In this document: piece after piece, positions 1 through 29,296 of the stretch
Position numbering within the stretch: position 1 is the first letter of the stretch
How the letters are laid out: every line of letters begins with the position of its first letter
UHGV virus genome: UHGV-0080837
Source of the DNA: a virus
DNA: 29,296 nt
Reading direction: 5' to 3' (one strand)
Program-made: the position numbers and the translations under genes
The notes under the pieces: generated by a model
Databases searched by the model: none
Seen by the model: only the letters and a program-made list of their open reading frames with translations
Told to the model about the DNA's origin: nothing

Positions 1-162
1 CGGCGAGAAGGGCGATGACCTCAACCAGCTCCGCGACAAGGCAATCATTGAAAATACGTGCCTCGAATCAAAGGCTTGTATTTTGAAAATTAACTTATAG
101 CTACCCTGTCATTTTTATATTTTTCGCGTAGCGTCATCTGTATATAGAGGTTAAATAGTTTC

Positions 163-1191
163 ATGAGTGAATTAATTATCTCTGGCAGTTCCGGTGGTTT
201 TCTGCGCAACATTGGCAAAGAGTACCAGGAAGCCGCAGAAAACTTTATGCGGTTCATGAATGACCAGGGAGCTTATGCGCCGAATACTCTGCGCGACCTC
301 CGTTTGGTGTTTCATTCCTGGGCGCGCTGGTGTCACGCTCGCCAGCTTGCCTGGTTTCCGATCTCACCAGAAATGGCCCGCGAGTATTTTCTTCAGCTGC
401 ATGATGCCGATCTGGCTTCGACCACCATTGATAAGCACTACGCCATGCTGAACATGCTGCTTTCGCATTGTGGCCTTCCGCCACTTTCGGATGATAAAAG
501 TGTTTCTCTGGCTATGCGGCGCATCCGGCGTGAAGCGGCAACTGAAAAAGGCGAACGAACAGGCCAGGCTATACCGCTGCGGTGGGACGATCTGAAACTG
601 CTCGACGTCCTGTTGTCCAGGTCAGAACGGCTGGTGGACCTGCGCAACCGGGCTTTTCTCTTTGTTGCATACAATACGCTGATGCGTATGTCGGAAATCT
701 CGCGTATTCGTGTAGGAGATCTGGACCAAACAGGTGACACTGTCACGCTACATATTTCACACACGAAGACAATAACGACCGCCGCCGGGCTTGATAAGGT
801 GCTTTCCCGTCGCACTACCGCTGTGCTGAATGACTGGCTGGATGTTTCCGGGCTTCGCGAACATCCTGACGCAGTGCTGTTCCCGCCGATACACCGTAGC
901 AATAAGGCCAGGATCACGATAACGCCCCTTACTGCACCTGCAATGGAGAAAATATTCAGCGACGCCTGGGTGTTGCTGAATAAAAGAGATGCTACGCCAA
1001 ACAAAGGAAGATACCGGACGTGGACCGGGCATAGTGCACGCGTCGGGGCCGCTATTGATATGGCTGAAAAGCAGGTGTCTATGGTGGAGATCATGCAGGA
1101 AGGAACCTGGAAGAAACCGGAAACACTTATGCGGTATCTTCGCCGTGGCGGCGTGTCTGTGGGGGCTAATAGCCGCCTGATGGATTCGTAA
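163..1191 (+). CDS. cre: Cre-family tyrosine site-specific recombinase (diverged homolog of phage P1 Cre)
   Basis: 342-aa ORF alignable by eye to P1 Cre along its length: VSLAMRRIR, AFLFVAYNTL.R..EI.RIRV.D, TKT, GHSARVGAA.DMA, and a C-terminal MRYLRRG segment holding the candidate catalytic Tyr. ATG at 163, TAA at 1189-1191. Confidence 0.88.
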   Translation: MSELIISGSSGGFLRNIGKEYQEAAENFMRFMNDQGAYAPNTLRDLRLVFHSWARWCHARQLAWFPISPEMAREYFLQLHDADLASTTIDKHYAMLNMLLSHCGLPPLSDDKSVSLAMRRIRREAATEKGERTGQAIPLRWDDLKLLDVLLSRSERLVDLRNRAFLFVAYNTLMRMSEISRIRVGDLDQTGDTVTLHISHTKTITTAAGLDKVLSRRTTAVLNDWLDVSGLREHPDAVLFPPIHRSNKARITITPLTAPAMEKIFSDAWVLLNKRDATPNKGRYRTWTGHSARVGAAIDMAEKQVSMVEIMQEGTWKKPETLMRYLRRGGVSVGANSRLMDS

Positions 1192-1264
1192 ATTAAATTT
1201 CTAACACATCTTTTTAGATTAACGCCTTTGCTGTAAAGTACCCTCGCCTATTTAGGAGGGTGCT

Positions 1265-1609
1265 TTGCAGAGTCAAATCACGGAATCAAGACGCTTCAAG
1301 GTGGATGGTTACACCGTAACCTTCGCCGCTGGTGTTAAGAACAGTCATGCTGTCGTTGTGTTCGGCATCATGACCGGGCTTGAGGCCGTCCCTGTGTTTA
1401 CCCTCGAAAAAAACTGGCGAAATCTGGAGGAAGCAGAAAGCTACGTCCGGAAAGTAACCATCATTGCCGCCGAAAAACTCCTGGCCCACTATCAGGAAAA
1501 TTATCGCACTATGGTCGAGAAGATTAATCTCGCTTTCACTCGCCCCACTACCGGCTTTATTGCACCGGATACTAATGCCGGTCGATATCCTGCAAGGGGG
1601 CGTCGGTGA
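1265..1609 (+). CDS. hypothetical protein (cre-adjacent small ORF)
   Basis: 114-aa ORF with TTG start at 1265 preceded by AGGAGG (1253-1258). Its stop overlaps the next start (GTGA at 1606-1609). Confidence 0.5.
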   Translation: MQSQITESRRFKVDGYTVTFAAGVKNSHAVVVFGIMTGLEAVPVFTLEKNWRNLEEAESYVRKVTIIAAEKLLAHYQENYRTMVEKINLAFTRPTTGFIAPDTNAGRYPARGRR

Positions 1610-2082
1610 AAACTTATTACCCATCTCTGAATTGTTACCCGTCTTCCTATCCAGAATTATCCGGGAAGCTGTTAGCTCTATTAGCTAAAGCACCTACGGA
1701 ATGGTTTAAGCCAGTCGTTATCAATCCACACTTCCTGGATTACGGATCTGTTCGCACTCGTAACGAACTCAAAAACCTACTGGCGCATGGATTCATTCGA
1801 CACCGTGCCGGGAAAGGCTATCAGTTAGCGATTGCACCAGAAGAGGCCGTGCGGCTATTCGCATATCGTGACAGCCAGACAAAAGCTCGGGTAATAGCTC
1901 AAATACTTCATAACGGCAGCACCTATGCCCGCCAGTTTGGCGGCGACACGTCGCAGTTCTTGCGGGCGGTGCGATCGCTGGAGGAGCAAGGAGTTATTGA
2001 AAGTTCCTGTCTTCCTGTTCCTACCGTTCCACATATCAAACGTCGGGTTTACACCTTCACGCAGAGAGCTAAAAAACAATGA
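1606..2082 (+). CDS. hypothetical protein
   Basis: 158-aa ORF, GTG start overlapping the upstream stop; its own stop overlaps the dut ATG (ATGA at 2079-2082). No family recognised. Confidence 0.5.
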   Translation: MKTYYPSLNCYPSSYPELSGKLLALLAKAPTEWFKPVVINPHFLDYGSVRTRNELKNLLAHGFIRHRAGKGYQLAIAPEEAVRLFAYRDSQTKARVIAQILHNGSTYARQFGGDTSQFLRAVRSLEEQGVIESSCLPVPTVPHIKRRVYTFTQRAKKQ

Positions 2083-2573
2083 TTTACGTAAAAGTGAAAC
2101 GCCTACATCCGGCAGCAAAACTTCCAGCTTATGCCACCTCCGGATCGGCGGCGATGGATTTTGAGGCTGTTGAAATAAAACCATGCGTCGATAGCAATGG
2201 TGCAATTTCCTCAAGCTGGTGGGTGTATACCGGACTGGCTATGGAGATCCCGCCCGGCTGGTGTCTGAAACTCTATCCGCGATCAGGATTGGGCTGCAAA
2301 AAACATACTCGCCTGGCTAACTGCGTAGGAATTATCGACTCCGATTATCGCGGCGAAATCATGGCAAAACTGATTACTGATCCCGGCGGGGAAGGCGTTT
2401 GTCTCAAGCCTGGAATGGCTGTCATGCAAGGAATTTTTGAGCGTGTTGAACAAGTCTCACTAGTCGAGGTTGAGGAACTCAACGAAACGGAGCGTGGTGC
2501 TGGTGGCTTTGGTAGCACATCGGAAGGCCACTTTGAAATTAAGCGTTCACCGCTTCAGTACGAAAAGTTATAA
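2079..2573 (+). CDS. dut: dUTP diphosphatase (trimeric dUTPase)
   Basis: 164-aa ORF with dUTPase motifs: RSGLG, IIDSDYRGEI, and the C-terminal motif-5-like ERGAGGFGSTS. Confidence 0.85.
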   Translation: MIYVKVKRLHPAAKLPAYATSGSAAMDFEAVEIKPCVDSNGAISSSWWVYTGLAMEIPPGWCLKLYPRSGLGCKKHTRLANCVGIIDSDYRGEIMAKLITDPGGEGVCLKPGMAVMQGIFERVEQVSLVEVEELNETERGAGGFGSTSEGHFEIKRSPLQYEKL

Positions 2574-2587
2574 GCAGAGAAAAGACT

Positions 2588-3265
2588 ATGAATAACAAGG
2601 CAACGAAAGAGCTTTTTAAGCTCCTTCCCAAATACAAAGCTCAAAAAAACGTTAGTGCATCGAAAATCAAAAATGTTGTTATTTTCGGAGTAACTGATAC
2701 CCCACTTTGGGGCAGCATCGAACTCGTTGAACCTAAAGGGGCAACAGTTTGTGTTGACGCAATGTTTTTACAAAAACACCGACCAAAAACTGGCGGGTAT
2801 CTGATCGTTTATGAAAACGGTTATCTGTTCTATGCCCCGGAGAAACCATTTGAGGAACGCTATGGCCTGGTTAACGACGCCTCCAAAAATGGAACCACGG
2901 TCATCATTACGGATGACAACGGCGTGATGATTAATCTTACCGGGAGCGTAACTATTTCTGCTGGTGGCATCACCACCCAGCAAGAAGAAATCGACCTTGA
3001 AGCAGCCGACTTTTCTGACGCGCTGATGTGGCTGAAGGATGGCAAGAAAGTTGCCCGGCGCGGGTGGAACGGCGAAAACCAATTCTGCTGGCTGGTTCCT
3101 GAAGGACAGTACCCGGCACGAATGGAAGCCATTAAGGGATATTTCCCCGGCGATCTCGTTCCGTATGGTGCTTATTTCGCCTTAAAAAATGCACAAGGTG
3201 TAGTTGTTCCGTGGGTGCCTTCTGTAGGCGACTTACTGGCATGTGACTGGTTTGTAGTGGAGTGA
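2588..3265 (+). CDS. two-domain protein: unknown N-terminal domain plus C-terminal DUF2829 (Tad2-like) domain
   Basis: 225-aa ORF. C-terminal ~85 aa (FSDALMWLKDGKKVARRGWNGEN ... WLVPEG ... VVPWVPSVGDLLACDWFVVE) matches the DUF2829 pattern as I recall it; the N-terminal ~140 aa are unassigned. Confidence 0.6.
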   Translation: MNNKATKELFKLLPKYKAQKNVSASKIKNVVIFGVTDTPLWGSIELVEPKGATVCVDAMFLQKHRPKTGGYLIVYENGYLFYAPEKPFEERYGLVNDASKNGTTVIITDDNGVMINLTGSVTISAGGITTQQEEIDLEAADFSDALMWLKDGKKVARRGWNGENQFCWLVPEGQYPARMEAIKGYFPGDLVPYGAYFALKNAQGVVVPWVPSVGDLLACDWFVVE

Positions 3266-3271
3266 TTTAAC

Positions 3272-4039
3272 GTGGAAAATACTAAAGCAATTCAATACCG
3301 CTTGCGTAATGGCCTGCTGGTGGCTGTTAACGCCGACATGTCACTGCCGTTTGACACGATTGAACGTACTATCATGACGTATCTCGGCTTTAATGAAGAG
3401 CTGAATGAAGAGCATGGCGTAGCTATATGGAGTGATGCAGAAAGCGGCGTTCATCGTTACATCACCGCCAGGGGCAAAGACTACTCTCTGGAAGAACTGT
3501 TTACCCTTGCACAGTCTTTCGAATGTGTAGCATTAGACATGTTTAATGATCCTGCTATAGCGCAACGACTTATACGCGAGCTTGGGCTGTCGGTTACACC
3601 AATTATCTTTAAGAATGGCAGCCTGACTGGCACATGGCGCGTAGAACGCATCTCAAACTACCTTCCATATAACCGACAGTTAAATGGAGTAATCTCCGGC
3701 GTTAATCAGCCCGTAGCGTGTGAAAATGTAAACCTGGTTGCCGCTGTTTTGGCAACCGCATGTCGTGTTATCGGTTTGGCTAAACAGGCTTTTATTCATT
3801 TCCCAAATGGTGCAGAAGGTAGCGCAGAGATTATCGCGTGTGATTTCGAATTTACCTGGATGCTACGCGAATATCTGGACCAAACAGTGTTCCGCGCCGA
3901 AGAACTGGATATGTATATCACGTCAACGATTCCTGATGATGTGCGTGCTGAAGCAATCGCTACGGCCAGGGCGAAATGCCGTGCGGCGATTGCAGAACAG
4001 GCCAAAGAAGAAGTTAAGGAAGTGGCAGATGGCGACTAA
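3272..4039 (+). CDS. hypothetical protein
   Basis: 255-aa ORF with GTG start at 3272, acidic C-terminus; same strand and tight spacing with neighbours. Confidence 0.5.
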   Translation: MENTKAIQYRLRNGLLVAVNADMSLPFDTIERTIMTYLGFNEELNEEHGVAIWSDAESGVHRYITARGKDYSLEELFTLAQSFECVALDMFNDPAIAQRLIRELGLSVTPIIFKNGSLTGTWRVERISNYLPYNRQLNGVISGVNQPVACENVNLVAAVLATACRVIGLAKQAFIHFPNGAEGSAEIIACDFEFTWMLREYLDQTVFRAEELDMYITSTIPDDVRAEAIATARAKCRAAIAEQAKEEVKEVADGD

Positions 4040-5123
4040 GAGCAATATTTATAAAGATCCGCGCTGGCTGTCGCTGGTGGAGAAATATAAAGACAATTGG
4101 GTACTGGCAGCAAAAGAATTGTTTGATATTGATTTAAGCCACCAGCAACAACAAATTGTTGAAGCTATACAGCCCAATAATGCAAAAGCTACTGTCACCA
4201 CTCCGTATGGGATCGGACGACCGCAAGTGCTTGCTGTTATTAGTACCCTTTATACGATTATGTATCCTGATTCCCGGACAGTAATTGTTTATCCAAAATC
4301 AAATGTTTGCAAAAGAGGAATTGTTGCATATGTGTGGCAATGTTGGGAGGCATTGCTGAAAAAACAACCTTTTATCATTGAGTATTTTAAGGTCGGTGAT
4401 AGCGGTCTGATGTTCAATGAATTTTGGGGAATGTGCTTTTGTAACTACCGCCTTAACTATGAAGATAGCATTGCAGGTCACTACGCCGACCATCTTTTAT
4501 TCATTATTGTGGATTCCGCACATATCAGCGATCGGGCATACAGCATTGTGTGGGCAAGCATGACTAGTGGTGATTCACGCATATTGCTCACTTCAATTCC
4601 GTCACCAGAGGAAATAGGCTTTTTTTATGATTCACATCATGGACGTGCTTTAGCTGAAGATAATCCGAGTGGTGTATATAAAGCCATTAAGCTGAGTGCG
4701 GAGGATTCACCATTTATTACCCAAGAATATCTTGATCATTTTGCCGAAAGGTATGGCGGGCGAAATAGTGATGACTATCGTCGTATGATTCTTGGTGAGT
4801 TCCCTGGTATTAGGGAGGCTGTTCTTGAATCAGATATGCCGAAGACAATGCGCTTTTCGATGCCTGATGGTAGTGAATGGACAATGCCATTACGAGTGAT
4901 AGCCCGGCATCATGCGCAGCACCACGCCAAAAAACATGGCGTCACGACATTAGAATGGTTGAAATCGCACACTATTCCACTCTTCACTGCAGATCACAAT
5001 GCTATCATTGAGTGGGCAAAAACAATTCCGTGGGAGCATGTCGCTGAATATGCTCACATGCTAAAACCGCCGAAAGACAGGCACGAAATTAGCTGGCTGA
5101 CAGCCGAAAAAATCATTGAATGA
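4029..5123 (+). CDS. hypothetical protein (364 aa from the ATG at 4029)
   Basis: The track ORF 3738..5123 overlaps the previous gene in another frame; the in-frame ATG at 4029 (MATKSNIYKD...) overlaps the upstream stop by 11 nt and is the likely start. Contains a Walker-B-like hydrophobic stretch ending in DS (LLFIIVDSAH), but no P-loop. Confidence 0.5.
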   Translation: MATKSNIYKDPRWLSLVEKYKDNWVLAAKELFDIDLSHQQQQIVEAIQPNNAKATVTTPYGIGRPQVLAVISTLYTIMYPDSRTVIVYPKSNVCKRGIVAYVWQCWEALLKKQPFIIEYFKVGDSGLMFNEFWGMCFCNYRLNYEDSIAGHYADHLLFIIVDSAHISDRAYSIVWASMTSGDSRILLTSIPSPEEIGFFYDSHHGRALAEDNPSGVYKAIKLSAEDSPFITQEYLDHFAERYGGRNSDDYRRMILGEFPGIREAVLESDMPKTMRFSMPDGSEWTMPLRVIARHHAQHHAKKHGVTTLEWLKSHTIPLFTADHNAIIEWAKTIPWEHVAEYAHMLKPPKDRHEISWLTAEKIIE

Positions 5124-5130
5124 TATCAAC

Positions 5131-5164
5131 AAAAAGCCCGCCAGGTCTGGCGGGCTTCTTTATG
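5131..5164. terminator. bidirectional intrinsic terminator between convergent operons
   Basis: Stem GCCCGCCAG (5136-5144), loop GTC, CTGGCGGGC (5148-5156), flanked by AAAAA upstream and TTCTTTAT downstream. Sits between the + stop at 5123 and the - stop at 5169. Confidence 0.65.
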
Positions 5165-5168
5165 CGCC

Positions 5169-5558
5169 TTAAATCACAGGTCTATAATCAAACTCCCCAC
5201 TTCGGGCATCATTAATGACATGAGTGATCACACCAAACACAGCATTACTGCCCGTGCATCCATCGTCATCTACTGGTAACGCCTCTTTCTTCCCGGTGCT
5301 TAAATCCTCCAGGTGCTGGCGCGGATACTTCCTGTATCTCTTTATGCGATATTCACCCTCCATAGCGCATATAAGCAGTGAACCATCAACCGGAGTAAGT
5401 GAGGAATCAACCACCAGCAAAGCACCTTGCAATATTCCCTCACGGTGATGGCTGTCTGCCGCCCGCATGAAGTAGGTCGCGGAAGGATGTCTGATTAGTT
5501 GCTGATCAAGAGAAATGCGGCTCTCTGCATAATCCGCCGCAGGAGAAGGGAAGCCCAT
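5169..5558 (-). CDS. humD: UmuD'-like S24-family protein (P1 HumD-type SOS mutagenesis accessory protein)
   Basis: 129-aa ORF with a LexA/UmuD C-terminal-domain-like core (LLVVDSSLTPVDGSLLI ... EGEYRIKRY). A consensus SOS box lies 19-38 nt upstream of its ATG. Confidence 0.8.
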   Translation of the reverse strand: MGFPSPAADYAESRISLDQQLIRHPSATYFMRAADSHHREGILQGALLVVDSSLTPVDGSLLICAMEGEYRIKRYRKYPRQHLEDLSTGKKEALPVDDDGCTGSNAVFGVITHVINDARSGEFDYRPVI

Positions 5559-5576
5559 AGCGTTTTACCTCAATGA

Positions 5577-5596
5577 TACTGTTTATTCATACAGTA
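5577..5596. promoter_or_regulatory. LexA operator (SOS box) in the humD promoter
   Basis: TACTGTTTATTCATACAGTA at 5577-5596: perfect CTGT-N8-ACAG spacing with an AT-rich centre. Confidence 0.8.
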
Positions 5597-5681
5597 TACA
5601 TTGAAAAGGCATAGTTTGTGAAAGCGGGGTTTGTAGGCGCGCCACGCTGGGGGCTAATCACATTTCTCCCCCATCTTGCCG

Positions 5682-5933
5682 TTATTTTTTTGGTGCATCC
5701 TCGTTCTGATACACCGGATCGCTCCCTTTTGGCAACTGGAGGCTTAACTGCCGGTAGTGCCGTAGCCGTTCCATGAAATAGGCGCGCAGATTCTCTGGTT
5801 GCTCGCGGGCTACCTGTTCAGCTATGACAGGTATGTTCAATCGCTCTTTGTACGCCACACCGCTGGCAGCCAGATCAACGTTAACCTTATCCCGTTCTTC
5901 CTGACTTTTAGCTGCAATATTCCAGTCGCTCAT
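5682..5933 (-). CDS. hypothetical protein
   Basis: 83-aa ORF, tightly spaced after the upstream gene (stop at 5936, start at 5933). Confidence 0.45.
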
Positions 5934-5935
5934 AT

Positions 5936-6208
5936 TTAAGGCTCACATTTCCAGATGGTATTCTGAACACCAGAACCGGGCGCTAGATGAGGGTTAGCGT
6001 TCGCGCTATGCTGATATACTGCTTTAGACTTCCCATATTGCTGACAGGCTTTATCTGCGGTTTTTTGCAGGCTATCCAGGCCATACCAACCATCTGACTG
6101 TATGCTTACCTTTTCACCGTCGTTGTATTGCACCATTGCACACCCAGATATAGCCAGTATCGCGCCGACAATAACGCTTTTCCATAAAACTCTATGCAAC
6201 ATATACAA
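5936..6208 (-). CDS. small lipoprotein, YgdI/YgdR-like (DUF903-like)
   Basis: Signal peptide with lipobox (ILAISGC); mature N-terminus [18 protein letters not shown] resembles the YgdI/YgdR pattern. Confidence 0.45.
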
Positions 6209-6247
6209 AAATCCCCTCTGTGAATTGAGGGGATTTTAGCATGGTGA

Positions 6248-7006
6248 TCAGATATCGGCCTTATTCGGAATTTTATCAGCCACCAGCGGCAATAAAGCCT
6301 TCGCCATTTCATGAACCAACATGGCATCAATGACGCCTAGCGTATGGCCCGGCTTAATCTTTAATGCGGCCTCAAGATAGCCTCTTTCCAGAGTGGTTTT
6401 TACGCTTTTCTTGGGCGATTGTTGGGAACTATCCGGAAAATCCGGATGGTTGCCAGCCTCGTAAGCTACCCGCAGCCAGTGCATGAATGTTTCAGTGGAC
6501 ACACAACCACAGTCCACATCGATTTTCCCGCGTTGCTGTTCCAGCCATTGCCCAAAATCCAACCTGTAAGTCTTACTTTCAAGTTCATCACCATTGAACT
6601 CGACTTTCTGCGACGCTATGAGAGCTGATTCGTATTGTTCGCGAGTGACAACTGACAGGTATTCATCGCTATCAAGGTCACCAATTGGAAGCTCAATCTC
6701 ACAACAAAAATTGCGCCCAAAGAACGTGTCTTTTTTGTGGTCTGAGCCAAAAGCAAAAGTCGCGCATGGCGCCATTAAATTGGCACTGAGCAGGCGACAA
6801 TCGATCATACCATCAGGCCACCCGCCGCACTTAGGCAGCTCCTTCACTAACAAGTCGATAAGCTTCATTTTTTTATCATCTTTGCAAGCCGCCAAAGCCA
6901 TTTGGGCAAGTGCCAATACTTCATCTGCCGTATATCCAGCACCGTGACCATACATTTCGATACGGGCGATAATCTCTGATATGCGTTCTTTAGTGATTCT
7001 TGTCAT
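6248..7006 (-). CDS. hypothetical protein
   Basis: Track ORF 6248..7021; the ATG at 7004-7006 (MTRITKER...) gives an ATGA overlap with the upstream stop and is the likely start. Confidence 0.45.
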   Translation of the reverse strand: MTRITKERISEIIARIEMYGHGAGYTADEVLALAQMALAACKDDKKMKLIDLLVKELPKCGGWPDGMIDCRLLSANLMAPCATFAFGSDHKKDTFFGRNFCCEIELPIGDLDSDEYLSVVTREQYESALIASQKVEFNGDELESKTYRLDFGQWLEQQRGKIDVDCGCVSTETFMHWLRVAYEAGNHPDFPDSSQQSPKKSVKTTLERGYLEAALKIKPGHTLGVIDAMLVHEMAKALLPLVADKIPNKADI

Positions 7007-7377
7007 TTCTTTTTGCGCCATTTCTTTTCACATTCCTTAGTCCATTTTTCAATGTTCATTTTGGCAATATCAGTCATTCCATCACCTAAGAAATACTTTT
7101 TCCGGTATGCCTTGCACTTAAACCACACGACAACAGCCACCAGCCAGAAAATAAAAGGCCATACAGCAATACCAACTACAGCCGCGATAAAGCCCAATAG
7201 CCATAAATGAAGCTCTCCAACTTCTGTTTGCGGCAATATTCTTAAAGAATTAAACAGCAGACTGAACGAATGGTCGTATGCATTGGCGGTATAAGACATG
7301 CAATCCATATAATTAAAGTCATAGCCTGCGGCTGCCGCCCATAATGGGCGGTCAAGAAAATGTTTTAGTGTCATCAT
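7003..7377 (-). CDS. small membrane protein
   Basis: 124-aa ORF with one strongly hydrophobic segment (LWLLGFIAAVVGIAVWPFIFWLVAVVVWF) and a Lys-rich C-terminus. Confidence 0.45.
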   Translation of the reverse strand: MMTLKHFLDRPLWAAAAGYDFNYMDCMSYTANAYDHSFSLLFNSLRILPQTEVGELHLWLLGFIAAVVGIAVWPFIFWLVAVVVWFKCKAYRKKYFLGDGMTDIAKMNIEKWTKECEKKWRKKK

Positions 7378-7383
7378 ATAAAC

Positions 7384-7677
7384 TTAAGGTTCAGACCAGT
7401 TATCTTCAATAGCAATGCTTAATCTTTGTAGCCATTCTGCTAATTTCAGCATTGCTTCTCTTTCGCTTAAACCACGAGGAAAATCATCAAGCGAAATTGT
7501 TGGCTTGAAGCCCCCGTAATTATCCATTTCAACGGTCAGATTTTGCTCCAGCACGGTATTCCTTACGCGGCTATTGTGCCGAAGCAAATATACTGAACGT
7601 GATTTATTGGTTTTGTGGTCGAATGTATATTCGGTAAGTATCATCTGGCTTCCGCCATGATTATTACCTCGCCACAT
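7384..7677 (-). CDS. hypothetical protein
   Basis: 97-aa ORF; GGAG 5 nt upstream of the ATG at 7677. Confidence 0.45.
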   Translation of the reverse strand: MWRGNNHGGSQMILTEYTFDHKTNKSRSVYLLRHNSRVRNTVLEQNLTVEMDNYGGFKPTISLDDFPRGLSEREAMLKLAEWLQRLSIAIEDNWSEP

Positions 7678-7689
7678 AATTACTCCGTG

Positions 7690-8106
7690 TTAATAAGAGA
7701 AATATACCGTTGCAACACTGTTATATTGGTCGAACGAAATAGCATTTACTTCATAGCTGGTGGGCAGCTTCTTACCAAGAATGTAGCCAGGCCATGAGTT
7801 CCACGGAATTTCTGTACGGTCGTCGTCTTGCCACATTACGCAACCAAGAGAGCCAACCATTTCACCATATCGCTTGCCACAAGTAACAAAGCCGATATTC
7901 GGCTTTTCTTGTGTTGCTGATACCATGGTGGTATTGGCAGATGCATTGATTGCAGTACGCCGCGCTTGCTCGCTAGCGATAGAAGCATTTACTGCCGCCG
8001 TGGTCGCTGCTGTTGCCGCCGCTCCAGCGGCAACAACTGACGCGTGGGATAAATGACTGGCTGATAACATAGCCAGAAAAATAATAGCTCTTTGAAATTT
8101 AGCCAT
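7690..8106 (-). CDS. secreted protein with N-terminal signal peptide
   Basis: Within track ORF 7690..8184; the internal ATG at 8106 gives MAKFQRAIIFLAMLSASHLSHA (a typical Sec signal) followed by an Ala/Thr-rich linker. Confidence 0.45.
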   Translation of the reverse strand: MAKFQRAIIFLAMLSASHLSHASVVAAGAAATAATTAAVNASIASEQARRTAINASANTTMVSATQEKPNIGFVTCGKRYGEMVGSLGCVMWQDDDRTEIPWNSWPGYILGKKLPTSYEVNAISFDQYNSVATVYFSY

Positions 8107-8132
8107 TGATTTAACCTTTATTGCGAACATAT

Positions 8133-8354
8133 TTAGCTGTGTGTTGCCGATGTGCGGAGATTCTCTTCTATCAATTCCACGCATTCTGACCGACGAACAA
8201 ATAATTCTTCTCCGTTATGAATTACGACATAGCCGTAAGCGGTTTTACGCATCACATCGAACTCATCCCATACGGAAATACCGCACTCTGCTAACGAGCA
8301 ATCCAAATAATCTTCCGGATGCTTGTCGGTGTTATTAATGATGCGAATCCTCAA
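8133..8354 (-). CDS. hypothetical protein
   Basis: 73-aa ORF in operon context. Confidence 0.4.
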   Translation of the reverse strand: MRIRIINNTDKHPEDYLDCSLAECGISVWDEFDVMRKTAYGYVVIHNGEELFVRRSECVELIEENLRTSATHS

Positions 8355-8391
8355 ATCTTTTCACCTTTGACGGCAAGTTGCAGGTTAGCCA

Positions 8392-8652
8392 TTACCTCAC
8401 CTCCAGTCTCCATACCGCCTGACCAATCCGGCTGGCATGGGTATCTTTGGATACTGTTCCGTCTTTAGCCATCTCCATAAGAATTTTGCGCAAATCTGCC
8501 GAGCGCCATTCTTCATCAGGAAATTCCTTCTCCATTGCCAACCGCAGATTCCAGGTTGCTATCGTGAATGGATATTCCCCGCCGAGAGCTTTCTCTTGCA
8601 GGGCCGCACGGGAACGTATCACCTGCAAAACCTTCTCTTTTACATCCATCAT
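8392..8652 (-). CDS. hypothetical protein
   Basis: Track ORF 8392..8724; the ATGATG at 8647-8652 is preceded by AGGAGG and overlaps the upstream stop (ATGA), so the start is taken at 8652 (MMDVKEK...). Confidence 0.45.
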   Translation of the reverse strand: MMDVKEKVLQVIRSRAALQEKALGGEYPFTIATWNLRLAMEKEFPDEEWRSADLRKILMEMAKDGTVSKDTHASRIGQAVWRLEVR

Positions 8653-9239
8653 TTTGCCTCCTGCGGCGGTTCTGGTAGCGGCATCCAGTGTGATGGTATC
8701 CACGACGCACCAGGTATTACCCACCCATCATTAGCGTCAGGATGCCCCGGGATGTAAGTCGCCCATTTCATTCGCCAGTCACCTTTCCTGTCAAACTCCC
8801 TGGCAACAAGAACGGCTGTTTTGGTATCCGGCATTCGCTCACTACAGCTTATCCAACTATCCGGAATTACCGGATAGTTGCGCATTGCGACCTTTAATGC
8901 CTCATAGAAGCAACCTTTCAGATTGTTGAACTGACGCCCATTTAGCGGGCCGTGTTCAGTCAGCATGTTGTGTAATTTCCATGCCGCGTCGTTTACTTCG
9001 TTGGATGACAGGGGAGGCAACTTGTAAGTTTGGCTTACAGGTTCGGCACCATGAAGCATGGCAGCACGGCAGGCGTTCCAGCCAGCTGTTCGCCCAAGCG
9101 AGTAAACTTCAGATGGCTCAAGATAATCAATGTCATGCCCGTCCTCATCGTCGTTCTCAGGTAATGCAGCAGGTACTACTGGTACTGGAGGGGGCGGCAT
9201 AAACAGGAATAACGTCCGCTTGCTCTTTATTGCTTTCAT
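8649..9239 (-). CDS. DUF551-domain phage protein
   Basis: C-terminal region (WISCSERMPDTKTAVLV ... GWVIPGASWIPSHWMPLP) fits the DUF551 pattern. The start is uncertain (alternative ATG at 9200); the track ORF overlaps the upstream gene by about 80 nt. Confidence 0.5.
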   Translation of the reverse strand: MKAIKSKRTLFLFMPPPPVPVVPAALPENDDEDGHDIDYLEPSEVYSLGRTAGWNACRAAMLHGAEPVSQTYKLPPLSSNEVNDAAWKLHNMLTEHGPLNGRQFNNLKGCFYEALKVAMRNYPVIPDSWISCSERMPDTKTAVLVAREFDRKGDWRMKWATYIPGHPDANDGWVIPGASWIPSHWMPLPEPPQEAK

Positions 9240-9417
9240 CCGTTAAAGCCCAGAATAATTTCCCGGCCGGATGTTTGAAAATATAAGCAACTGGATCTGC
9301 TTCCAGCGATGCCAGTGCAATTTCATAAGCCCGGCGTTCAATATTGTCTCGAACGTCCAGGCTGCTGATACGCTCTTTGATTTCTTTAATCAGTTCTTTG
9401 TCGGTTAAAGTGGTCAT
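9157..9417 (-). CDS. hypothetical protein
   Basis: 86-aa ORF, ATGA-coupled to the upstream gene. Confidence 0.4.
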   Translation of the reverse strand: MTTLTDKELIKEIKERISSLDVRDNIERRAYEIALASLEADPVAYIFKHPAGKLFWALTDESNKEQADVIPVYAAPSSTSSTCCIT

Positions 9418-9623
9418 TTGTTAATCCTCAAAACTTTATGCCCGGGCGCAAAAGCACGTGTTTTGTCTTTGCTTATTCGCCAGCCATCCTTACGTGCCTC
9501 TTTTGCACAGCCAGCCCATGACGTACCGATATATTCACCGAAGTCTGGCACTGGATATACACCTTCCGTACACTGGCGGCAGTCACAATAGAGATGCATG
9601 GTGTAACTTGCGGCAATAGCCAT
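9414..9623 (-). CDS. small Cys-rich protein
   Basis: Start placed at the ATG at 9621-9623 (MAIAASYTMHLYCDCRQC...), preceded by AAGGAG; the track ORF extends to 9695 in an overlapping frame. Confidence 0.4.
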   Translation of the reverse strand: MAIAASYTMHLYCDCRQCTEGVYPVPDFGEYIGTSWAGCAKEARKDGWRISKDKTRAFAPGHKVLRINK

Positions 9624-9624
9624 A

Positions 9625-9813
9625 TCACTCTCCTTTAGTGCGCAAATGGTTTTTCCAGCGGTTTTGCGCCGCGCTGGGCTTTTTGCAAAAACCACAATCC
9701 ATCATCCCGTAATATTTCATCAACCCCATCCGTCGGTTGCTGAGTCTCACCCACTGCCAGACGCCAGGAGCGTTTCTACGAACTAACAGAATCTTTGCTT
9801 TACGGTTTTTCAT
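9625..9813 (-). CDS. small basic protein (MKNRKAK N-terminus), copy 2
   Basis: 62-aa ORF whose ATG overlaps the stop of the upstream paralog (ATGA at 9810-9813). Confidence 0.35.
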   Translation of the reverse strand: MKNRKAKILLVRRNAPGVWQWVRLSNRRMGLMKYYGMMDCGFCKKPSAAQNRWKNHLRTKGE

Positions 9814-9986
9814 CTTACTGCGTACCCTTTCTTCCGCCTGTTCTGTGACGCAGTAGGCTTACGCTTTGCGGCAAAAGCCACCTGACCAAATGGATGGAGT
9901 ACCGCTATCTTATGGTTGCTAATAACCAGCTCCACCACACGCACAGGTCGCTGTAAAAAAAGTCGTTTTGCCTTACGGTTTTTCAT
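9810..9986 (-). CDS. small basic protein (MKNRKAK N-terminus), copy 1
   Basis: 58-aa ORF, below the ORF-track cutoff, translated by hand from the ATG at 9984-9986. Its first 7 codons are near-identical in DNA to the downstream copy. Confidence 0.3.
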   Translation of the reverse strand: MKNRKAKRLFLQRPVRVVELVISNHKIAVLHPFGQVAFAAKRKPTASQNRRKKGYAVR

Positions 9987-10158
9987 CGCTTTGCTCTCCT
10001 GCGTCTCTTTGCTGCTCGTCGTGCCGCTGCAATACCGGTATGGCGGCGCTTTGGTGCTGGGGTGATGTTGTCAGCCATCAGGACCTGTGGCTTTGCAATT
10101 AGCGCAGAAGCCCAAAAACGAGTCGGGTACGGTAACAAGCCAATACATGCCACACGCA

Positions 10159-10605
10159 CTACTCACCTCCGTTGATGCGAATGCCTGTTGCAATGCTGTT
10201 TATGATGCTGTCAGTGCATGGGGTAGAAAGCTGGGCATCTCCAGCAATTTTCATGACATCAACATCTGCATATCGAATACCGAGGTGTATCAGACCGGCT
10301 ATACCTGACTTAAGCCGAGCATTTTCCATAAACAGATCCTTTGCCCGCTGTTTTTCTGCCTCAAGCTCAACGCGCAACTTCCCTACCGTTAGCGCAATAT
10401 CCTCGTTCTCCTGGTCGCGGGATTTGATGTATTGCTGGTTTCTTTCCAGTTCATCCAGCAGTGCCAGCGCGATATCTGGCGAAAAGTGCTTCATAAAATC
10501 GTTAAGCGCATTAATTCGCTGATCGAAGGGCATTACAGGTGCTTCACCAGCAATTTTTGTTTTTTCAGCGATTTCACGAAGCTTTTGATAATCAATCTTG
10601 CTCAC
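10159..10605 (-). CDS. Ea22-like phage protein (paralog 3)
   Basis: GTG start preceded by AGGAGG; N-terminus MSKIDYQKLREIAE shared with the neighbouring paralog; coiled-coil middle. Confidence 0.55.
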   Translation of the reverse strand: MSKIDYQKLREIAEKTKIAGEAPVMPFDQRINALNDFMKHFSPDIALALLDELERNQQYIKSRDQENEDIALTVGKLRVELEAEKQRAKDLFMENARLKSGIAGLIHLGIRYADVDVMKIAGDAQLSTPCTDSIINSIATGIRINGGE

Positions 10606-11189
10606 TGGTTGCCTCCTTTGCGAAGCTGTTCAGCAATACTTACGCATATCTCTGCGCCTCTAATCAGCCCCGGAACGTTCTTGTTTGGCCCAACTTCACC
10701 ATCAACAAAATCAATCATCGCGTTACGAGCCATATCCACCCCCTGCGCACGTACTTCAGCCAGGAGAGCGTCGGTAGCTGGGGTTTCCGTGAAGTTGTCC
10801 TCCCAACCGTAGTACTCCTGACGACAGAAGTTATTAAATTCCTTCTCCGACTGTTTAAGCGCCGCATTCTCCACTGCCAGCGCCGCGCACTTGGCCTCAA
10901 GAGCGGCAACCACTTCCTGATGGTCTTTGTACTTAACGTATGAGCCGGAGATGTCATCACCTTCGGTGTTTAGCCATGCGTCATTGCAATTCACTGCGTA
11001 GGTTCTGATGCTGATGCTCTCCCGCCCCTGACAGACGCCAGGCCAGTCAATAAAGTATCCGCAATGCCTACCCTCAGACGTGCGCGCAGGATAAATGCCG
11101 TTATGACCCGGCAAAATATATGCTACCCATTCATCTTGCGTTGCCTGTTCCGCCGCCTCGCGCAGTTCTTGATAGTTAATTTTGCTCAC
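10602..11189 (-). CDS. Ea22-like phage protein (paralog 2)
   Basis: GTG start preceded by AGGAGG; N-terminus MSKINYQELREAAE; C-terminus ATDALLAEVRAQGVDM ... QLRKGGNQ shared with the 14072..14506 paralog. Confidence 0.6.
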   Translation of the reverse strand: MSKINYQELREAAEQATQDEWVAYILPGHNGIYPARTSEGRHCGYFIDWPGVCQGRESISIRTYAVNCNDAWLNTEGDDISGSYVKYKDHQEVVAALEAKCAALAVENAALKQSEKEFNNFCRQEYYGWEDNFTETPATDALLAEVRAQGVDMARNAMIDFVDGEVGPNKNVPGLIRGAEICVSIAEQLRKGGNQ

Positions 11190-11475
11190 TGGTTGCCTCC
11201 GCTTCCCACGTTTTCAGACTTTCACCACAGAATGGGCAAAATGAAACTCGAATAGGCGATTTAGAAAATTCACCAGACCGCAGCATGATCAGGTCCTGTG
11301 AATGAATTAATTCATGGTTATAGACTTTGTATTTCAGCAGGCCTTTTCGCGTCGTGTATTCAGCATCCTGCTCCAGAGATTGTGCCAGCGCCGCGCACGG
11401 TTCTATTTTTCTGCCATTAATCAAACAAGTGGAGATTCTGCACTTTGCAGCTCCGTCACCGTTACCTTGACTCAT
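11176..11475 (-). CDS. hypothetical protein with CxxC pairs (possible zinc ribbon)
   Basis: 99-aa ORF with CRISTC and CPFCG motifs. Confidence 0.4.
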   Translation of the reverse strand: MSQGNGDGAAKCRISTCLINGRKIEPCAALAQSLEQDAEYTTRKGLLKYKVYNHELIHSQDLIMLRSGEFSKSPIRVSFCPFCGESLKTWEAEATSEQN

Positions 11476-11488
11476 TGCGTTGTTCCCA

Positions 11489-12484
11489 TCAGTTATTAAA
11501 CGTGATCACTCCGCGCTCGATGGCGAAGTCGAAAAGCTGGTTAGCGACTACATAAAGGCGTATGCCATGTGCTTTTTCCCATGCCCGGACATCGTGTTCT
11601 GCGCTTCTGGCGCAGTCATCGCAAAGAGGAACAGCCCAGCGGTCGTGTTCGTTTAACGAGCGGGCGCGGTACATGAACGGGTGGTTAACTTTGCTACCGC
11701 ATCCGATGCACGGACGAGAAACCACAAAGCGGAGATAAGCCGGGCTTTTTCCGAGTAAGGTTTTTGGACGGCGCATATATAGGAGGCCAGAATCCTCATC
11801 TACAGACAGGTTGACGATCTGCTCTGCGGTTATGTCCACCAGCTCGCGCGTACTGCGCTCCCAGGTGATATCTGATTCTTTCAGCGTACCGGTAGGGATT
11901 TCAGTTTTTGGCTGACAAAATGCAATGCGCCCGGCTTCATCTGGCAGCTCATCTTTCAGATTCCGGCGAATGGCCCAAAAAGTGAGTTCAACCATGCTCA
12001 GATCGCGTTCTGGCGGTAGTTTTAACTCGCTCGCAGCCCAGTTCATAACCCAGTTGGCGCGATTCAGGGATAACTGGTCGTCCAGCTTGCTGTACCCCTT
12101 CATCATGTATTCCGCATCATGCTTCCAGCACAGGCGAACGGCAGAGCCGTTATAGAAATGAGTGGTTAGCTGGTGGCTGCAATCGCGCTTATCGTGCGCC
12201 TGGCAATCGTGGATATTGGAACTTACCCAATGAACAAGCGAATCTTCACCGCCTAACGCGTTAAATACGCGCTCGCTTTGAAAAAATGGTTTCAGCGACT
12301 GGTTGGCAACCAGCGAATAATTCAGATCCACTACGCCATCTGGAGTGTTTTCAGCCTGTTCTCGCGGAAGTGGTGAGATAATGAAACGGCGACCTGCGCC
12401 GATGTAGTTGCTGGTGGGCTTGTCTACCGGAAAGACAGCCACACCAGTTTCATTTACGACATATGGGGTGATTATTGCACTCAT
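11489..12484 (-). CDS. DUF968-like prophage protein
   Basis: 331-aa ORF with C-terminal Cys/His cluster (CIGCGS ... CDDCARSAEHD) as in lambdoid DUF968 proteins. Confidence 0.5.
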   Translation of the reverse strand: MSAIITPYVVNETGVAVFPVDKPTSNYIGAGRRFIISPLPREQAENTPDGVVDLNYSLVANQSLKPFFQSERVFNALGGEDSLVHWVSSNIHDCQAHDKRDCSHQLTTHFYNGSAVRLCWKHDAEYMMKGYSKLDDQLSLNRANWVMNWAASELKLPPERDLSMVELTFWAIRRNLKDELPDEAGRIAFCQPKTEIPTGTLKESDITWERSTRELVDITAEQIVNLSVDEDSGLLYMRRPKTLLGKSPAYLRFVVSRPCIGCGSKVNHPFMYRARSLNEHDRWAVPLCDDCARSAEHDVRAWEKAHGIRLYVVANQLFDFAIERGVITFNN

Positions 12485-12527
12485 AATGCATACCGACTCT
12501 GTTTTGTTCCGAGTGGTAAAATAATAT

Positions 12528-12558
12528 GTTAGAAAACTAAAATCAATATTCTAACGCA
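12528..12558. promoter_or_regulatory. operator dyad with leftward promoter-like elements (internal promoter)
   Basis: TGTTAGAAAA (12528-12537) and TTCTAACGCA (12549-12558) in inverted orientation. Minus-strand TTGATT and an AT-rich -10-like hexamer overlap it. Confidence 0.4.
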
Positions 12559-12581
12559 TTTTGAGTGCGTAAATGATTTGA

Positions 12582-13274
12582 TCAGACTTTAAGCTGCCCT
12601 CCCTTCACCTGCATTAGCGTCAGATTTCCACAAAAAACCGCGCCCGTGTCTATGTAGTGCTGATTCCAGTATGCTTTTGGTCTTCGTACCGGTGTGTGCC
12701 CAAAGATAAAGCGATCTGCGCCTGTGATTTCTCCACCAATGCCATCTATCGAATCACCGACGCGACTGCGCGACCAGACAACATCAAAAAGCGATACATC
12801 CTTACCGAACTGGTACTCTCCACCTGGATAGTCGGCATGGGCTATAACGATAGTTTCATGTCCGGTGTTCAACTCAATGATATATGGCAGACGCTTTACC
12901 AGCTCCACCAGCGCCTTGGCTAATATTTCCTGATCAGTGTCCAGCATGAAGAACCATTGTCCGCCATTCATTAGCCAGTTATTCACGTTGCCATCAGGAC
13001 TTAACGCATCAAGCATCAACCGCTCATGGTTCCCCATTACTGCCCTGAACCAGGGCATCTGCAATAGTTCCAGACATTCGACATTTTCAGTACCGCGATC
13101 GATAAGGTCGCCAACCGATATCAGTAAATCCTGCGCCGGGTCAAAATCCACACGATGGAGTTCGGACATCAGTCTGGTGTAGCAACCATGCAGATCACCA
13201 ACTACCCATATGTTTCTGTAGCCAGAACCATCAATACGGCTATATAAATTCACTTCATGCATAGCCTGGATCAT
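12582..13274 (-). CDS. Ser/Thr protein phosphatase, bacteriophage lambda PPase family
   Basis: Near-colinear similarity to lambda phosphatase from memory: [48 protein letters not shown]. Start taken at the ATG at 13274 (ATGA overlap with the upstream stop). Confidence 0.9.
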
Positions 13275-13582
13275 GCGGCAACCTTCTCCCGCAGCCAGAT
13301 ACAAACTGGACCATCTTCAGTGTCATGAATAGAGCCAACAAACCAGCCTTCACCCTCTGGTCGCTCCGGTTCCCAGGCGGCAATATCGGGACCAGCTGCG
13401 TCCAGATCAAAATCATCTTCATCCATACTGCGAATAGTCCACTGAAGATTATTTTCCTTCATCCAGGCGTCAAATTCCTCAGTGGATATATATTCACGAC
13501 CTGCGCAAAACTTTTCATACTCCGGATGTGTCCAGCAGCCATATTCATCACGTTCTACCGGCATTTCTTTAATGATGCTCAC
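13271..13582 (-). CDS. hypothetical protein
   Basis: 103-aa acidic ORF in operon context. Confidence 0.45.
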
Positions 13583-13803
13583 TCTTCATCCTCCAAGTCG
13601 GCAACGGCATCCATCACATCAGAACCGCGAATAACCTCAAAAGCACGGCAGGCCATTTCAAACACCTGTTGTTCTTGCGGATGCGGTGACTCCCAATACT
13701 TAAAACCAGGTCGATGCTCGTAACCCATCATGGAATAAAAATCGCCAGCAAGTTCAATCGCGGCATCAACAAGTTCGCGATTTGTCATCGTCTGTTCTGT
13801 CAT
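13579..13803 (-). CDS. hypothetical protein
   Basis: 74-aa ORF, ATGA-type coupling on both sides. Confidence 0.4.
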   Translation of the reverse strand: MTEQTMTNRELVDAAIELAGDFYSMMGYEHRPGFKYWESPHPQEQQVFEMACRAFEVIRGSDVMDAVADLEDEE

Positions 13804-14075
13804 TTTGTTTTCTCCTGTCTGAACATCACTATCATCAGGTCGCCTTTTGTCGCTATCCTGGCTGTTGTGCCAGGCTCAATGCGGCTAAGTTCAAATGCGT
13901 CATAGAACGCCTCTAACGCTTTCTGGCGTCTCTCCTGTTTGCGGCGCTTTCCCCACTGCTTTAGAAAAACAGAGGCCGCCCACTTCCCCGCACTGAACAT
14001 GATGTAAAGCCAACCGAGAAGTGCCAGACCGGAATTTAGGAGCGTATCGATCGTTATTGTCGTGTCGATATTCAC
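13800..14075 (-). CDS. small membrane protein
   Basis: GTG start in the same AGGAGGCAGCCAGTGA context as the Ea22-like genes; hydrophobic segment LLNSGLALLGWLYIMFSAG. Confidence 0.4.
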   Translation of the reverse strand: MNIDTTITIDTLLNSGLALLGWLYIMFSAGKWAASVFLKQWGKRRKQERRQKALEAFYDAFELSRIEPGTTARIATKGDLMIVMFRQEKTK

Positions 14076-14506
14076 TGGCTGCCTCCTTTGCGAAGCTGGT
14101 CGGCGAACAAACGTACACTAGACGCTTCACTGCGTAGAAACTTAACGGCATAATCAAAACCACCTCGTTCTGCGTCGTCTGCTCCGTTGTCGAGGTTATC
14201 TGCGTACATCTCTACCCCCTGCGCCCGTACTTCAGCCAGGAAAGCATCGGTGGCTGGAATGGGCTTTTGTGGTGATATAGCAATACGTATTGTCTCAAGG
14301 TCTGGATCTGTTTCCGCTGTTGGCACCTTGATATAACCCATCTGCACCCCATTCATGATGAACCTGCGACAGTCATCACATATCGCCTTTAGCCCTGCAT
14401 TCTCCGCCGCCAGCGCCGCGCGCTCTTTCTCAAGACGGAAAATTTCCGTCACATACTGAGCGTTACGCTCCGCCAGTTGCTCTGGCGTTAAACCTTCAGA
14501 CTTCAT
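14072..14506 (-). CDS. Ea22-like phage protein (paralog 1)
   Basis: ATG at 14506 preceded by AAGGAGAG; C-terminus ATDAFLAEVRAQGVEM ... QLRKGGSQ shared with the paralog at 10602..11189. Confidence 0.55.
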   Translation of the reverse strand: MKSEGLTPEQLAERNAQYVTEIFRLEKERAALAAENAGLKAICDDCRRFIMNGVQMGYIKVPTAETDPDLETIRIAISPQKPIPATDAFLAEVRAQGVEMYADNLDNGADDAERGGFDYAVKFLRSEASSVRLFADQLRKGGSQ

Positions 14507-14813
14507 GCACTCTCCTTTCGAAATAAACGTACTGATTAATCATGCCCAGGGGCATTTCGAGTTTTTCTGCGATCTCACGGCGGGGAACACCGCACTGATG
14601 AAGCTGCCGCGCCAGCTCTATATCGCTCTGCCGATATTTGGCTGACTGGTGAAAGTCACCTTTCAGAATCATTCTGATCCCCAGCTCTCGCGCTTTAGTC
14701 CTGACGGCATCACCGGTACGACCGATCAGCTTCCCGATACTCTCGACCGTCATAGTTCCGGCGCACTGGCGGAGTATCATGATTTCTGCCCTTCCCCATC
14801 CCCGCCAGCTCAC
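14496..14813 (-). CDS. putative helix-turn-helix DNA-binding protein
   Basis: 105-aa ORF with two HTH-like segments (TVESIGKLIGRTGDAVRTKARELGI and VPRREIAEKLEMPLGMI). Family not identified. Confidence 0.4.
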   Translation of the reverse strand: MSWRGWGRAEIMILRQCAGTMTVESIGKLIGRTGDAVRTKARELGIRMILKGDFHQSAKYRQSDIELARQLHQCGVPRREIAEKLEMPLGMINQYVYFERRVHEV

Positions 14814-15433
14814 GCCGACATCCTCTGAGACATAAACTCCACAAAACGAACTGCATCTTCAGAAACAACGCCGCATGACTTCAGATAATTCATTGCGTCA
14901 TTAGGTAGCGGATTAGTTGGTTCGGCATTTGCCAGGGATTGAGATAAACGCGTGATTAATTTGACCATTCTCCGCTGTCGGAGGTTGTATCCTTCGGCTA
15001 AAGACAGGTAACTGGAAAGGGTATTGCTTAAGCGAGCGCGAAGCTGATCCGTGCCGTGACATTCAATAGCAACATCACGTAACGCATCGACCAGTTCGCG
15101 GTAAATATGCGCTGCCATTCTGCAATCTGTGTCAGATGGCGCTTCATAAATTACCGTCAGCTCCAGTTTTTCAGCCAGGGCGTGTTCTGCTCGTGCTCCT
15201 GCGGACGCTTCCCAGCCCTTAAGCAGATAGATAGCATCAGCAGAACGCACCATTGCCAGGCAAATATCCATGTATTCACTCTGACAAAGGCCACCAGGTA
15301 ACACAGCTGGATTCAGAACGATATGCCCTTCAGACATCAGCTCGCTCGCTTTCGCATTAAACGCCGCACGGTTGTAGTCTGGATAACCAGTCATCGGCCC
15401 CGCGATGTAAATTTTCAAAACACGTTTCACCAT
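14810..15433 (-). CDS. DUF4406 / nucleoside 2-deoxyribosyltransferase-like protein
   Basis: N-terminus VLKIYIAGPMTGYPDYNRAAF ... VLNP ... LLKGWEASAGARAEHALA matches the DUF4406 pattern. Start taken at the ATG at 15433, which overlaps the stop of a small upstream ORF (TGATG). Confidence 0.55.
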   Translation of the reverse strand: MVKRVLKIYIAGPMTGYPDYNRAAFNAKASELMSEGHIVLNPAVLPGGLCQSEYMDICLAMVRSADAIYLLKGWEASAGARAEHALAEKLELTVIYEAPSDTDCRMAAHIYRELVDALRDVAIECHGTDQLRARLSNTLSSYLSLAEGYNLRQRRMVKLITRLSQSLANAEPTNPLPNDAMNYLKSCGVVSEDAVRFVEFMSQRMSA

Positions 15434-15588
15434 CAAAATTTCCCCAAAATCGTGACGCAAAACATAAGCACTGCGAAAAGCTCAATACCAAGCTCAAGTA
15501 GCGCCAGCGCCCCGAAAAACAACACATAGAACAGGCCAATCTCATTCACAGATGGCTGGTGGATCGCACTTAAAGCTATAAGCATCAT
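15433..15588 (-). CDS. small hydrophobic leader peptide (about 50 aa)
   Basis: Hand-translated: MMLIALSAIHQPSVNEIGLFYVLFFGALALLELGIELFAVLMFCVTILGKF. GGAGG precedes the ATGATG at 15583-15588; first ORF of the leftward operon. Confidence 0.3.
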   Translation of the reverse strand: MMLIALSAIHQPSVNEIGLFYVLFFGALALLELGIELFAVLMFCVTILGKF

Positions 15589-15613
15589 GTCCTCCAAACA
15601 GTTATCAGGAATG

Positions 15614-15658
15614 ATATTAATGTTTTGTGTTAGAAAATCAATTTTGAATATCTAACCA
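15614..15658. promoter_or_regulatory. divergent promoter region with operator dyad
   Basis: Dyad TGTTAGAAAA (15628-15637) and TATCTAACCA (15649-15658). On the minus strand TTGATT, a 16-nt spacer and TAATAT form a good sigma70 promoter with a half-site in the spacer; a rightward TTGAAT -35 overlaps the other half-site. Confidence 0.5.
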
Positions 15659-15705
15659 TTTAGATCAATCATAGAAAAATAGCTGAAAAGTAAGAGGCAG
15701 CCATC

Positions 15706-16284
15706 ATGCAGAAACAGAGCTATTGGGAGAAACAGAGACAAAAAGCCATGCAAAAATTGGCTGACCCAGCCTGGCGAGAGGAACAAAGGGCAAAGCGCCT
15801 TCAACAAGCTCAACGCCAGCAGCAACGAGCGAGAGAAAAAGCCGCATCGCCTGAATATCGGCAAAAGAGAATTGAAAAAGCAAAGCAATATGACCAGCGG
15901 AGAAAAGAGAAAGCTGTATCCACTCCGTCCAAAAAAACACGCACGTCACGCGGCCTGAAGGGCAGATCACTCACAGCCGATGAACGCCGGATACAGACCG
16001 CTATCGGTACTCTCCCCTGCATTGCCTGCCATATTCACGGGCAACATAGCCCAGTGGTATCCCTGCACCATATCTTCGGGAGAACGGCAGAGAACGCGCA
16101 TAAATATGTCCTCCCTTTGTGTAAATGGCACCACCAGTACGCAGCGCCAGCCGAGGTCCGAGAACAATATCCCTGGCTGGTCCCTGTTCATGCTGACGGA
16201 AAAATAGGCGGAAAAGCAGATTTCATGCGGCACAATGCCGATGAAATGGCGTTGTATCAGATGGCGATTGAATTGATAAATTAG
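15706..16284 (+). CDS. ref: Ref-like HNH-family nuclease (P1 recombination enhancement function type)
   Basis: 192-aa ORF with a long, highly charged K/R/Q/E-rich N-terminal region followed by a Cys/His core (CIACHIHG ... SLHHI ... LPLCKWHH), matching the known architecture of P1 Ref. AAGAGG RBS. Confidence 0.55.
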   Translation: MQKQSYWEKQRQKAMQKLADPAWREEQRAKRLQQAQRQQQRAREKAASPEYRQKRIEKAKQYDQRRKEKAVSTPSKKTRTSRGLKGRSLTADERRIQTAIGTLPCIACHIHGQHSPVVSLHHIFGRTAENAHKYVLPLCKWHHQYAAPAEVREQYPWLVPVHADGKIGGKADFMRHNADEMALYQMAIELIN

Positions 16285-16296
16285 TTTTCTAACATT
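16273..16296 (+). promoter_or_regulatory. promoter-like element with operator half-site, start of the immI-like region
   Basis: TTGATA then AATTAGTTTTCTAACAT; the 15-mer TTAGTTTTCTAACAT is shared with the minus-strand promoter at 12528-12546. Confidence 0.4.
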
Positions 16297-16615
16297 TTAA
16301 GTTGAATTGAAAAATGCTCCGATGTACATTCACTACCCATTGGCACACCGGTCAACTTTTTGAGACAAACTATTTAGTTTTTCGTATGATTGCCGCCGCC
16401 ATACCAATGGCGGTGCAATATAGGTGGCTGAAAAGCCCCCGTTGACTCACGGTGTTCCAGCCTTTATTGCGCCGCCACCAGACCGTGGAACAGTCGATGG
16501 CGGCTCCGAAAGCAAGGAGTCACTACACTATGAACAGCTACTGTCTTTTCCCATCACTCGTTGTCCGCCACTCACGCGATAATCTGCATTCTTTACTCGC
16601 GCTGGGGGTGTCAAA

Positions 16616-16783
16616 ATGACCGTTCGCTACCTCAACTTTCAAATCCAGAACATCACTGGCGGTTGCTATGACTGGTTTGTCACTCTCGGAAAAGAAGTGA
16701 TCACCGGGAAGCTGGATGAAGTGAAAGCTAAAGCAATGGCCTACGCCTGCAAGCAAGCCAGGAAGAAATCCGCCAAAGCATAA
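16616..16783 (+). CDS. small hypothetical protein (55 aa)
   Basis: Hand-translated MTVRYLNFQIQNITGGCYDWFVTLGKEVITGKLDEVKAKAMAYACKQARKKSAKA; GGGGTG 6 nt upstream of the ATG. Below the ORF-track cutoff. Confidence 0.3.
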   Translation: MTVRYLNFQIQNITGGCYDWFVTLGKEVITGKLDEVKAKAMAYACKQARKKSAKA

Positions 16784-16888
16784 AATACTGACTGTTGCGC
16801 CCTGACATTATCGTGGGGTATATTTCTACGGCACCTTAGAAAAACGGGTGCCGGGATTGGTCTCCCGGTAATGTCAAAGGCGACACAT

Positions 16889-16916
16889 AGACGCCACAAG
16901 CGTCTTTTTTGTTGTC
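16889..16916 (+). terminator. hairpin plus T-run (attenuator or terminator-like) inside the immI-like leader
   Basis: AGACGC CACAA GCGTCT followed by TTTTTTGTT at 16889-16913. Confidence 0.35.
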
Positions 16917-16924
16917 GGCGCACT

Positions 16925-17010
16925 CGCACACCTATCAATGGTGGGCTGTGTGGTGGCTTCTTCGGAAGCGCCGGTTCCCTTTGACGCCGGTAAGACCAAC
17001 TCCACACAGT
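16925..17010 (+). ncRNA. c4: candidate c4-like antisense RNA (P1 immI type); boundaries approximate
   Basis: Contains CCCTTTGAC (16977-16985) and AGACCAA (16994-17000), antiparallel complements of GTCAAAGG and TTGGTCT, which occur twice downstream/upstream as direct repeats. Also a GCUUC-UUCG-GAAGC tetraloop hairpin (16956-16969). Confidence 0.4.
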
Positions 17011-17074
17011 CCACCGCCAGTAAGATTGGTCTCTTCGGCGGTGGTATCGTTCACTGTCAAAGGAGGCTGCCAAT

Positions 17075-17290
17075 ATGGCTACTATCCCTACCCCAACTCA
17101 TTCTGAATTTATCTGGCGTTTCTATTCCTGCCAAAAACACCTGTATATCTGCGTCATGGCTGCAACCGAAGCAGAAGCTCGTTCATACCTTCCTGAAGAA
17201 CCCTGCATTTTTGCCGCACGCTTCACTCTTGATGCGATGGAGATCCTCAATTACTGGAATCTGCCAATGAACTGCGTGGAGGTGCACTGA
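17075..17290 (+). CDS. icd: Icd-like small protein (host cell division inhibitor family)
   Basis: 71-aa ORF; pattern IWRFYS ... AATEAEARSYLPEEPCIFAARF resembles Icd-like proteins. Its RBS AGGAGG (17061-17066) is part of the b2 antisense target; its stop overlaps the ant ATG (TGATG at 17288-17292). Confidence 0.5.
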   Translation: MATIPTPTHSEFIWRFYSCQKHLYICVMAATEAEARSYLPEEPCIFAARFTLDAMEILNYWNLPMNCVEVH

Positions 17291-18231
17291 TGAATCTGTC
17301 CATCTCTCAAAAAGCGACAATGACCAGTATTGAGATCGCGGAACTGGTAGGTAAGCGTCATGATAATGTGAAGCGTACCATTGAAGTATTAACTAAAGGT
17401 GGTGTCATTCAATTTCCTCAAATTGAGGAAATTGAAAATAAACAATCAGTTGGCCCTCGTCGATTTTCCAAGGCTTACATCTTTGAAGGCGAACAAGGAA
17501 AACGAGACAGCATTATTGTCGTCGCGCAGCTCTCTCCCGAATTCACCGCCCGGCTGGTGGACCGCTGGCGCGAACTGGAGAGTGCCAAAGTACAGTTAAA
17601 ATCAAAAGCCGAAATTCTGGCTGAAATGGCGCAAATGCATCTTGAGCATGAACGCCGGATCAACGCCGTTAATGCCCAGGTAGCCGAAGTATCGGCACAA
17701 GTGTCCAAAGTCGCTGAAACCGTCGAGCAAATAAAGAAAGGCAATATGCCGGAAGGCTACATTGGCTACCGCCAGTTGGCGGCGAAATGTGGCCTGACTG
17801 AAGCCAAATGTCGCAACCTGGTTAACGCTTACCGGATTCCCACCGATACACATGAGTTTTTGACCCCCGATGGCTTGCTTGCGCGACGCTCCATTGTGGC
17901 TCTGGCCCCCTTCCGGAAAGCCTTCAAGCAGGTTATGTCGGAGGCAGAACCACGCAACAAACGCTGGTATCATCCCAAGATGGGGCTGTTTCAGGCAATC
18001 CATCATCCTTTACCGGAAATCCCAAAAGATAATCTGTCACTGCATACCGCCAGAGAGAAGATCAGAAGTGGATATGCAACGGTATGCCGTCGCGCCTCAT
18101 GGTCTGAAGGTGTATGGGTATGGCCCGAAGGCGGATCAAGGAAGCACTGGCGCACTATCCGGGATGGGAAAATCCATGCTATTGATTTAGCGCCAGAGGA
18201 TATGGTTGCTATGGACTGGATTGTTAGTTAA
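17290..18231 (+). CDS. ant: antirepressor (Rha/Ant N-terminal domain) with C-terminal DUF2829-like domain
   Basis: N-terminus TSIEIAELVGKRHDNVKRTIEVL is a typical Rha/Ant-type HTH start. C-terminal ~60 aa (SGYATVCRRASW ... WVWPEGG ... IHAIDLAPEDMVAMDWIVS) parallel the DUF2829 domain at 2588..3265. Confidence 0.6.
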   Translation: MNLSISQKATMTSIEIAELVGKRHDNVKRTIEVLTKGGVIQFPQIEEIENKQSVGPRRFSKAYIFEGEQGKRDSIIVVAQLSPEFTARLVDRWRELESAKVQLKSKAEILAEMAQMHLEHERRINAVNAQVAEVSAQVSKVAETVEQIKKGNMPEGYIGYRQLAAKCGLTEAKCRNLVNAYRIPTDTHEFLTPDGLLARRSIVALAPFRKAFKQVMSEAEPRNKRWYHPKMGLFQAIHHPLPEIPKDNLSLHTAREKIRSGYATVCRRASWSEGVWVWPEGGSRKHWRTIRDGKIHAIDLAPEDMVAMDWIVS

Positions 18232-18239
18232 TTACTGTT

Positions 18240-18266
18240 GCCCCGGCCAGGTCGGGGCTTTAATTT
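18240..18266 (+). terminator. intrinsic terminator after ant
   Basis: Stem GCCCCG (18240-18245) / CGGGGC (18253-18258), followed by TTTAATTT. Confidence 0.5.
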
Positions 18267-18267
18267 A

Positions 18268-19143
18268 CTAGTCCTGCTGACAATTCAGGAACATAAACGC
18301 ACGTTTGTCCGTTAAATCCGTAACATAATATTCACGAATACCATTCGGTTTTATGCGGCGAGCATACACAAACTTATGAACTGGCTGGTCGCTGCCATAA
18401 CTAACCTCAGTGCGAAATTCATCGACCGTGCTACCATCCTTTTCTGTCTCTTTGCGTATCAGCTTATTGTTCAGAACTGGTTGAGTCTCATCCATTCCGC
18501 TAAATGCATCTTGCCCGGTACTATTACCCCGGTTGCCACGTGGTAAATCCCACGAGAAATAAGTCCCATAGTCTGTAATTACCTGATCCCACGCCCCGGC
18601 TTCATCCATATAATGACTACGCTTCCCTTGGTATGTTACGTCAACCTTACAGGAAAACGTTGGCGCGCTATTACTTGCAGCAGAGGCCGTTGAAGATTGT
18701 GTAACACTGCCATTGTTGGCATTTCCATAGTTCCAGCCATCATGCAACGCTTTAACCCACAGATTAGTCAGGGATAGCGTAACATCATTCCCCAGCGCCT
18801 GGCTGATTCGAAGCCTCTGTATCCGACGCAACCCATACTCATAGGCTTCATCGTCATTAATCACTCGCCCACGTTGAGCGGCTACCACCCCAGATTGCCA
18901 CGCACGATTAATTTCACGAATAAGATACACTTGTGGATCAACTCCGTATCTGTTGTATTCATAGTAAAGGCTCATTGCGCCATGTTGGCTCTGGTATTCA
19001 TTAGCCCATGATATAACCGCGTTTCTTCCATAATCCGCGAGCGCAGAATGACTTGACAGAAGAAGAGCAACGCCAACAGTCTTCAGTAATTTGAATCGGA
19101 ATAACTTTTTAATAATACGATTGGGAAATATGTTTTTGCTCAC
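18268..19143 (-). CDS. secreted protein of unknown function (signal peptide), moron-like
   Basis: 291-aa ORF on the opposite strand to its neighbours. N-terminus KLLKTVGVALLLSSHSALA is a Sec signal; Ser/Thr/Asn-rich middle. Own upstream region at 19144-19370. Confidence 0.5.
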   Translation of the reverse strand: MSKNIFPNRIIKKLFRFKLLKTVGVALLLSSHSALADYGRNAVISWANEYQSQHGAMSLYYEYNRYGVDPQVYLIREINRAWQSGVVAAQRGRVINDDEAYEYGLRRIQRLRISQALGNDVTLSLTNLWVKALHDGWNYGNANNGSVTQSSTASAASNSAPTFSCKVDVTYQGKRSHYMDEAGAWDQVITDYGTYFSWDLPRGNRGNSTGQDAFSGMDETQPVLNNKLIRKETEKDGSTVDEFRTEVSYGSDQPVHKFVYARRIKPNGIREYYVTDLTDKRAFMFLNCQQD

Positions 19144-19371
19144 TTTTCAACCTTTCACCACAAATCAAGACTAACAACCCAATAATAATAACTAACCACT
19201 CTGTTTTTTTGATAAGCACCAAATCGTTTACAAAAAAAATAGCAAATGACTATTGACACTATTCTGGAAATCACAAACTGCACATAATCCATCGCGCTAA
19301 CGGCTCCCGTTGAAGGTTCTTTTGACGATTAACTTTCAGCCGAAGCGCGGTAGGGAGTCATAACGCCAAAG

Positions 19372-19397
19372 CAGGCCGCCATGTGCGGCCTTTTTTT
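19372..19397 (+). terminator. intrinsic-terminator-like hairpin plus T7 in the leader of the 19425 gene
   Basis: AGGCCGC CATGT GCGGCCT followed by TTTTTTT, ending 27 nt upstream of the ATG at 19425. No + strand gene lies upstream. Confidence 0.5.
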
Positions 19398-19424
19398 GTA
19401 TCCGTCATCCGTGGAGGAAGGACA

Positions 19425-20078
19425 ATGGAAAAGATCGCAATATTCAGCCTGACCACCAGCAAGCCTCAAATGCTCACTGCAATACTGAAAGACGGTGCTC
19501 TCATTATTAACGAAGTAAAACCCCTTCCCGCGTCAGCATTGGAGCAAAAGCAAAAAATTCCTCCAGCTATAGCAGCCCTGCGGAAAAGCAAATTTAAGGT
19601 ACTGGTAGACGAAATTACGCCAACGATCTCCGCTGGCACCGGAGCAAGTCAGGTGACTCTCAAGACCCGTCATGCCGATGGTAGAGCAGCAATCATCGTC
19701 GGGATGGAAAGATACAGAGAGTTAAAACTCCAGAAACTATTATCCCTGCCGCAAAATAACAAAGGTGCTTTCGAAATCCCCGACTCTATCGTTGATACCG
19801 AATACAATGGTAACGGAGAAGAAGTCTACCGGGTGAACTGGCAGGACATCAGGCCGGAACATATTCTTATGATCCTGTGTTGCTACGCGACCGTATACCA
19901 CAACGTTGCCAGTGCGGATTACGTAGAGCAGATGACCGGCGCAGTCGAGAAAGAGCAAAAAACAGGCATACTCGCTTCGTTCCTGTCCATTATTGGGCAT
20001 GAAAAAGTTGAAGCAGGCACCTCCCAGCCAAAGTCACTGGCTGGGAAAGAAGTTGATGAAGATACCGTGATACTTTGA
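19425..20078 (+). CDS. hypothetical protein
   Basis: Start moved to the ATG at 19425 (GGAGG 5 nt upstream), inside track ORF 19383..20078. 217 aa, no family recognised. Confidence 0.5.
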   Translation: MEKIAIFSLTTSKPQMLTAILKDGALIINEVKPLPASALEQKQKIPPAIAALRKSKFKVLVDEITPTISAGTGASQVTLKTRHADGRAAIIVGMERYRELKLQKLLSLPQNNKGAFEIPDSIVDTEYNGNGEEVYRVNWQDIRPEHILMILCCYATVYHNVASADYVEQMTGAVEKEQKTGILASFLSIIGHEKVEAGTSQPKSLAGKEVDEDTVIL

Positions 20079-20406
20079 TCACATTAGTAGCTTTGTTAAC
20101 TCCCTCAATACCAGGTAGAAGAGTAACAAAAATATTGACGCCAGTATTTGCGTGGTCAATGAAGCGTTCATAAACAGATCAATTAGCATTAATAATTCGA
20201 ATATAACATCCATGTCATTCACTCCGTTTAATTTTTAATCTAATGCCAGCAAATGAAGCTGGCCCCCGCACAAAGATTAATGAAAGTCACTTGTCACCAG
20301 TGAGGGGATTTATGAACCACATCCCCCTGAACTGGTGGCCTGTCTGTTTCTCACATTTCACACCCTGCATACAGTTTCCCCCAGGTTATGACTGAGAGGC
20401 TTTGTT

Positions 20407-20736
20407 ATGGGCTATAGCAGACTCGACGACAGGTACATTGAAGACGATATTTTTCGTGCGCTGTTTCACCAGGAAATGATTAAGCGGGTATCGGAGTATC
20501 ACTCTGATAATTTCCAGTACACGATAAAGATTGATGAAGTATATCGTTCAGACCTTGCAGCCTACAGGGCGTATGGCAATGCAGATTTGCGCTGGGTATT
20601 CCGGGTGCTGGTGGGCCATGAGTCAGAAATGGAAGAAATGCCCGCCGGGACCACGTTAACTCTTCCTGATGTGGCATGGCTGAGGAACAAGATCCGTGAT
20701 TACGCGAGCGCGGAACCGGAGATAGAAAATGCCTGA
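20407..20736 (+). CDS. hypothetical protein
   Basis: 109-aa ORF; its stop overlaps the next ATG (ATGCCTGA region at 20729-20736). Confidence 0.45.
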   Translation: MGYSRLDDRYIEDDIFRALFHQEMIKRVSEYHSDNFQYTIKIDEVYRSDLAAYRAYGNADLRWVFRVLVGHESEMEEMPAGTTLTLPDVAWLRNKIRDYASAEPEIENA

Positions 20737-21922
20737 TTTCCTGAAAAACCAGGACGGGCGCTATATCACTGACGGCCTGTCCTCTAAGGACTTCACGCGT
20801 TTATTCGACCTTATCAGGAAAGAACAAACCCGTAAGCGCCGACAAGCTCACCGGACGCTGACGCCAGGTAGACTGAGGAACAAATCCGCCGAAGATATTC
20901 TCAAGTTAGGGAAGAAAAAAGGCGGCACGTTCTTCACGCGAGACGACCTGAAAGGTTTCGAAAAGCTACGGAGTAAAACACGCGAAAAATATGACAGCAA
21001 GACGGCTGGCATCACATACGCCCAGCTGGTGGCATCCAGCCAGGCAATCGATATTAAGCGTGCAAATAACGCCGTGGATGACGGATCTGGTATCAAAAGA
21101 GCTACACCCGTATCTCTTCGCCACAACGTGATTAATATCCGCGTAGAAGCATCGGATATATCCGTCCACCAGCACCATATCGTCCGGATACGCTTTGAAG
21201 AATGGGATCAGATGGTCGATGACATCGCAGAAGACGATAAATCAGCTCTGAAAATCACTAAATCACTGTGCGCTGGGCGGGTGTCTTTCGATTGTGACTG
21301 TGGTCGTCATCAATACTGGTATCGTTACATCGCTACTGCGGGTAACTTTGCCCTGGCCCCGCCAAAAGAATACGCCTATCCAAAAGTTCGTAACCCTAAG
21401 CTACAAGGCGTCGCCTGTAAACACGTGATCCACTCAATGACGCGGTTACAGTCCGCTAGTTGGCAAATGAGTATTGCTCGTGCGTTACAAAAGGCCGCAA
21501 CGCAAATTGCATTTGGTGACGATCGCCGCCGTACAACCAAACACTTCTCAAAAGAAGACGAGAGGGAGTTTAATCGCAATCGCAACAGTAAAACAAACGT
21601 TGACGCTGCCAAGCGCGAATGGAGGCTCTATCAGAAGCGCCAGGCAGCTTTAAGTACAAAACTGGCAAAGGACAACGGCAAGATCGACAAGCTACGTGAC
21701 CAATTGACCAGGGCCAGAAAGTTGTCAGACGCACAGAAAAAACGGGCGGCTGCAAAAGAAGCGGCCTTGCAACGTGAGAAACAGAAAAACAAGGAGCTTC
21801 AGCAACGCCTTGCCGATCAGTTCGCACTGAAGAAGCAAGCGTTCATTGATGCGCTTGTCATGGCTGGAACGCCACAAGAACAGGCTGAGAAGATGTTTAT
21901 AGAGTACGTGAAAAAAGCATAA
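20729..21922 (+). CDS. SWIM-type zinc-finger protein with basic coiled-coil C-terminus
   Basis: CxC-Xn-CxH signature (FDCDCGRHQYWYRY ... GVACKHVIH), then a long K/R/Q/E/A-rich helical tail. Confidence 0.5.
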   Translation: MPDFLKNQDGRYITDGLSSKDFTRLFDLIRKEQTRKRRQAHRTLTPGRLRNKSAEDILKLGKKKGGTFFTRDDLKGFEKLRSKTREKYDSKTAGITYAQLVASSQAIDIKRANNAVDDGSGIKRATPVSLRHNVINIRVEASDISVHQHHIVRIRFEEWDQMVDDIAEDDKSALKITKSLCAGRVSFDCDCGRHQYWYRYIATAGNFALAPPKEYAYPKVRNPKLQGVACKHVIHSMTRLQSASWQMSIARALQKAATQIAFGDDRRRTTKHFSKEDEREFNRNRNSKTNVDAAKREWRLYQKRQAALSTKLAKDNGKIDKLRDQLTRARKLSDAQKKRAAAKEAALQREKQKNKELQQRLADQFALKKQAFIDALVMAGTPQEQAEKMFIEYVKKA

Positions 21923-21966
21923 ACCACACATAGCCTAGTAGTTTATGCTGGGCTTTCATTTTTTTG
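21916..21966 (+). terminator. hairpin plus T-run between convergent genes
   Basis: AGCATAAAC (21916-21924) pairs with GTTTATGCT (21941-21949), followed by GGGCTTTCATTTTTTT. Confidence 0.35.
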
Positions 21967-22684
21967 AAAGATCAATTCCAGTATTATCAAACAAACTGGA
22001 AATATCAGACACCAATTTATTAAAATGCTTGTCATCATTATAGAATGATGTGCTTTTTATAGCGACTATAAAATCACATAAATCTTGCGGAGATTCAATG
22101 CTAACCCCCTTATTTTTATATAGCTCAATAATACTGCCAACATCAGTATGCAATAGTTTTATCGCGCCACAAATTTCTCGCTGTTTCGCAACTAGGTCAT
22201 TAAGTTTATTTTCATTTTCATCTAAGATTTGTTTTGAATATTTAGCGTCATTGGTTGCTTGATTTAACTTTGTTTTCTTTCTTTGCAATTCTATTCTTTT
22301 ATCATAATCAGCAACTTCATCTAAATATCTTATTTCAGTGTATAATTTACTTGTTAGCTTAGATATCTTCAGTGTGAGAATAGGAGCTAACACAGATGCA
22401 AATACTCCATAAACAAATGGGATTACAACGTGATAAACCCACGGGGATACAATCCAATTATCAAAGAACGGGACATTGCCACCAACAAAAACAATAGATA
22501 ATGTATATAGGATGTCGTCCTTTGACTTTAATATAATTAAAATATCCTTCCAGTTAAAAATTAGAAAAGAAATGACAACATATGCAAAAACCTTGTTAAA
22601 TATTTTATCTTTTATTATTTCAGAAAATGATTTTAGTTCTGTTTCATTTATAGACGGATTATCTGTAACTTTTTCTGACATCAT
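21956..22684 (-). CDS. AT-rich moron: two-TM membrane protein with coiled-coil and C-terminal globular region, function unknown
   Basis: 242-aa ORF; sampled 60-nt lines are about 25-27% G+C against about 50% in flanking genes. Two hydrophobic helices (VFAYVVISFLIFNW... and VYHVVIPFVYGVFASVLAPILTL), then K/E/N/Q-rich heptad-like sequence. Confidence 0.5.
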   Translation of the reverse strand: MMSEKVTDNPSINETELKSFSEIIKDKIFNKVFAYVVISFLIFNWKDILIILKSKDDILYTLSIVFVGGNVPFFDNWIVSPWVYHVVIPFVYGVFASVLAPILTLKISKLTSKLYTEIRYLDEVADYDKRIELQRKKTKLNQATNDAKYSKQILDENENKLNDLVAKQREICGAIKLLHTDVGSIIELYKNKGVSIESPQDLCDFIVAIKSTSFYNDDKHFNKLVSDISSLFDNTGIDLSKK

Positions 22685-22705
22685 AGCTTATCCTGATTAC
22701 TTTTA

Positions 22706-22906
22706 TTATGGATAGTTAAAAGATTCAACAGGTGATGGTGGCTGAATTGGGTAATGTTTCTTCTCGTACTCCTCAATGAGAAGACTCATAACCTCAAAGA
22801 AATCACCTTCCGGAGTATTCATTTCCGGTTCGTTATCGAACATCGGTTCGACCGCACGCAGTGCGGCCTCATAATCTTGTTCTGTACGGATAGGTTTAAT
22901 GTTCAT
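22706..22906 (-). CDS. small acidic protein, possibly antitoxin-N-domain-like
   Basis: 66-aa ORF (IKPIRTEQDYEAALRAVEPMFDNEPEMNTPEGDFFEVMSLLIEEYEKKHYPI). Normal GC, weak RBS; the family assignment is from a low-confidence recollection. Confidence 0.35.
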   Translation of the reverse strand: MNIKPIRTEQDYEAALRAVEPMFDNEPEMNTPEGDFFEVMSLLIEEYEKKHYPIQPPSPVESFNYP

Positions 22907-22917
22907 TAATTACAAAG

Positions 22918-22947
22918 GAAAGCCCACTTGCTAAGTGGGCTTTTTGT
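22918..22947. terminator. hairpin plus T-run between higA and the small ORF
   Basis: GCCCAC TTGCTAA GTGGGC (22923-22941) with TTTTT on the + side and a U-rich tract on the - side. Confidence 0.4.
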
Positions 22948-22962
22948 ATGTGTTTTACTATA

Positions 22963-23301
22963 TCAGGCTGCTTTTTTATTCAGGTTCCGCTGAGAAATAA
23001 ATTTTTCAGCAGTATTGATACGACTTAACTCTTCCTGAACGCGCATATCATTTTCGACTTCCCACAGATCTACTGCGGTCTGAAGATTAATCCAAAAATC
23101 TACAGAAGTATCGAATGCTTTTGCCAGGCGATATGCCATATCCATCGTTAGCTTACGATTATTATTAACAAGAGCACTTACGGTGTTACGATGAACATGA
23201 AGTATTTCTGCTAACTCGTTGATCTTCAGCTCTAACGGCTCCAGGTATTCGTACAGAAGGATATCACCTACGGTCGTCGGTTTTCTGGTTGCCTGTTTCA
23301 T
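22963..23301 (-). CDS. higA: HigA-family antitoxin (XRE-type HTH)
   Basis: 112-aa ORF with the HigA-type HTH pattern (VGDILLYEYLEPLELKINELAEILHVHRNTVSALVNNNRKLTMDMAYRLAKAFDTSVDFWINLQ), immediately downstream of the toxin gene. Confidence 0.75.
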   Translation of the reverse strand: MKQATRKPTTVGDILLYEYLEPLELKINELAEILHVHRNTVSALVNNNRKLTMDMAYRLAKAFDTSVDFWINLQTAVDLWEVENDMRVQEELSRINTAEKFISQRNLNKKAA

Positions 23302-23371
23302 TTTTTGCCCTTACTAGCGTGCGTATTAAGTGGACTCTGGTCAGAACCCGGACCGTAACCGGGAATCTGTT

Positions 23372-23674
23372 TTAGTATTTGTGTGGGTCGAGATACAAGT
23401 CCTCGGCCTTTCCGTTAACCCACTTAAAAATTAACCTATATTGCTTATTCACCCTTACTGATGAATAGCCATTTAGCTTCCCTGACAGTTCCTCATACCG
23501 ATTACCTGGTGGTGATCTTAAATCCTTACAGGTAGTTGCGGCATTGATAATGTCCAACTTCCGTGACAATGTCATATGAATATCAGGAGGTATCTTTCTA
23601 TGTGGTGTTGAAAATTCAAAAAAATCATCAAGCCACGCATCCCTGAAATCCTTTATGTTAATTTTTTTGGTCAT
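23372..23674 (-). CDS. higB: HigB-like toxin (plasmid maintenance system killer protein family)
   Basis: 100-aa ORF with the family pattern DL.SPPGNRYEELSGKLNGYSSVRVNKQYRLIFKWVNG.AEDLYLDPHKY; toxin-first order typical of higBA. Confidence 0.75.
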   Translation of the reverse strand: MTKKINIKDFRDAWLDDFFEFSTPHRKIPPDIHMTLSRKLDIINAATTCKDLRSPPGNRYEELSGKLNGYSSVRVNKQYRLIFKWVNGKAEDLYLDPHKY

Positions 23675-23719
23675 TAGTCATTTGATCCTCCGTGATGATT
23701 ACCGAATGCCATAACTATA

Positions 23720-23747
23720 GCGCACTGTTGCACTGTGCGCAAGTGCA
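23720..23747. promoter_or_regulatory. overlapping palindromes in the higBA promoter region (candidate HigA operator)
   Basis: GCGCAC (23720-23725) / GTGCGC (23735-23740) and TGCACT (23729-23734) / AGTGCA (23742-23747), about 50 nt upstream of the higB start. Confidence 0.4.
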
Positions 23748-23836
23748 TTTTATGGATTCCCCCTCCTTCATCCAAAATCACAATCTCCCGAAAATCTTCC
23801 TTTCGATACCTGACAGATCGACCTTTGAGGATGCTT

Positions 23837-24628
23837 ATGGGCCGTTTTGACGAATGGTTTGCTGACGATGCAAACCTGGCAAGTAAGGAGTCAGAACATG
23901 ACAGCACGCAGAGAGAAACGCCAGCGCCGATTGAAGCGAATGCAGGAGGTGCGCCGGAACATGGCAATACCGGTTCGGATTCATTCAGCATTCTGGAAGA
24001 GCAACCCGCCGCCAAAGCTGATAGCCATGATAATTTTGCTGATAGCAACGCTGGCCTTACTCCGGATGCTGCCGAATCAGATATAGCCATACTTCCACCT
24101 TCCCTGGCTGGCAGAGAACCAACTCCACAGCTAAAAGCACGCTATAACGGGCATAAAGCCTTTAATGACCAAATCCGCGCAGACTGGATGCTGATTATTG
24201 AATCCAGCCCAGACGCGTTTCAGGCTCTCTTATATCGACCAGATGTTGGCACATATGGGGTAGTCAGCGACGAAACAGGAGAAGAGTCATTCACTGAACT
24301 GGATAACAACCAACGCGAACTGACTTACCAGGAACCTGAAATCGTTTATGTGCTGGATAACCCTGACGGGCGTGACTCTTTCCATGCGATTGACGCAGAC
24401 GGTGAGCAGGATGGCTTAACCGATGATGTTCTGATTCTGCGTATTGCAGCAAATAACGTCCCCGTCGGCTCAATTCTTGAATGGAATGAAGAGATGGTAA
24501 ACGGCGTAGCCCGCCGCTGGTGGTACGTGCACCGTATTTTTAGCTACGGCACACAGCATGTTGGTTCGCTTTACTACTGCATACCTGCCAGGAATTTTGA
24601 TACGACTCAAAACGGAGTGATCGAATGA
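23837..24628 (+). CDS. hypothetical acidic protein, first gene of a rightward morphogenesis-type operon
   Basis: Start taken at the ATG at 23837 after GAGGA, inside track ORF 23735..24628. Acidic and Ala/Pro-rich N-terminal half; stop overlaps the next ATG. Confidence 0.45.
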   Translation: MGRFDEWFADDANLASKESEHDSTQRETPAPIEANAGGAPEHGNTGSDSFSILEEQPAAKADSHDNFADSNAGLTPDAAESDIAILPPSLAGREPTPQLKARYNGHKAFNDQIRADWMLIIESSPDAFQALLYRPDVGTYGVVSDETGEESFTELDNNQRELTYQEPEIVYVLDNPDGRDSFHAIDADGEQDGLTDDVLILRIAANNVPVGSILEWNEEMVNGVARRWWYVHRIFSYGTQHVGSLYYCIPARNFDTTQNGVIE

Positions 24629-25392
24629 CTTCAAATAAAACCCTCCTGGCGCGAACAGGTGAATGGCAAACCTCACGCACAGGAAAATTCCAGACCACGG
24701 GCTTTGAAAACGTGGATAACGCGTTTGCGACGCTAATCAGCAACATTTTTTCTGATATCTTACTTGTGGCCCCCGCGCCGGAAGAAAAACGCTTTGCGTC
24801 ATTCCTGAATCGTCCACCAGCAGAGCGTGTCTATGTGGCCCGTTTCGACAATGCGATCGAGTTTCTTAAAGCAGTACGTCGCGCAAATGCCGGGCAAGGG
24901 AGAAAACCTGAAAACCAGAACATTAACCGGGATGCTCTCCCCCTGGTCAATATCTCACGCACTATGGATATCAATTATATCAACGATGATCAGCAGATTG
25001 ACCGCAAAAAAGTAGCCAGTTTTTGCGAACCGGATACCGGAATGCCTTTAGCAGAACTGGAATACACCCAGGCCATTCTGACGTATGACGTTACGTTAAT
25101 GGCAACTGATAAAGCGACCATGAGTCTGATGTGTAATTCGCTGGGCGCACGGCTTCGCCTGATGACAGGTACACAATTTGAAGCAACCACTCACCTTGTT
25201 CGTGTCCCGGTCCCGCTGATTTGCTCGATACAGGATGCCAAAGAAGTCGGCTTTACGGATGTTTCAGCACCAATTGGAGAAGAGCGTATTTATGCCACAC
25301 AAGCGCCGATAAGTGTGATTGCAGACGTGATCACAGCATGGGAGTTGGACGCAAAACGTATTATTACCGAAACCTCGATATCTATGGGGTGA
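24625..25392 (+). CDS. hypothetical protein (tail/baseplate operon member)
   Basis: 255-aa ORF, ATGA-coupled to the upstream gene. Confidence 0.4.
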   Translation: MTSNKTLLARTGEWQTSRTGKFQTTGFENVDNAFATLISNIFSDILLVAPAPEEKRFASFLNRPPAERVYVARFDNAIEFLKAVRRANAGQGRKPENQNINRDALPLVNISRTMDINYINDDQQIDRKKVASFCEPDTGMPLAELEYTQAILTYDVTLMATDKATMSLMCNSLGARLRLMTGTQFEATTHLVRVPVPLICSIQDAKEVGFTDVSAPIGEERIYATQAPISVIADVITAWELDAKRIITETSISMG

Positions 25393-25395
25393 TAA

Positions 25396-26376
25396 GTGGC
25401 CCAGGAGTTACAACAATATTTTCTACAGTCAGTGCTCATTAACGATAACAAAGTGCCACGAGACTGGATTTTTACCGCAGTATATGTAGAAAAAACCAGC
25501 CTCAAAGCCCCTTTGCTAAAACTGGAAATTCATGACGCTACCGGCACCGTAATTGATGACTGGAAAGCAAAATACGGTGCATCGCTGGTGGCTGAAATGG
25601 GCGATCCAAACGGTAATGCAGGCACTTTTAAAACAGATTTCTTTGTTACGTCTGCAATGCTGGCTGGTGATGTTGTTACCGTTATTGCTGTCAGTGAAGA
25701 CGTGCGCAGGTTTAAGATCCCCTCCCCGCGCACAAATTTACATACCAACAAAACACCAGACGCTATATTCAAGGCATATTCCGGCAAGCTTAAAATTACC
25801 AGCAGCGTGCTAAAACGCGCAGTTACATATCATCTGAATGCCGGTGACAAACCGTCAAAAATGCTCTCGCAGATAGCGCGAGACAAAGGTGCATTATGTT
25901 GGGTATGCCGTGGGGAATTTAACTTTTACACCCTGGCTGATCTGATGAAGCAAACGCCATCATTTACCTACGAGGGGAATAACCCTAAAGCAGAATACAC
26001 TTTGTCCAAAATGCGCCTACTCCAACAGGAACATGCGACAACAGCAAAGAATCAATATCGTTTTGTTGGGTATTCCATGACCGATGGCTACGTCGAATAT
26101 GGCGATAGCTCACTCCCAGTGCGTTATATATCCGACTCTGATATGGAAACTCTTCGCAATATGCAGCTGTCTCTCGTCCCCAAAATGGATATAGAAGTCG
26201 CAGGCAATCCGGATATAAAACCGGGAATGGTAATAGAGATTATCGTATACCGCTATGACCAGGAAAACCGCATTGATGAATCAATGCCCCGCAAGCTGAT
26301 AGTAAAAAATGTTGCGCACTTTGAAGACCGCGTAGGCTACACAACACGAATGATATTAGGAGTGCCGAACAAATGA
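25396..26376 (+). CDS. putative baseplate hub-type protein (gpD/gp44-like)
   Basis: 326 aa. Assignment rests on position directly upstream of, and overlapping, the spike-like gene; sequence resemblance is weak. Confidence 0.35.
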   Translation: MAQELQQYFLQSVLINDNKVPRDWIFTAVYVEKTSLKAPLLKLEIHDATGTVIDDWKAKYGASLVAEMGDPNGNAGTFKTDFFVTSAMLAGDVVTVIAVSEDVRRFKIPSPRTNLHTNKTPDAIFKAYSGKLKITSSVLKRAVTYHLNAGDKPSKMLSQIARDKGALCWVCRGEFNFYTLADLMKQTPSFTYEGNNPKAEYTLSKMRLLQQEHATTAKNQYRFVGYSMTDGYVEYGDSSLPVRYISDSDMETLRNMQLSLVPKMDIEVAGNPDIKPGMVIEIIVYRYDQENRIDESMPRKLIVKNVAHFEDRVGYTTRMILGVPNK

Positions 26377-27026
26377 AGCGTAGAGCGCAAATTGTTGGAA
26401 CTGTGCACCCGGCAGGGCTTATGCGTGCTCAGGTCCGTGTTTTACCAGACTGGAATGGCGTTCCTGATGACGATCTACCCTGGGCAGAATACCTGTTACC
26501 CATAGGTAACGCGTTTGTACCTACAGTAAAAGGCGACCTGGTATGGGTAGAGTTTCCTTATCTGGATGTTAATGGTCGAATTGATACCAGACGCCCAATG
26601 ATAGTTGGCGCAGCTCAGGATGCGCCTGGCGGAGTACCAAACGTCGCGCCGGAGGCGTCAGGCAATGGTAGCGGCTGGACGCCACCAGAAGTAGACGGAG
26701 CGCCTCCCCGCCCGCAATTTTCGGCGACAAAAGATTTCGTGATTCACCGCAACAATGTGCTCGAAGTGCGAACGGCTGGCGGTGGATATGAAATAGCGAA
26801 TACGGCAGCAGGCTCAAGGATTGGAATGAATGAATCAGGGCAGATATACATCATTGGTCCGGCTGATGTAGTAGTGAATGCGGGAGGGAGTGTTAACGTC
26901 AAATCAGCCGATAACATCAGCGTTAATGGCAAAAACATTACTGTGACAGCCGACGAAAATATTGATTTCAAGGCTGGAGGCACCTTCCAGGCTATCGCAA
27001 GCAACTTTGATTTCAAGAAGGGATAG
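26373..27026 (+). CDS. putative baseplate spike protein (gpV/gp45-like)
   Basis: N-terminus MKRRAQIVGTVHPAGLMRAQVRVLPDW ... LPWAEYLLP ... GDLVWVEF fits the OB-fold start of P2 gpV / Mu gp45-type spikes; Gly-rich repetitive C-terminus. Confidence 0.45.
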   Translation: MKRRAQIVGTVHPAGLMRAQVRVLPDWNGVPDDDLPWAEYLLPIGNAFVPTVKGDLVWVEFPYLDVNGRIDTRRPMIVGAAQDAPGGVPNVAPEASGNGSGWTPPEVDGAPPRPQFSATKDFVIHRNNVLEVRTAGGGYEIANTAAGSRIGMNESGQIYIIGPADVVVNAGGSVNVKSADNISVNGKNITVTADENIDFKAGGTFQAIASNFDFKKG

Positions 27027-27035
27027 AAAACACAT

Positions 27036-27079
27036 CCAATTGTGTTAGATAATTGAATAGAATTTTCTAACACAATTGG
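27036..27079. promoter_or_regulatory. perfect 14-bp inverted repeat operator overlapping the rdgC promoter
   Basis: CCAATTGTGTTAGA (27036-27049) and TCTAACACAATTGG (27066-27079) flank a 16-bp spacer containing TTGAAT; ends 6 nt before the rdgC ATG. Confidence 0.55.
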
Positions 27080-27085
27080 TGAAAC

Positions 27086-27991
27086 ATGAGATCAGTCGCT
27101 TTCAAAAACATCTTCATCTATCGTCTTTCACGTGAAGTTAACTGGAGTGCCGCAGAAGTATCCGATGCTCTTAGCAAATTCGTGTTTACTCCTTGCGGTT
27201 CTCAGGACACAGCTAAAGTCGGTTGGACACCTGTTCTTGGTGACAACCTCACCCATGAATACCAGGGTTTTCTGCTAATACAGCATAAGCGAGAAGAAAA
27301 AATTCTCCCCTCGCAGGTGCTCAAGGAAGAGTTGCAGAAAAAAGTCCTGAAACTCGAAGAAGAGCAAGCCCGCAAGCTGAAGAAAACGGAAAGAGACAGT
27401 CTTAAAGATGAAGTCCTGCATTCACTTTTGCCTCGCGCGTTCACGAGAAAATCACTCGCCAAAATCCTGATCGACCGCAGCAACCATCTGGTATTCGTTG
27501 AGGCAAGCAGCGCCAAAAAGGCAGAGGACCAGCTGGCTTTATTGCGAAAGTCGCTCGGCAGCCTGCCTGTCATTCCATTCACACCACGCGAACCGCTGGA
27601 AATTACAATGACCGAGTGGTTTAAAAGCGGCTTCCCTGCCGGATTTACAGCAGGTGAAGACGCCACATTAAAGGGTCTGCTCGATAATGGTGGTGCCGTT
27701 CGCTGCAACAAAGTTGATCTACAGTCCGACGAGATTATGTCTCACATTGAGGCGGGGAAAGTAGCTACGACCGTTGCAATTAACTGGATGGACCGTGCGT
27801 CGTTCAGAGTCAACGATGATATGAGTATCAAAGCCCTGACATTCTGTGATGATCTCTATGACCAGAACGACGATATCGACCGGGAGGATGTAGCACAACG
27901 ATTTGATGCTGATTTCGTGCTCTTTACGGGCGAATTATCTGCACTGTTTAACGCGCTGGTGGAGGCCATTGGCGGTGAAGCAGAACGATAA
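27086..27991 (+). CDS. rdgC: recombination-associated protein RdgC homolog
   Basis: 301-aa ORF near-colinear with E. coli RdgC from memory: [93 protein letters not shown]. Confidence 0.9.
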
Positions 27992-28007
27992 TAACCGACC
28001 GCTTGTT

Positions 28008-28655
28008 GTGAGTCTTTGTGATTTTACGGGGGCAATGGTTGCCCCCTGGCTGGAATACGGTGTCGATGCCGCTATCGTCGATCCACAGCACTTATCGACC
28101 AGTGACGAGCGGATGCAATCAGGTGCCGTTCTGACGCGTATTAGTGCGATCATCGATAGCGATGAAGTATACGCTTTTCTCCGTAAGAATTTGCAGCGCA
28201 TCGTGTTTCTGGCCGGGTTCCCACCGTGTACTGACCTGGCTGTTTCCGGCGCGCGCTGGTTTTCGGACAAGGCTAATAAAGATCCGGTTTTCCAGTTCAA
28301 AGCAATGCAGGTTGTCTGGCAGTGTTATGACATTGCAAAGATGATCGGTTGTCCGTACATGATTGAAAATCCGGTCAGCAAAATATCGACATTCTGGCGT
28401 AAGCCAGATCACATCTTTCACCCTTACTTCTTCACTGCATATTGTCAGGAAGATAACTACACCAAAAAAACATGCCTCTGGAGCGGCCAGGGCTTTGTCA
28501 TGCCTGATGCCCTAATGGACGAATCATTAGGCAAGCCAGATAACAGAATCCATGCCGCGCCACCAGGGCCTGACAGGGCTAATTTCCGAAGTGCTACTCC
28601 ACATGGATTCGCAAAGGCAGTTTTCGAAGCGAATAAGGGGGTGCTCTATGAGTAA
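28008..28655 (+). CDS. compact C5-cytosine-methyltransferase-like protein
   Basis: Motif I-like SLCDFTGAM, PC motif FLAGFPPCTDLAVSG, ENV-like MIENPV, but only about 215 aa with no room for a normal target-recognition domain. Start uncertain (GTG at 28008 or ATG at 28035); the track ORF begins inside rdgC. Confidence 0.5.
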   Translation: MSLCDFTGAMVAPWLEYGVDAAIVDPQHLSTSDERMQSGAVLTRISAIIDSDEVYAFLRKNLQRIVFLAGFPPCTDLAVSGARWFSDKANKDPVFQFKAMQVVWQCYDIAKMIGCPYMIENPVSKISTFWRKPDHIFHPYFFTAYCQEDNYTKKTCLWSGQGFVMPDALMDESLGKPDNRIHAAPPGPDRANFRSATPHGFAKAVFEANKGVLYE

Positions 28656-29296
28656 ATCTATAGCAAGCATAGCCATAGAAAAACAGGATACGATGGCTGA
28701 AATTAGCTATATGCGCACCATTCGGACTCCGGATGAATATGAGCGTCCGATATTCAAATGGGTAGGTGGTAAATTCTCAGAATTGCCTACAGTGCTTGAG
28801 CATCTACCACACGGTAAGCGGTTAATAGAACCATTCGTTGGTGGCGGTTCCGTATTTACGAATGCAGGATTTCGCCACAACCTGCTTAATGATATTAACG
28901 GTGACCTGATTAACTTCTATCAGACATTGCAGCGAGAAGGACATTCGCTCGTCACGCTGTCATATAGTTTTTTCAAAAATTACAACAACGCTGACGCTTA
29001 CCTCGAAGTGCGTGAGGCATTTAACAGAGGAAAATATGACCAGCTACATCATGCTGCCGCATTTTTGTACCTTAATCGTCACTGTTTTAATGGCGTAACG
29101 CGGTACAACCAAAATGGCGAGTTCAACGTGGGGTATGGCAAATACAAAGCGCCCTACTTCCCACATGCAGAGATGGAGGCATTTTTGGCTGATGACGTAC
29201 TCAAAAACACTTCCTTTGTATCAGGAGACTTTGCTAGCGTCATCGAGGCGGCTGGTGAAGACGATGTGATTTTTTGTGATCCGCCGTATGAACCGC
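28648..29296 (+). CDS. dam: Dam-family N6-adenine DNA methyltransferase, 3' end truncated by the window
   Basis: Hand-translated from the ATG at 28648: PIFKWVGGKFS, EPFVGGGSVF, FLYLNRHCFNG, GEFNV, and DPPY at the window edge. Overlaps the upstream stop; not in the ORF track because no stop is reached. Confidence 0.8.
   Translation, partial: MSKSIASIAIEKQDTMAEISYMRTIRTPDEYERPIFKWVGGKFSELPTVLEHLPHGKRLIEPFVGGGSVFTNAGFRHNLLNDINGDLINFYQTLQREGHSLVTLSYSFFKNYNNADAYLEVREAFNRGKYDQLHHAAAFLYLNRHCFNGVTRYNQNGEFNVGYGKYKAPYFPHAEMEAFLADDVLKNTSFVSGDFASVIEAAGEDDVIFCDPPYEP

Follow-up and report, generated by a model that had tools for sequence, protein, structure and literature searches.

What does the region in front of the icd-like gene of virus genome UHGV-0080837 do, and if it encodes immunity, against which relatives? 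The window, by which we mean the whole 29,296-nt stretch of DNA analysed here, belongs to a D6-like phage-plasmid of E. coli. A first-pass annotation, made from the letters alone, had likened repeated and complementary blocks in this region to the phage P1/P7 immI operon, which with its c4 antisense RNA, icd and ant1/2 was reportedly described by Citron and Schuster in 1990. In this D6-like plasmid prophage, positions 16795-18231 very probably form a lysogeny/immunity module of the immI type, in which C4 would repress icd and hence ant. Judged from its sequence, the module is full and apparently intact, and carries a recognition code unlike that of P1 or D6. Its features are as follows.

16795-16824, + strand: candidate sigma-70 promoter, TTGCGC / 18-nt spacer / TATATT; positional equivalent of P1 P51b/P1c4
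16831-16910, + strand: leader RNA of the isrK family (RF01394) containing a1 and b1; three hairpins, the last an intrinsic terminator
16857-16863, + strand: a1 site TTGGTCT, looped out by the second leader hairpin (CCGGGA-TTGGTCT-CCCGG)
16873-16880, + strand: b1 site GTCAAAGG, in a single-stranded stretch just upstream of the leader terminator
16889-16911, + strand: leader intrinsic terminator (stem AGACGC/GCGTCT, 5-nt loop, T6), from a terminator scan and part of the isrK model
16934-17021, + strand: C4 antisense RNA (RF01695); mature RNA predicted at ~16940-17018 (~79 nt) by homology to P1 c4 (48343-48419)
16978-16985, + strand: b' CCTTTGAC, placed by the Rfam structure line in the loop (12 nt) of the second C4 hairpin; complementary to b1 and b2
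16993-16999, + strand: a' AGACCAA, in the single-stranded junction from hairpin 2 to the 3' strand of the closing stem by the Rfam structure line; covaries with a1 and a2
17026-17032, + strand: a2 site TTGGTCT, 5-8 nt past the predicted C4 3' end; positional match to P1 a2 (48423-48429)
17056-17063, + strand: b2 site GTCAAAGG, overlapping the icd Shine-Dalgarno AGGAGG (17061-17066)
17075-17290, + strand: icd-like gene, 71 aa, ATG at 17075
17290-18231, + strand: putative antirepressor gene 'ant', 313 aa, whose start and the stop of icd overlap; N-terminal domain of the Rha type

Scanned at Rfam gathering thresholds, the whole window gave exactly two matches, C4 and isrK, which are adjacent and both on the + strand; the scan found one C4 only. 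The C4 match scores 75.3 bits against a threshold of 45 and covers the full model (1-87 of 87), an outcome in line with the covariance-model search that had been proposed as a check on the first reading. The small RNA had been placed at 16925-17010, and C4 does lie there, with the span slightly off relative to the Rfam match (16934-17021) and the predicted mature RNA (~16940-17018). An independent minimum-free-energy fold (-42.9 kcal/mol, z = -5.1) agrees with the Rfam structure line, showing the long closing stem around two hairpins that the family requires. In P1, RNase P releases C4 as a stable RNA of ~77 nt from a precursor of greater length. In the window the AUGG context at the 5' end and the CC(A) context at the 3' end are conserved, at positions homologous to the annotated ends of P1 c4.

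The leader matches Rfam isrK (RF01394) with 60.0 bits against a threshold of 50 over model positions 1-77 of 77, and its fold has z = -2.9. Its terminator was also found independently by a simple scan (16889-16905 plus the T-run). Rfam groups the c4-a1b1 family (RF03163) in one clan with C4. The window leader shares the two-hairpin layout of c4-a1b1 leaders, but is of the isrK-type subgroup; against the c4-a1b1 model it scores 17.6 bits, below the threshold of 46.7 (E=0.089). The discrete, terminated element of the isrK family that houses a1 and b1 (16831-16910) had escaped the first-pass annotation.

The pairing sites themselves had been noticed correctly, with one small exception. The sequence GATTGGTCTC is repeated at 16855-16864 and 17024-17033, and TGTCAAAGG at 16872-16880 and 17055-17063, its second copy running into AGGAGG; CCCTTTGAC is present at 16977-16985. 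The motif AGACCAA is also there, its true position being 16993-16999 rather than 16994-17000. The antiparallel complements had been given as 8 and 7 contiguous base pairs in the order that pairing requires, and in that order contiguous complementarity amounts to 7 bp at a (TTGGTCT/AGACCAA) and 8 bp at b (GTCAAAGG/CCTTTGAC). Such an arrangement is rare by chance. A triple was defined as a direct repeat of at least 9 nt with a reverse complement of at least 7 nt between its copies; among 5000 dinucleotide-preserving shuffles of 16790-17077, one triple occurred in 8/5000 and two triples in 0/5000.

Covariation among relatives was examined in 88 IMG/VR loci, gathered by a pattern that fixed the C4 stems only and left the loops free, and comprising 47 distinct loop combinations. 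Four of the 88 (L006, L047, L050 and L075), in which a/b complementarity was absent, were taken as false matches and excluded from the alignment. The alignment held 44 distinct modules with sufficient flanking sequence, in which a1, a' and a2 are in register. In the a'-a2 helix 99.7% of cells are paired, with 83 double-change cells and none changed on one side only, and in the a1-a' helix 98.7% are paired, with 85 double changes; neither helix contains a G-U pair in any of the 44 modules. For both helices 0/500 shuffles reached as high a value, and sliding the partner by 1-3 columns reduced pairing to 16-44%. MAFFT did not align the b loops and sites in register, so instead of a column pair count the longest exact complement was compared between own and other modules. 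Complements of at least 7 nt to a module's own b' loop lie downstream (b2) in 83% of modules and upstream (b1) in 53%, against 3.6% for non-cognate loops in each case. Moreover, b2 ends 7-11 nt before a start codon in most modules, though the downstream ORF ranges from 58 to ~250 aa. The a helices covary and the b sites track their own loop, and evolution thus supports the pairing. The two specificities also reassort, AGACCAA being joined as a' to four different b' loops and CCCTTTGAC as b' to two different a'.

These data also bear on whether the region codes for protein instead of RNA. Open reading frames do exist here, namely a minus-strand ORF of 110 aa at 16741-17073, which is D6 orf84, and plus-strand ORFs at 16909-17106 and 16938-17270. 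The GenBank record of D6 (MF356679) has no RNA feature at this place and gives the hypothetical orf84 on the opposite strand instead, and 'orf45' of the Salmonella prophage Gifsy-1, which overlaps C4, is reported as translated (PMC4825925). We regard a protein-coding role as highly improbable, and rejected it: none of these ORFs has an NCBIfam match, two RNA covariance models are matched over their full length, and the variation among relatives preserves base pairs, not codons.

Downstream of the RNA region, the product of the icd-like gene shares 63% identity with P1 Icd over 59 aa (E=6e-28). It is recognised by NCBIfam (NF033153, 49.4 bits, cut-off 25) and PHROGs (phrog_1426, 139.9 bits), and has no Pfam match. 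A TGATG overlap of the icd stop and the ant start had been reported, and it is found at 17288-17292; P1 has a similar overlap, with icd ending at 48691 and ant1 starting at 48688. The parallel with P1 icd-ant holds for Icd, but does not extend to the 313-aa protein, which is not a homologue of P1 Ant1/2 (BLASTP against P1 Ant1 gave no significant similarity, E=0.22). Its N-terminal domain matches Pfam Phage_pRha (37.2 bits, cut-off 29.9) and its whole length matches phrog_63, 'anti-repressor Ant' (211.7 bits), while D6 orf82 is annotated as a putative anti-repressor. We call the protein a putative antirepressor on the strength of these PHROG and annotation labels.

The promoter-like TTGCGC-18-TATATT that had been pointed out at 16795-16824 is present and matches 8/12 consensus positions, but its -35, TTGCGC, is poor, matching 3/6, and it failed a consensus scan. 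The position of the -10 is nevertheless conserved. The distance from its end to the isrK model is 7 nt, as it is to the leader hairpin in P1 (-10 at 48218-48223, leader hairpin at 48230), and in the TAnnnT columns of the family alignment T, A and the final T are found in 29, 34 and 34 of the 36 modules that cover them. The promoter of the P1 operon has a C1 operator, Op51, and none of the P1 type is detectable in the window: the P1 C1-operator consensus ATTGCTCTAATAAATTT, allowing up to 3 mismatches, gave no match, although that consensus is P1's and may not be that of a D6-type repressor.

A weak promoter would suit a module that is a decayed or silent relic, its repeats and fold kept by descent, with too little transcription or an inactive antirepressor. 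The annotation of pVTB432v-3, a 97%-identical plasmid, lists its Rha-family gene as a truncated pseudogene, and a second immI module in related elements could do the job. Against such decay stand the intact icd (71 aa) and 313-aa ORFs of the window, the strong AGGAGG, the perfect state of all six pairing sites and the conserved -10 position across the family. Moreover, the nearest alleles carry compensatory changes, not random decay. We therefore consider a relic improbable.

The first-pass annotation had ascribed to this region the a1/b1, a'/b', a2/b2 logic of P1 c4. Comparison with the curated P1 record (NC_005856), in which Op51, P51a/b, a1, b1, c4 (48343-48419), a2, b2, icd and ant1/2 are annotated, agrees with this, since the sites follow one another in an identical order, at distances that are almost equal. 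In both P1 and the window the order is promoter, a1, b1, terminator-like hairpin, C4, a2, b2 with the Shine-Dalgarno, icd and an overlapping ant. The site lengths (7 and 8 nt) and the C4 fold are the same, a1 and b1 are 14 nt apart in P1 and 16 in the window, a2 and b2 are 29 and 30 nt apart, and P1 a2 lies 4 nt after the end of c4. The differences lie elsewhere. The recognition sequences are unlike at both sites, and the antirepressor is, in the window, an unrelated protein with a Rha-type N-terminus. The leader scores as c4-a1b1 in P1 but as isrK in the window; the P1 leader, which has its terminator-like hairpin between b1 and c4, reaches 51 bits on c4-a1b1 and 35 bits on isrK. From the scores of the two leaders it follows that isrK and c4-a1b1 are two subgroups of one leader element.

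Escherichia phage D6, the nearest sequenced phage, is an element of the same type as the window and is 88% identical over 1.9 kb around the module. The gene order is shared: ref, leader-C4, icd, a Rha-type ant, pmgF to simB, and mat. In the D6 record this reads ref, two small ORFs, the RNA region, icd, the putative antirepressor, pmgF, simB and mat. However, both a and b are changed in all their copies between D6 and the window, every difference being mirrored across a1, a' and a2 and across b1, b' and b2, which makes the window a different specificity allele. The recognition sequences compared are listed below.

This window: a TTGGTCT, b GTCAAAGG
P1: a TTGACAG, b GTTAGTG
D6: a TTGAGAC, b GCAAAAGG
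Second module of pVTB432v-3: a TTAGCAG, b GTACATG
Gifsy-1: a TTGGCGT, b TCACCG

RNAduplex had been suggested as a check on the pairing. Run on the whole C4 against whole targets it was uninformative, as intramolecular stems are ignored, and energies restricted to the loops were used instead. These do separate cognate from non-cognate pairs: cognate duplexes lie at -18 to -24 kcal/mol and every non-cognate one at -5 to -17.5, for a2/b2 targets and leaders alike. The first-pass annotation had suspected a specificity distinct from that of P1, and in silico the a and b sites differ from those of P1 and also of D6. Because P1, D6 and the related plasmids' second immI module all use other recognition sequences, this C4 should repress its own target type only, which would constitute a separate immunity specificity. 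A separate (heteroimmune) specificity is thus supported in silico. Knowing that the allele is TTGGTCT / GTCAAAGG allows heteroimmunity to be predicted between D6-like and P1-like elements that reside together, and explicit evidence that D6-like elements include heteroimmune alleles is a modest addition made here.

How the module would act can be set out in steps. The sequence elements, their families, the positional homology to P1, the covarying pairings and the loop energies come from the results above, while RNA processing, the coupling of ant to icd, polarity through Rho, the activity of the antirepressor and the leader's part are inferred. The promoter at ~16795-16824 would drive a transcript starting at ~16831. 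Many transcripts would stop at the leader terminator (16889-16911), giving an IsrK-like sRNA of ~80 nt with a1 and b1, and those that read through would carry C4, a2/b2, icd and ant. A consensus scan of the + strand gave no promoter-like site between the leader terminator and C4, so C4 would come only from read-through transcripts. C4 (~79 nt, 16940-17018) would then be cut out of this read-through precursor, and its exposed b' loop and a' junction would form duplexes with the a2 and b2 sites that the same species of mRNA carries. The b'-b2 duplex would mask the icd Shine-Dalgarno, blocking translation of icd. Because ant overlaps icd (TGATG) and would depend on its translation, no antirepressor would be made, and the prophage repressor would stay active. 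In P1, untranslated icd RNA also undergoes Rho-dependent termination, and similar polarity may operate here. In the minimum-free-energy fold of the full read-through RNA, a1-a' and b1-b' pair in cis and the C4 fold is disrupted; the amount of active C4 would therefore depend on processing kinetics. As modelled, this cis-paired fold looks much like 'structure A' of PMC4825925.

That work concerns Gifsy-1 IsrK/orf45 (STnc1160)/anrP of Salmonella, and a closer inspection revealed that the locus resembles the module of the window: a terminated isrK-family leader of ~77-80 nt with a1/b1 is followed by a C4 RNA, a2/b2 and an antirepressor. The Gifsy-1 isrK scores 79 bits on isrK and is also above threshold on c4-a1b1 (48.1 bits). 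Directly after it come a C4-family RNA (69 bits) and then anrP, the antirepressor gene, with a b2-like site overlapping its ribosome site. In contrast to the window, Gifsy-1 is an integrated lambdoid prophage of different specificity and has no icd, b2 lying directly on the anrP ribosome site. IsrK was described as 77 nt long and as stopping at a terminator of its own, through which part of transcription reads; processing of the longer transcript yields STnc1160 ('orf45'), an RNA of ~80 nt, and the two RNAs are mutually complementary (PMC4825925). Supplied in trans, IsrK raised anrP translation ~140-fold and the long transcript only ~8-fold (PMC4825925). IsrK is Hfq-associated and was published as a translational activator, a behaviour known for Gifsy-1 only, with the system likened to P4 CI/seqA; P1 c4 is uncited there, and its repression logic is not invoked (PMC4825925). 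Elsewhere, a 2025 review has IsrK and c4 as separate entries, and a paper on APSE phage notes both RNAs in one genome without linking them. We conclude that Gifsy-1 IsrK is an a1/b1 leader of this kind, that 'orf45/STnc1160' is a C4 RNA, and that the Gifsy-1 system is a c4-type module. The recognition of IsrK, c4-a1b1 and the P1 a1/b1 sites as one device is a modest addition made here; it links two literatures, that of IsrK/orf45 and that of c4, and leaves the known mechanism unchanged.

The Gifsy-1 findings make a decoy, or anti-antisense, role of the window's terminated leader plausible. By analogy, the a1/b1 leader is most probably a competitor for C4, in cis within the precursor and in trans as the terminated sRNA, which would tune or relieve repression. 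Tentatively, and as something possible rather than probable, we extend this to a three-RNA immI switch equivalent to the IsrK device. In such a switch the leader would titrate C4 in trans, and decoy, repressor and target would all arise from one promoter with a leaky terminator; Gifsy-1 IsrK and the putative a1/b1 sites of P1 would represent this one device, D6-like phage-plasmids would hold two orthogonal copies, and a and b would reassort into new immunity types.

The leader might instead be mainly a cis attenuator, similar to P4 CI/seqA, with C4 binding the nascent leader and altering read-through into c4-icd-ant, and repression through a2/b2 unchanged. So read, the leader would provide feedback control of C4 synthesis, and would not be a trans-acting decoy sRNA. 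P4 CI acts by premature transcription termination, not by masking the ribosome site before an antirepressor. Phage P4 does resemble the window in having, for prophage immunity, a processed small RNA (CI) flanked, on its upstream and its downstream side, by two complementary target sets (seqA/seqC) on the same transcript (PMC4825925); no P4-family match was obtained in the window. The layout would allow attenuation, as 8 nt separate the end of b1 (16873-16880) from the terminator stem at 16889, and C4, having no promoter of its own, would depend on read-through for its synthesis. Moreover, a1/b1 covary with a'/b' as strictly as a2/b2 do, so that selection for pairing acts on the leader sites, and the authors of the IsrK study raised a P4-like possibility for STnc1160 (PMC4825925). 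However, their measurements with IsrK in trans show the larger effect on translation rather than on the long transcript, and co-expression of STnc1160 did not behave like a termination factor (PMC4825925). In sequence the cis and trans roles look alike, and the two are not exclusive. We judge a mainly attenuating leader rather unlikely, and keep to competition for C4 as the most probable role.

The immI module is not new in kind, because both RNAs are Rfam families, near-identical copies are present on public plasmids such as pVTB432v-3 and CP058021, and the immI-like region of D6-like prophages has been published: in the D6-like plasmid pYU39_89 an immI-like c4/icd/antirepressor region was described together with a second c4 and icd region (PMC6799933). 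It is also not new because some GenBank phage records already carry 'C4 antisense RNA' annotated next to 'isrK'. Such a module decides the lysogenic upkeep of P1/D6-type phage-plasmids and which related phages meet immunity; E. coli and Salmonella commonly harbour such plasmids, some of which bear genes for resistance.

Among E. coli plasmids of 80-97 kb, identity to the module region reaches 97%. The module has 292 matches in E. coli and 235 in PLSDB. In PLSDB one plasmid is 99.6% identical over the module and 12 more are at 95-99%, and the window allele is a minority: 13/235 matching plasmids are at least 95% identical, and 192 are at 80-90%. An exact search for the combined b' and a' loop sequence in 185,579 species-representative genomes did not find it, and the window allele is not known outside E. 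coli plasmids and a single IMG/VR contig. Plasmid pVTB432v-3 has, ~20 kb away from the module and beyond the limits of the 29-kb window, a second, P1-like module made up of a c4-a1b1 leader, C4, icd and a protein with an ORF6N domain.

The closest relative, plasmid pVTB432v-3 (97% identical), was found to carry a second immI module approximately 20 kb away from the first.

29779-31246 of pVTB432v-3 (NZ_CP178693.1), outside the window: second immI module, P1-like

This module consists of a c4-a1b1 leader, a C4 RNA, icd and a gene for an ORF6N-domain protein. Its a/b code (TTAGCAG / GTACATG) is its own. D6-like elements thus have two c4 switches, predicted to be orthogonal to one another and each located before a different putative antirepressor. 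A tandem arrangement, not observed in P1, D6 and the window, occurs among the IMG/VR loci, where two full isrK-plus-C4 modules lie on the same strand with approximately 370 nt between them.

L005 3165-3716 and L065 101-652: complete isrK-plus-C4 modules in tandem

Across the 88 IMG/VR loci gathered with the C4 stems fixed and the loops free (L002-L089), recognition sequences of the a type reassort independently of those of the b type. Four different b' loops accompany the a' sequence of the window, AGACCAA, while the window's b' sequence, CCCTTTGAC, is found with two different a' sequences. Variation in the a helices is confined to double changes that keep Watson-Crick pairing; neither G-U pairs nor changes on one side alone occur.

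The Rfam c4-a1b1 threshold was also exceeded by IsrK of Gifsy-1, an experimentally studied sRNA.

34070-34330 of Gifsy-1 (NC_010392), minus strand: IsrK / C4-family region

The C4-family RNA of this region is the published 'orf45/STnc1160' (69 bits), and a b2-like site, ATCACCGG, overlaps the Shine-Dalgarno sequence of anrP. Neither the IsrK paper (PMC4825925) nor a 2025 review links this system to P1 c4.

Two ORFs of the window lie over or beside the RNA genes.

16741-17073, minus strand: ORF over the RNA region; D6 counterpart orf84 (locus L001, 3341-3640)
16616-16783, plus strand: 55-aa ORF; phrog_7786 match; D6 orf85

In the D6 GenBank record neither c4 nor the leader is annotated as an RNA; a hypothetical protein (orf84), annotated on the opposite strand, spans both. 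RefSeq plasmids bearing the D6-type allele are labelled 'ash family protein' at the same region. Both labels look like protein calls on RNA genes. The 55-aa ORF, whose end lies 12 nt upstream of the candidate promoter, matches phrog_7786 (unknown function) over its full length (147 bits) and is conserved as orf85 in D6. Downstream of icd, the Rha-family gene of pVTB432v-3 (10112-10822) is annotated as a truncated pseudogene; its counterpart in the window is an intact ORF of 313 aa.

Follow-up and report, generated by a model that had tools for sequence, protein, structure and literature searches.

The open reading frame (ORF) at 17290..18231 (+ strand, ATG start, 313 aa) of the virus genome UHGV-0080837, of which a stretch of 29,296 nucleotides (the window) was analysed, encodes a chimeric protein. 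It comprises a Roi/Rha-type body (residues 1-237), which is a complete protein elsewhere, followed by a linker and an autonomous module of 64 residues (250-313). The combination of this chimeric architecture with a remote homology of residues 250-313 to DUF2829/Tad2 is regarded as very probable. Within a D6-like phage-plasmid of the P1 type, the ORF represents ant in a c4-icd-ant (immI) operon that is controlled by the C4 antisense RNA. Both the fusion and the domain assignment, which had been proposed by eye in the initial annotation, hold because of the add-on architecture, the profile-profile and fold comparisons, and the split and standalone forms of the domain.

The operon can be followed on the + strand from a leader at 16831..16910 (Rfam RF01394, isrK, 60 bits), which contains the C4 target copies a1 (16855-16864) and b1 (16872-16880) as direct repeats. 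The homologous leader slot in D6 locus 2 and in the loci L112 and L114 is assigned to c4-a1b1 (RF03163). The C4 antisense RNA follows at 16934..17021 (+; RF01695, 75.3 bits, E 3e-13) and scores 77.5 bits with a model built in this analysis (model R1). Downstream of it, direct repeats and the alignment identify the targets a2 (17024-17033) and b2 (17055-17063) at 17024..17063 (+), with spacings in the window of 169 nt for a1/a2 and 183 nt for b1/b2; b2 overlaps the Shine-Dalgarno sequence of icd. C4 and leader were aligned across four locus types. The icd-like gene (17075..17290, +, 71 aa, from the ORF list) has a D6 homologue annotated as Icd-like host cell division inhibitor, and its end and the start codon of ant overlap at the common position 17290. 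The operon ends with an intrinsic terminator at 18240..18258 (+), located by a terminator scan and by sequence comparison with D6, where a homologous terminator lies 3' of the split copy described below. Altogether, the features of a P1-type immI region were found, namely C4, a1/b1, a2/b2, a b2 located on the ribosome-binding site of the first gene, and the coupling of icd and ant. The c4/icd/ant context that had been recognised before is thus confirmed by the Rfam match to C4, the icd-like gene and the annotation of D6.

The N-terminal part is Rha-type, as the initial annotation had stated. A Phage_pRha winged-helix domain (Pfam PF09669) covers residues 11-97 (17320..17580, +) with an E of 4.4e-9 and 37.2 bits compared to a cut-off of 29.9, and phrog_63 ('anti-repressor Ant') matches the ORF end to end (residues 2-313, E 4.7e-62). 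The closest named counterpart, D6 orf82 'anti-repressor Ant', shows an identity of 84% at the protein and 92% at the DNA level; the name 'antirepressor' of the D6 protein is positional, derived from its place behind icd. The Roi-like body (17290..18000, +) was delimited by BLASTP and tblastn. The D6 paralogue orf18 (235 aa) consists of the body alone and is 68% identical to residues 1-237 (BLASTP, E 1e-115), and the Roi of PhiR49_2 shows 64% identity over the same residues (tblastn). Among 578 phage records, the Roi homologues end at about residue 237, and beyond it only D6 continues. There, a Pro-rich linker of 12 residues, HHPLPEIPKDNL (residues 238-249; 18001..18036, +), leads into the C-terminal domain (residues 250-313; 18037..18228, +). 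In the full-length AlphaFold2 (AF2) model, the pLDDT amounts to 77-86 across the pRha winged helix and falls below 50 over residues 177-248. The C-terminal domain is thus separate from the antirepressor fold, as the end of the Roi homologues and the splitting off of the domain in the D6 paralogue demonstrate. For the fused copy, a dN/dS of about 0.1 at a dS of 0.4-0.6 was determined, showing that it is under strong purifying selection.

The C-terminus had been likened to that of a second ORF of the window at 2588..3265 (+, 225 aa). The motifs quoted for this comparison are present in both proteins: SGYATVCRRASW, WVWPEGG and DLAPEDMVAMDWIVS in ant, and DGKKVARRGWNG, WLVPEG and DLLACDWFVVE in the comparator. 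The latter is a genuine DUF2829/Tad2-like protein, as had been read before, with a canonical Tad2 domain of the ModTad2 clade at residues 141-224 (PF11195, E 1.9e-22, 80 bits). A phmmer search against the PDB returned ModTad2 (9eib, 5e-20) and Tad2 (8v3e, 7e-20), and in a further PDB comparison with these two entries E values down to about 8e-21 were obtained. For the C-terminus of ant itself, the significant PF11195 match that the initial annotation had named as its test was not obtained: residues 245-313 reached 9.9 bits (E 1.4) and stayed below the gathering cut-off of 25 bits, so that the claim fails by this test. PF11195 was nonetheless the sole Pfam family reported for the isolated C-terminus, with profile positions 4-72 of 73 aligned. 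It was absent from the precomputed Pfam listings of 120 homologues.

The parallel between the two C-termini was not significant in pairwise BLASTP (E 0.37), whereas it stood at the profile level (P 3.9e-7 over 66 columns). Neither phmmer with the domain nor hmmsearch with a domain profile of 5 sequences succeeded against the PDB; pairwise BLASTP, phmmer and the 5-sequence hmmsearch are too insensitive for a relationship of this kind. With hhalign, the curated domain family was compared to several Tad2 sets, resulting in P values of 3.9e-7, 4.7e-7, 4.6e-6 (a set of three PDB sequences only), 2.3e-6 and 2.6e-6 (67 independent IMG/VR sequences). Each of these alignments spans about 66 columns, runs end to end and shows one register, which is the one proposed in the initial annotation. 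The observed score of 38.2 compares to a mean of 10.2 (sd 2.2, maximum 20.2) in 200 column shuffles, and the reversal controls were also far lower. As negative controls, Coi and Icd of P1 gave P values of 0.46 and 0.91, by which they are ruled out as relatives of the domain. Uncurated alignments yielded a weaker result (P 9.8e-4, probability 22%), and scores of HMMs against sequences amounted to 6-9.7 bits, values equalled by a few of 3000 shuffles.

The comparison of predicted folds led to the same family. The AF2 model used for it has a pLDDT of 71.8. In Foldseek searches against the PDB, Tad2 of SPO1 occupied ranks 1-3, and in BFVD, 9 of the 50 matches listed carried the name Tad2-like or DUF2829, among them ranks 2-4, most with a probability of 0.80-0.99. 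Tad2/DUF2829 proteins were among the best matches in three different fold libraries. The order of elements in the DUF2829 fold, i.e. alpha1, an antiparallel beta-sheet, a short alpha3 and a final strand, is found in the domain as well. It is well supported by sequence profiles and by the model that residues 250-313 would form a very divergent, minimal DUF2829/Tad2 fold of alpha1, a small antiparallel sheet and alpha3. This remote assignment is based on hhalign P values of about 4e-7 to 3e-6, exceeding the shuffles, and on the fold matches of the AlphaFold model; to this extent, the C-terminus is DUF2829/Tad2-like as had been claimed. It follows that a whole sub-family of DUF2829-like proteins escapes the Pfam thresholds.

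Tad2 proteins are homotetramers, in which pockets between the protomers sequester gcADPR, His-ADPR or cyclic nucleotides. The helix alpha2 in the beta2-beta3 loop constitutes the V-shaped dimer interface. Compared to the ORF at 2588..3265, ModTad2 and SPO1 Tad2, about 17-20 residues corresponding to this insert are deleted from the domain in every alignment. The ligand contacts of SPO1 Tad2 are W25, N26, W73, T78 and D79 (bioRxiv 10.1101/2023.05.01.538930). In the hhalign register, W25 (= W271) and D79 (= D304) as well as the terminal D-W are retained, N26 is replaced by S/P, W73 by I/V/F/Y and T78 by E/A/N. Furthermore, with respect to the Tad2 motifs GWNG and W-x-P-S-x-x-D, the Gly preceding the Trp in GWNG is changed to S/A/D, the S76 position is A or S, and about 7 of 14 invariant columns of the Tad2 alignment A4 are retained. 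The domain family has invariant residues of its own (G261, C266, R267, R268, W271, W276 and P279), with D304, D309 and W310 being nearly invariant. These invariants (C-R-R, W and W-x-W-P) fall into the counterpart of the beta1-beta2 loop, which forms the pocket in Tad2, and this placement would be favourable for a phosphate or nucleobase ligand. The ligand specificity of the Tad2 family is described as plastic (PMC12393519).

Three architectures of the domain were observed. Next to the fused form, D6 contains it as a separate ORF (orf17, 65 aa, 45% identity to residues 249-313) behind the paralogous ant (orf18), to which it is translationally coupled by a TGATG stop/start overlap, with a GGAGG site of its own. 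In more distant elements, the domain occupies the icd slot as a standalone gene, with C4 about 45-50 nt upstream and a b2 target just before the start; these standalone relatives have a length of 65-96 aa, and their neighbours match only PHROGs of unknown function. According to Rfam, C4 and c4-a1b1 directly precede both D6 loci as well as two standalone genes, P0128 and P0129. With model R1, an upstream C4 was determined in 56 of 62 domain-carrying loci. The other six are three truncations at contig ends and three deletion remnants, so that all intact domain loci have an upstream C4. At canonical Tad2 loci, the same model found C4 in none of 80 cases. Most of the 56 loci with C4 are closely related to one another, and they effectively represent three independent architectures. 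Outside C4-controlled operons, the module was thus not found in intact form, and within them it is carried in the three arrangements described. For the standalone copies, a dN/dS of 0.35-1.1 was obtained, which is too noisy to read since dS lies below 0.14.

Among the PLSDB plasmids, 109 carry the domain, as a rule twice, and it belongs there to a very common family of phage-plasmids of E. coli and Salmonella. D6-like elements are described as carrying c1 and two c4/icd regions (PMC6799933). The domain family itself is narrow, since large protein searches returned only a few members (5 proteins in an exhaustive phmmer search, 6 and 16 in word-index searches). A scan of a genome contig collection for the domain gave no relatives, and in a metagenome scan the matches were confined to D6-like loci and the contig of the window itself, apart from a spurious one located inside an efflux-pump gene (L229). 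Further candidates were rejected: a repeat-containing protein of 600 aa (P0130) looked unrelated, and two ORFs of 81-83 aa (P0004 and P0005), considered as split forms, are deletion remnants lacking C4 near a Cre-like integrase and an IS element.

Since the domain is confined to C4-controlled operons, its production is restricted to infection or induction, when C4 no longer exerts control, and a role within or alongside the lysis/lysogeny switch is probable. Tentatively, we favour the module as a C4-gated effector or helper of the immunity switch at the protein level. It may serve as a repressor- or partner-binding unit, or as an oligomerising unit on the Tad2 scaffold, and would work together with the Roi-like body. 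The role of an immune-signal sponge, as envisaged in the initial annotation, is doubtful in the canonical form directed at gcADPR; it is the less likely role because the genomic context follows C4 and not that of canonical Tad2 genes, and because the dimer insert and half of the ligand residues have been lost. The exclusive association with C4 argues for a role in the immunity switch no less strongly than for a sponge. As counterpoints to the switch role, the cargo of a C4 operon need not be an antirepressor, Icd being none, and the C4 context would also suit an anti-defence gene that is kept silent in lysogens. A further counterpoint is the retention of the pocket Trp (W271) and Asp (D304) in a fold with plastic ligand specificity.

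The main alternative is a sponge of altered specificity timed by C4, which is possible, if rather unlikely. A Tad2-like assembly with a remodelled pocket would then sequester a nucleotide-derived defence signal, and the fusion or coupling to ant together with C4 would only set the timing, with expression at the onset of the lytic phase and silence in lysogens. The remote homology to Tad2, a family that binds many signals and whose domains are often fused to other proteins, is consistent with such a role, as are the typical sponge size of the standalone relatives, the conservation of W271 and D304, and the position of the invariant Arg-Arg and Trp residues close to the counterpart of the pocket loop. 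In the standalone forms, moreover, the module is encoded with no ant gene beside it. These points have to be set against the missing conservation of the SPO1 pocket residues N26, W73 and T78, the deletion of the alpha2/beta2 dimer element, and the contrast between C4 at none of the 80 canonical Tad2 genes and at all intact domain genes. Moreover, the same element already has a canonical Tad2 (the ORF at 2588..3265), and C4-limited expression would appear low for a stoichiometric sponge. It is improbable that the domain is no Tad2 relative, but a generic small alpha+beta (Sm/SH3-like) domain with a convergent likeness to the DUF2829 motifs, which could be an RNA-binding module for C4 or its targets. 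An Sm/LSm-like fold would comprise an N-terminal helix and a bent sheet of five strands with the motifs Sm1 and Sm2. The PF11195 match far under the threshold, the overlap of HMM-versus-sequence scores with the best shuffles and the low probability of the uncurated hhalign comparison would fit this explanation. It is opposed by the end-to-end agreement of four independent Tad2 profile sets in one register (P 4e-7 to 5e-6), by the observed score of 38 compared to at most 20 in the column shuffles, by the best matches in three fold libraries, and by PF11195 being the only family that Pfam reports for the isolated domain.

A third alternative, a ligand-sensing regulator, is considered very improbable. 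In this case, the module would bind a small molecule (e.g. an immune second messenger) and switch the Roi-like antirepressor, so that prophage induction would follow the defence signalling state of the host. The occurrence in fused and split form with ant ('Rosetta stone' pattern) suggests a physical cooperation of both parts, small-molecule binding is the ancestral activity of the fold, and the purifying selection on the fused copy is strong. Nevertheless, standalone forms are located directly behind C4 with no ant in their unit, which shows an independent function of the module; of the pocket residues only half are conserved, and no precedent was found in the literature. Taken more generally, there is a limited chance that the module still binds a nucleotide-derived host immune signal and couples defence signalling to lysis-lysogeny via the C4/antirepressor switch. 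A sponge of this kind would be made at derepression only, so that lysogens keep the Thoeris, CBASS or Pycsar systems of the host intact; alternatively, as a sensor, it would let the prophage induce when abortive-infection signalling of the host fires. Anti-defence would thus be linked to the lysogeny decision. If the module binds a protein, as in the favoured role within the immunity switch, a component of the switch would have been built from the Tad2 fold, and it may be the 64-residue module, not the Roi-like body, that is the actual effector in D6-type immI operons. Tad2-type domains known so far are free sponges or are fused to sponges, while here a cut-down relative is tied to an immunity switch.

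Compared to the Tad2/DUF2829 sponges SPO1 Gp34.65 (8SME), ModTad2 (9EIB) and HgmTad2 (= AcrIIA7, 8KBI), the domain shares the N-terminal helix, a strand/loop with R-x-x-W, a pair of hydrophobic strands and a C-terminal D-h-h-A-x-D-W. Like them it is small and phage-encoded, and it also exists as a standalone ORF of about 65 aa. Unlike them, it has no alpha2 insert between beta2 and beta3, the Asn of GWNG and the second clamp Trp (W73) are replaced, and its invariant C-R-R and W-x-W-P motifs are peculiar to it. In contrast to canonical Tad2 genes (0/80), intact domain genes are always linked to C4. Fusions of Tad2 are known as Acb4-Tad2 (Pasteurella phage Pm86) and Tad2-Sequestin (PF21825) (PMC12265669). 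As in the present case, a Tad2-type domain is joined there to a phage protein, and the partners are separate genes elsewhere; however, those partners are other sponges, whereas the partner in the ant ORF is a DNA-binding, antirepressor-type regulator in an immunity operon. In line with the initial annotation, to which a fusion of antirepressor and DUF2829 was not known, no description of one was found in the literature, the known Tad2 fusions being those with Acb4 and Sequestin. The SH3-like small antirepressor CarS (PMC2926617) provides a functional analogy only, in that a small beta-rich protein could bind and inactivate a repressor; it has no sequence or demonstrated structural kinship to the domain and serves as a lead.

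The lambdoid Roi-type genes (Roi of HK022 and HK97, phrog_63) are 52-64% identical to residues 1-237 over the aligned parts. The Roi of PhiR49_2 and a gene of an Stx2a phage match residues 1-237, most other Roi-type genes only residues 1-146. Roi/Rha proteins and the ant ORF have the pRha winged helix, a long helix and a C-terminal part in common; the former end at about residue 237, while the extra C-terminal domain is found only on the D6-like immI copy. The layout of P1 immI (c4-icd-ant1/2) is matched with a1/b1, C4, a2/b2 over the first ribosome-binding site, the icd-ant overlap and the terminator. In the annotation of the D6 record, the ant gene is likened to Rha/Roi/KilA. Two such operons are carried by D6-like elements compared to P1 immI, and in a C4 unit of related elements, a small Tad2-like protein is encoded by the first gene or by the only one.

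The ant gene of the window (17290-18231, + strand, 313 aa) lies on a metagenome contig (ERZ773112 NODE_408) of a D6-like, P1-type phage-plasmid. The region shows 92% DNA identity to Escherichia phage D6, in which the counterpart of the gene is orf82 ('anti-repressor Ant'), located immediately 3' of an icd-like gene. The operon, entirely on the + strand, starts with the a1/b1 leader (a1 16855-16864, b1 16872-16880), followed by the C4 antisense RNA (16934-17021; Rfam RF01695, 75 bits), the a2/b2 copies, of which b2 (17055-17063) covers the Shine-Dalgarno sequence of icd, icd itself (17075-17290), the end of which overlaps the ant start, ant, and a GC-rich terminator hairpin (18240-18258) at the 3' end. 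Since all these elements are in place and in order, the 'c4/icd/ant immunity-I' context named in the initial annotation is correct; the sequence strings quoted there are likewise all present in the 313-aa ORF. Directly 5' of C4, an Rfam match to isrK, an Hfq-binding sRNA (16831-16910, + strand, 60 bits), spans the a1/b1 target copies. Since the equivalent stretch in the second D6 locus and in L112 and L114, the loci of standalone copies of the domain described below, is labeled c4-a1b1 (RF03163) and not isrK, the two Rfam models may represent one element under two names. Upstream of the immI region, a 192-aa ORF (15706-16284, + strand) has a Cys/His-rich C-terminus; the corresponding place 5' of icd-ant in D6, matched by position alone, carries the annotation of a Ref-like RecA-filament endonuclease (P1 ref homologue).

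The Rha/Ant-type N-terminus proposed for the protein was recovered by Pfam, with Phage_pRha at residues 11-97 (37.2 bits, cut-off 29.9), and by PHROGs, in which phrog_63 ('anti-repressor Ant') matches end to end. Residues 252-312 additionally match phrog_7385, a separate family of 65 positions and unknown function. A tblastn search of 50,697 phage records found relatives in 578 of them, including the Roi proteins of lambdoid and Stx phages with up to 64% identity. Among the matches listed, none except D6 continues past residue ~237, and a query coverage of at least 80% was reached only in D6 records (two listed D6 entries and two further records). The full-length AlphaFold model, poor overall (pLDDT 58), comprises a winged helix, a long helix (83-149) and, after a low-confidence stretch that ends at residue 248, a small domain set apart from the rest. 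Based on the separate phrog_7385 match, the end of the homologues at ~237 and the separate domain in the model, the last ~64 residues are an add-on outside the antirepressor fold. The fusion is thus real, with the domain covalently joined in the 313-aa ORF.

The initial annotation read this C-terminus as DUF2829 by its likeness to the ORF at 2588-3265 (+ strand, 225 aa). The latter is a true Tad2 protein (PF11195, E 1.9e-22) with 45-55% identity to ModTad2 (9EIB) and Tad2 (8V3E), and its residues 141-224 form a canonical Tad2 domain of the ModTad2 clade. This clade sequesters His-ADPR (type II Thoeris) as well as cUMP and cCMP (Pycsar). The N-terminal ~135 residues of the same ORF belong to phrog_872 / phrog_11049, of unknown function; by analogy with the Tad2 fusions in PMC12265669, they are a candidate second sponge domain. 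For the Ant C-terminus, simple tests failed: the pairwise BLASTP comparison with the 2588-3265 protein gave an E of 0.37, the proposed PF11195 check was not significant (9.9 bits, E 1.4), and sequence searches of the PDB returned nothing. The domain's own family was therefore assembled from D6-like Ant C-termini, D6 orf17 (P0134, 65 aa) and two distant standalone members, P0128 (68 aa) and P0129 (96 aa). In hhalign, the domain-only alignment of 17 distinct sequences matched a mixed Tad2 set (relatives of the 2588-3265 protein and three PDB sequences) with a probability of 92.8% and a P of 3.9e-7, the score of 38.2 extending over 66 columns end to end in both domains. P was 4.6e-6 against the three PDB sequences only, 4.7e-7 for a Tad2 set without close relatives of the 2588-3265 protein, and 2.6e-6 for 67 independent IMG/VR Tad2 sequences. 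Compared to the observed score, 200 column shuffles averaged 10.2 (sd 2.2) and never exceeded 20.2; reversing the alignment gave 9.9. With the same tool, the small P1 proteins Coi and Icd showed no match to the domain (P 0.46 and 0.91). Uncurated alignments gave a weaker result (P 9.8e-4, probability 22%) in an unchanged register, and HMM-versus-single-sequence scores were 6-9.7 bits, values also reached by a few of 3000 shuffles.

Modeled alone from eight sequences (AlphaFold, pLDDT 71.8), the domain is predicted to have four strands between an N-terminal helix and a short second helix, the latter followed by a last strand. Foldseek against the PDB placed SPO1 Tad2 at ranks 1-3 (E 0.35, probability 0.8, TM 0.49), and in BFVD the names 'Thoeris anti-defense 2-like' or 'DUF2829' appeared at ranks 2, 3, 4, 7, 12, 16, 19, 32 and 43, mostly with probabilities of 0.80-0.99 and in several cases for proteins of just 65-75 aa. 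While single fold scores for so small a modeled domain are weak, this enrichment is not, and the predicted structure agrees with the sequence homology. Altogether, the domain is very probably homologous to Tad2; remote homology and fold comparisons back the DUF2829 assignment, whereas the Pfam test does not.

The domain also occurs apart from Ant. The second c4-icd-ant locus of D6 (L111, NC_050154, 19789-20917) adjoins repL, and its ant, orf18 (235 aa), shows 68% identity to residues 1-237 of the window Ant and then ends. The domain follows as the separate 65-aa orf17 in a different reading frame; it has a GGAGG site, its start codon overlaps the stop codon before it (TGATG), and the terminator 3' of it is homologous to that of the window operon. 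The two D6-like ant bodies are mosaic, with segments of ~90% identity and others of ~40-55%, and the modules of the two paralogous units share just 45% identity. P0128 and P0129 sit in ~90-kb contigs; around the capsid gene, the P0129 region matches D6-like elements at 73-77% identity. Their start codons lie ~45-50 nt 3' of a C4 RNA preceded by c4-a1b1, in the slot occupied by icd in P1 and D6; a b2 repeat is found 15-23 nt 5' of the P0128 start, and P0129 is the sole gene of its C4 unit. These full a1b1-C4-a2b2 units (L112 4001-4207, L114 4001-4291), with the 68- or 96-aa protein as first or only gene, lie between capsid-side and upfB/upfC-like genes. Units of this type occur in distant D6-like phage-plasmids and include a Raoultella plasmid protein, while D6 has no insertion at this site.

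The C4 covariance model detected C4 upstream, in the same orientation, at 56 of the 62 domain-carrying loci, compared to none of 80 canonical Tad2 loci (±1.5 kb). Since the 56 are mostly close relatives, they count as three independent architectures: fused, split and alone. Three of the six remaining loci are cut by contig ends, and three are deletion remnants near an integrase and an IS element. The 81-83 aa ORFs P0004 and P0005 (L195-L197, L209-L211), annotated as 'transcriptional regulator', are such 3' remnants of ant; they adjoin a Cre-like integrase and an IS26-type transposase, and c4, icd and the body of ant were lost in the deletion. The fused copy is under purifying selection (dN/dS ~0.1 at dS 0.4-0.6), and the domain is present in 109 PLSDB plasmids of E. 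coli, Salmonella and Shigella, in most of them in two copies. The gene layout shows an autonomous module expressed solely from C4-gated operons, in which it is fused to a Roi-like 'Ant', coupled to it in translation, or the sole cargo, and we infer that the immunity switch has this module as an output.

The domain departs from Tad2 in several respects. In the shared register, it lacks an insert of ~17-20 residues between beta2 and beta3, which in SPO1 Tad2 contains helix alpha2 and builds the V-shaped dimer. Among the reported ligand contacts W25, N26, W73, T78 and D79, with D67, H71 and S76 as water ligands (bioRxiv 10.1101/2023.05.01.538930), W25 and D79 are retained as W271 and D304, while the domain has S or P in place of N26, I, V, F or Y in place of W73, and E, A or N in place of T78. 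Of 14 columns invariant across seven diverse Tad2 sequences, about 7 are kept. Other residues are invariant within the domain family itself (G261, C266, R267, R268, W271, W276, P279), and these map to the stretch homologous to the beta1-beta2 loop that forms the pocket. The domain shares the PF11195 fold, yet lacks several features of PF11195 membership.

Half of the ligand residues and the dimer insert have been lost, the C4 linkage is exclusive, and the domain is either fused to ant or split from it; on these grounds we tentatively favor a protein-level effector or helper of the immunity switch, which could act by binding the repressor or another partner or by oligomerization. A somewhat less probable candidate function is that of a C4-timed sponge with a remodeled pocket, which is in some respects disfavored. 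Points in its favor are the homology to Tad2, the small size of the standalone forms, the conserved Trp and Asp, the presence of basic and aromatic residues at the invariant positions and the plasticity documented for Tad2 ligand specificity (PMC12393519); a lysogen would also gain from silencing an anti-defense gene. Since the cargo of C4 need not be an antirepressor (Icd is none), context alone cannot separate the effector or helper from the sponge. That the module is a ligand sensor controlling Ant appears quite improbable.

Known Tad2 fusions have other sponges as partners, namely Acb4 and Sequestin/PF21825 (PMC12265669). Canonical Tad2 domains in IMG/VR often carry N-terminal extensions, among which no Rha- or Ant-like one was seen by eye. 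The initial annotation knew of no described antirepressor-DUF2829 fusion, and literature searches likewise found none; the D6-like literature mentions the two c4/icd regions, not the Tad2-like domain. Compared to these known systems, both the architecture and the regulatory context of the divergent DUF2829 sub-family are new.

Follow-up and report, generated by a model that had tools for sequence, protein, structure and literature searches.

The opposite-strand gene located between ant and mat in this phage-plasmid is, with a probability of about 0.9, a functional accessory gene that encodes a soluble periplasmic protein with two domains, exported by Sec, and that corresponds to an allele of coliphage D6 orf79 in which the N-terminal domain (hereafter referred to as the head) has been swapped. 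The window referred to below is the whole stretch of viral DNA analysed, 29,296 nucleotides of the genome UHGV-0080837; the carrier is a D6/P1-like phage-plasmid, ∼92% identical to coliphage D6. The protein was already present in the databases as a hypothetical protein, and its C-terminal half was already included in phrog_13054, a family of unknown function. What is new here is the recognition of a two-allele cassette, a confident model of the C-terminal barrel with an invariant cysteine pair and an invariant loop, and the observation that the SimB annotation is not transferable to the allele of the window.

In Enterobacteriaceae, phage-plasmids of the P1 type are frequent vehicles of resistance genes, and their coexistence and superinfection depend on a poorly understood exclusion at the level of the envelope. 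The sim locus of P1 has been known since 1982, but no mechanism is known for it, and SimB has not been assigned a role.

A single-gene cassette between ant and mat

The gene and its surroundings comprise the following features:

16831-16910, isrK (Rfam match)
16934-17021, C4 antisense RNA (Rfam match)
17075-17290, icd, part of the immI-type module
17290-18231 (+), ant, last gene of the immI-type module
18264-19252 (-), single-gene cassette of 989 bp, the stretch departing from the D6 backbone
18268-19143 (-), the ORF under study (CDS), 291 aa, GTG start, stop codon included
19425-20078 (+), mat, from its true ATG to its end

An SD-like sequence (GAAAGG, 19151–19156) is located 7 nt 5′ of the GTG start codon of the ORF. 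Both neighbours are on the + strand, so that the ORF is antisense to ant and mat, convergent with the former and divergent from the latter. An earlier note, made from the DNA letters, had described here a protein encoded antisense to its neighbours, with its own upstream region and adjoining an immunity module. This description holds: the region 5′ of the ORF (19144–19252) is specific to the cassette, and the module is real, with isrK and the C4 RNA identified by Rfam and with icd and ant ∼92% identical to their counterparts in coliphage D6.

The limits of the cassette were obtained by blastn, comparing D6 to the complete plasmid pPSS-08-1_2, accession NZ_AP027678.1, which carries the allele of the window (99.7% identical in amino acids, 99.9% in nucleotides). 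The D6-like backbone (92–97% identical) ends at 18263 and restarts at 19253, and within the cassette the match to D6 is limited to the last ∼385 nt of the ORF, encoding the C-terminal domain, with 76% nucleotide identity. These backbone breaks, together with a match confined to the C-terminal domain, indicate that the ORF and 109 nt of its own 5′ region form a single-gene cassette, replacing a segment of D6. At the same site between ant and mat, D6 possesses pmgF, orf80 and, on the opposite strand, orf79, and the first two of these are missing from the cassette. The product of D6 orf79 (YP_009914756.1) belongs to phrog_13054, and is annotated as ‘putative superimmunity accessory function protein, similar to P1 simB’.

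The ORF and D6 orf79 share the same locus between ant (immI) and mat, the same orientation, a signal peptide, a Ser/Thr linker and a C-terminal barrel, which is 82% identical over 130 aa (75% over 150 aa, residues 143–291, by BLASTP). In contrast, their N-terminal halves are unrelated, with a helical domain (labeled type A) in the window and a SimB-type domain in D6. Over the entire mature P1 SimB, the N-terminal half of D6 orf79 shows 52% identity, and the D6 protein matches the P1 SimB profile, phrog_14329, at 1.5e-22. The gene of the window is an allelic, domain-swapped version of D6 orf79. The two barrel alleles are anciently diverged, with saturated synonymous sites at this 76% nucleotide identity, although the flanks are 92% identical.

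The D6-branch locus between the immI module (isrK, C4, icd, ant) and mat is a recombination hot spot. The vicinity of simB has been described as a divergent region among D6-like prophages, in which simB is present while simA and simC are absent, and in pSL26_91 the gene at this site is substituted by five other genes (PMC6799933). The sim region (simABC) is also one of eight hypervariable regions in P1-like phage-plasmids (PMC9603915). At one further locus, L034, the gene at this site is truncated.

Distribution and selection

The protein has a 100%-identical public representative (P0001, ‘hypothetical protein’), which stands for a cluster of 43 member sequences, and it is found at 99.7% identity on three PLSDB plasmids. 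At the DNA level, copies 99.7–99.9% identical to the ORF were found in five of 5426 complete E. coli genomes, always on plasmids, and the allele of the window is carried by three of 17 IMG/VR loci. The reading frame is intact in every copy. For the C-terminal 130 codons, comparison with the D6 allele gives a pN of 0.118 and a pS of 0.735 (saturated), corresponding to a dN/dS of ∼0.04; such a value, with synonymous sites saturated, shows that the ORF is a real gene under selection. The ORF at 18268–19143 is a real, functional accessory gene.

The rarity of the allele (five of 5426 genomes) and its weak promoter might suggest that the ORF is what is left of a swapped sim-like gene, decaying or no longer functional. 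This is highly improbable: no copy has a disrupted frame, dN/dS is low, the full architecture is kept at 36% identity in Buttiauxella, and the fold prediction is confident (see below). On the sequence evidence, the selection signal effectively refutes it.

Export signal

One feature is predicted at the N-terminus of the protein:

19036-19143 (-), predicted Sec-type signal peptide, residues 1–36, cleavage ALA↓DY

The n-region (residues 1–21) has a net charge of +7, and is followed by the sole hydrophobic stretch of the protein, TVGVALLLS (residues 22–30, mean Kyte-Doolittle 2.19), and by a c-region reading SHSALA↓DY. Four homologues that are only 36–56% identical (P0002, P0008, P0011 and L037 of Buttiauxella) have the same A-x-A↓DYG junction, and this conservation outweighs any signal-peptide score for a single sequence. 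No lipobox is present, the first cysteine being residue 165, and there is no further transmembrane segment nor any other hydrophobic 15-mer. All the hallmarks of a soluble periplasmic protein exported by Sec are therefore found in the sequence, namely a charged n-region, an h-region, an A-x-A motif, and the absence of both a lipobox and an additional TM. This confirms the 291-aa opposite-strand product with a Sec signal that had been proposed earlier. The mature protein is predicted to comprise 255 aa (∼29 kDa), and to be periplasmic after cleavage at ALA↓DY rather than a lipoprotein.

Domain architecture and structural modeling

The mature protein can be divided as follows:

18718-19035 (-), N-terminal ‘type A’ helical domain, residues 37–142; four helices in the full-length AlphaFold2 model, pLDDT 75–85 over most of it
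18661-18717 (-), Ser/Thr/Ala/Asn low-complexity linker, residues 143–161; pLDDT below 50, no secondary structure
18271-18660 (-), C-terminal β-barrel domain, residues 162–291; matches the C-terminal half of phrog_13054

In the alignment, one N-domain type gives way to another at this linker. Taken as a whole, the AlphaFold model of the full-length protein is of low quality (pLDDT 58), with a disordered linker, and searches with it gave no specific structural match for the helical domain. The barrel alone was modeled from an 11-sequence alignment, with a pLDDT of 89.3 and a pTM of 0.85; the model is all-β, with ∼10 strands arranged in a small closed barrel. The only two cysteines of the protein are C165, in the first strand, and C288, in the last, and both are invariant; in the model they probably form a disulfide that staples the barrel. 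A second invariant element, common to all barrel relatives, is the loop G203-x-R205-G-[ND]-S-T-G210 (GNRGNSTG in the window protein), which is long, projects from the barrel and is exposed, and is modeled with lower confidence.

Of the 276 positions of the phrog_13054 profile, those from 127 to 275 are matched by residues 143–291 (E 5.6e-83), and no other part of the protein matches; it is a member of this family for its C-domain only. No match was found in Pfam, NCBIfam or PADLOC for the whole protein, nor in SimB, SimC, Pfam, PHROG or NCBIfam for the type-A N-domain. The 11 C-domain sequences gave nothing against Pfam at E 10, and the C-domain profile, run against the sequences of the PDB, returned only noise (best E 0.21). 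The mature domain, which the earlier note could not recognise, thus remains outside any named Pfam or NCBIfam family, with its C-terminal half placed in phrog_13054 alone. At the structural level, no specific PDB fold was found for the barrel, and a Foldseek search against viral models gave only uncharacterised phage proteins, with a TM score of ∼0.5. Neither sequence nor structure matched a virion protein (head, tail or baseplate).

In the model, the fold class is clear, a soluble barrel with a protruding loop, but neither family nor activity can be read from it. The small periplasmic barrels of known families (MliC/PliC/PhiA; lipocalin/nitrobindin/YceI; Cap15) show a general likeness of fold only, at 5–13% identity, with no family motifs and no Pfam match in the window protein. 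One possibility, which I consider quite unlikely, is that the protein is a periplasmic inhibitor or immunity protein directed against an external or interbacterial wall hydrolase (lysozyme, lytic transglycosylase or T6SS amidase), in the manner of MliC/PliC/PhiA or of T6SS immunity proteins. It would account for a small soluble periplasmic barrel, probably disulfide-bonded, with one invariant exposed loop, and distant relatives lie among small exported proteins and lipoproteins, in arrays resembling immunity-gene islands. However, PhiA ranks 23rd among generic barrels, no MliC, PliC, PliG or PliI motif and no Pfam match is present, and no effector gene was seen nearby. In such an inhibitor the invariant loop would plug the active site of the hydrolase, and the function would be lysogenic conversion protecting the host, not phage exclusion. 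A further reading, which is improbable, is that the protein binds a small hydrophobic ligand (a lipid, an LPS precursor or an isoprenoid) in the manner of lipocalins or nitrobindin and would alter the envelope, the LPS core receptor of P1-like phages being one example.

A rare family of exported barrel proteins

Among 5.8 billion proteins, the barrel is represented by ∼10 clusters at 90% identity, three of which possess a type-A head and the rest a SimB-type head. Scanning 1.8 billion representatives exhaustively with HMMER yielded no more than a few additional, distant relatives. A metagenome scan yielded five relatives, all with a C-domain 81–84% identical to that of the window. In P0003, a SimB-type head is found on a barrel 90% identical to the window's, a combination indicating that heads and barrels have been reassorted at the Ser/Thr linker. 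Other architectures consist of a signal peptide and the barrel alone (P0013, P0016 and P0017), a transmembrane anchor, a long linker and the barrel (P0014), or a different helical head and the barrel (P0015). Every barrel relative possesses a signal peptide or a transmembrane anchor. A search for other fusion architectures with P1 SimB as the query retrieved only near-identical fragments of P1 SimB.

Relatives of the type-A N-domain are limited to P0002, P0008, P0011 (a full-length type-A protein) and L037. Full-length type-A homologues, 36–56% identical, are located in a P1-like element (L008), in a metagenome contig (L011) and in a Buttiauxella island; from these sequences, the type-A architecture is evidently old and has been kept intact.

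The genomic contexts of these relatives are diverse. In an 88-kb P1-like contig (L009), a D6-type homologue occupies the same site, divergent from mat and convergent with a remnant of icd/ant, with one extra gene preceding it. In L008, the type-A homologue (44% identical) is located elsewhere in the element, after upfC/upfB. The gene for P0015 is part of an element encoding a P1/P7 C1 repressor and ParM, while that for P0014 belongs to an integrase-bearing element, in a run of small exported proteins, with a PF12869 OB-fold protein encoded two genes downstream. P1 SimC itself matches PF12869 with an E of 1e-3, below the cut-off. P0013 and P0016 each belong to a conserved trio, whose other members are a lipoprotein and a small protein with several TM segments. 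The sole match in 185,579 species-representative genomes is the full-length type-A protein of Buttiauxella massiliensis (L037, 36% identical), encoded between a type I R-M methylase gene (HsdM) and an ankyrin-repeat gene, with an integrase nearby. As far as these sequences indicate, the barrel family is rare, always exported, and borne by mobile elements in every context examined save one chromosomal islet (L005, encoding P0016).

A kinship of the N-domain with small helical exported proteins encoded beside distant barrel genes, as in a Rosetta-stone fusion, was considered and rejected (hhalign E 0.03–0.5, probability at most 1.6%). The proteins concerned, L003 g126, L003 g181, L012 g114 and the N-domain of P0015, have in common a repeated A-x-x-x-G-[FYW] motif.

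Regulatory signals

Three features flank the ORF:

18240-18258 (+), GC-rich hairpin followed by TTTAATTT, between the stop codons of ant and the ORF, in the backbone shared with D6
19144-19252 (-), cassette-specific AT-rich 5′ region, 109 nt, GC 36–38%, including the SD
19244-19252 (+), exact P1 late-promoter ‘-22 box’ AAATGACTA, facing mat, 101 nt upstream of the ORF start and on the other strand

The hairpin had been taken in the earlier note for a terminator shared by ant and the ORF. Its T-tract is found on the + strand only, and it is part of the D6 backbone; it is therefore the intrinsic terminator of ant, acting in one direction, and not demonstrably a shared, bidirectional one.

The 5′ region could not be aligned with the upstream regions of D6 or L009. 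A consensus scan of the ORF strand identified no sigma-70 promoter; the best promoter-like site in my own scan is weak (ATCAAA-17-TATTAT, 8/12), with its -10 at 19185–19190, 41 nt 5′ of the start. A PWM derived from the C1 operators of P1 gave no site near the ORF. In L008 and L012, a promoter-like site, which in L012 reads TTGACA-17-CAGAAT, comes after an upstream intrinsic terminator, and as read from the sequence this layout is that of a moron-like unit.

The -22 box is identical to those of P1 LPsit and LP26, and is present in two exact copies in the window. An exact late box in this divergent intergenic region raises the possibility of late rather than lysogenic expression. The protein could then be a periplasmic helper of the lytic cycle, expressed from an Lpa-dependent late promoter divergent from mat and acting at lysis or release, and not a conversion factor expressed in the lysogen. 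Modulating a muralytic activity, or protecting the progeny from readsorption, are examples of what such a helper might do. There is precedent in P1, where LP26 and LPpmgL, two divergent late promoters, share a single -22 box and where mat has a late promoter of its own, LPmat; the equivalent intergenic region of D6 has a -22 box with one mismatch, and the ORF side possesses neither a sigma-70 consensus nor a C1 operator. However, the box faces mat, and at the spacing found in P1 (4 nt) the ORF strand has TTTTTT as its hexamer instead of TAnnnT. The gene is moreover dispensable, as it is truncated in L034 and replaced in pSL26_91, and distant relatives are found in non-phage islands. I regard a late lytic function as unlikely, and on balance would rather assume that the gene is expressed autonomously from the plasmid prophage, probably at a low level.

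A proposed role in exclusion

The earlier note had suggested a lysogenic-conversion factor, possibly for exclusion. The circumstantial part of this idea has gained ground, through the allelism with D6 orf79, the mobile, self-contained relatives and the R-M neighbour in Buttiauxella, while the loss of the SimB domain and the lack of a sigma-70 consensus count against it. I propose, with somewhat less than even confidence, that the protein is a non-virion periplasmic accessory protein for sim-like superinfection exclusion or defence, in which the barrel would be the constant part and the head would determine specificity. This reading follows from the allelism with a SimB-domain protein, the position adjacent to immI, the restriction to mobile elements, one case in a defence island, the dispensability of the gene and the lack of similarity to virion proteins.

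In this proposal, Sec would export the protein, and cleavage at ALA↓DY would free it in the periplasm. The conserved barrel would serve as a common working or anchoring module, and the exchangeable N-terminal domain would set the specificity. Together, barrel and head would act in the periplasm of the plasmid-carrying cell, and would block the crossing of the envelope by an incoming phage, or another envelope-directed attack. I infer the periplasmic disulfide, expression in the lysogen and the exclusion activity.

Several points weigh against exclusion. What links this locus to sim is the SimB domain alone, and the window protein does not possess it; for SimB itself, the role given is ‘putative accessory’. 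There is no sequence similarity to SimC, the sole sim gene with a demonstrated phenotype. The ORF strand has no consensus sigma-70 promoter, and a late -22 box is nearby. A search of PADLOC-DB gave no match at E 0.1. The injected transglycosylase Sit, an obvious candidate target, was rejected as co-varying with the allele type, being 97% identical between D6 and a type-A plasmid; the type-A plasmids are near-clonal, and association tests for such co-variation have no power.

A broader proposal, which I hold to be rather doubtful, is that the barrel defines an undescribed family of periplasmic exclusion or defence modules of mobile elements with swappable heads (SimB-type, type A, and the others seen in P0014 and P0015), the locus being a sim-like one that exchanges specificities through recombination in the linker. 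If true, this would provide the first functional handle on SimB.

Whichever role applies, the D6-branch locus is a site for single-gene cassettes with at least two alleles, sharing one confidently folded barrel and differing by unrelated N-terminal domains. The allele pair provides a clean natural domain swap with which the barrel and the heads, and the old question of sim and SimB, can be probed. If there is no exclusion phenotype, the gene is an ordinary, rare and uncharacterised accessory gene.

Comparison with known systems

Morons and exported prophage exclusion factors include bor and lom of lambda, Cor of phi80 and N15, and Llp of T5. Like these, the ORF stands alone as an accessory gene, placed between phage operons together with a regulatory region of its own, and its product is predicted to be targeted to the envelope. 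As read in the window, the gene has a cassette-specific 5′ region, a promoter-like site that is only weak, and a downstream hairpin with its T-tract on the other strand. The protein is not homologous to any of these factors; unlike the lipoproteins Cor and Llp it has no lipobox (L-x-x-C), and unlike Ail and Lom it is not an outer-membrane barrel.

P1 SimB (YP_006512.1; phrog_14329) is likewise a small exported protein encoded beside immI in a P1-family phage, and its domain is precisely what the N-domain of the window replaces relative to the D6 allele. SimB is however a 111-aa stand-alone protein, its gene overlapping simC, with a domain of ∼85 aa of the disulfide type (DCN...C-x-G). No similarity to it is detectable in the window protein, for which the best BLASTP E is 3.4 and phrog_14329 gives no match.

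The window protein also differs from P1 SimC, or Sim (phrog_14355), with a BLASTP E of 12 and an hhalign probability of 0.06% for the C-domain profile against SimC, and SimC is not among the top BFVD structural matches. SimC weakly matches the OB-fold family PF12869, whereas the window protein consists of a helical domain and a barrel, and D6-like elements have no simC (PMC6799933). In P1, simA, simB and simC are all non-essential (PMC10695390). In the passage of PMC8546580 that cites Kliem and Dreiseikelmann (1989), Sim is thought to act after adsorption, stopping the entry of the DNA of the superinfecting phage. An exported, processed and non-essential phage protein encoded beside immI, SimC resembles the window protein in these respects, and is the functional model adopted here by analogy.

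Sim-related genes in P1 and D6-like elements

P1 SimC, encoded at L002 1787–2581, gave a sub-threshold match over residues 67–159 to the OB-fold family PF12869 (tRNA_anti-like), with an E-value of 1.1e-3 and a score of 19 bits for a cut-off of 23.5 bits. The OB fold is a possible assignment for this classic Sim protein.

In phage D6 (L001), the annotated start (MKLMVLG..., 5' end at 7745–7808) of orf79, the positional allele of the cassette gene, is probably too far upstream, as judged by comparison with its homologues, which begin at MFFIKNGKRF.... When translated from the latter position, orf79 acquires a canonical signal peptide, ending between TFA and YDF. A further type-B gene, combining a SimB-type N-terminal domain with the barrel, was identified in a D6-like contig from IMG/VR:

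L034 5791–6396, type-B gene lacking the signal peptide and first half

Traced back to the nearest upstream stop, its frame opens only inside the SimB-type domain. Such a truncation, found in one D6-like locus, is what would be expected of a dispensable gene.

Neighbourhoods of the distant barrel genes

The distant relatives of the barrel, the C-terminal domain of the cassette protein, are found within runs of small genes without a Pfam family, encoding exported, lipoprotein or multi-TM products:

L003 5716–9052
L005 7078–8513
L013 7503–11475
L012 2557–4432

Two neighbours recur alongside the barrel, namely a multi-TM protein (L003 versus L005, 37% identity) and a lipoprotein (45% identity). 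A repeated A-x-x-x-G-[FYW]-x-x-G motif is common to several of the small exported proteins that are helical. The runs resemble immunity- or exclusion-gene islands.

Sequences flanking the cassette

I identified the following features at the edge of the cassette, on either side of it and further downstream:

16267–16283 (+), P1-type C1 operator-like site, overlapping the 3' end of ref
16831–17021 (+), isrK Hfq-binding sRNA, then C4 antisense RNA
19244–19252 (+), P1 late-promoter -22 box, inside cassette-specific DNA and abutting the conserved block upstream of mat
19253–19400 (+), conserved 148-nt block between the cassette and mat
19373–19397 (+), GC hairpin with a U7 tail, directly 5' of the mat RBS
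23675–23683 (-), second -22 box, flanked by the HigB-like toxin gene and gene 7

The conserved block, whose first bases are TTGACA, is 95–100% identical across all D6-like loci, regardless of the cassette carried, and 81.5% identical in the distant P1-like contig L009, where the pair that closes the terminator stem is changed at both positions (A..U to G..C). It is predicted to fold into a long hairpin followed by the GC hairpin (-42.3 kcal/mol, z -2.5). No Rfam family was matched, with isrK at chance level only (E 0.6). The block could encode an sRNA or, alternatively, a leader with its own terminator (attenuator) that controls mat.

Within immI, isrK (60 bits) lies directly upstream of C4 (75 bits), and both are followed by icd and ant; D6 possesses a second icd/ant pair elsewhere in its genome, adjoining a lysozyme-like gene (record 19271–20917).

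The -22 box, AAATGACTA, occurs in two exact copies in the window, and a scan allowing one mismatch gave 14 matches against 7.6 expected. The first copy is placed upstream of mat, as is LPmat in P1. The operator-like site ATTGAATTGATAAATTA scored 10.3 bits on a PWM from 11 P1 operators, and its overlap with the end of ref matches that of Omat in P1. Compared with P1, the immI module and the cassette appear to be placed between ref/Omat and mat.

Follow-up and report, generated by a model that had tools for sequence, protein, structure and literature searches.

What is a strong intrinsic terminator doing immediately in front of a gene, in an intergenic region that no rightward gene precedes? The question arises in a 29,296-nucleotide stretch of viral DNA (UHGV virus genome UHGV-0080837; hereafter "the window"), in which an earlier note made from the sequence alone had described a 7-bp GC-rich hairpin followed by T7 and ending 27 nt before the ATG at 19425. 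Two explanations had been offered there: that a short rightward RNA of roughly 100 nt is made and terminated at this site, or that the hairpin attenuates transcription of the downstream gene. Inspection of the sequence and terminator scans confirm the hairpin, its T7 and its distance from the ATG, and the upstream neighbor (18268–19143) does lie on the minus strand.

The window is a P1-related, D6-like phage-plasmid; around the hairpin, its sequence matches phage D6 and approximately 120 plasmids of Escherichia, Salmonella, and Shigella, and the matches are always on plasmids. The downstream gene is mat (Table 1), whose product is 98.6% identical to D6 orf78 and 33% identical to P1 Mat; it matches PHROG 1837, a profile of length 212 with unknown function. 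No Pfam family covers Mat, we found no solved relative for it, and a scan of the genome collection for Mat returned one locus only. In P1, mat has been reported to be essential, on the basis of amber mutants (PMC10695390).

Table 1. Features of the mat leader region, in window coordinates
Feature	Position	Strand	Description
TTGACA hexamer	19253–19258	+	Start of the block that all D6-type plasmids conserve
D6-type late promoter motif	19268–19288	+	Box AAATCACAAAC (19268–19278), 4 nt, −10 CATAAT (19283–19288)
Predicted leader/small RNA, ~103 nt	19295–19397	+	Start placed 7 nt past the −10; 3′ end in the U-tract
Predicted three-way junction	19302–19359	+	Outer stem GGCUCCC (19302–19308) with GGGAGUC (19353–19359)
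Seed UGAAGGUUCUUUUGACG	19311–19327	+	5′ arm and loop of hairpin A; best-conserved core of the leader
Intrinsic terminator	19373–19397	+	Stem AGGCCGC/GCGGCCU, loop CAUGU, U7
mat (maturation control protein, 217 aa) with Shine-Dalgarno GGAGGAAGG	19413–20078	+	Homology to D6 orf78 and P1 Mat

The terminator and its genomic setting

The hairpin AGGCCGC-CATGT-GCGGCCT (19373–19391) has seven pairs, six of them G-C, around a 5-nt loop, with a predicted energy of −13.1 kcal/mol, and the first T of the T7 (19391–19397) doubles as the closing base of the stem. A strong Shine-Dalgarno sequence (19413–19421) lies in the 27 nt that separate the T-tract from the mat ATG. When the full length of the window was scanned under strict criteria (perfect 7-bp stem containing six or more G-C pairs, and six or more T in the next eight bases), two sites emerged, this one and a bidirectional one at 5135–5156, and a consensus terminator scan also lists the site at 19373–19397; comparable terminators were absent from all 100 dinucleotide-preserving shuffles of the window. 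Every D6-type relative that we found retains the hairpin. In the Enterobacter type, the stem carries a compensatory change from G-C to A-U and the loop is different, and other stems and loops occupy the equivalent place in L073, Pantoea, Serratia, and P1 (L073, like L076 and L144 below, is our label for a lineage). With its G+C-rich stem, short loop, U-tract, and compensatory change, the element has the hallmarks of an intrinsic terminator. The site at 5135–5156, which has T-runs on both strands, is the sole other strong intrinsic terminator in the window.

The gap of 27 nt is too short to accommodate a promoter and contains no promoter motif, so transcription can be expected to reach mat only when it reads through the terminator. 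The attenuation envisaged in the earlier note thus follows from the anatomy of the locus, and the two explanations given there are not mutually exclusive.

Homology to D6 and to the approximately 120 plasmids starts exactly at 19253. The minus-strand gene at 18268–19143 (291 aa, signal-peptide-like N terminus, PHROG 13054, no Pfam family), together with the adjoining 110 nt of intergenic DNA, is confined to a few plasmids. The slot upstream of 19253 holds variable cargo, being occupied by simB in D6 and by other genes elsewhere, and the breakpoint at 19253 marks a cargo hot spot beside the mat leader. In the Escherichia coli plasmid pUTAK-19-1 (CP157128.1; L007, 2501–2598), a natural deletion starts within the leader, at about window position 19350, and takes out the rest of it together with the terminator and the entire mat gene. 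Among Klebsiella and Raoultella, large IncF resistance plasmids contain a remnant made up of ref, the leader, the terminator, mat, gene 26, and gene 25, for example in Klebsiella pneumoniae pM169-3.1 (NZ_CP063879.1; L515, 5187–8099); in this remnant, the leader and hairpin are intact and no capsid gene is nearby.

A conserved leader and its late promoter motif

The sequence from 19253 to 19397 forms a noncoding unit that is conserved through the T-tract in all D6-type relatives and precedes each D6-type mat that we found. The leader core is 85–90% identical between the window and the Enterobacter plasmid, while mat coding DNA is mostly 60–80% identical, and the corresponding values for the EC361 type are 93–97% for the core and ~70–88% for mat. 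Taken together, the core is at 85–97% identity and the mat coding DNA at ~70–78%; judged by these alignments, the noncoding block is better conserved than mat itself. The order leader-terminator-mat, with the terminator ~20–30 nt from mat, is also found in L144, L073, and L076, whose Mat proteins are 57%, 53%, and 36% identical, respectively, and recurs in Leclercia, Pantoea, Citrobacter, and Serratia plasmids.

Near its upstream end the unit contains a late promoter motif, in which the 4-nt spacer between the box AAATCACAAAC and CATAAT is TGCA. The same box, followed by four nucleotides and a hexamer, is also found upstream of the D6 late operons (capsid, R, lydA, portal, pmgB, gene 7, and lysozyme), at the places of annotated late promoters in P1. 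In P1 late promoters, a 9-bp box, AAGTNACTT, is separated by 4 nt from a −10 hexamer. No P1-type box is found in the region 19144–19424; as far as the motifs can be compared, the D6 and P1 elements are alike in architecture and spacing and different in recognition sequence. D6-type late promoters have the consensus AAATCACAwAC-N4-hexamer in place of the P1 box (D6 genome, L199/L200; positions 19268 and 23775 in the window), and a third box, CAAAGTACAAAC, precedes both mat and the capsid gene in the L073, Leclercia, and Pantoea lineages and is also used in Citrobacter, a pattern suggesting that the late activator and its site co-diverged between lineages. From this comparison of motifs, we would assign the promoter to the Lpa class and regard the leader as a late transcript of ~103 nt that starts near 19295. 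As this class is late (lytic), the RNA is expected after induction or infection and not in a quiescent lysogen.

A sigma-70 promoter was considered and rejected, because the TTGACA at 19253 is 24 nt from CATAAT, which is too far, and a consensus scan lists no promoter here. P1 has a TTGACA at the equivalent relative place, annotated as Pmat. Further downstream, a perfect P1-type late-promoter motif (AAGTGACTT-tcat-TAATCT) lies at 20292–20274 on the minus strand and points leftward; it is upstream of a 47-aa hydrophobic ORF (20079–20222, PHROG 38362) and would run antisense into mat. This motif may be a chance match, as D6-type late promoters use another box.

The leader RNA is predicted to fold into a three-way junction, whose outer stem encloses hairpin A (19311–19338) and hairpin B (19339–19351), followed by a linker and the terminator. 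The same predicted architecture is found for the leaders of P1, the window (D6-type), and Leclercia, and the consensus fold includes six pairs with compensatory changes; in the outer stem, the alternatives between lineages are GGCU:AGUC, GGUU:AGCC, and GGUU:AACC. None of the 4,227 Rfam models matches the region at gathering or permissive thresholds. Membership of the leader in the isrK family was rejected on a best score of 14.7 bits (gathering threshold 50, E = 1.6), with the terminator alone aligning.

Other identities for the leader were rejected as well. A riboswitch or classical attenuator was set aside because neither folds nor inspection revealed an antiterminator helix competing with either arm of the terminator. 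The lone candidate for a leader-peptide attenuator is a 17-codon ORF with a TTG start (19310–19363), which has no Shine-Dalgarno sequence, and in the alignments every difference within it in the Enterobacter and EC361 types is nonsynonymous. As a possible RfaH ops site (GGCGGTAGnnTG, non-template strand), the leader offers CGCGGTAGGGAG, which matches at 9 of 12 positions, not beyond chance, and the Enterobacter type has GGTTGG at the ops-like position. Finally, an unrelated viral contig (IMGVR_UViG_3300033076_000522; L032, 6585–6612) shares a 26-nt identity with the leader core inside a gene of 342 aa. We rejected it as a relative of the leader, given its coding location and lack of common context; the match is unexpected for a 22-base pattern, yet it is probably due to chance.

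The leader also sheds light on the annotation of P1, whose record places a late promoter, LPmat, 20 nt before the annotated mat CDS. Within the first 38 annotated codons of P1 Mat lie both a long outer stem (CGCCCGGUAC...GUACCGGGCG) and a terminator whose hairpin, AGCCGCC-GCU-GGUGGCU, runs into UUUCUUUUUU; after the terminator come a Shine-Dalgarno sequence and an ATG at 2828, where the alignment with D6-type Mat begins. Among P1 relatives, the G-run between the terminator and this ATG varies (GGGG or GGGGG), and as a length change of one G would shift the frame of the long ORF, we argue that the N-terminal extension of P1 Mat is noncoding. The extension is most likely the same leader, a reading also supported by the 212-residue PHROG profile, and the annotated Mat start at 2716 (AF234172.1, 2716–2827) is probably in the noncoding leader, with the true start likely being the ATG at 2828.

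Complementarity between the leader and the capsid mRNA

All 17 nt of the leader seed can pair with the 5′ end of the D6 mRNA for the major capsid protein (gene 23), where a perfect complement occupies 54101–54118. The complementary site lies directly downstream of the capsid late promoter, at approximately +1 to +17 of the mRNA and 28–44 nt before the GTG. The capsid gene is outside the window; we identified the target in D6 and in the nearest relative with both loci, in which the leader is identical, Mat is 100% identical to that of the window, and the same perfect complement is present. A complement of 17 nt is the longest that the leader has elsewhere in the D6 genome, and such a length was reached by 1 of 300 shuffled leaders.

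We examined co-variation in pairs of leader and capsid sequences from the same genome, which represent few, related lineages and were aligned by hand without gaps. At the 17 positions, the D6/window type has 17 Watson-Crick pairs, the EC361 and Shigella dysenteriae types have 16 plus one G·U each, and Enterobacter has 14 plus three G·U; Leclercia has 15 Watson-Crick pairs and two mismatches, L073 has 14, one G·U, and two mismatches, with two double changes, and Pantoea has three consecutive double changes (UUC:GAA to AAU:AUU). Over the eight gap-free lineages, 95.6% of the seed-target cells pair and double changes are found in 5 of the 17 pairs; slid registers give 39–53%, and 500 shuffles all fall short of the observed values for both pairing and score. 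Wherever seed and target differ by a transition, the difference is compatible with G·U pairing. In L076, Serratia, and P1, the sequences are divergent and complementary again within each genome, with lineage-specific pairs such as UCGACG:CGUCGA in L076 and GGAUCCCUUUUC:GAAAAGGGAUUC in P1, and in a cross-lineage energy matrix the cognate pairs are usually the most stable. The duplexes of the L073, Leclercia, and Citrobacter lineage include an internal G·A mismatch, and the P1 duplex has only 13 bp. As judged from these comparisons, the leader has the conserved, co-varying seed by which a trans-acting base-pairing small RNA is recognized.

Some further signals were not used. We do not rely on a second block of complementarity (GCGCGG in the leader, CCGCGC in the target), which is short and G+C-rich and does not run colinear with the main helix. 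Duplex prediction on the full-length RNAs gave over-extended duplexes that were discarded, and two pattern scans for the capsid site in distant genomes retrieved only the leader itself or chance matches.

The predicted structure of the capsid mRNA leader places the complementary site next to the start codon. Folded alone, the capsid leaders of five lineages have a predicted free 5′ stretch of ~12 nt followed by a stem formed by the 3′ portion of the target site and the region of the GUG start codon, with an inner hairpin between its arms; the seed therefore spans both the free 5′ stretch and the 5′ arm of the stem. Across 12 lineages, this structure is 96.8% paired, a value reached by none of 500 shuffles, and includes two compensatory pairs, one of which couples a leader base to the second codon. 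When the two RNAs are folded together, an intermolecular helix and an unpaired GUG are predicted for D6 (gain −17.6 kcal/mol), Enterobacter, and L076. In the L073 cofold, only the free 5′ stretch pairs, and the P1 cofold is dominated by pairing with the U-tail, an artefact.

Proposed mechanism, alternatives, and related systems

From the terminator and its conservation, the promoter motif, the fold, the seed-target complementarity, and the start-codon stem, the last two with their co-variation, all of which computation establishes, we propose that the terminator closes a late small RNA that pairs with the capsid mRNA and opens its start-codon stem, while read-through supplies mat; we put the probability of this reading at roughly 0.6. 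During lytic growth, the Lpa-class promoter would give a rightward RNA of ~100 nt that ends at the hairpin and folds into the three-way junction and terminator, with the loop and 5′ arm of hairpin A exposing the 17-nt seed. The seed would pair with the first 17–19 nt of the gene 23 mRNA, itself a late transcript, and the pairing would open the stem over the GUG and allow capsid translation, thereby helping to start capsid synthesis late in infection. Read-through transcripts would serve as the mat mRNA, so that the hairpin would also set the level of Mat. The rightward RNA of ~100 nt envisaged in the earlier note thus gains computational support from the late-promoter motif, the conserved block, the fold, and the co-varying seed, and the leader RNA is likely to be a base-pairing small RNA produced by termination within the leader. 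We infer that this RNA is made and ends here and that both RNAs meet in the cell; the effect on the capsid mRNA would be activation, a direction that we take from the predicted structures alone.

The pairing could also have the opposite outcome, with the capsid mRNA being repressed or decayed, for example through RNase III cutting the duplex of 17–19 bp. A duplex at the extreme 5′ end of the mRNA could create a processing site, and known phage antisense RNAs of similar size, such as OOP, Sar, and C4, are repressors. We nevertheless consider repression doubtful, since the start codon is hidden by a conserved stem whose 5′ arm overlaps the target, the cofold predicts that pairing frees the GUG, and a repressor of the main structural protein, made from the same class of promoter at the same time, is harder to rationalize. 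The main rival for the complementarity itself is that the 17-mer is a binding site in the DNA, located just downstream of two late promoters and recognized by a single protein such as Mat or a different late regulator, with RNA pairing as a side effect. Both copies are indeed within ~35 bp downstream of late-promoter motifs, and co-variation would be equally expected for two copies of one operator. However, the copies are oppositely oriented relative to transcription, the site is not palindromic, and no other late promoter has the 17-mer motif. Moreover, transition differences always place a leader G against a target U or a leader U against a target G (seven cells), differences that RNA pairing tolerates and that DNA identity does not predict. 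With the seed located in a hairpin loop of a conserved, terminator-ended RNA fold and the target forming the 5′ arm of a conserved start-codon stem, we regard a shared DNA site as decidedly improbable.

The leader might instead act only in cis, as an attenuator that limits or times mat and is perhaps relieved by an antitermination factor, the RNA being a by-product without function in trans. Some attenuation is unavoidable with a terminator 27 nt before mat and no promoter between them, but attenuation on its own leaves unexplained both the conservation of the leader core beyond that of mat and its co-variation with the capsid leader in at least eight lineages, and no alternative antiterminator pairing appears by inspection or in the folds, which makes a purely cis-acting leader unlikely. 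That the hairpin is a relic or chance terminator without present function is hardly credible: although the upstream cargo is variable and a homology breakpoint is nearby, no comparable site arose in 100 shuffles, and the hairpin is conserved, with compensatory change, in lineages down to 33% Mat identity.

The proposed late small RNA that opens the capsid start-codon stem resembles several known systems in part and, by sequence, belongs to none of the StxS, IsrK, C4, or DsrA types. IsrK of the Gifsy-1 prophage (RF01394) has a short form that activates translation by pairing upstream of the start site, and, as proposed for the mat locus, it combines a short terminated small RNA with a longer read-through mRNA; the mat leader is not a member of this family, whose true representative in the window is elsewhere (16831–16910). 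C4 of P1/P7 (RF01695) resembles the proposed mat-leader RNA in being a structured RNA of a P1-type phage whose loops pair with a phage mRNA leader for translation control, but it belongs to the immunity region, represses icd-ant, is separate in the window (16934–17021), and has no sequence similarity to the mat leader. A parallel in mechanism exists with DsrA/RprA and rpoS and with synthetic toehold switches, in which a trigger pairs with a free stretch and invades a stem that hides the start site. The capsid leader is predicted to have the same arrangement of a free 5′ stretch and then a stem hiding the start site, and the difference lies in the hidden element, the GUG of a phage capsid gene, and in trigger and target both being predicted late phage transcripts.

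For the origin of the RNA, a precedent is StxS, or lambda 6S RNA, the PR′-tR′ transcript of lambdoid and Shiga-toxin phages, a terminated by-product that is described as a regulatory small RNA (PMC7547250). In these phages, as proposed for the mat locus, transcription from a late promoter is ended by an intrinsic terminator directly upstream of the first late gene, which gives a short RNA, and read-through yields the downstream mRNA. The lambdoid promoter is constitutive, with read-through dependent on the Q antiterminator, whereas the mat leader is Lpa-activated in class, by motif, and no antiterminator is known for it. The proposed target of the mat-leader RNA is the phage's own capsid mRNA, and there is no sequence or Rfam relationship with StxS/6S. 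Neither Rfam nor the P1 and D6 records nor our limited search of the literature yielded a description of the mat-leader RNA. According to a preprint, P1vir virions from an hfq mutant have smaller heads and tails (bioRxiv 10.64898/2025.12.28.696737); we take this as a lead for chaperone-dependent RNA control of morphogenesis and not as evidence for the mat-leader RNA.

P1 is a classical model phage, and phage-plasmids of the P1 and D6 types commonly carry resistance genes in Enterobacterales. Our proposal, if correct, would add an unrecognized post-transcriptional step to a late control so far described by Lpa-dependent promoters, would correct the annotated start of P1 Mat, and would provide a natural, co-evolving pair of trigger and switch that is lineage-specific and possibly orthogonal between distant lineages. 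A broader claim, that the whole P1 supergroup, P1 included, carries a late mat-leader small RNA acting as a natural toehold-type capsid trigger, is more tentative, and we give it somewhat less than even odds; were it true, capsid synthesis would be tied to the mat transcription unit.

The window contains further regulatory elements of P1-type phages. On the plus strand at 16831–17021, Rfam identifies an isrK-like RNA (60 bits) followed by a C4 antisense RNA (75 bits), and the pair sits upstream of icd and antirepressor genes, as expected for the immunity-I region of a P1-type phage. Repeats of TTGTGTTAGAAAAT at 1190–1208, 12522–12564, 15625–15656, 16257–16299, and 27036–27079 resemble the P1 C1 operator ATTGCTCTAATAAATTT and are probably the C1 operators of the window's lineage; such D6-type operator-like repeats are absent from the conserved leader. 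One repeat precedes ref, as Oref does in P1, and the copy at 27036–27079 forms a near-perfect 19-bp palindrome, like a bivalent operator.

Follow-up and report, generated by a model that had tools for sequence, protein, structure and literature searches.

Why a phage-plasmid keeps a gene for a small membrane protein inside its late tail operon, in antisense orientation and with a deviant base composition, is the question raised by a 242-codon ORF at 21956..22684 (minus strand) of the sequence analysed here. The window, i.e. the whole stretch of DNA that was analysed (29,296 nt, UHGV virus genome UHGV-0080837), belongs to the D6-like phage-plasmids of the P1 family. Over 4.2 kb it shares 94% identity with phage D6, and 97 of the 122 plasmids that match it (found in E. 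coli, Salmonella and Shigella, with sizes of about 75–96 kb where these are listed) are 95–99.6% identical to it. Elements of this D6-like kind are widespread among clinical E. coli, Shigella and Salmonella. The membrane protein is a homologue of the product of D6 orf73, annotated as 'hypothetical', with which it shares 58% amino acid identity.

In P1, the tail genes 26-25-7-24-6-5 are contiguous, with the start of gene 7 only 3 nt past the stop of gene 25, and the membrane gene is missing; P1 gene 25 is 57% identical to that of the window. Relative to P1, the late tail operon of the D6-like elements thus contains about 1.8 kb of inserted DNA in antisense orientation. The order of the insert in the window is higB, higA, a hairpin, a 66-aa ORF and the membrane-protein gene (Table 1). 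An earlier note on this DNA had described the gene as an accessory cassette of one gene, placed in a variable slot beside a toxin-antitoxin (TA) pair, and this description holds, with higB and higA (23674..22963, minus strand) adjoining. The label 'SWIM protein', which the same note gave to the gene 25 homologue on the left flank, found no support in Pfam. Of the features that define morons, two are present, namely insertion at a junction where a related phage has two neighbouring genes (P1 genes 25 and 7) and a deviant nucleotide composition (29.5% versus 47.3% G+C). In this respect the gene resembles morons and the non-essential AT-rich genes of P2 (old, tin, Z/fun and orf30), which are likewise compositionally deviant inserts between genes that are neighbours in related phages. 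Homology to old, tin or fun was not detected with PADLOC or Pfam, and D6 is the only one of 50,697 sequenced phage records that matched and contains a family member.

Table 1. Features of the insert between the gene 25 and gene 7 homologues and of its flanks (positions in the window).
Feature	Position	Strand	Evidence
Left flank, homologue of P1 tail gene 25	20729..21922	+	57% to P1 gp25, 98% to D6 orf74
Replaceable divergent DNA block (allele cassette)	21900..22750	.	Sliding identity versus L031, L032, L034, L037
Hairpin and T-run ending the gene 26-25 transcript, convergent with the 3' end of the membrane gene	21932..21954	+	Sequence
Membrane-protein gene, 242 aa; two-TM hairpin, coiled-coil stalk, small C-terminal helical domain; PHROG 8191	21956..22684	-	ORF, profile match, AF2 model
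21-nt spacer with AGGA ribosome-binding site, no terminator toward the upstream remnant ORF	22685..22705	-	Sequence; comparison of upstream regions
66-aa remnant of the 119-aa YgjM-type HigA antitoxin	22706..22906	-	89% identical to the N-terminus of D6 orf72
G+C-rich hairpin separating higA from the remnant ORF; resembles a terminator on both strands, clear T-run only on +	22917..22945	.	Sequence
higA antitoxin, 112 aa, HTH_3	22963..23301	-	Pfam HTH_3, 7e-11; D6 orf71
higB toxin, 100 aa, PF05015, HigB-like RelE fold	23372..23674	-	Pfam PF05015, 4.4e-35; D6 orf70
Right flank, homologue of P1 tail gene 7	23837..24628	+	D6 orf69, annotated as similar to P1 gene 7; P1 map

The 66-aa ORF keeps the N-terminal half of HigA and has lost the HTH half. 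Compared with D6, about 200 bp are absent in the window, corresponding to the HTH half of orf72 and the spacer that follows it. The remnant still matches positions 1–65 of the PADLOC model PD-Lambda-2_B (E=2.5e-16) and accompanies every allele of the window type. D6-type alleles have an upstream spacer of 62 nt, which contains a hairpin followed by a T-run.

The ORF opens with a double ATG, preceded at 6 nt by an AGGA Shine-Dalgarno motif. Its G+C content is 29.5% (39/26/23% at the three codon positions), compared with 47.3% for the window; this is the minimum over all 729-bp segments, only 0.05% of which are equally low, and the sole stretch below 36% G+C extends from 21732 to 23258. The compositional anomaly reported by the earlier note is thereby confirmed on recalculation, although its figures of 25–27% and half the G+C of the neighbours were slightly too low and too extreme, the ratio being about 0.6. 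A promoter and a terminator of its own are also part of what defines a moron. Promoter-like sites around the gene are not in excess (8, compared with 7.2 in shuffled sequences), and there is no convincing -35/-10 pair upstream of it. The hairpin beside its 3' end has its T-run on the opposite strand.

AT-rich DNA can be expected to raise the suspicion of a chance or decaying ORF in junk sequence, to which we assign a negligible probability. Truncated alleles exist in two elements (209 aa in L038 and 147 aa in L043), and copies in Klebsiella are cut by IS903B. Within the window-type allele class, however, pairwise dN/dS is about 0.2–0.8, which dismisses a chance ORF, and all eight distinct DNA alleles of this class are intact. 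In addition, the protein belongs to a sequence cluster of 535 members, and conserved motifs are common to 42 family representatives. The membrane gene is thus a maintained coding gene under purifying selection. It is less constrained than the structural genes, as the flanking tail genes have dN/dS values of 0.03–0.23, and among the eight window-type alleles dN/dS gave no sign of positive selection.

The only profile that matches the protein is PHROG 8191, a family with no function assigned, which aligns over its full length (E=8.5e-122, residues 1–242 on profile positions 1–242). At E-values up to 10, Pfam returned two coiled-coil families only, both at about 0.025, and PADLOC returned none; NCBIfam was also without a match. 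When 28 family members were compared with the same three libraries, nothing but coiled-coil noise emerged, such as SMC, Rad50, LmuB and JetC. The family, which the earlier note had not recognised, is therefore likewise absent from the curated collections. Among 1.84 billion cluster representatives, an exhaustive HMMER search identified 42 relatives at E<1e-3, and a word-indexed search with a profile of the full family recovered at least 20 proteins among the best 8000 scored candidates. A profile search with the N-terminal domain returned little new, and a scan of genome contigs for relatives gave two loci. Candidate Rosetta-stone fusions were rejected: two proteins of 392–394 aa (P0054 and P0056) merely lengthen the helical C-terminus, and a third (P0043) is a spurious repeat protein. 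The named members are all from Enterobacterales and annotated as hypothetical. The allele of the window itself was detected in 51 of 5426 complete E. coli genomes, in each case on a plasmid of about 90 kb. These data identify a real family confined to mobile elements of Enterobacterales. The gene is not mentioned in the literature on D6, on D6-like plasmids and on RelE/ParE multidomain toxins, nor in phage-plasmid surveys, and both the protein family and its architecture have not been described before.

Family members are 200–320 aa long and consist of two transmembrane (TM) helices, a long helical stalk and a small C-terminal helical domain, an architecture that the window protein shares. Alignments of 28 and 23 sequences show that the N-terminal membrane domain is conserved and carries the motif IKD(K/R)LxN; Asn44 and Pro89 are invariant in the family and Trp45, Ser54 and Pro101 nearly so, and motif and residues are all found in the window protein. 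Mean pairwise identity among family members is 53% in the membrane domain, 25% in the stalk and 29% in the C-terminal domain. The hydropathy profile of the window protein displays two strongly hydrophobic segments at about 32–52 and 83–106 and a short one at 58–69. In the AF2 model (mean pLDDT 79), helices 13–28, 31–43, 45–53 and 58–65 are followed by a single unbroken helix from 81 to 192 and by two short ones (199–209 and 219–234). TM2 thus runs straight into the stalk, for which a continuous heptad frame is seen at about 129–190. The earlier note had predicted two TM helices and a long coiled coil, in agreement with these results; its C-terminal globular region of about 80 aa shrinks to a helical region of about 50 aa. 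The net charge is +2 just before TM1 and +3 just after TM2, while the loop between the helices is neutral or negative. By the positive-inside rule, this suggests an N-in/C-in hairpin in the inner membrane, with stalk and C-terminal domain in the cytoplasm. Topology and oligomeric state are predictions from simple rules and from a monomer model with a pTM of 0.37. Significant structural matches were not found for the protein in either PDB or BFVD. A match to a virion or housekeeping protein, which in the eyes of the earlier note would speak against a defence function, was found neither by sequence nor by fold.

The position of the gene is conserved, and its sequence is not. In all 23 IMG/VR loci recovered, and in the PLSDB plasmids examined, the cassette lies between genes 7 and 25; homologs thus occupy the same slot in related phage-plasmids, a point on which the earlier note had asked for a check. 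In the D6-like elements of E. coli and Salmonella, gene 25, gene 7 and the 119-aa HigA are 96–100% identical, and the membrane protein is only 36–68% identical between allele classes, of which there are about 9–10. Sliding DNA identity is at least 0.96 on either side and drops to 0.45–0.8 only across about 21900–22750 (compared with L031, L032, L034 and L037), so that the divergent block consists of the membrane ORF and a few tens of bases. The locus is the one place where elements that are otherwise near-identical differ by whole-gene allele replacement. Coiled coils diverge fast even without diversifying selection.

The slot is also occupied by the family in more distant lineages, in which gene 25 is 82% (L004, L013) or 73% (L045) identical to that of the window (73–83% across such lineages), and all slot alleles are AT-rich, with a G+C content of 0.29–0.40. 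The earlier note had taken the low G+C as the mark of a recent foreign acquisition. Given the old occupancy of the slot, the frequent replacement of alleles and the low G+C of the whole family, this is the wrong description: what is recent is the allele replacement, not the acquisition.

Do the adjoining TA genes account for the membrane gene? In different elements it is preceded, on the same strand, by three different pairs of a RelE-superfamily toxin and an HTH antitoxin: a PF05015 HigB with HigA, a PF09907 HigB with the 119-aa HigA, and a 103-aa HigB with a 139-aa HigA or a ParE-family toxin with an HTH_3 protein. A trio of toxin, antitoxin and membrane gene also occurs in the chromosome of Leclercia and on large plasmids of Klebsiella, with the membrane gene interrupted by IS903B in the latter. 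The HigB of the window is of the PF05015 type and has no PADLOC match; the PF09907 toxin is absent from the window and among the elements is seen in L003, L037 and similar ones. In the L003 type, the PF09907 HigB matches PD-Lambda-2_A (1e-41), and the 119-aa HigA matches the first 119 of the 402 positions of PD-Lambda-2_B (7e-43). The membrane gene could accordingly be read as the obligatory third part of a tripartite HigBA-type TA or defence module, serving as anchor, sensor or second toxin under the HTH antitoxin. Its place directly behind three distinct toxin/antitoxin pairs in phage-plasmids, Klebsiella plasmids and Leclercia favours this reading, as do the PD-lambda-2 A/B matches of the L003-type pair and the fact that in chromosomal islands the gene follows, at a gap of 11–16 nt, an RNase-type DUF4145/HEPN gene similar to PD-T7-4.

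We nevertheless regard a tripartite module as improbable. A 99% identical membrane allele stands behind different toxins (L020, L035), and the TA block has been replaced separately from the membrane-gene block (L037). Genes 7 and 25 of the L045/L046 lineage have nothing but the membrane gene between them, and relatives in P2-like prophages, in Pantoea and in other contexts have no TA genes beside them. A hairpin with a T-run separates antitoxin and membrane gene in the D6-type, L004 and L013 arrangements. Decay affects the 119-aa HigA, of which the C-terminus is gone in the window type and the N-terminus in L041, but leaves the membrane gene untouched; all that the window retains of this antitoxin is a 66-aa stump, whose cognate toxin is absent, and still the membrane gene is under purifying selection. 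The Leclercia locus, finally, is itself a fragment of a phage-plasmid. Because of these allele swaps, the independent block replacement, the solo occupancy, the hairpins and the decay of HigA, the membrane gene is a module separate from the TA genes, from which it assorts independently. Any functional link to higBA that its description as a neighbour of the TA pair might imply is not upheld, and the designation as 'third gene of HigBA' was downgraded on account of the independent assortment, the solo occupancy of the slot and the intervening hairpins.

Two known systems with a third gene behind a TA pair deserve comparison. PD-lambda-2 is a validated three-gene abortive infection (Abi) system, composed of a HigB-like protein, a HigA-peptidase and a P4-antitoxin-like protein (Vassallo et al. 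2022, PMC9519451). The present locus is similar in having a third gene after a HigBA pair and, in the L003 type, a HigB and HigA that match components A and B. It differs in that its HigA lacks the peptidase domain (a 66-aa remnant in the window and 119 aa elsewhere, compared with about 400 aa), that the window has no PD-Lambda-2_A toxin, that the 242-aa protein is unrelated to PD-lambda-2C (no PADLOC match), and that membrane gene and TA genes assort independently. In tripartite toxin-antitoxin-chaperone (TAC) modules, the third gene codes for a SecB-like chaperone and is co-transcribed with the TA pair; here, the third gene contains no SecB or other Pfam domain, and in related loci the antitoxin is followed by a hairpin and a T-run. 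The locus is neither PD-lambda-2 nor TAC, because their defining components were tested for and are absent.

The distant relatives of the gene are found in several other contexts. In chromosomal islands of E. coli and Citrobacter, relatives are located beside yciI/cls at the edge of a serine-recombinase element. These island copies are preceded at 11–16 nt by a DUF4145 protein that matches PD-T7-4 (E=5e-13), by an unrelated 221-aa protein or by nothing; PD-T7-4 is a single-gene defence system of the Zn-finger-HEPN type. In one P2-like prophage (L047), the relative directly follows gpD, gpU and the tape measure gene, and in P2-like prophages of Klebsiella (L050–52) it lies antisense between gpS and gpV. 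We take the site after gpD and the gpS/gpV site to be the tin/old and orf30 accessory positions of P2. Further relatives are found beside a HEC-04-like ABC ATPase and a C5 methyltransferase (L048), beside a PDC-S06 protein (E=2.6e-255; L053), beside a WYL regulator (L055), and behind a UmuC-like gene and ahead of AlpA and an antirepressor (L049). The idea of a defence or exclusion function, put forward in the earlier note, thus gains contextual support from at least six independent contexts, comprising prophage hotspots and known or candidate defence genes, and the similarity of the L003-type HigB and HigA to PD-lambda-2 A and B adds to this defence-like setting; the function itself is our inference.

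Association within hotspots of mobile elements is weak evidence, since these also hold cargo other than defence genes, which counts against an exclusion or Abi function. The gene could therefore be lysogenic-conversion or selfish cargo apart from defence, for instance an envelope or stress protein, a modulator of host physiology or colonisation, or a factor in competition between plasmids. Consistent with this, prophage hotspots hold many kinds of cargo, the family is limited to host-associated Enterobacterales, and defence models are without a match. AT-rich genes, probably silenced by H-NS, are moreover typical of many accessory traits. Such a role is somewhat unlikely in view of the recurrent defence or candidate-defence neighbours in independent contexts and of the extreme allele turnover in a fixed slot. 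Since these two features are more typical of conflict genes, we favour the reading of the gene as a conflict gene.

The location between tail genes could instead point to the phage-plasmid's own life cycle, with the protein acting as holin, antiholin, lysis regulator, tail or virion factor, or as a membrane tether for plasmid maintenance. The topology of class II holins does resemble a two-TM N-in/C-in hairpin. Yet the gene is oriented against the late operon, and P1, with its abutting genes 25 and 7, lacks it; its relatives occur in non-phage islands, and neither sequence nor fold matched a holin, virion or partition family. Holin models in Pfam and PHROG were without a match, the best 'holin' in BFVD had E=5.2, and the neighbours are tail and TA genes rather than endolysin or spanin genes, as would be typical of holins. 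Alleles that are 36% identical in backbones that are about 98% identical are, furthermore, hard to square with a co-adapted structural or lysis partner. A function in the phage-plasmid's own life cycle is therefore highly improbable.

The conflict-gene reading is best judged against known membrane proteins. SieB of lambda and P22, Imm of T4, RexB of lambda and gp15 of HK97 are prophage-encoded inner-membrane exclusion or Abi proteins with N-terminal TM helices and a cytoplasmic remainder. Like these, the window protein is a single small membrane protein of a resident temperate phage, non-essential, of foreign composition and encoded in an accessory slot. It has no sequence relation to SieB, Imm and RexB (none of these Pfam families appeared at E-values up to 10) and no fold match to them, and the curated exclusion and Abi profiles (SieB, Imm, RexB, AbiZ and other Abi models) gave no significant match. 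To our knowledge, a coiled-coil stalk of about 85 residues and a multi-allelic slot are not found with SieB, Imm, RexB or HK97 gp15. A second likeness concerns the 2TM effectors of CBASS and PycTM of Pycsar, in which a conserved N-terminal two-TM module, membrane-disrupting in these systems, is joined to a cytoplasmic sensing domain. The PADLOC model 'Effector 2TM' matched one of the 28 family members marginally (E=4e-4), possibly for compositional reasons, and did not match the window protein. Unlike CBASS and Pycsar, the membrane gene has no cyclase or other signal-generating partner and its product no nucleotide-binding domain. By analogy, the proposed role would resemble that of membrane exclusion or Abi proteins or of two-TM effectors; the protein is a member of none of these groups.

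Judged from its genomic context, the most likely function of the protein is one in conflict between phages or between phage and host. We give an even chance to the proposal that the gene is an autonomous, exchanged conflict cassette of temperate elements, whose product would be an oligomerising inner-membrane superinfection-exclusion or Abi factor. The cassette, placed antisense inside the late tail operon, would be expressed from the plasmid-prophage state. Its product would insert into the inner membrane as an N-in/C-in helical hairpin, the second helix of which is prolonged as a cytoplasmic coiled-coil stalk, probably oligomerising, that ends in the small variable helical domain. The variable stalk and C-terminal domain may recognise a component or a consequence of an incoming phage, while the conserved membrane domain would act as the effector, either by making the membrane permeable or depolarising it, or by preventing the entry of DNA. 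A split into effector and sensor is suggested by the conservation of the membrane domain relative to the cytoplasmic parts (53% versus 25–29%), and divergent alleles would then represent different specificities. Searches with Pfam and PADLOC profiles and fold searches of PDB and BFVD gave no homology to validated exclusion or Abi proteins. This speaks against the proposal, as do the lack of a positive-selection signal within the window's allele class, the absence of a convincing promoter upstream and the fast divergence to which coiled coils are prone in any case. More tentatively, the gene may constitute a so far unrecognised single-protein anti-phage or exclusion system, in which a quickly exchanged cytoplasmic sensor, made up of coiled coil and C-terminal domain, sets the specificity of the conserved membrane effector, with the slot as the main immune locus of D6-like phage-plasmids.

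A survey from 2025 found a complete recognised defence system in only one D6-like phage-plasmid (bioRxiv 10.1101/2025.09.12.675607), which makes this locus worth testing. What is new here is a previously undescribed family and architecture and an unusual multi-allelic slot inside a tail operon; the ecological role that we propose is a familiar one. Even if no exclusion or Abi phenotype should emerge, the locus would still represent a clean case of cassette turnover inside a late operon. If the proposal is true, it would add a new family of membrane effectors to defence catalogues such as PADLOC and DefenseFinder, and the roughly ten allele classes would provide a natural series for mapping the specificity of a coiled-coil sensor. 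It would also explain competition among co-circulating phage-plasmids and prophages.

The toxin-antitoxin genes adjoining the membrane gene are a second cassette that can be replaced independently. In the window and in D6, this cassette consists of a PF05015 HigB and HigA, which a PF09907 HigB replaces in other elements, while further loci contain either a 103-aa HigB with a 139-aa HigA or a ParE toxin with an HTH_3 protein. The PF09907 HigB and 119-aa HigA of D6-like elements match proteins of the validated defence system PD-lambda-2: HigB matches component A (1e-41), and HigA matches positions 1-119 of 402 in component B (7e-43). However, the D6-like pair has no peptidase domain, and the third gene of that system is missing.

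The window retains a 66-aa remnant of a YgjM-type HigA, of which the N-terminal half is kept and the HTH half is absent; its cognate PF09907 HigB is absent from the window. This remnant accompanies the window-type allele in all window-type IMG/VR loci examined, and non-synonymous changes in it are almost nil (0 in five comparisons, 1 change in two). The remnant may act as an orphan, toxin-neutralising (anti-addiction) peptide or may be no more than a scar of recombination. The D6-like contig L041 (3263-5058) shows the opposite deletion, its 119-aa HigA being without the N-terminal half, and approximately 0.8 kb of additional DNA separates the membrane gene from gene 25 there.

Features in the window and in compared loci carrying relatives of the membrane gene (L-numbers)
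Feature	Locus	Position	Strand	Remark
TA cassette	window	22900-23800		also L037, L039, L043, L044, L003, L020, L021
66-aa HigA remnant	window	22706-22906	-	
138-aa ORF	window	23674-24090	-	overlaps 5' region of gene-7 homologue
PF09907 HigB and 119-aa HigA	L003	2273-2938		D6-like elements; also L020, L021, L037
D6-type hairpin and T-run	L001	about 6190-6245		
D6-type hairpin and T-run	L003	about 2940-3000		
HigB-HigA(139 aa)-membrane gene trio	L005	3153-5377		Klebsiella plasmid NZ_CP132738
Serine-recombinase island	L008-L012, L014, L016			
Family-member region in Klebsiella P2-like prophage	L050	5001-6576	antisense	flanked by the tail genes gpS and gpV

The trio of HigB, 139-aa HigA and membrane gene is also found on large IncFIB Klebsiella plasmids. 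The membrane gene of L005 is interrupted by IS903B after ~138 aa; about 50 further Klebsiella plasmids match, and among the matches listed the query coverage is the N-terminal half or less. The Klebsiella plasmid gene looks like a dead copy that has been widely disseminated. On E. coli and Citrobacter chromosomes, a small serine-recombinase island lies beside yciI-kch-cls; at its edge, a family member comes after a gene that varies between loci. The variable position is occupied by a PD-T7-4-like DUF4145 protein or an unrelated 221-aa protein, or is empty, and the island edge looks like a cargo hotspot with two positions. In the P2-like prophage, the family member is adjoined by a 247-aa protein, which gave no family match beyond a weak one to HNH_5 (E=7e-4).

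Of the flanking tail-gene homologues, the gene-25 homologue (20729-21922, plus strand) was called a SWIM protein in the earlier note, a name that Pfam does not support, giving no match at E<=0.01; the protein does have cysteines and a histidine spaced as Cys-x-Cys ... Cys-x-His (FDCDCGRH...ACKH). For the gene-7 homologue (plus strand) the start is ambiguous, either GTG at 23735 (297 aa) or ATG at 23837 (263 aa), the latter being used in the D6 annotation. The overlapping 138-aa ORF is probably spurious.

In D6-type loci, the 119-aa HigA gene is followed directly by a conserved hairpin (GGCGGTC-tggat-GACCGC) with a T-run after it, ~35 nt upstream of the membrane-gene start. The window allele lacks this hairpin, which was removed by a 200-bp deletion, and its loss may lead to higher expression of the membrane gene.

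Follow-up and report, generated by a model that had tools for sequence, protein, structure and literature searches.

The cargo carried between tail genes 25 and 7 of the phage-plasmid analysed here very probably has three layers: a complete higB-higA (higBA) toxin-antitoxin (TA) cassette, the pseudogene of an antitoxin, and a separate membrane-protein moron. The DNA under study (the window, the whole stretch of 29,296 nucleotides) is a D6-like phage-plasmid of the P1 family, and the cargo occupies segment 21923-23836, on the opposite strand to the tail genes. All the elements that an earlier note on this DNA had described in the segment were recovered where it had placed them, on the minus strand. 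The features are as follows:

22907-23772, minus strand: higBA cassette, about 865 bp, comprising promoter/operator, higB, higA and terminator
23714-23747, minus strand: candidate promoter with overlapping operator (-35 TTGCGC at 23737-23742, 17-nt spacer, -10 TATAGT at 23714-23719)
23372-23674, minus strand: higB toxin, RelE-fold, 100 aa (PF05015 HigB-like_toxin, E = 4.4e-35)
22963-23301, minus strand: higA antitoxin/repressor, YbaQ-like HTH_3, 112 aa (TIGR02607 antidote_HigA, E = 7.9e-30)
22917-22945, minus strand: hairpin resembling an intrinsic terminator, ending the higBA cassette, with a stem of 11-13 pairs and then a T-rich tail on both strands
22706-22906, minus strand: 66-aa ORF, 5' antitoxin remnant, about 59 homologous codons plus a junk tail (PADLOC PD-Lambda-2_B, E = 2.5e-16)
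21956-22684, minus strand: AT-rich membrane/coiled-coil protein of 242 aa (D6 orf73 family, PHROG 8191)

The higB-higA cassette within the tail gene region

The match of HigB to PF05015 spans the full profile (positions 1-91 of 91), and the protein is 80% identical to the E. coli chromosomal HigB-1 and unchanged in nine of nine sibling loci. HigA scored 102.5 bits against TIGR02607, above the curated equivalog cutoff of 47.7, matched HTH_3 (E = 7e-11) and the YbaQ structure PDB 2EBY (E = 1e-53), and is 78% identical to YbaQ of an E. coli B2 strain. On the minus strand higB precedes higA, with a single promoter region upstream of the two genes and a single terminator downstream. The profile matches and this gene order bear out the toxin-first higB-higA pair that the earlier note had read from the translations. 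The pair is a type II TA system of the HigB-1/YbaQ subgroup, in which the toxin and neutralising roles are assigned by homology to HigB-1 and YbaQ: HigB is predicted to be a RelE-fold, ribosome-dependent mRNA endonuclease, which HigA would bind and neutralise. Pseudomonas putida GraT/GraA (PDB 6F8S, 6FIX) is a distant relative that falls by sequence in the same HigB/HigA subfamily (HigB against GraT 6F8S_B, E = 2.8e-14; HigA against GraA, E = 5e-9).

Among the closest known systems is higB-1/ybaQ of E. coli phylogroups B2 and F, which is toxin-first and has the same promoter core, TGCACTTGCGCACAGTGC, and the same -10 position as the window. The chromosomal pair lies between ybaP and copA and its toxin has been lost in most phylogroups, whereas the window copy belongs to a phage-plasmid, where it sits within a tail operon and has its own terminator; higB and higA are 70 nt apart in the window, with a GC hairpin in the spacer, and 35 nt apart in the E. 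coli chromosome. The gene ybaQ has been reported to be essential only in the presence of higB-1 (bioRxiv 10.1101/2020.05.25.114553). The cassette can be seen as a mobile paralogue of this E. coli pair.

The limits of the cassette were set where homology ends to sibling plasmids that have another TA in its place. Aligned with these plasmids, its left breakpoint falls directly 5' of the ATG of the 66-aa remnant and its right breakpoint at about 23771-23775, and its GC content is 39-44% compared with about 50% in the flanking tail genes. The hairpin noticed earlier downstream of higA was confirmed at 22917-22945 (RNA dG -17.9 kcal/mol, z = -3.95); the alignment assigns it to the cassette, as it is absent in plasmids with the PF09907 module, and it would close the higBA unit as a terminator. 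An Rfam scan of 21800-23950 gave sub-threshold chance matches on the hairpin only.

The suggestion in the earlier note that higBA is a module swap for phd-doc was not upheld, since a plasmid 99.5% identical at the locus carries phd-doc too, and D6-like plasmids are reported to carry both higBA and phd-doc (PMC6799933). A tblastn search of the 29-kb window with approximate Phd and Doc query sequences found no phd or doc. Because the near-identical plasmid and the D6-like plasmids carry both modules, and genes 25 and 7 of P1 are contiguous with a junction free of cargo, we consider the cargo to be an added insertion at another site. Beside phd-doc, higBA may stabilise the plasmid prophage by post-segregational growth arrest.

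The promoter and candidate operator

The hexamers of the higB promoter were taken by eye from the sequence; a simple consensus scan missed the promoter because its -35 is weak, with only three of six consensus matches. The overlapping site contains two perfect 6-bp dyads (GCGCAC 23720-25 / GTGCGC 23735-40 and TGCACT 23729-34 / AGTGCA 23742-47), which are interleaved and made up of four GCAC/GTGC half-sites, and a direct repeat (GCACTGT, two copies) is found there as well. As symmetry alone the dyads are not significant: the intergenic region, 162 nt long, would by chance hold two or more perfect 6-bp inverted repeats with P = 0.12, and an interleaved pair of them with P = 0.06. An exact P1 late-promoter -22 box was also seen at 23675-23683, with no -10 at the right spacing, and is either unexplained or coincidental.

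The 18-nt core TGCACTTGCGCACAGTGC is identical in the window, in an S. arizonae plasmid whose HigB is 83% identical and whose context is unrelated, and in the higB-1/ybaQ promoter of the E. coli B2 chromosome, while the flanks of the core are unalignable among the three loci. In each of four loci, the 120 nt before higB contain 4-5 copies of the pentamer [TC]GCAC/GTGC[AG], where 0.2-0.4 copies are expected (P<=0.0016 each); it was derived from the window, so the independent tests are the counts in the other loci. Among nine sibling plasmids the sole polymorphism inside 23714-23747 is T/C at 23726, in the spacer between half-sites. We accept the dyads as an operator because homologous loci that are independent of one another, three in number and with unalignable flanks, share the 18-nt core without a difference, and the conserved site is a candidate HigA operator. 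The autoregulation that the earlier note had attached to the dyads thus finds its support in core conservation and in published HigB-1/YbaQ data, not in dyad statistics: knock-down of ybaQ derepresses higB-1, and the higB-1 promoter holds a YbaQ motif (bioRxiv 10.1101/2020.05.25.114553). HigA may repress the shared promoter through the four-half-site GCAC/GTGC operator, which overlaps the -35/-10 spacer, and TGCACTTGCGCACAGTGC would then be a defined operator core for the YbaQ subgroup.

We consider it most improbable that the dyads are instead chance symmetry or part of the divergent late promoter of the tail gene, gene 7. The same intergenic region has to serve gene 7 too, and the exact -22 box lies near the dyads, but the dyads sit in the cassette-specific part of this region, outside the part common to plasmids with the other TA, and the identical core precedes homologous higB genes in two places that lack a phage tail gene, the Salmonella plasmid and the E. 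coli chromosome. Likewise, the dyads form a terminator-like hairpin on the plus strand and by themselves lack significance (P = 0.06-0.12), yet clustered GCAC/GTGC half-sites are kept in more distant HigB homologues, and published work shows that the chromosomal copy is repressed through YbaQ (bioRxiv 10.1101/2020.05.25.114553).

The antitoxin remnant and the membrane-protein gene

The 66-aa ORF is a pseudogene of an antitoxin of the K-12-HigA/PD-lambda-2B type and is probably not expressed. The earlier note had likened it to the N-terminal segment of longer HigA-type antitoxins, without an HTH, and the full gene of 119 aa is indeed present at the same place in phage D6, whose orf70-orf73 (MF356679) occupy the same locus between homologues of gene 25 and gene 7. 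From higB through higA and the terminator to the first 59 codons of orf72, D6 and the window are 99% identical; D6 differs in its full-length, HTH-containing orf72 and in another orf73 allele (58% aa identity), where the window has a deletion/replacement of about 200 bp. The 66-aa ORF is 99% identical to orf72 down to window position 22725, where homology ends, and the HTH_3 of orf72 (residues 63-115) is in the region deleted in the window. No HTH and no Pfam or NCBIfam match were found for the 66-aa protein, and its PADLOC match is to the N-terminus of PD-Lambda-2_B (profile positions 1-65). Aligned with the antitoxin of plasmid pTB423, it is identical at 58 of 65 residues, and residues 1-59 differ at two positions.

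Two known systems are related to the parent gene of the remnant. D6 orf72 aligns to HigA of K-12 HigB/HigA (YgjN/YgjM; PDB 5IFG, 5IFG_B) over both domains, its N-domain as well as its HTH at the C-terminus (E = 8.7e-8); the window differs from the K-12 pair and from the sibling PF09907 modules in having no toxin, HTH or Shine-Dalgarno sequence. The PF09907 toxin of sibling plasmids and the orphan antitoxin match components A and B of the anti-phage system PD-lambda-2 (Vassallo et al. 2022, PMC9519451), with E = 1e-41 for the pTB423 toxin against PD-Lambda-2_A and E = 4e-43 for D6 orf72 against PD-Lambda-2_B. Of the 402 positions of PD-Lambda-2_B, the window ORF matches 1-65 and D6 matches 1-119, and the peptidase part (120-402) is unmatched. 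Component C is missing and A is missing from the window, so that only homologous building blocks are in common; the three-gene PD-lambda-2 defence system was excluded for the window, which has no peptidase fusion, A or C.

Several features point to loss of expression and function. In the alignment, the GGAG (Shine-Dalgarno) of toxin-coupled alleles is replaced by CCTTTG before the 66-aa ORF; the terminator hairpin lies 8 nt upstream, and the consensus promoter scan found no promoter-like site in between. The ORF is preceded by the terminator of an unrelated cassette, and PF09907 HigB is found in sibling plasmids only, not in the window. In RefSeq/PGAP the window version is annotated as a pseudogene ('incomplete; missing C-terminus'). 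Many truncated copies of the same antitoxin exist elsewhere, independent of one another, with differing end points and junk tails. Short N-terminal-only HigA proteins as a genuine family were ruled out by these differing ends and frameshift tails. What speaks against a pseudogene is that the ORF is intact in all nine sibling loci examined, with only three variable sites, and belongs to phrog_10398, a PHROG of 66-aa proteins, so its loss of function is presumed; the cassette as a whole is, however, too uniform in sequence for a test of selection.

The 242-aa protein is an independent cargo gene and a separate hypervariable moron, with about 30% GC and 58% aa identity to the D6 allele. Its AF2 model (pLDDT 78.7) has N-terminal helices and a long helix at 81-192 and gave no significant BFVD match, and the protein had no Pfam, NCBIfam or PADLOC match. 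A word-indexed search found it in E. coli only, and an exhaustive search gave 42 representatives, none annotated. A search with a 9-sequence alignment found one relative standing by itself between housekeeping genes of an Enterobacter chromosome (a single chromosomal locus), and another adjoins an IMS-family gene with no TA.

The earlier note had also offered the acidic 66-aa ORF as a possible stand-alone neutraliser for the membrane protein next to it; for this claim, or for regulation of that protein in a toxin/antidote or effector/immunity pair, we find hardly any room. The two genes are adjacent, 21 nt apart, and all D6-like variants with the membrane-protein gene, diverged ones included, have a HigA-type gene in front of it, but the cognate partner of the antitoxin is the PF09907 HigB, to which it is translationally coupled in siblings, and the PF09907 HigB/HigA pair of pTB423 occurs without the membrane protein. 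One member of the membrane-protein family has a weak PADLOC match to '2TM effector' (E = 4e-4); relatives nevertheless occur without a TA, as in Enterobacter and beside the IMS-family gene, and in the alignment a terminator-like hairpin separates the antitoxin and membrane-protein genes in locus types B and C. Moreover, the exchange of the membrane allele next to an N-domain that remained 99% identical makes co-evolution less likely.

Somewhat less improbable, although still doubtful, is that the fragment is kept as a working HTH-less anti-addiction factor against the PF09907 HigB of competing, incompatible D6-like plasmids, so that its carrier would displace rivals without post-segregational killing. 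There is a slim chance that both the 66-aa N-domain and the full-length orphan of D6 act in trans, neutralising the PF09907 HigB encoded at the same locus of rival plasmids. In the complex of Yang et al. from 2016 (PDB 5IFG), the N-domain of HigA reportedly contacts HigB. The HTH of K-12-type HigA is C-terminal (PMC7984235), and residues 1-59 of the fragment are nearly those of the cognate antitoxin of the pTB423 toxin, with two differences; loss of the dimerising HTH domain, however, may destabilise the 66-aa protein. The PF09907 toxin is in circulation among sibling plasmids, at this very locus, but the fragment has lost the GGAG of the coupled alleles and follows a strong hairpin with no promoter-like site in between. 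Its intactness in nine of nine loci, on the commonest haplotype, is no sign of selection because sequence diversity is too low, and the short copies elsewhere, broken at many points and ending in junk tails, indicate decay and not a conserved stand-alone family. If true, an anti-addiction role would account for the truncated haplotype being the most common one.

Locus variants and the history of the site

The pseudogene reading agrees with the variants of the locus. At the same site, pTB423 carries PF09907 HigB and the 119-aa HigA, the membrane protein being absent, and pF374-2, L012 and L014 carry both TA genes and the membrane protein; the antitoxin directly follows the toxin (pTB423, pF374-2) and is translationally coupled to it. 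D6 and pSO21_75 have the PF05015 cassette, the full-length orphan HigA and the membrane protein, and the window has the D6-like arrangement with the orphan truncated. The truncation junction is present in 71 of 71 PLSDB plasmids with the window-type membrane-protein allele, and the truncated haplotype is the commonest (71-74 of 112 plasmids). The order HigB(PF09907)-HigA-membrane protein is also conserved in diverged elements, which could tie the membrane protein functionally to that TA.

With the direction of replacement deduced by parsimony, the older antitoxin, unrelated to that of the cassette, would have been of the K-12 HigA type, with an N-terminal toxin-binding domain and a C-terminal HTH. 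The present cassette probably replaced its cognate PF09907 higB together with the promoter, giving the orphaned state preserved in phage D6. A later recombination then probably brought in the divergent membrane-protein allele of the window and, in the same event, deleted the HTH half of the antitoxin. The 'remnant of a displaced antitoxin gene' of the earlier note therefore stands as to the remnant, whereas the displaced gene appears to be the toxin partner, PF09907 HigB, with the antitoxin first orphaned and then truncated.

Part of this is already known, since higBA has been published for D6-like plasmid prophages (PMC6799933) and RefSeq had flagged the 66-aa ORF as the pseudogene of a truncated HigA. 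The result matters little beyond correct annotation, and its modest added value is the reconstructed history. The hotspot between tail genes 25 and 7 would represent serial TA displacement, from the PF09907 module to an orphan antitoxin and then to a truncated remnant, and may serve as a neat case of TA turnover in phage-plasmids, in which a hypervariable membrane-protein moron rides along.

Inserted cargo between the tail genes

Four minus-strand ORFs lie between plus-strand tail genes at 21923-23836 of the window. From 22725 rightwards this region shows 99% identity to phage D6. Full-length matches to the region are non-mobilizable plasmids of about 90 kb from E. coli, Salmonella and Shigella; PLSDB gave 112 matching records (74 with at least 80% query coverage), and the complete E. 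coli genomes searched gave 95 matching plasmids and no chromosomal match. The matching plasmids are D6-like plasmid prophages of the P1 family. P1 itself has the uninterrupted gene run 26-25-7-24-6, with 3 nt separating genes 25 and 7 (P1 locus L025, 3718-3722), and because these two adjoin there, the entire minus-strand block is inserted cargo. GC content is layered: the tail genes are at about 50%, the toxin-antitoxin (TA) cassette at 39-44% and the gene for a 242-aa protein at about 30%. Opposite-strand cargo splits the late operon of D6-like elements between genes 25 and 7; the 60 nt 5' of gene 7 (window 23776-23836) are common to all locus variants and are presumably the new promoter source for genes 7-24-6-5.

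The earlier note regarded higBA as a module swap for phd-doc, a view that finds no support. A tblastn search with Phd and Doc probes revealed no phd-doc in the 29-kb window, which is part of its replicon; plasmid p1_000533 (99.5% identical at the higBA locus) has phd-doc and another RelE/HigA pair alongside higBA, D6-like plasmids have been described with both phd-doc and higBA (PMC6799933), and higBA occupies a different place from phd-doc. The module is an addition, not a swap. Between mat and gene 26, sibling plasmids contain one more RelE/ParE-HigA pair (NZ_CP028585.2 79645-80216, locus L022 29645-30216); in the window this interval is just a gap of 330 nt (20079-20406). It looks like another TA hotspot within these tail genes.

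The higBA cassette and its putative operator

The toxin-first pair read by the earlier note is present, with a strong hairpin after higA:

23372-23674, minus strand: higB, 100-aa ORF, HigB-like RelE-fold toxin (PF05015, full profile, E=4.4e-35)
22963-23301, minus strand: higA, 112-aa ORF, HigA antitoxin (TIGR02607, 102.5 bits vs cutoff 47.7; HTH_3, E=7e-11)
22917-22945, minus strand: hairpin 3' of higA (dG -17.9 kcal/mol, z=-3.95)
23737-42, minus strand: candidate -35, TTGCGC, read from sequence
23714-19, minus strand: candidate -10, TATAGT, read from sequence, with a 17-nt spacer to the -35

Comparison with sibling plasmids having another TA at the same site set the cassette limits directly 5' of the ATG of a 66-aa ORF on the left (alignment A2) and at about 23771-23775 on the right (alignment A3). 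These limits lie beyond the promoter region and terminator, so the cassette brings its own. The E. coli B2 chromosomal higB-1/ybaQ pair is 80% (HigB) and 78% (HigA) identical to the window pair, and by this close homology we accept higBA as a probable TA module. In E. coli, ybaQ is essential only in strains having higB-1, its knock-down strongly derepresses higB-1, and a YbaQ motif was found in the higB-1 promoter (Rousset et al., bioRxiv 10.1101/2020.05.25.114553).

A simple consensus scan did not report the candidate higB promoter because its -35 matches at only 3/6. The spacer and -35 are occupied by TGCAC-TTG-CGCAC-A-GTGCA-ACA-GTGCG, four GCAC/GTGC half-sites that can be read as two interleaved dyads or as a nested quasi-palindrome, and both perfect 6-bp dyads of the earlier note are present (23720-25/23735-40 and 23729-34/23742-47). 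Judged by chance statistics, the dyads do not convince by themselves: two or more such repeats have P=0.12, and a pair that interleaves has P=0.06. The putative HigA operator is accepted instead on conservation in other loci and the published YbaQ repression (Rousset et al.). The 18-nt core TGCACTTGCGCACAGTGC is identical in E. coli B2 higB-1/ybaQ, with the -10 at the same position, and an S. arizonae plasmid with a quite different neighbourhood (HigB 83% identical) retains AATGCACTTGCGCACAGTGCA...GTGCGCTA in otherwise unalignable upstream DNA. In two more distant HigB loci, on Enterobacter and Vibrio plasmids (59-61% identity), the [TC]GCAC/GTGC[AG] pentamer occurs 4-5 times within the 120 nt upstream vs 0.2-0.4 expected (P<=0.0016 each); since the window supplied the definition of the pentamer, independent testing comes only from counts at other loci. 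Within the site, nine sibling plasmids show a sole polymorphism, 23726 T/C, which falls in a spacer between half-sites.

Several further features were observed around the cassette. The E. coli O157:H7 chromosome (L024, 571-707) has lost higB-1 before ybaQ, leaving a degraded operator trace, GGACTTGTTTAATGTG... The higB-higA spacer is 70 nt vs 35 nt in chromosomal higB-1/ybaQ and contains a GC-rich 5-bp stem, CCCGG...CCGGG (23347-23363). A 7-codon mini-ORF (23658-23681, minus strand; ATG ACT AAT GAC CAA AAA AAT TAA) begins 5 nt past GGAGG and runs out of frame over the higB ATG, which as annotated is 12 nt from the SD. The mini-ORF could place toxin translation under the control of a leader peptide or of coupling; neither the chromosomal nor the S. 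arizonae homologue conserves it. In two comparison loci, L015 (CP042632.1) and L017 (CP157128.1), single-base indels frameshift higA and leave higB intact, probably sequencing errors since a toxin without antitoxin should be lethal. The exact 9-mer AAATGACTA, the '-22 region' of P1 late promoter LP26, is expected about 0.2 times per window by chance and occurs twice:

19244-19252, plus strand: upstream of the mat homologue, with N4 and CACTAT, a plausible late promoter
23675-23683, minus strand: abutting the higB start codon, with no -10 found at the right spacing

The truncated antitoxin and the membrane protein

22706-22906, minus strand: 66-aa ORF (PADLOC PD-Lambda-2_B, E=2.5e-16)
21956-22684, minus strand: 242-aa ORF, membrane protein of the PHROG 8191 family

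The earlier note offered two readings of the HTH-less 66-aa ORF, of which the remnant of a displaced antitoxin gene is borne out. Phage D6 has at the same place the 119-aa gene orf72, annotated as a HigA-family antitoxin; identity is 99% through codon 59, after which homology decays over about 24 nt and ends, and about 200 bp of orf72, including the HTH_3 domain (residues 63-115), are missing in the window. RefSeq PGAP labels the window's version 'incomplete; missing C-terminus'. D6 orf72 aligns with E. coli K-12 HigA (PDB 5IFG_B) over both domains (E=8.7e-8) and matches the first 119 profile positions of PD-Lambda-2_B (E=4e-43), and the remnant belongs to another HigA family than the cassette's YbaQ-like HigA. 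From these comparisons the ORF is predicted to be a pseudogenised orphan antitoxin.

All nine sibling loci (9/9) keep the reading frame open, and three sites in it vary (E20K, P66L and one synonymous); the cassette is almost invariant throughout, however, so an unbroken frame says nothing about selection. The ORF's residues 1-59 have just two differences from an antitoxin whose cognate toxin circulates in sibling plasmids, as would suit trans-neutralisation of that toxin (anti-addiction); we consider this quite improbable, however, as the ORF has no SD, stands 8 nt downstream of a terminator with no promoter-like site found in the interval, and has lost the dimerising and DNA-binding half. Short N-terminal-only copies of this antitoxin in many other genomes have varied end residues and frameshift tails, a signature of repeated decay that likewise speaks against function. 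The other suggestion, a neutraliser of the adjacent membrane protein, is unsupported: one relative of the 242-aa protein stands alone among housekeeping genes on an Enterobacter chromosome, another, on a short contig of 2.6 kb, has an IMS-family gene as its neighbour and no TA next to it, and pTB423 has the TA pair without such a protein. The antitoxin's partner is therefore a PF09907 HigB, not the membrane protein.

A search of 1.8 billion proteins gave 42 representatives of the PHROG 8191 family at 50% identity; it is a small family, whose members have in common conserved N-terminal helices carrying NW, P and G motifs. The AF2 model of the window protein (pLDDT 78.7) consists of helices at the N-terminus, a single long helix (81-192) and a small bundle of helices at the C-terminus, and BFVD gave no structural match to it; one weak PADLOC '2TM effector' match, from a family member (E=4e-4), is only a lead. 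The membrane/coiled-coil gene (window 21956-22684; comparison loci L001 4032-4760, L005 1952-2686, L012 3001-3738, L014 3001-3780) is hypervariable at its syntenic position (36-58% aa identity, about 30% GC) between conserved tail genes, a pattern typical of defence or exclusion morons.

Proposed order of replacement at the locus

The site between genes 25 and 7 exists in four states:

State A, pTB423: PF09907 HigB (E=3.3e-34; PD-Lambda-2_A, E=1e-41), a 3 nt gap, then the 119-aa antitoxin
State B, pF374-2 and the more diverged L012 and L014: the state-A pair plus a membrane-protein homologue
State C, D6 and pSO21_75: PF05015 cassette, full-length orphan antitoxin and membrane protein
State D, the window: arranged as C, with the orphan antitoxin truncated

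In states A and B the antitoxin's Shine-Dalgarno (GGAG) lies inside the 3' end of its toxin gene, and in states C and D CCTTTG stands in its place, right behind the cassette terminator. The window's membrane-protein allele is 58% identical (aa) to that of D6, and all 71 PLSDB plasmids bearing it have the truncation junction, none pairing it with a full-length antitoxin; allele exchange and HTH loss are always linked. We have proposed a parsimonious two-step order, in which the PF05015 cassette would have replaced the PF09907 toxin and its promoter, and a later second recombination would have imported the divergent membrane-protein allele and deleted the orphan's HTH half. State D is the commonest haplotype. 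The higBA cassette itself is a known, already annotated and ordinary feature with a conserved putative operator, and the novelty lies only in this reconstructed order of TA displacement at one phage-plasmid hotspot.

Follow-up and report, generated by a model that had tools for sequence, protein, structure and literature searches.

The stretch of DNA analysed here (the window; 29,296 nucleotides) is, as judged from its sequence, a D6-like phage-plasmid of the P1 family; it is 96.3% identical at the nucleotide level to Escherichia phage D6, and E. coli plasmids match it at 100% identity. The end of the window carries three genes in the same orientation, namely a homologue of rdgC/hrdC, a short open reading frame resembling C5-cytosine methyltransferases (henceforth the C5 gene and C5 protein) and a Dam-family adenine methyltransferase gene (Table 1). 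Their reading frames overlap, by 17 nt between rdgC and the C5 gene and by 8 nt between the C5 and Dam genes.

Table 1. Features of the operon and of the C5 protein, in window coordinates
Feature	Position	Strand	Details
Divalent operator-like palindrome	27036..27079		CCAATTGTGTTAGATAATT / AATTTTCTAACACAATTGG
rdgC/hrdC homologue, first operon gene	27086..27991	+	301 aa; Pfam RdgC PF04381 5.1e-103; PHROG 724 1.1e-124
Predicted compact DNA cytosine-C5 methyltransferase gene	27975..28655	+	226 aa; GTG 27975, overlaps rdgC end by 17 nt
Motif I-like cofactor loop LCDFTGAM	28014..28037	+	residues 14-21, directly after β-strand 1
Motif II-like IVDPQH	28074..28091	+	residues 34-39; D36 at end of β-strand 2
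Motif IV FPPCT	28218..28232	+	residues 82-86; predicted catalytic Cys85
Motif VI ENPV	28365..28376	+	residues 131-134
Motif VIII-like YTKKTCLW	28458..28481	+	residues 162-169
Short variable loop in place of the target-recognition domain	28506..28586	+	residues 178-204, ~27 aa
Motif X-like RSATPHGFAKAV	28587..28622	+	residues 205-216, leads into C-terminal helix
Dam-family N6-adenine DNA methyltransferase gene	28648..29296	+	PF02086 2.4e-45; TIGR00571 5.3e-57; runs off window end

The palindrome that precedes rdgC, whose 19-nt arms show 95% complementarity, is the longest inverted repeat within the window, which agrees with the initial annotation in placing rdgC under the strongest operator palindrome of the stretch. 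A promoter-like site (TAGAAA-18-GATAAT, 27024-27053) overlaps it just upstream of rdgC. The half-site of the palindrome, TTGTGTTAGAAAAT, occurs nine times in phage D6, each time in an intergenic position; the copies adjoin orf117 and genes described in the annotation as resembling P1 lpa, pmgS/R, icd/repL, gene 23, hrdC, ref and pdcB, and several of them lie at positions corresponding to C1 operators of P1. Scanning with the P1 C1 operator consensus, ATTGCTCTAATAAATTT, yielded only weak matches with four mismatches; D6 evidently possesses an operator half-site of its own. The location of the C5 gene downstream of rdgC, within an operon behind the operator-like palindrome, is supported, as is its translational coupling to the Dam gene; the 8-nt overlap described earlier is confirmed by the Dam ATG at 28648 and the TAA stop codon of the C5 frame at 28653-28655. 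The same rdgC, C5 and Dam triad was found in another P1-like element.

The C5 frame had originally been delimited as 28008-28655, encoding about 215 residues, and its start was regarded as unclear, being either GTG 28008 or an ATG. The open reading frame is real and both its frame and its stop hold, but its beginning has to be moved; the sequence context indicates that translation most likely starts at an upstream GTG at 27975 that was absent from the initial annotation, and the product then comprises 226 residues. This start is preferred because a GGAGG sequence (27961-27965) is located 9 nt before it, because D6 orf64 begins at the equivalent codon, as do the database homologues most similar to the C5 protein, and because it leaves intact the first β-strand, predicted at residues 10-14 in an AlphaFold2 model. 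No Shine-Dalgarno sequence was found before GTG 28008, which would also remove part of β-strand 1; ATG 28035 equally lacks one and would truncate either strand 1 or motif I. A TTG further upstream, at 27903, was also rejected, since it would start translation 89 nt within rdgC and none of the homologues reaches so far.

The Dam gene belongs to the D12 class, with its DPPY motif at 29278-29289, just before the window ends; its TIGR00571 score of 193.5 bits exceeds the cut-off of 114.85. It is the counterpart of D6 orf63, which encodes 301 aa at full length. The models that it matches best are those of an ‘orphan methyltransferase’. No restriction endonuclease gene was found beside the two methyltransferases; in D6 they are flanked by rdgC and by a glutaminyl-tRNA synthetase gene in convergent orientation.

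The C5 gene is not new: D6 carries an annotated allele of it, and a relative has been studied experimentally. Its product is 99.6% identical to that of D6 orf64 (ASR76422.1), a record labelled ‘putative DNA-cytosine methylase’. The D6 gene likewise begins with a GTG-type start 17 nt within rdgC and is flanked by rdgC (orf65, the counterpart of the window gene, annotated as ‘similar to P1 gene hrdC’) and Dam (orf63); we see no difference of substance between the two, which are alleles, the window copy residing on a D6-like plasmid prophage. In the E. coli plasmids the same frame bears the PGAP label ‘hypothetical protein’.

In P1 the corresponding operon runs from the Op68/Odmt C1 operator through uhr and hrdC to dmt, and the C5 and Dam genes of the window occupy the slot of the latter. 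P1 Dmt (YP_006537.1) is a single polypeptide of 754 aa, whereas the window encodes two proteins from overlapping genes. The initial annotation held that the two activities appear in opposite order in the two elements; this proved mistaken, since the PF00145 C5 domain of Dmt is N-terminal and its Dam domain occupies residues 493-725, the same order as in the window. The window Dam shares 65% identity with Dmt residues 465-669. The C5 part of Dmt is a full-size PF00145 domain without detectable sequence similarity to the C5 protein, as both BLASTP (E 2.9) and an hhalign comparison with the family profile (probability 0.2) were insignificant; on these results we reject the view that the C5 gene is a detached part of Dmt.

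Searches of the C5 protein against Pfam (E up to 1), NCBIfam, PADLOC and the PDB (phmmer and family profile) returned no match. Since these curated sequence libraries gave nothing, the classification rests on PHROGs, on the fold and on a characterised homologue. PHROG 757 matches residues 2-213 at 3.6e-76, and the protein belongs to a very large family of more than 7,900 homologues, which form 2,590 clusters at the 50% identity level. Almost all are stand-alone proteins of 200-280 aa, with a median length of 224 aa and most between 200 and 250 aa. Members from E. coli, Pseudomonas and Agrobacterium are 55-60% identical to one another. A natural fusion of the compact C5 domain to Dam exists (P0121), and another member (P0219) contains an intein inserted directly before the catalytic Cys.

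Conservation was counted in 130 sequences, comprising the query and 129 representatives of the 50%-identity clusters. The motif I, PC and ENV-like elements of the initial annotation are all present, as LCDFTGAM, FPPC and ENPV. The cysteine of FPPC, C85, is kept in 129/130 sequences, while E131 and P133 of ENPV are invariant (130/130 each). The LCDFTGAM loop occupies the expected place after strand 1 and has a single Gly where the canonical motif is FxGxG; in this region D16 and G19 are each conserved in 102/130, P24 in 118/130 and W25 in 116/130. D36, kept in 126/130, would be the expected contact of the AdoMet ribose, going by class-I methyltransferase topology and the position of strand 2 in the model. 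Further downstream, K164 (127/130) and W169 (129/130) mark the motif VIII-like segment, and R205 (122/130), T208 (114/130), P209 (124/130) and G211 (124/130) the motif X-like segment. Motifs VIII and X are separated by a median of 35 aa in the family (range 29-76). Here the initial annotation was correct in judging the protein too short for a conventional target-recognition domain: only the variable loop lies at that place. Relatives carry insertions and sequence replacements there, and the confidence of the structural model is reduced at this spot.

The AlphaFold2 model of the C5 protein (pLDDT 86, pTM 0.86) shows a class-I methyltransferase fold, closest to solved C5 DNA methyltransferases. 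FPPC follows the strand formed by residues 76-81, ENPV forms the end of the strand at 128-132, and residues 210-224 form the C-terminal helix. In a Foldseek search of the PDB the top 16 matches were DNMT3A/B, with one MET1 entry among them and DNMT1 further down, at modest TM-scores of 0.42-0.51. DNMT3A/B, DNMT1, M.HhaI and prophage C5 methyltransferases are the best matches of the model overall, and the best fold matches in BFVD are small viral ‘DNA-cytosine methylases’. Alignments to DNA C5 methyltransferases span 171-183 residues, those to RNA methyltransferases about 130, covering the Rossmann core only. The C5-methyltransferase fold anticipated by the initial annotation is thus borne out at the level of predicted structure, with C5 DNA methyltransferases heading the fold-search matches.

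The C5 protein shares its motif order (I, II, IV with PC, VI with EN-V, VIII, X) with M.HhaI, E. coli Dcm and DNMT3A/B. Unlike these canonical enzymes it has no match to the PF00145 HMM, and its link to them is structural only; a stretch of about 27 residues takes the place of the recognition domain, and at 226 aa the whole protein is shorter than the canonical bacterial enzymes, which have roughly 330-480 aa. Motif I reads LCDxTG instead of FxGxG, and motif VIII contains KK instead of QxRxR. DNMT3-type enzymes also work with a short recognition loop.

The experimentally studied relative is the Dcm of phage K42, with which we group bas06_0055 of phage KarlJaspers (Bas06). The latter gene (711 bp) encodes a protein of the same family and single-domain architecture, 236 aa long compared with 226 aa, in which C82, E128, K175 and K176 align with C85, E131, K164 and K165 of the C5 protein; these four are exactly the residues reported for K42 Dcm. 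Identity between the C5 protein and the K42/KarlJaspers Dcm is about 32-44%, and bas06_0055 differs from the C5 protein in the loop at the recognition position and in an extra insertion before motif VIII. KarlJaspers is a virulent T1-like phage, and its Dcm-like gene does not adjoin Dam. Expressed alone, K42 Dcm raised 5mC in msDNA as detected by LC-MS and a quadruple mutant in the four residues named above did not; K42 Dcm also triggered retron Ec86 (Retron-Eco1) and was superposed on DNMT3A at residue level, its CCWGG specificity being assumed from its name (bioRxiv 10.1101/2023.08.16.553469). The findings on K42 Dcm have been accepted by later literature. An activity of the window enzyme is suggested by its near-invariant active-site residues, its predicted fold and the K42 relative.

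We interpret the C5 protein as a compact, catalytically intact, AdoMet-dependent DNA cytosine-C5 methyltransferase of a phage ‘mini-Dcm’ family (PHROG 757), encoded within a repressor-controlled operon, and put the probability of this reading at about 85%. Its gene stands between rdgC and Dam in an early operon of three genes with overlapping frames and coupled translation. If control follows the example of P1, the palindrome in front of this operon would be a divalent operator for the C1-type repressor encoded by D6 orf1. The plasmid prophage would then keep the operon off, and induction or infection would turn it on, whereupon both orphan methyltransferases would mark the replicating phage DNA and, incidentally, that of the host. 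Dam would methylate GATC; in P1, GATC methylation is needed for the function of the pac site. The small enzyme would produce 5-methylcytosine, and by analogy with P1 this modification would most likely shield the DNA from restriction. According to the general mechanism of C5 methyltransferases, Cys85 of FPPC would attack C6 of the flipped-out cytosine and Glu131 of ENPV would protonate N3, with the methyl donor AdoMet held by elements of motifs I, II and X. DNA would be recognised through the loop of about 27 residues together with the catalytic loop, without a separate domain.

Other explanations of the C5 protein were considered. It might be a catalytic module only, with a partner, whether the co-translated Dam or some other phage or host protein, binding the DNA and picking the target in the manner of a two-subunit Dmt; the initial annotation had considered a subunit of this kind. 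The missing recognition domain, the 8-nt overlap that couples its translation to that of Dam, the conservation of the triad in P1-like elements and the natural C5-Dam fusion P0121 all speak for such an arrangement. The wider family speaks against it. In KarlJaspers the Dam gene is found on the opposite strand at a distance of 7 kb, and the C5 gene has no methyltransferase next to it in phage PaulSarasin, nor in prophages of Pseudomonas and Agrobacterium; stand-alone members without an adjoining Dam occur in Drexlerviridae phages as well as in those prophages. A short recognition loop is, moreover, sufficient for DNMT3-type enzymes, and plasmid-expressed K42 Dcm generated 5mC on its own (bioRxiv 10.1101/2023.08.16.553469). 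We accordingly do not favour the need for a partner and consider it improbable.

Still less probable is that the protein applies C5-pyrimidine chemistry to another product or substrate, such as transfer of a non-methyl group (for example carboxymethyl from Cx-SAM) or modification of RNA, single-stranded DNA or free nucleotides. The cofactor loop is indeed atypical, and msDNA, on which the K42 relative is known to act, is a partly single-stranded DNA-RNA hybrid; yet the product identified by LC-MS for that relative is 5mC (bioRxiv 10.1101/2023.08.16.553469), which also argues against the non-DNA methyltransferase envisaged earlier. RNA methyltransferases align over a much shorter span than DNA C5 enzymes (about 130 against 171-183 residues), and the score of 8yf3 is not above that of ordinary DNA C5 methyltransferases. 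That the protein is a decayed methyltransferase remnant, or that it binds DNA or AdoMet without catalysing any reaction, we deem hardly credible. Its length, the missing Pfam, NCBIfam and PADLOC matches and the ‘hypothetical protein’ label in plasmids could be read in this way, but 226 aa is the family norm, the catalytic residues are near-invariant across 129 divergent representatives, identities of 55-60% persist across E. coli, Pseudomonas and Agrobacterium, the intein of P0219 sits exactly at the catalytic Cys and the K42 relative is active. The degenerate enzyme proposed in the initial annotation is contradicted by a cysteine retained in 129/130 sequences and an ENPV glutamate retained in all 130.

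With regard to the target of the compact methyltransferase, a literature search retrieved neither methylation data specific to D6 nor a measured target sequence for any family member. Counts of CCWGG, GATC, GCGC, CCGG, GGCC and CGCG against Markov expectation in the window and in D6 (CCWGG 0.85-0.91, GATC 0.74-0.76) are uninformative on specificity. It is conceivable, though we think it unlikely, that the family represents the smallest natural class of active DNA C5 methyltransferases, whose reading loop of about 27 residues may recognise a very short or relaxed target of one to three bases, and not CCWGG. If true, such enzymes would do for cytosine what promiscuous adenine methyltransferases of phages, for example M.EcoGII, do for adenine, and a relaxed target would account both for the repressor control and for the remark of the K42 authors on the toxicity of Dcm itself (bioRxiv 10.1101/2023.08.16.553469).

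As a discovery the locus carries little weight, being an allele of a D6 gene from a family of which one member, the trigger of retron Ec86, has already been investigated. Its significance lies in the annotation gap that it exposes, a very large family of phage and prophage DNA methyltransferases that is invisible to Pfam, NCBIfam and PADLOC and labelled ‘hypothetical protein’ by PGAP, so that methylome and anti-defence surveys will miss it. In addition, phage-plasmids of the P1/D6 type that carry the C5 gene may be sensed by Retron-Eco1-type defences upon induction or infection.

The initial annotation had singled out a compact C5-cytosine methyltransferase-like gene between rdgC and a Dam-like gene; the observation is real, although its coordinates required correction and its interpretation was half right. 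The upstream rdgC matches RdgC at 5.1e-103, the downstream Dam-like gene is solidly supported (PF02086 at 2.4e-45, TIGR00571 above cut-off, and a DPPY motif), and the 8-nt overlap between the C5 and Dam genes is genuine. The ORF had been taken from GTG 28008, with its start marked as unclear; this GTG lacks a ribosome-binding site, in contrast to the GTG at 27975. This upstream start is used by orf64 of Escherichia phage D6 and by the nearest database clusters (226 aa, MKQN.NNRPL.VSLCD), distant homologues carry 8–14 residues ahead of the LCD motif, and beta-strand 1 of the structural model (residues 10–14) would be truncated by initiation at 28008. The ribosome-binding site, the homologue starts and the intact strand therefore define the longer gene listed below.

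Features of the rdgC–C5–Dam locus and of the repressor half-sites in the window
Feature	Position	Strand	Remark
Compact C5 gene	27975-28655	+	226 aa; 17-nt overlap with rdgC
GGAGG	27961-27965	+	9 nt before GTG 27975
Stop codon TAA of C5 gene	28653-28655	+	reading frame end
Dam gene start ATG	28648	+	runs off window end
DPPY of Dam gene	29278-29289	+	D12 Dam catalytic motif
Palindrome	27036-27079		longest inverted repeat in window; overlaps promoter-like site
Half-site copy	1195-1211	-	4 mismatches
Half-site copy	12545-12561	-	4 mismatches
Half-site copy	15623-15639	+	4 mismatches

The stretch 27000–29296 is 96.3% identical to D6, a P1-family plasmid prophage, and 100% identical to several E. 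coli plasmids of ~90 kb each, on which PGAP labels the gene 'hypothetical protein'. The D6 record names all three genes, as 'recombination associated protein of RdgC family, similar to P1 hrdC' (orf65), 'putative DNA-cytosine methylase' (orf64) and 'site-specific DNA-adenine methylase, similar to C-term half of P1 dmt only' (orf63), and the compact C5 gene is therefore an already annotated one. The feature as such is known: besides D6 it is named in PHROGs and in BASEL genomes, and one family member has been characterised. What interest remains lies in its sequence specificity and minimal architecture, and in the fact that Pfam, NCBIfam and PADLOC lack it.

The proposed C5 methyltransferase fold was borne out by structure prediction. 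AlphaFold2, run on an alignment of 36 sequences, gave a confident model (pLDDT 86, pTM 0.86); pLDDT falls below 50 only at the first three residues and in loop 86–93, right behind the catalytic cysteine, with lesser dips at ~131–140 and 191–210. Foldseek searches of the PDB placed C5 DNA methyltransferases on top, the best 16 matches being DNMT3A/B, including one MET1 entry, with DNMT1 lower down; in a viral fold library the best matches were small proteins called DNA-cytosine methylase. The order of motifs on the predicted strands matches that of C5 methyltransferases: I (LCDFTGAM), II (D36), IV (FPPC), VI (ENPV), VIII-like (YTKKTCLW) and X-like (RSATPxGFAxAV). As anticipated, there is no room for a conventional target-recognition domain, since only ~27 residues separate motifs VIII and X (family median 35, range 29–76); it is exactly in this loop that the insertions and sequence replacement of relatives are located.

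Neither the single sequence nor the family profile matched anything in Pfam, NCBIfam, PADLOC or PDB sequences; the protein does match PHROG 757, 'DNA methyltransferase', at 3.6e-76. The family is very large, with >7,900 matches in a word-indexed search that reached saturation, 2,590 clusters at 50% identity in an exhaustive profile search and a presence in ~1,580 phage genomes by tblastn, including T1-like Drexlerviridae, Dhillonvirus, rV5-like, some T4-like and Klebsiella Webervirus phages. Nearly all members are stand-alone proteins of 200–280 aa. The suggestion of a degenerate methyltransferase is contradicted once the query is aligned with 129 divergent representatives of the clusters (n=130): C85 of FPPC is kept in 129, E131 and P133 of ENPV in all 130, D36 at the end of strand 2 in 126, K164 and W169 of YTKKTCLW in 127 and 129, and R205, T208, P209 and G211 of the X-like motif in 114–124. 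Such near-invariance points to a working enzyme, not to a decayed one. By the mechanism of C5 methyltransferases, Cys85 would attack C6 of the flipped cytosine, Glu131 would protonate N3 and AdoMet would donate the methyl group.

Several relatives depart from this plan. A 548-aa member (P0219) contains an intein with Hint and LAGLIDADG homing-endonuclease domains within motif IV, between GFPP and the catalytic cysteine (...KITFGFPP/CFTGDTLV...IVHN/CTNLSVSGARWF), so that this cysteine also serves as the +1 nucleophile in splicing. A 348-aa member (P0172) ends in an HNH_2 endonuclease domain and may be a single-chain methyltransferase-nuclease. The compact fold also makes up one domain in each of the giant phage proteins BFVD A0A6J5SE15 (1397 aa) and A0A6J5NPY6 (1126 aa), one of which is annotated with a helicase/UvrB N-terminal region. 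A 2013 study reported EcoRII-resistant DNA in Klebsiella phage KP36, yet 'no cytosine methyltransferase' gene; a homologue is found in other Klebsiella T1-like phages, e.g. KLPN1.

Experimental evidence comes from a retron Ec86 preprint, according to which escape mutants of phage K42 (KarlJaspers-like) map to a 711-bp 'dcm' gene whose product activates the retron; expressed alone it raises 5mC in msDNA by LC-MS, and the C82A/E128A/K175A/K176A variant does not (10.1101/2023.08.16.553469). Subsequent papers treat this result as accepted. In KarlJaspers (MZ501090) bas06_0055 is likewise 711 bp, with C82 in FPPC, E128 in ENPV and K175/K176 in FKKTC; at the aligned positions the window protein has C85, E131, K164 and K165. 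The matching length and catalytic residues therefore place the K42 enzyme in the same family, at ~32–44% identity to the window protein. McrBC cleaves RmC and spares CmCWGG. MG1655 without the retron tolerates the K42 enzyme (10.1101/2023.08.16.553469), so that, given this McrBC specificity, a Dcm-like or other non-RmC target fits, and an enzyme without any specificity becomes less likely. The CCWGG specificity was taken over by name from E. coli Dcm, its sole support being msDNA mutations that abolish defence (10.1101/2023.08.16.553469). The BASEL paper describes these methyltransferase genes as having no simple link to restriction resistance.

The claim that the two activities stand in the opposite order to P1 Dmt proved wrong. 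In Dmt (754 aa) PF00145 is N-terminal and the D12 Dam domain spans 493–725, i.e. C5 precedes Dam in both; the P1 operon reads Op68 (a C1 operator)–Pdmt–uhr–hrdC–dmt, compared to palindrome–rdgC–C5–Dam here. The Dam product is 65% identical to Dmt residues 465–669, whereas no sequence similarity was detected between the small protein and the Dmt C5 domain: in the present operon, the slot that P1 gives to the C5 part of Dmt holds another C5 enzyme of far smaller size. The separate triad recurs in another P1-like element. A natural bifunctional enzyme of Dmt-like make-up is P0121 (563 aa), which joins a C5 domain of the compact type, sharing 65% identity with the window protein, to an entire D12 Dam domain and has the small domain in place of PF00145. 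Proximity to Dam is not a requirement for the C5 gene; the KarlJaspers Dam gene lies 7 kb away on the opposite strand, and no methyltransferase adjoins the C5 gene in PaulSarasin, Pseudomonas prophages or Agrobacterium prophages. Judging from P1 and a review, Dam would methylate GATC, as P1 requires for packaging, and the 5mC would protect against restriction.

The operator palindrome noted at rdgC is present. Its 17-nt half-site (≤4 mismatches) has nine copies in D6, all intergenic, adjoining orf117 and genes that the D6 record describes as similar to P1 lpa, pmgS/R, icd/repL, gene 23, hrdC, ref and pdcB. Several of these loci carry C1 operators in P1, and this sharing supports, without proving, the palindrome as the operator of the D6 C1 repressor. 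The three window half-sites, of which 1195 and 15623 equal D6 sites 89943 and 76635 in sequence, are probably further operators of this type, and the operon would be silent in the lysogen and expressed on induction.

Across the whole window and the D6 genome GGCC is clearly (0.57–0.59 of Markov expectation) and GATC moderately (0.74–0.76) under-represented, and CCGG slightly over-represented, which may reflect restriction-site avoidance. Just past the window end, on the opposite strand and convergent with the Dam gene, D6 has a gene for a full-length homologue of glutaminyl-tRNA synthetase (L001:8602-10263), which P1-like phage-plasmids do not usually carry as cargo. Among its tail and baseplate genes D6 also carries a RelE-type toxin gene and two HigA-type antitoxin genes (L001:1547-2674), which by offset from D6 would fall at approximately 22547–23674 of the window.
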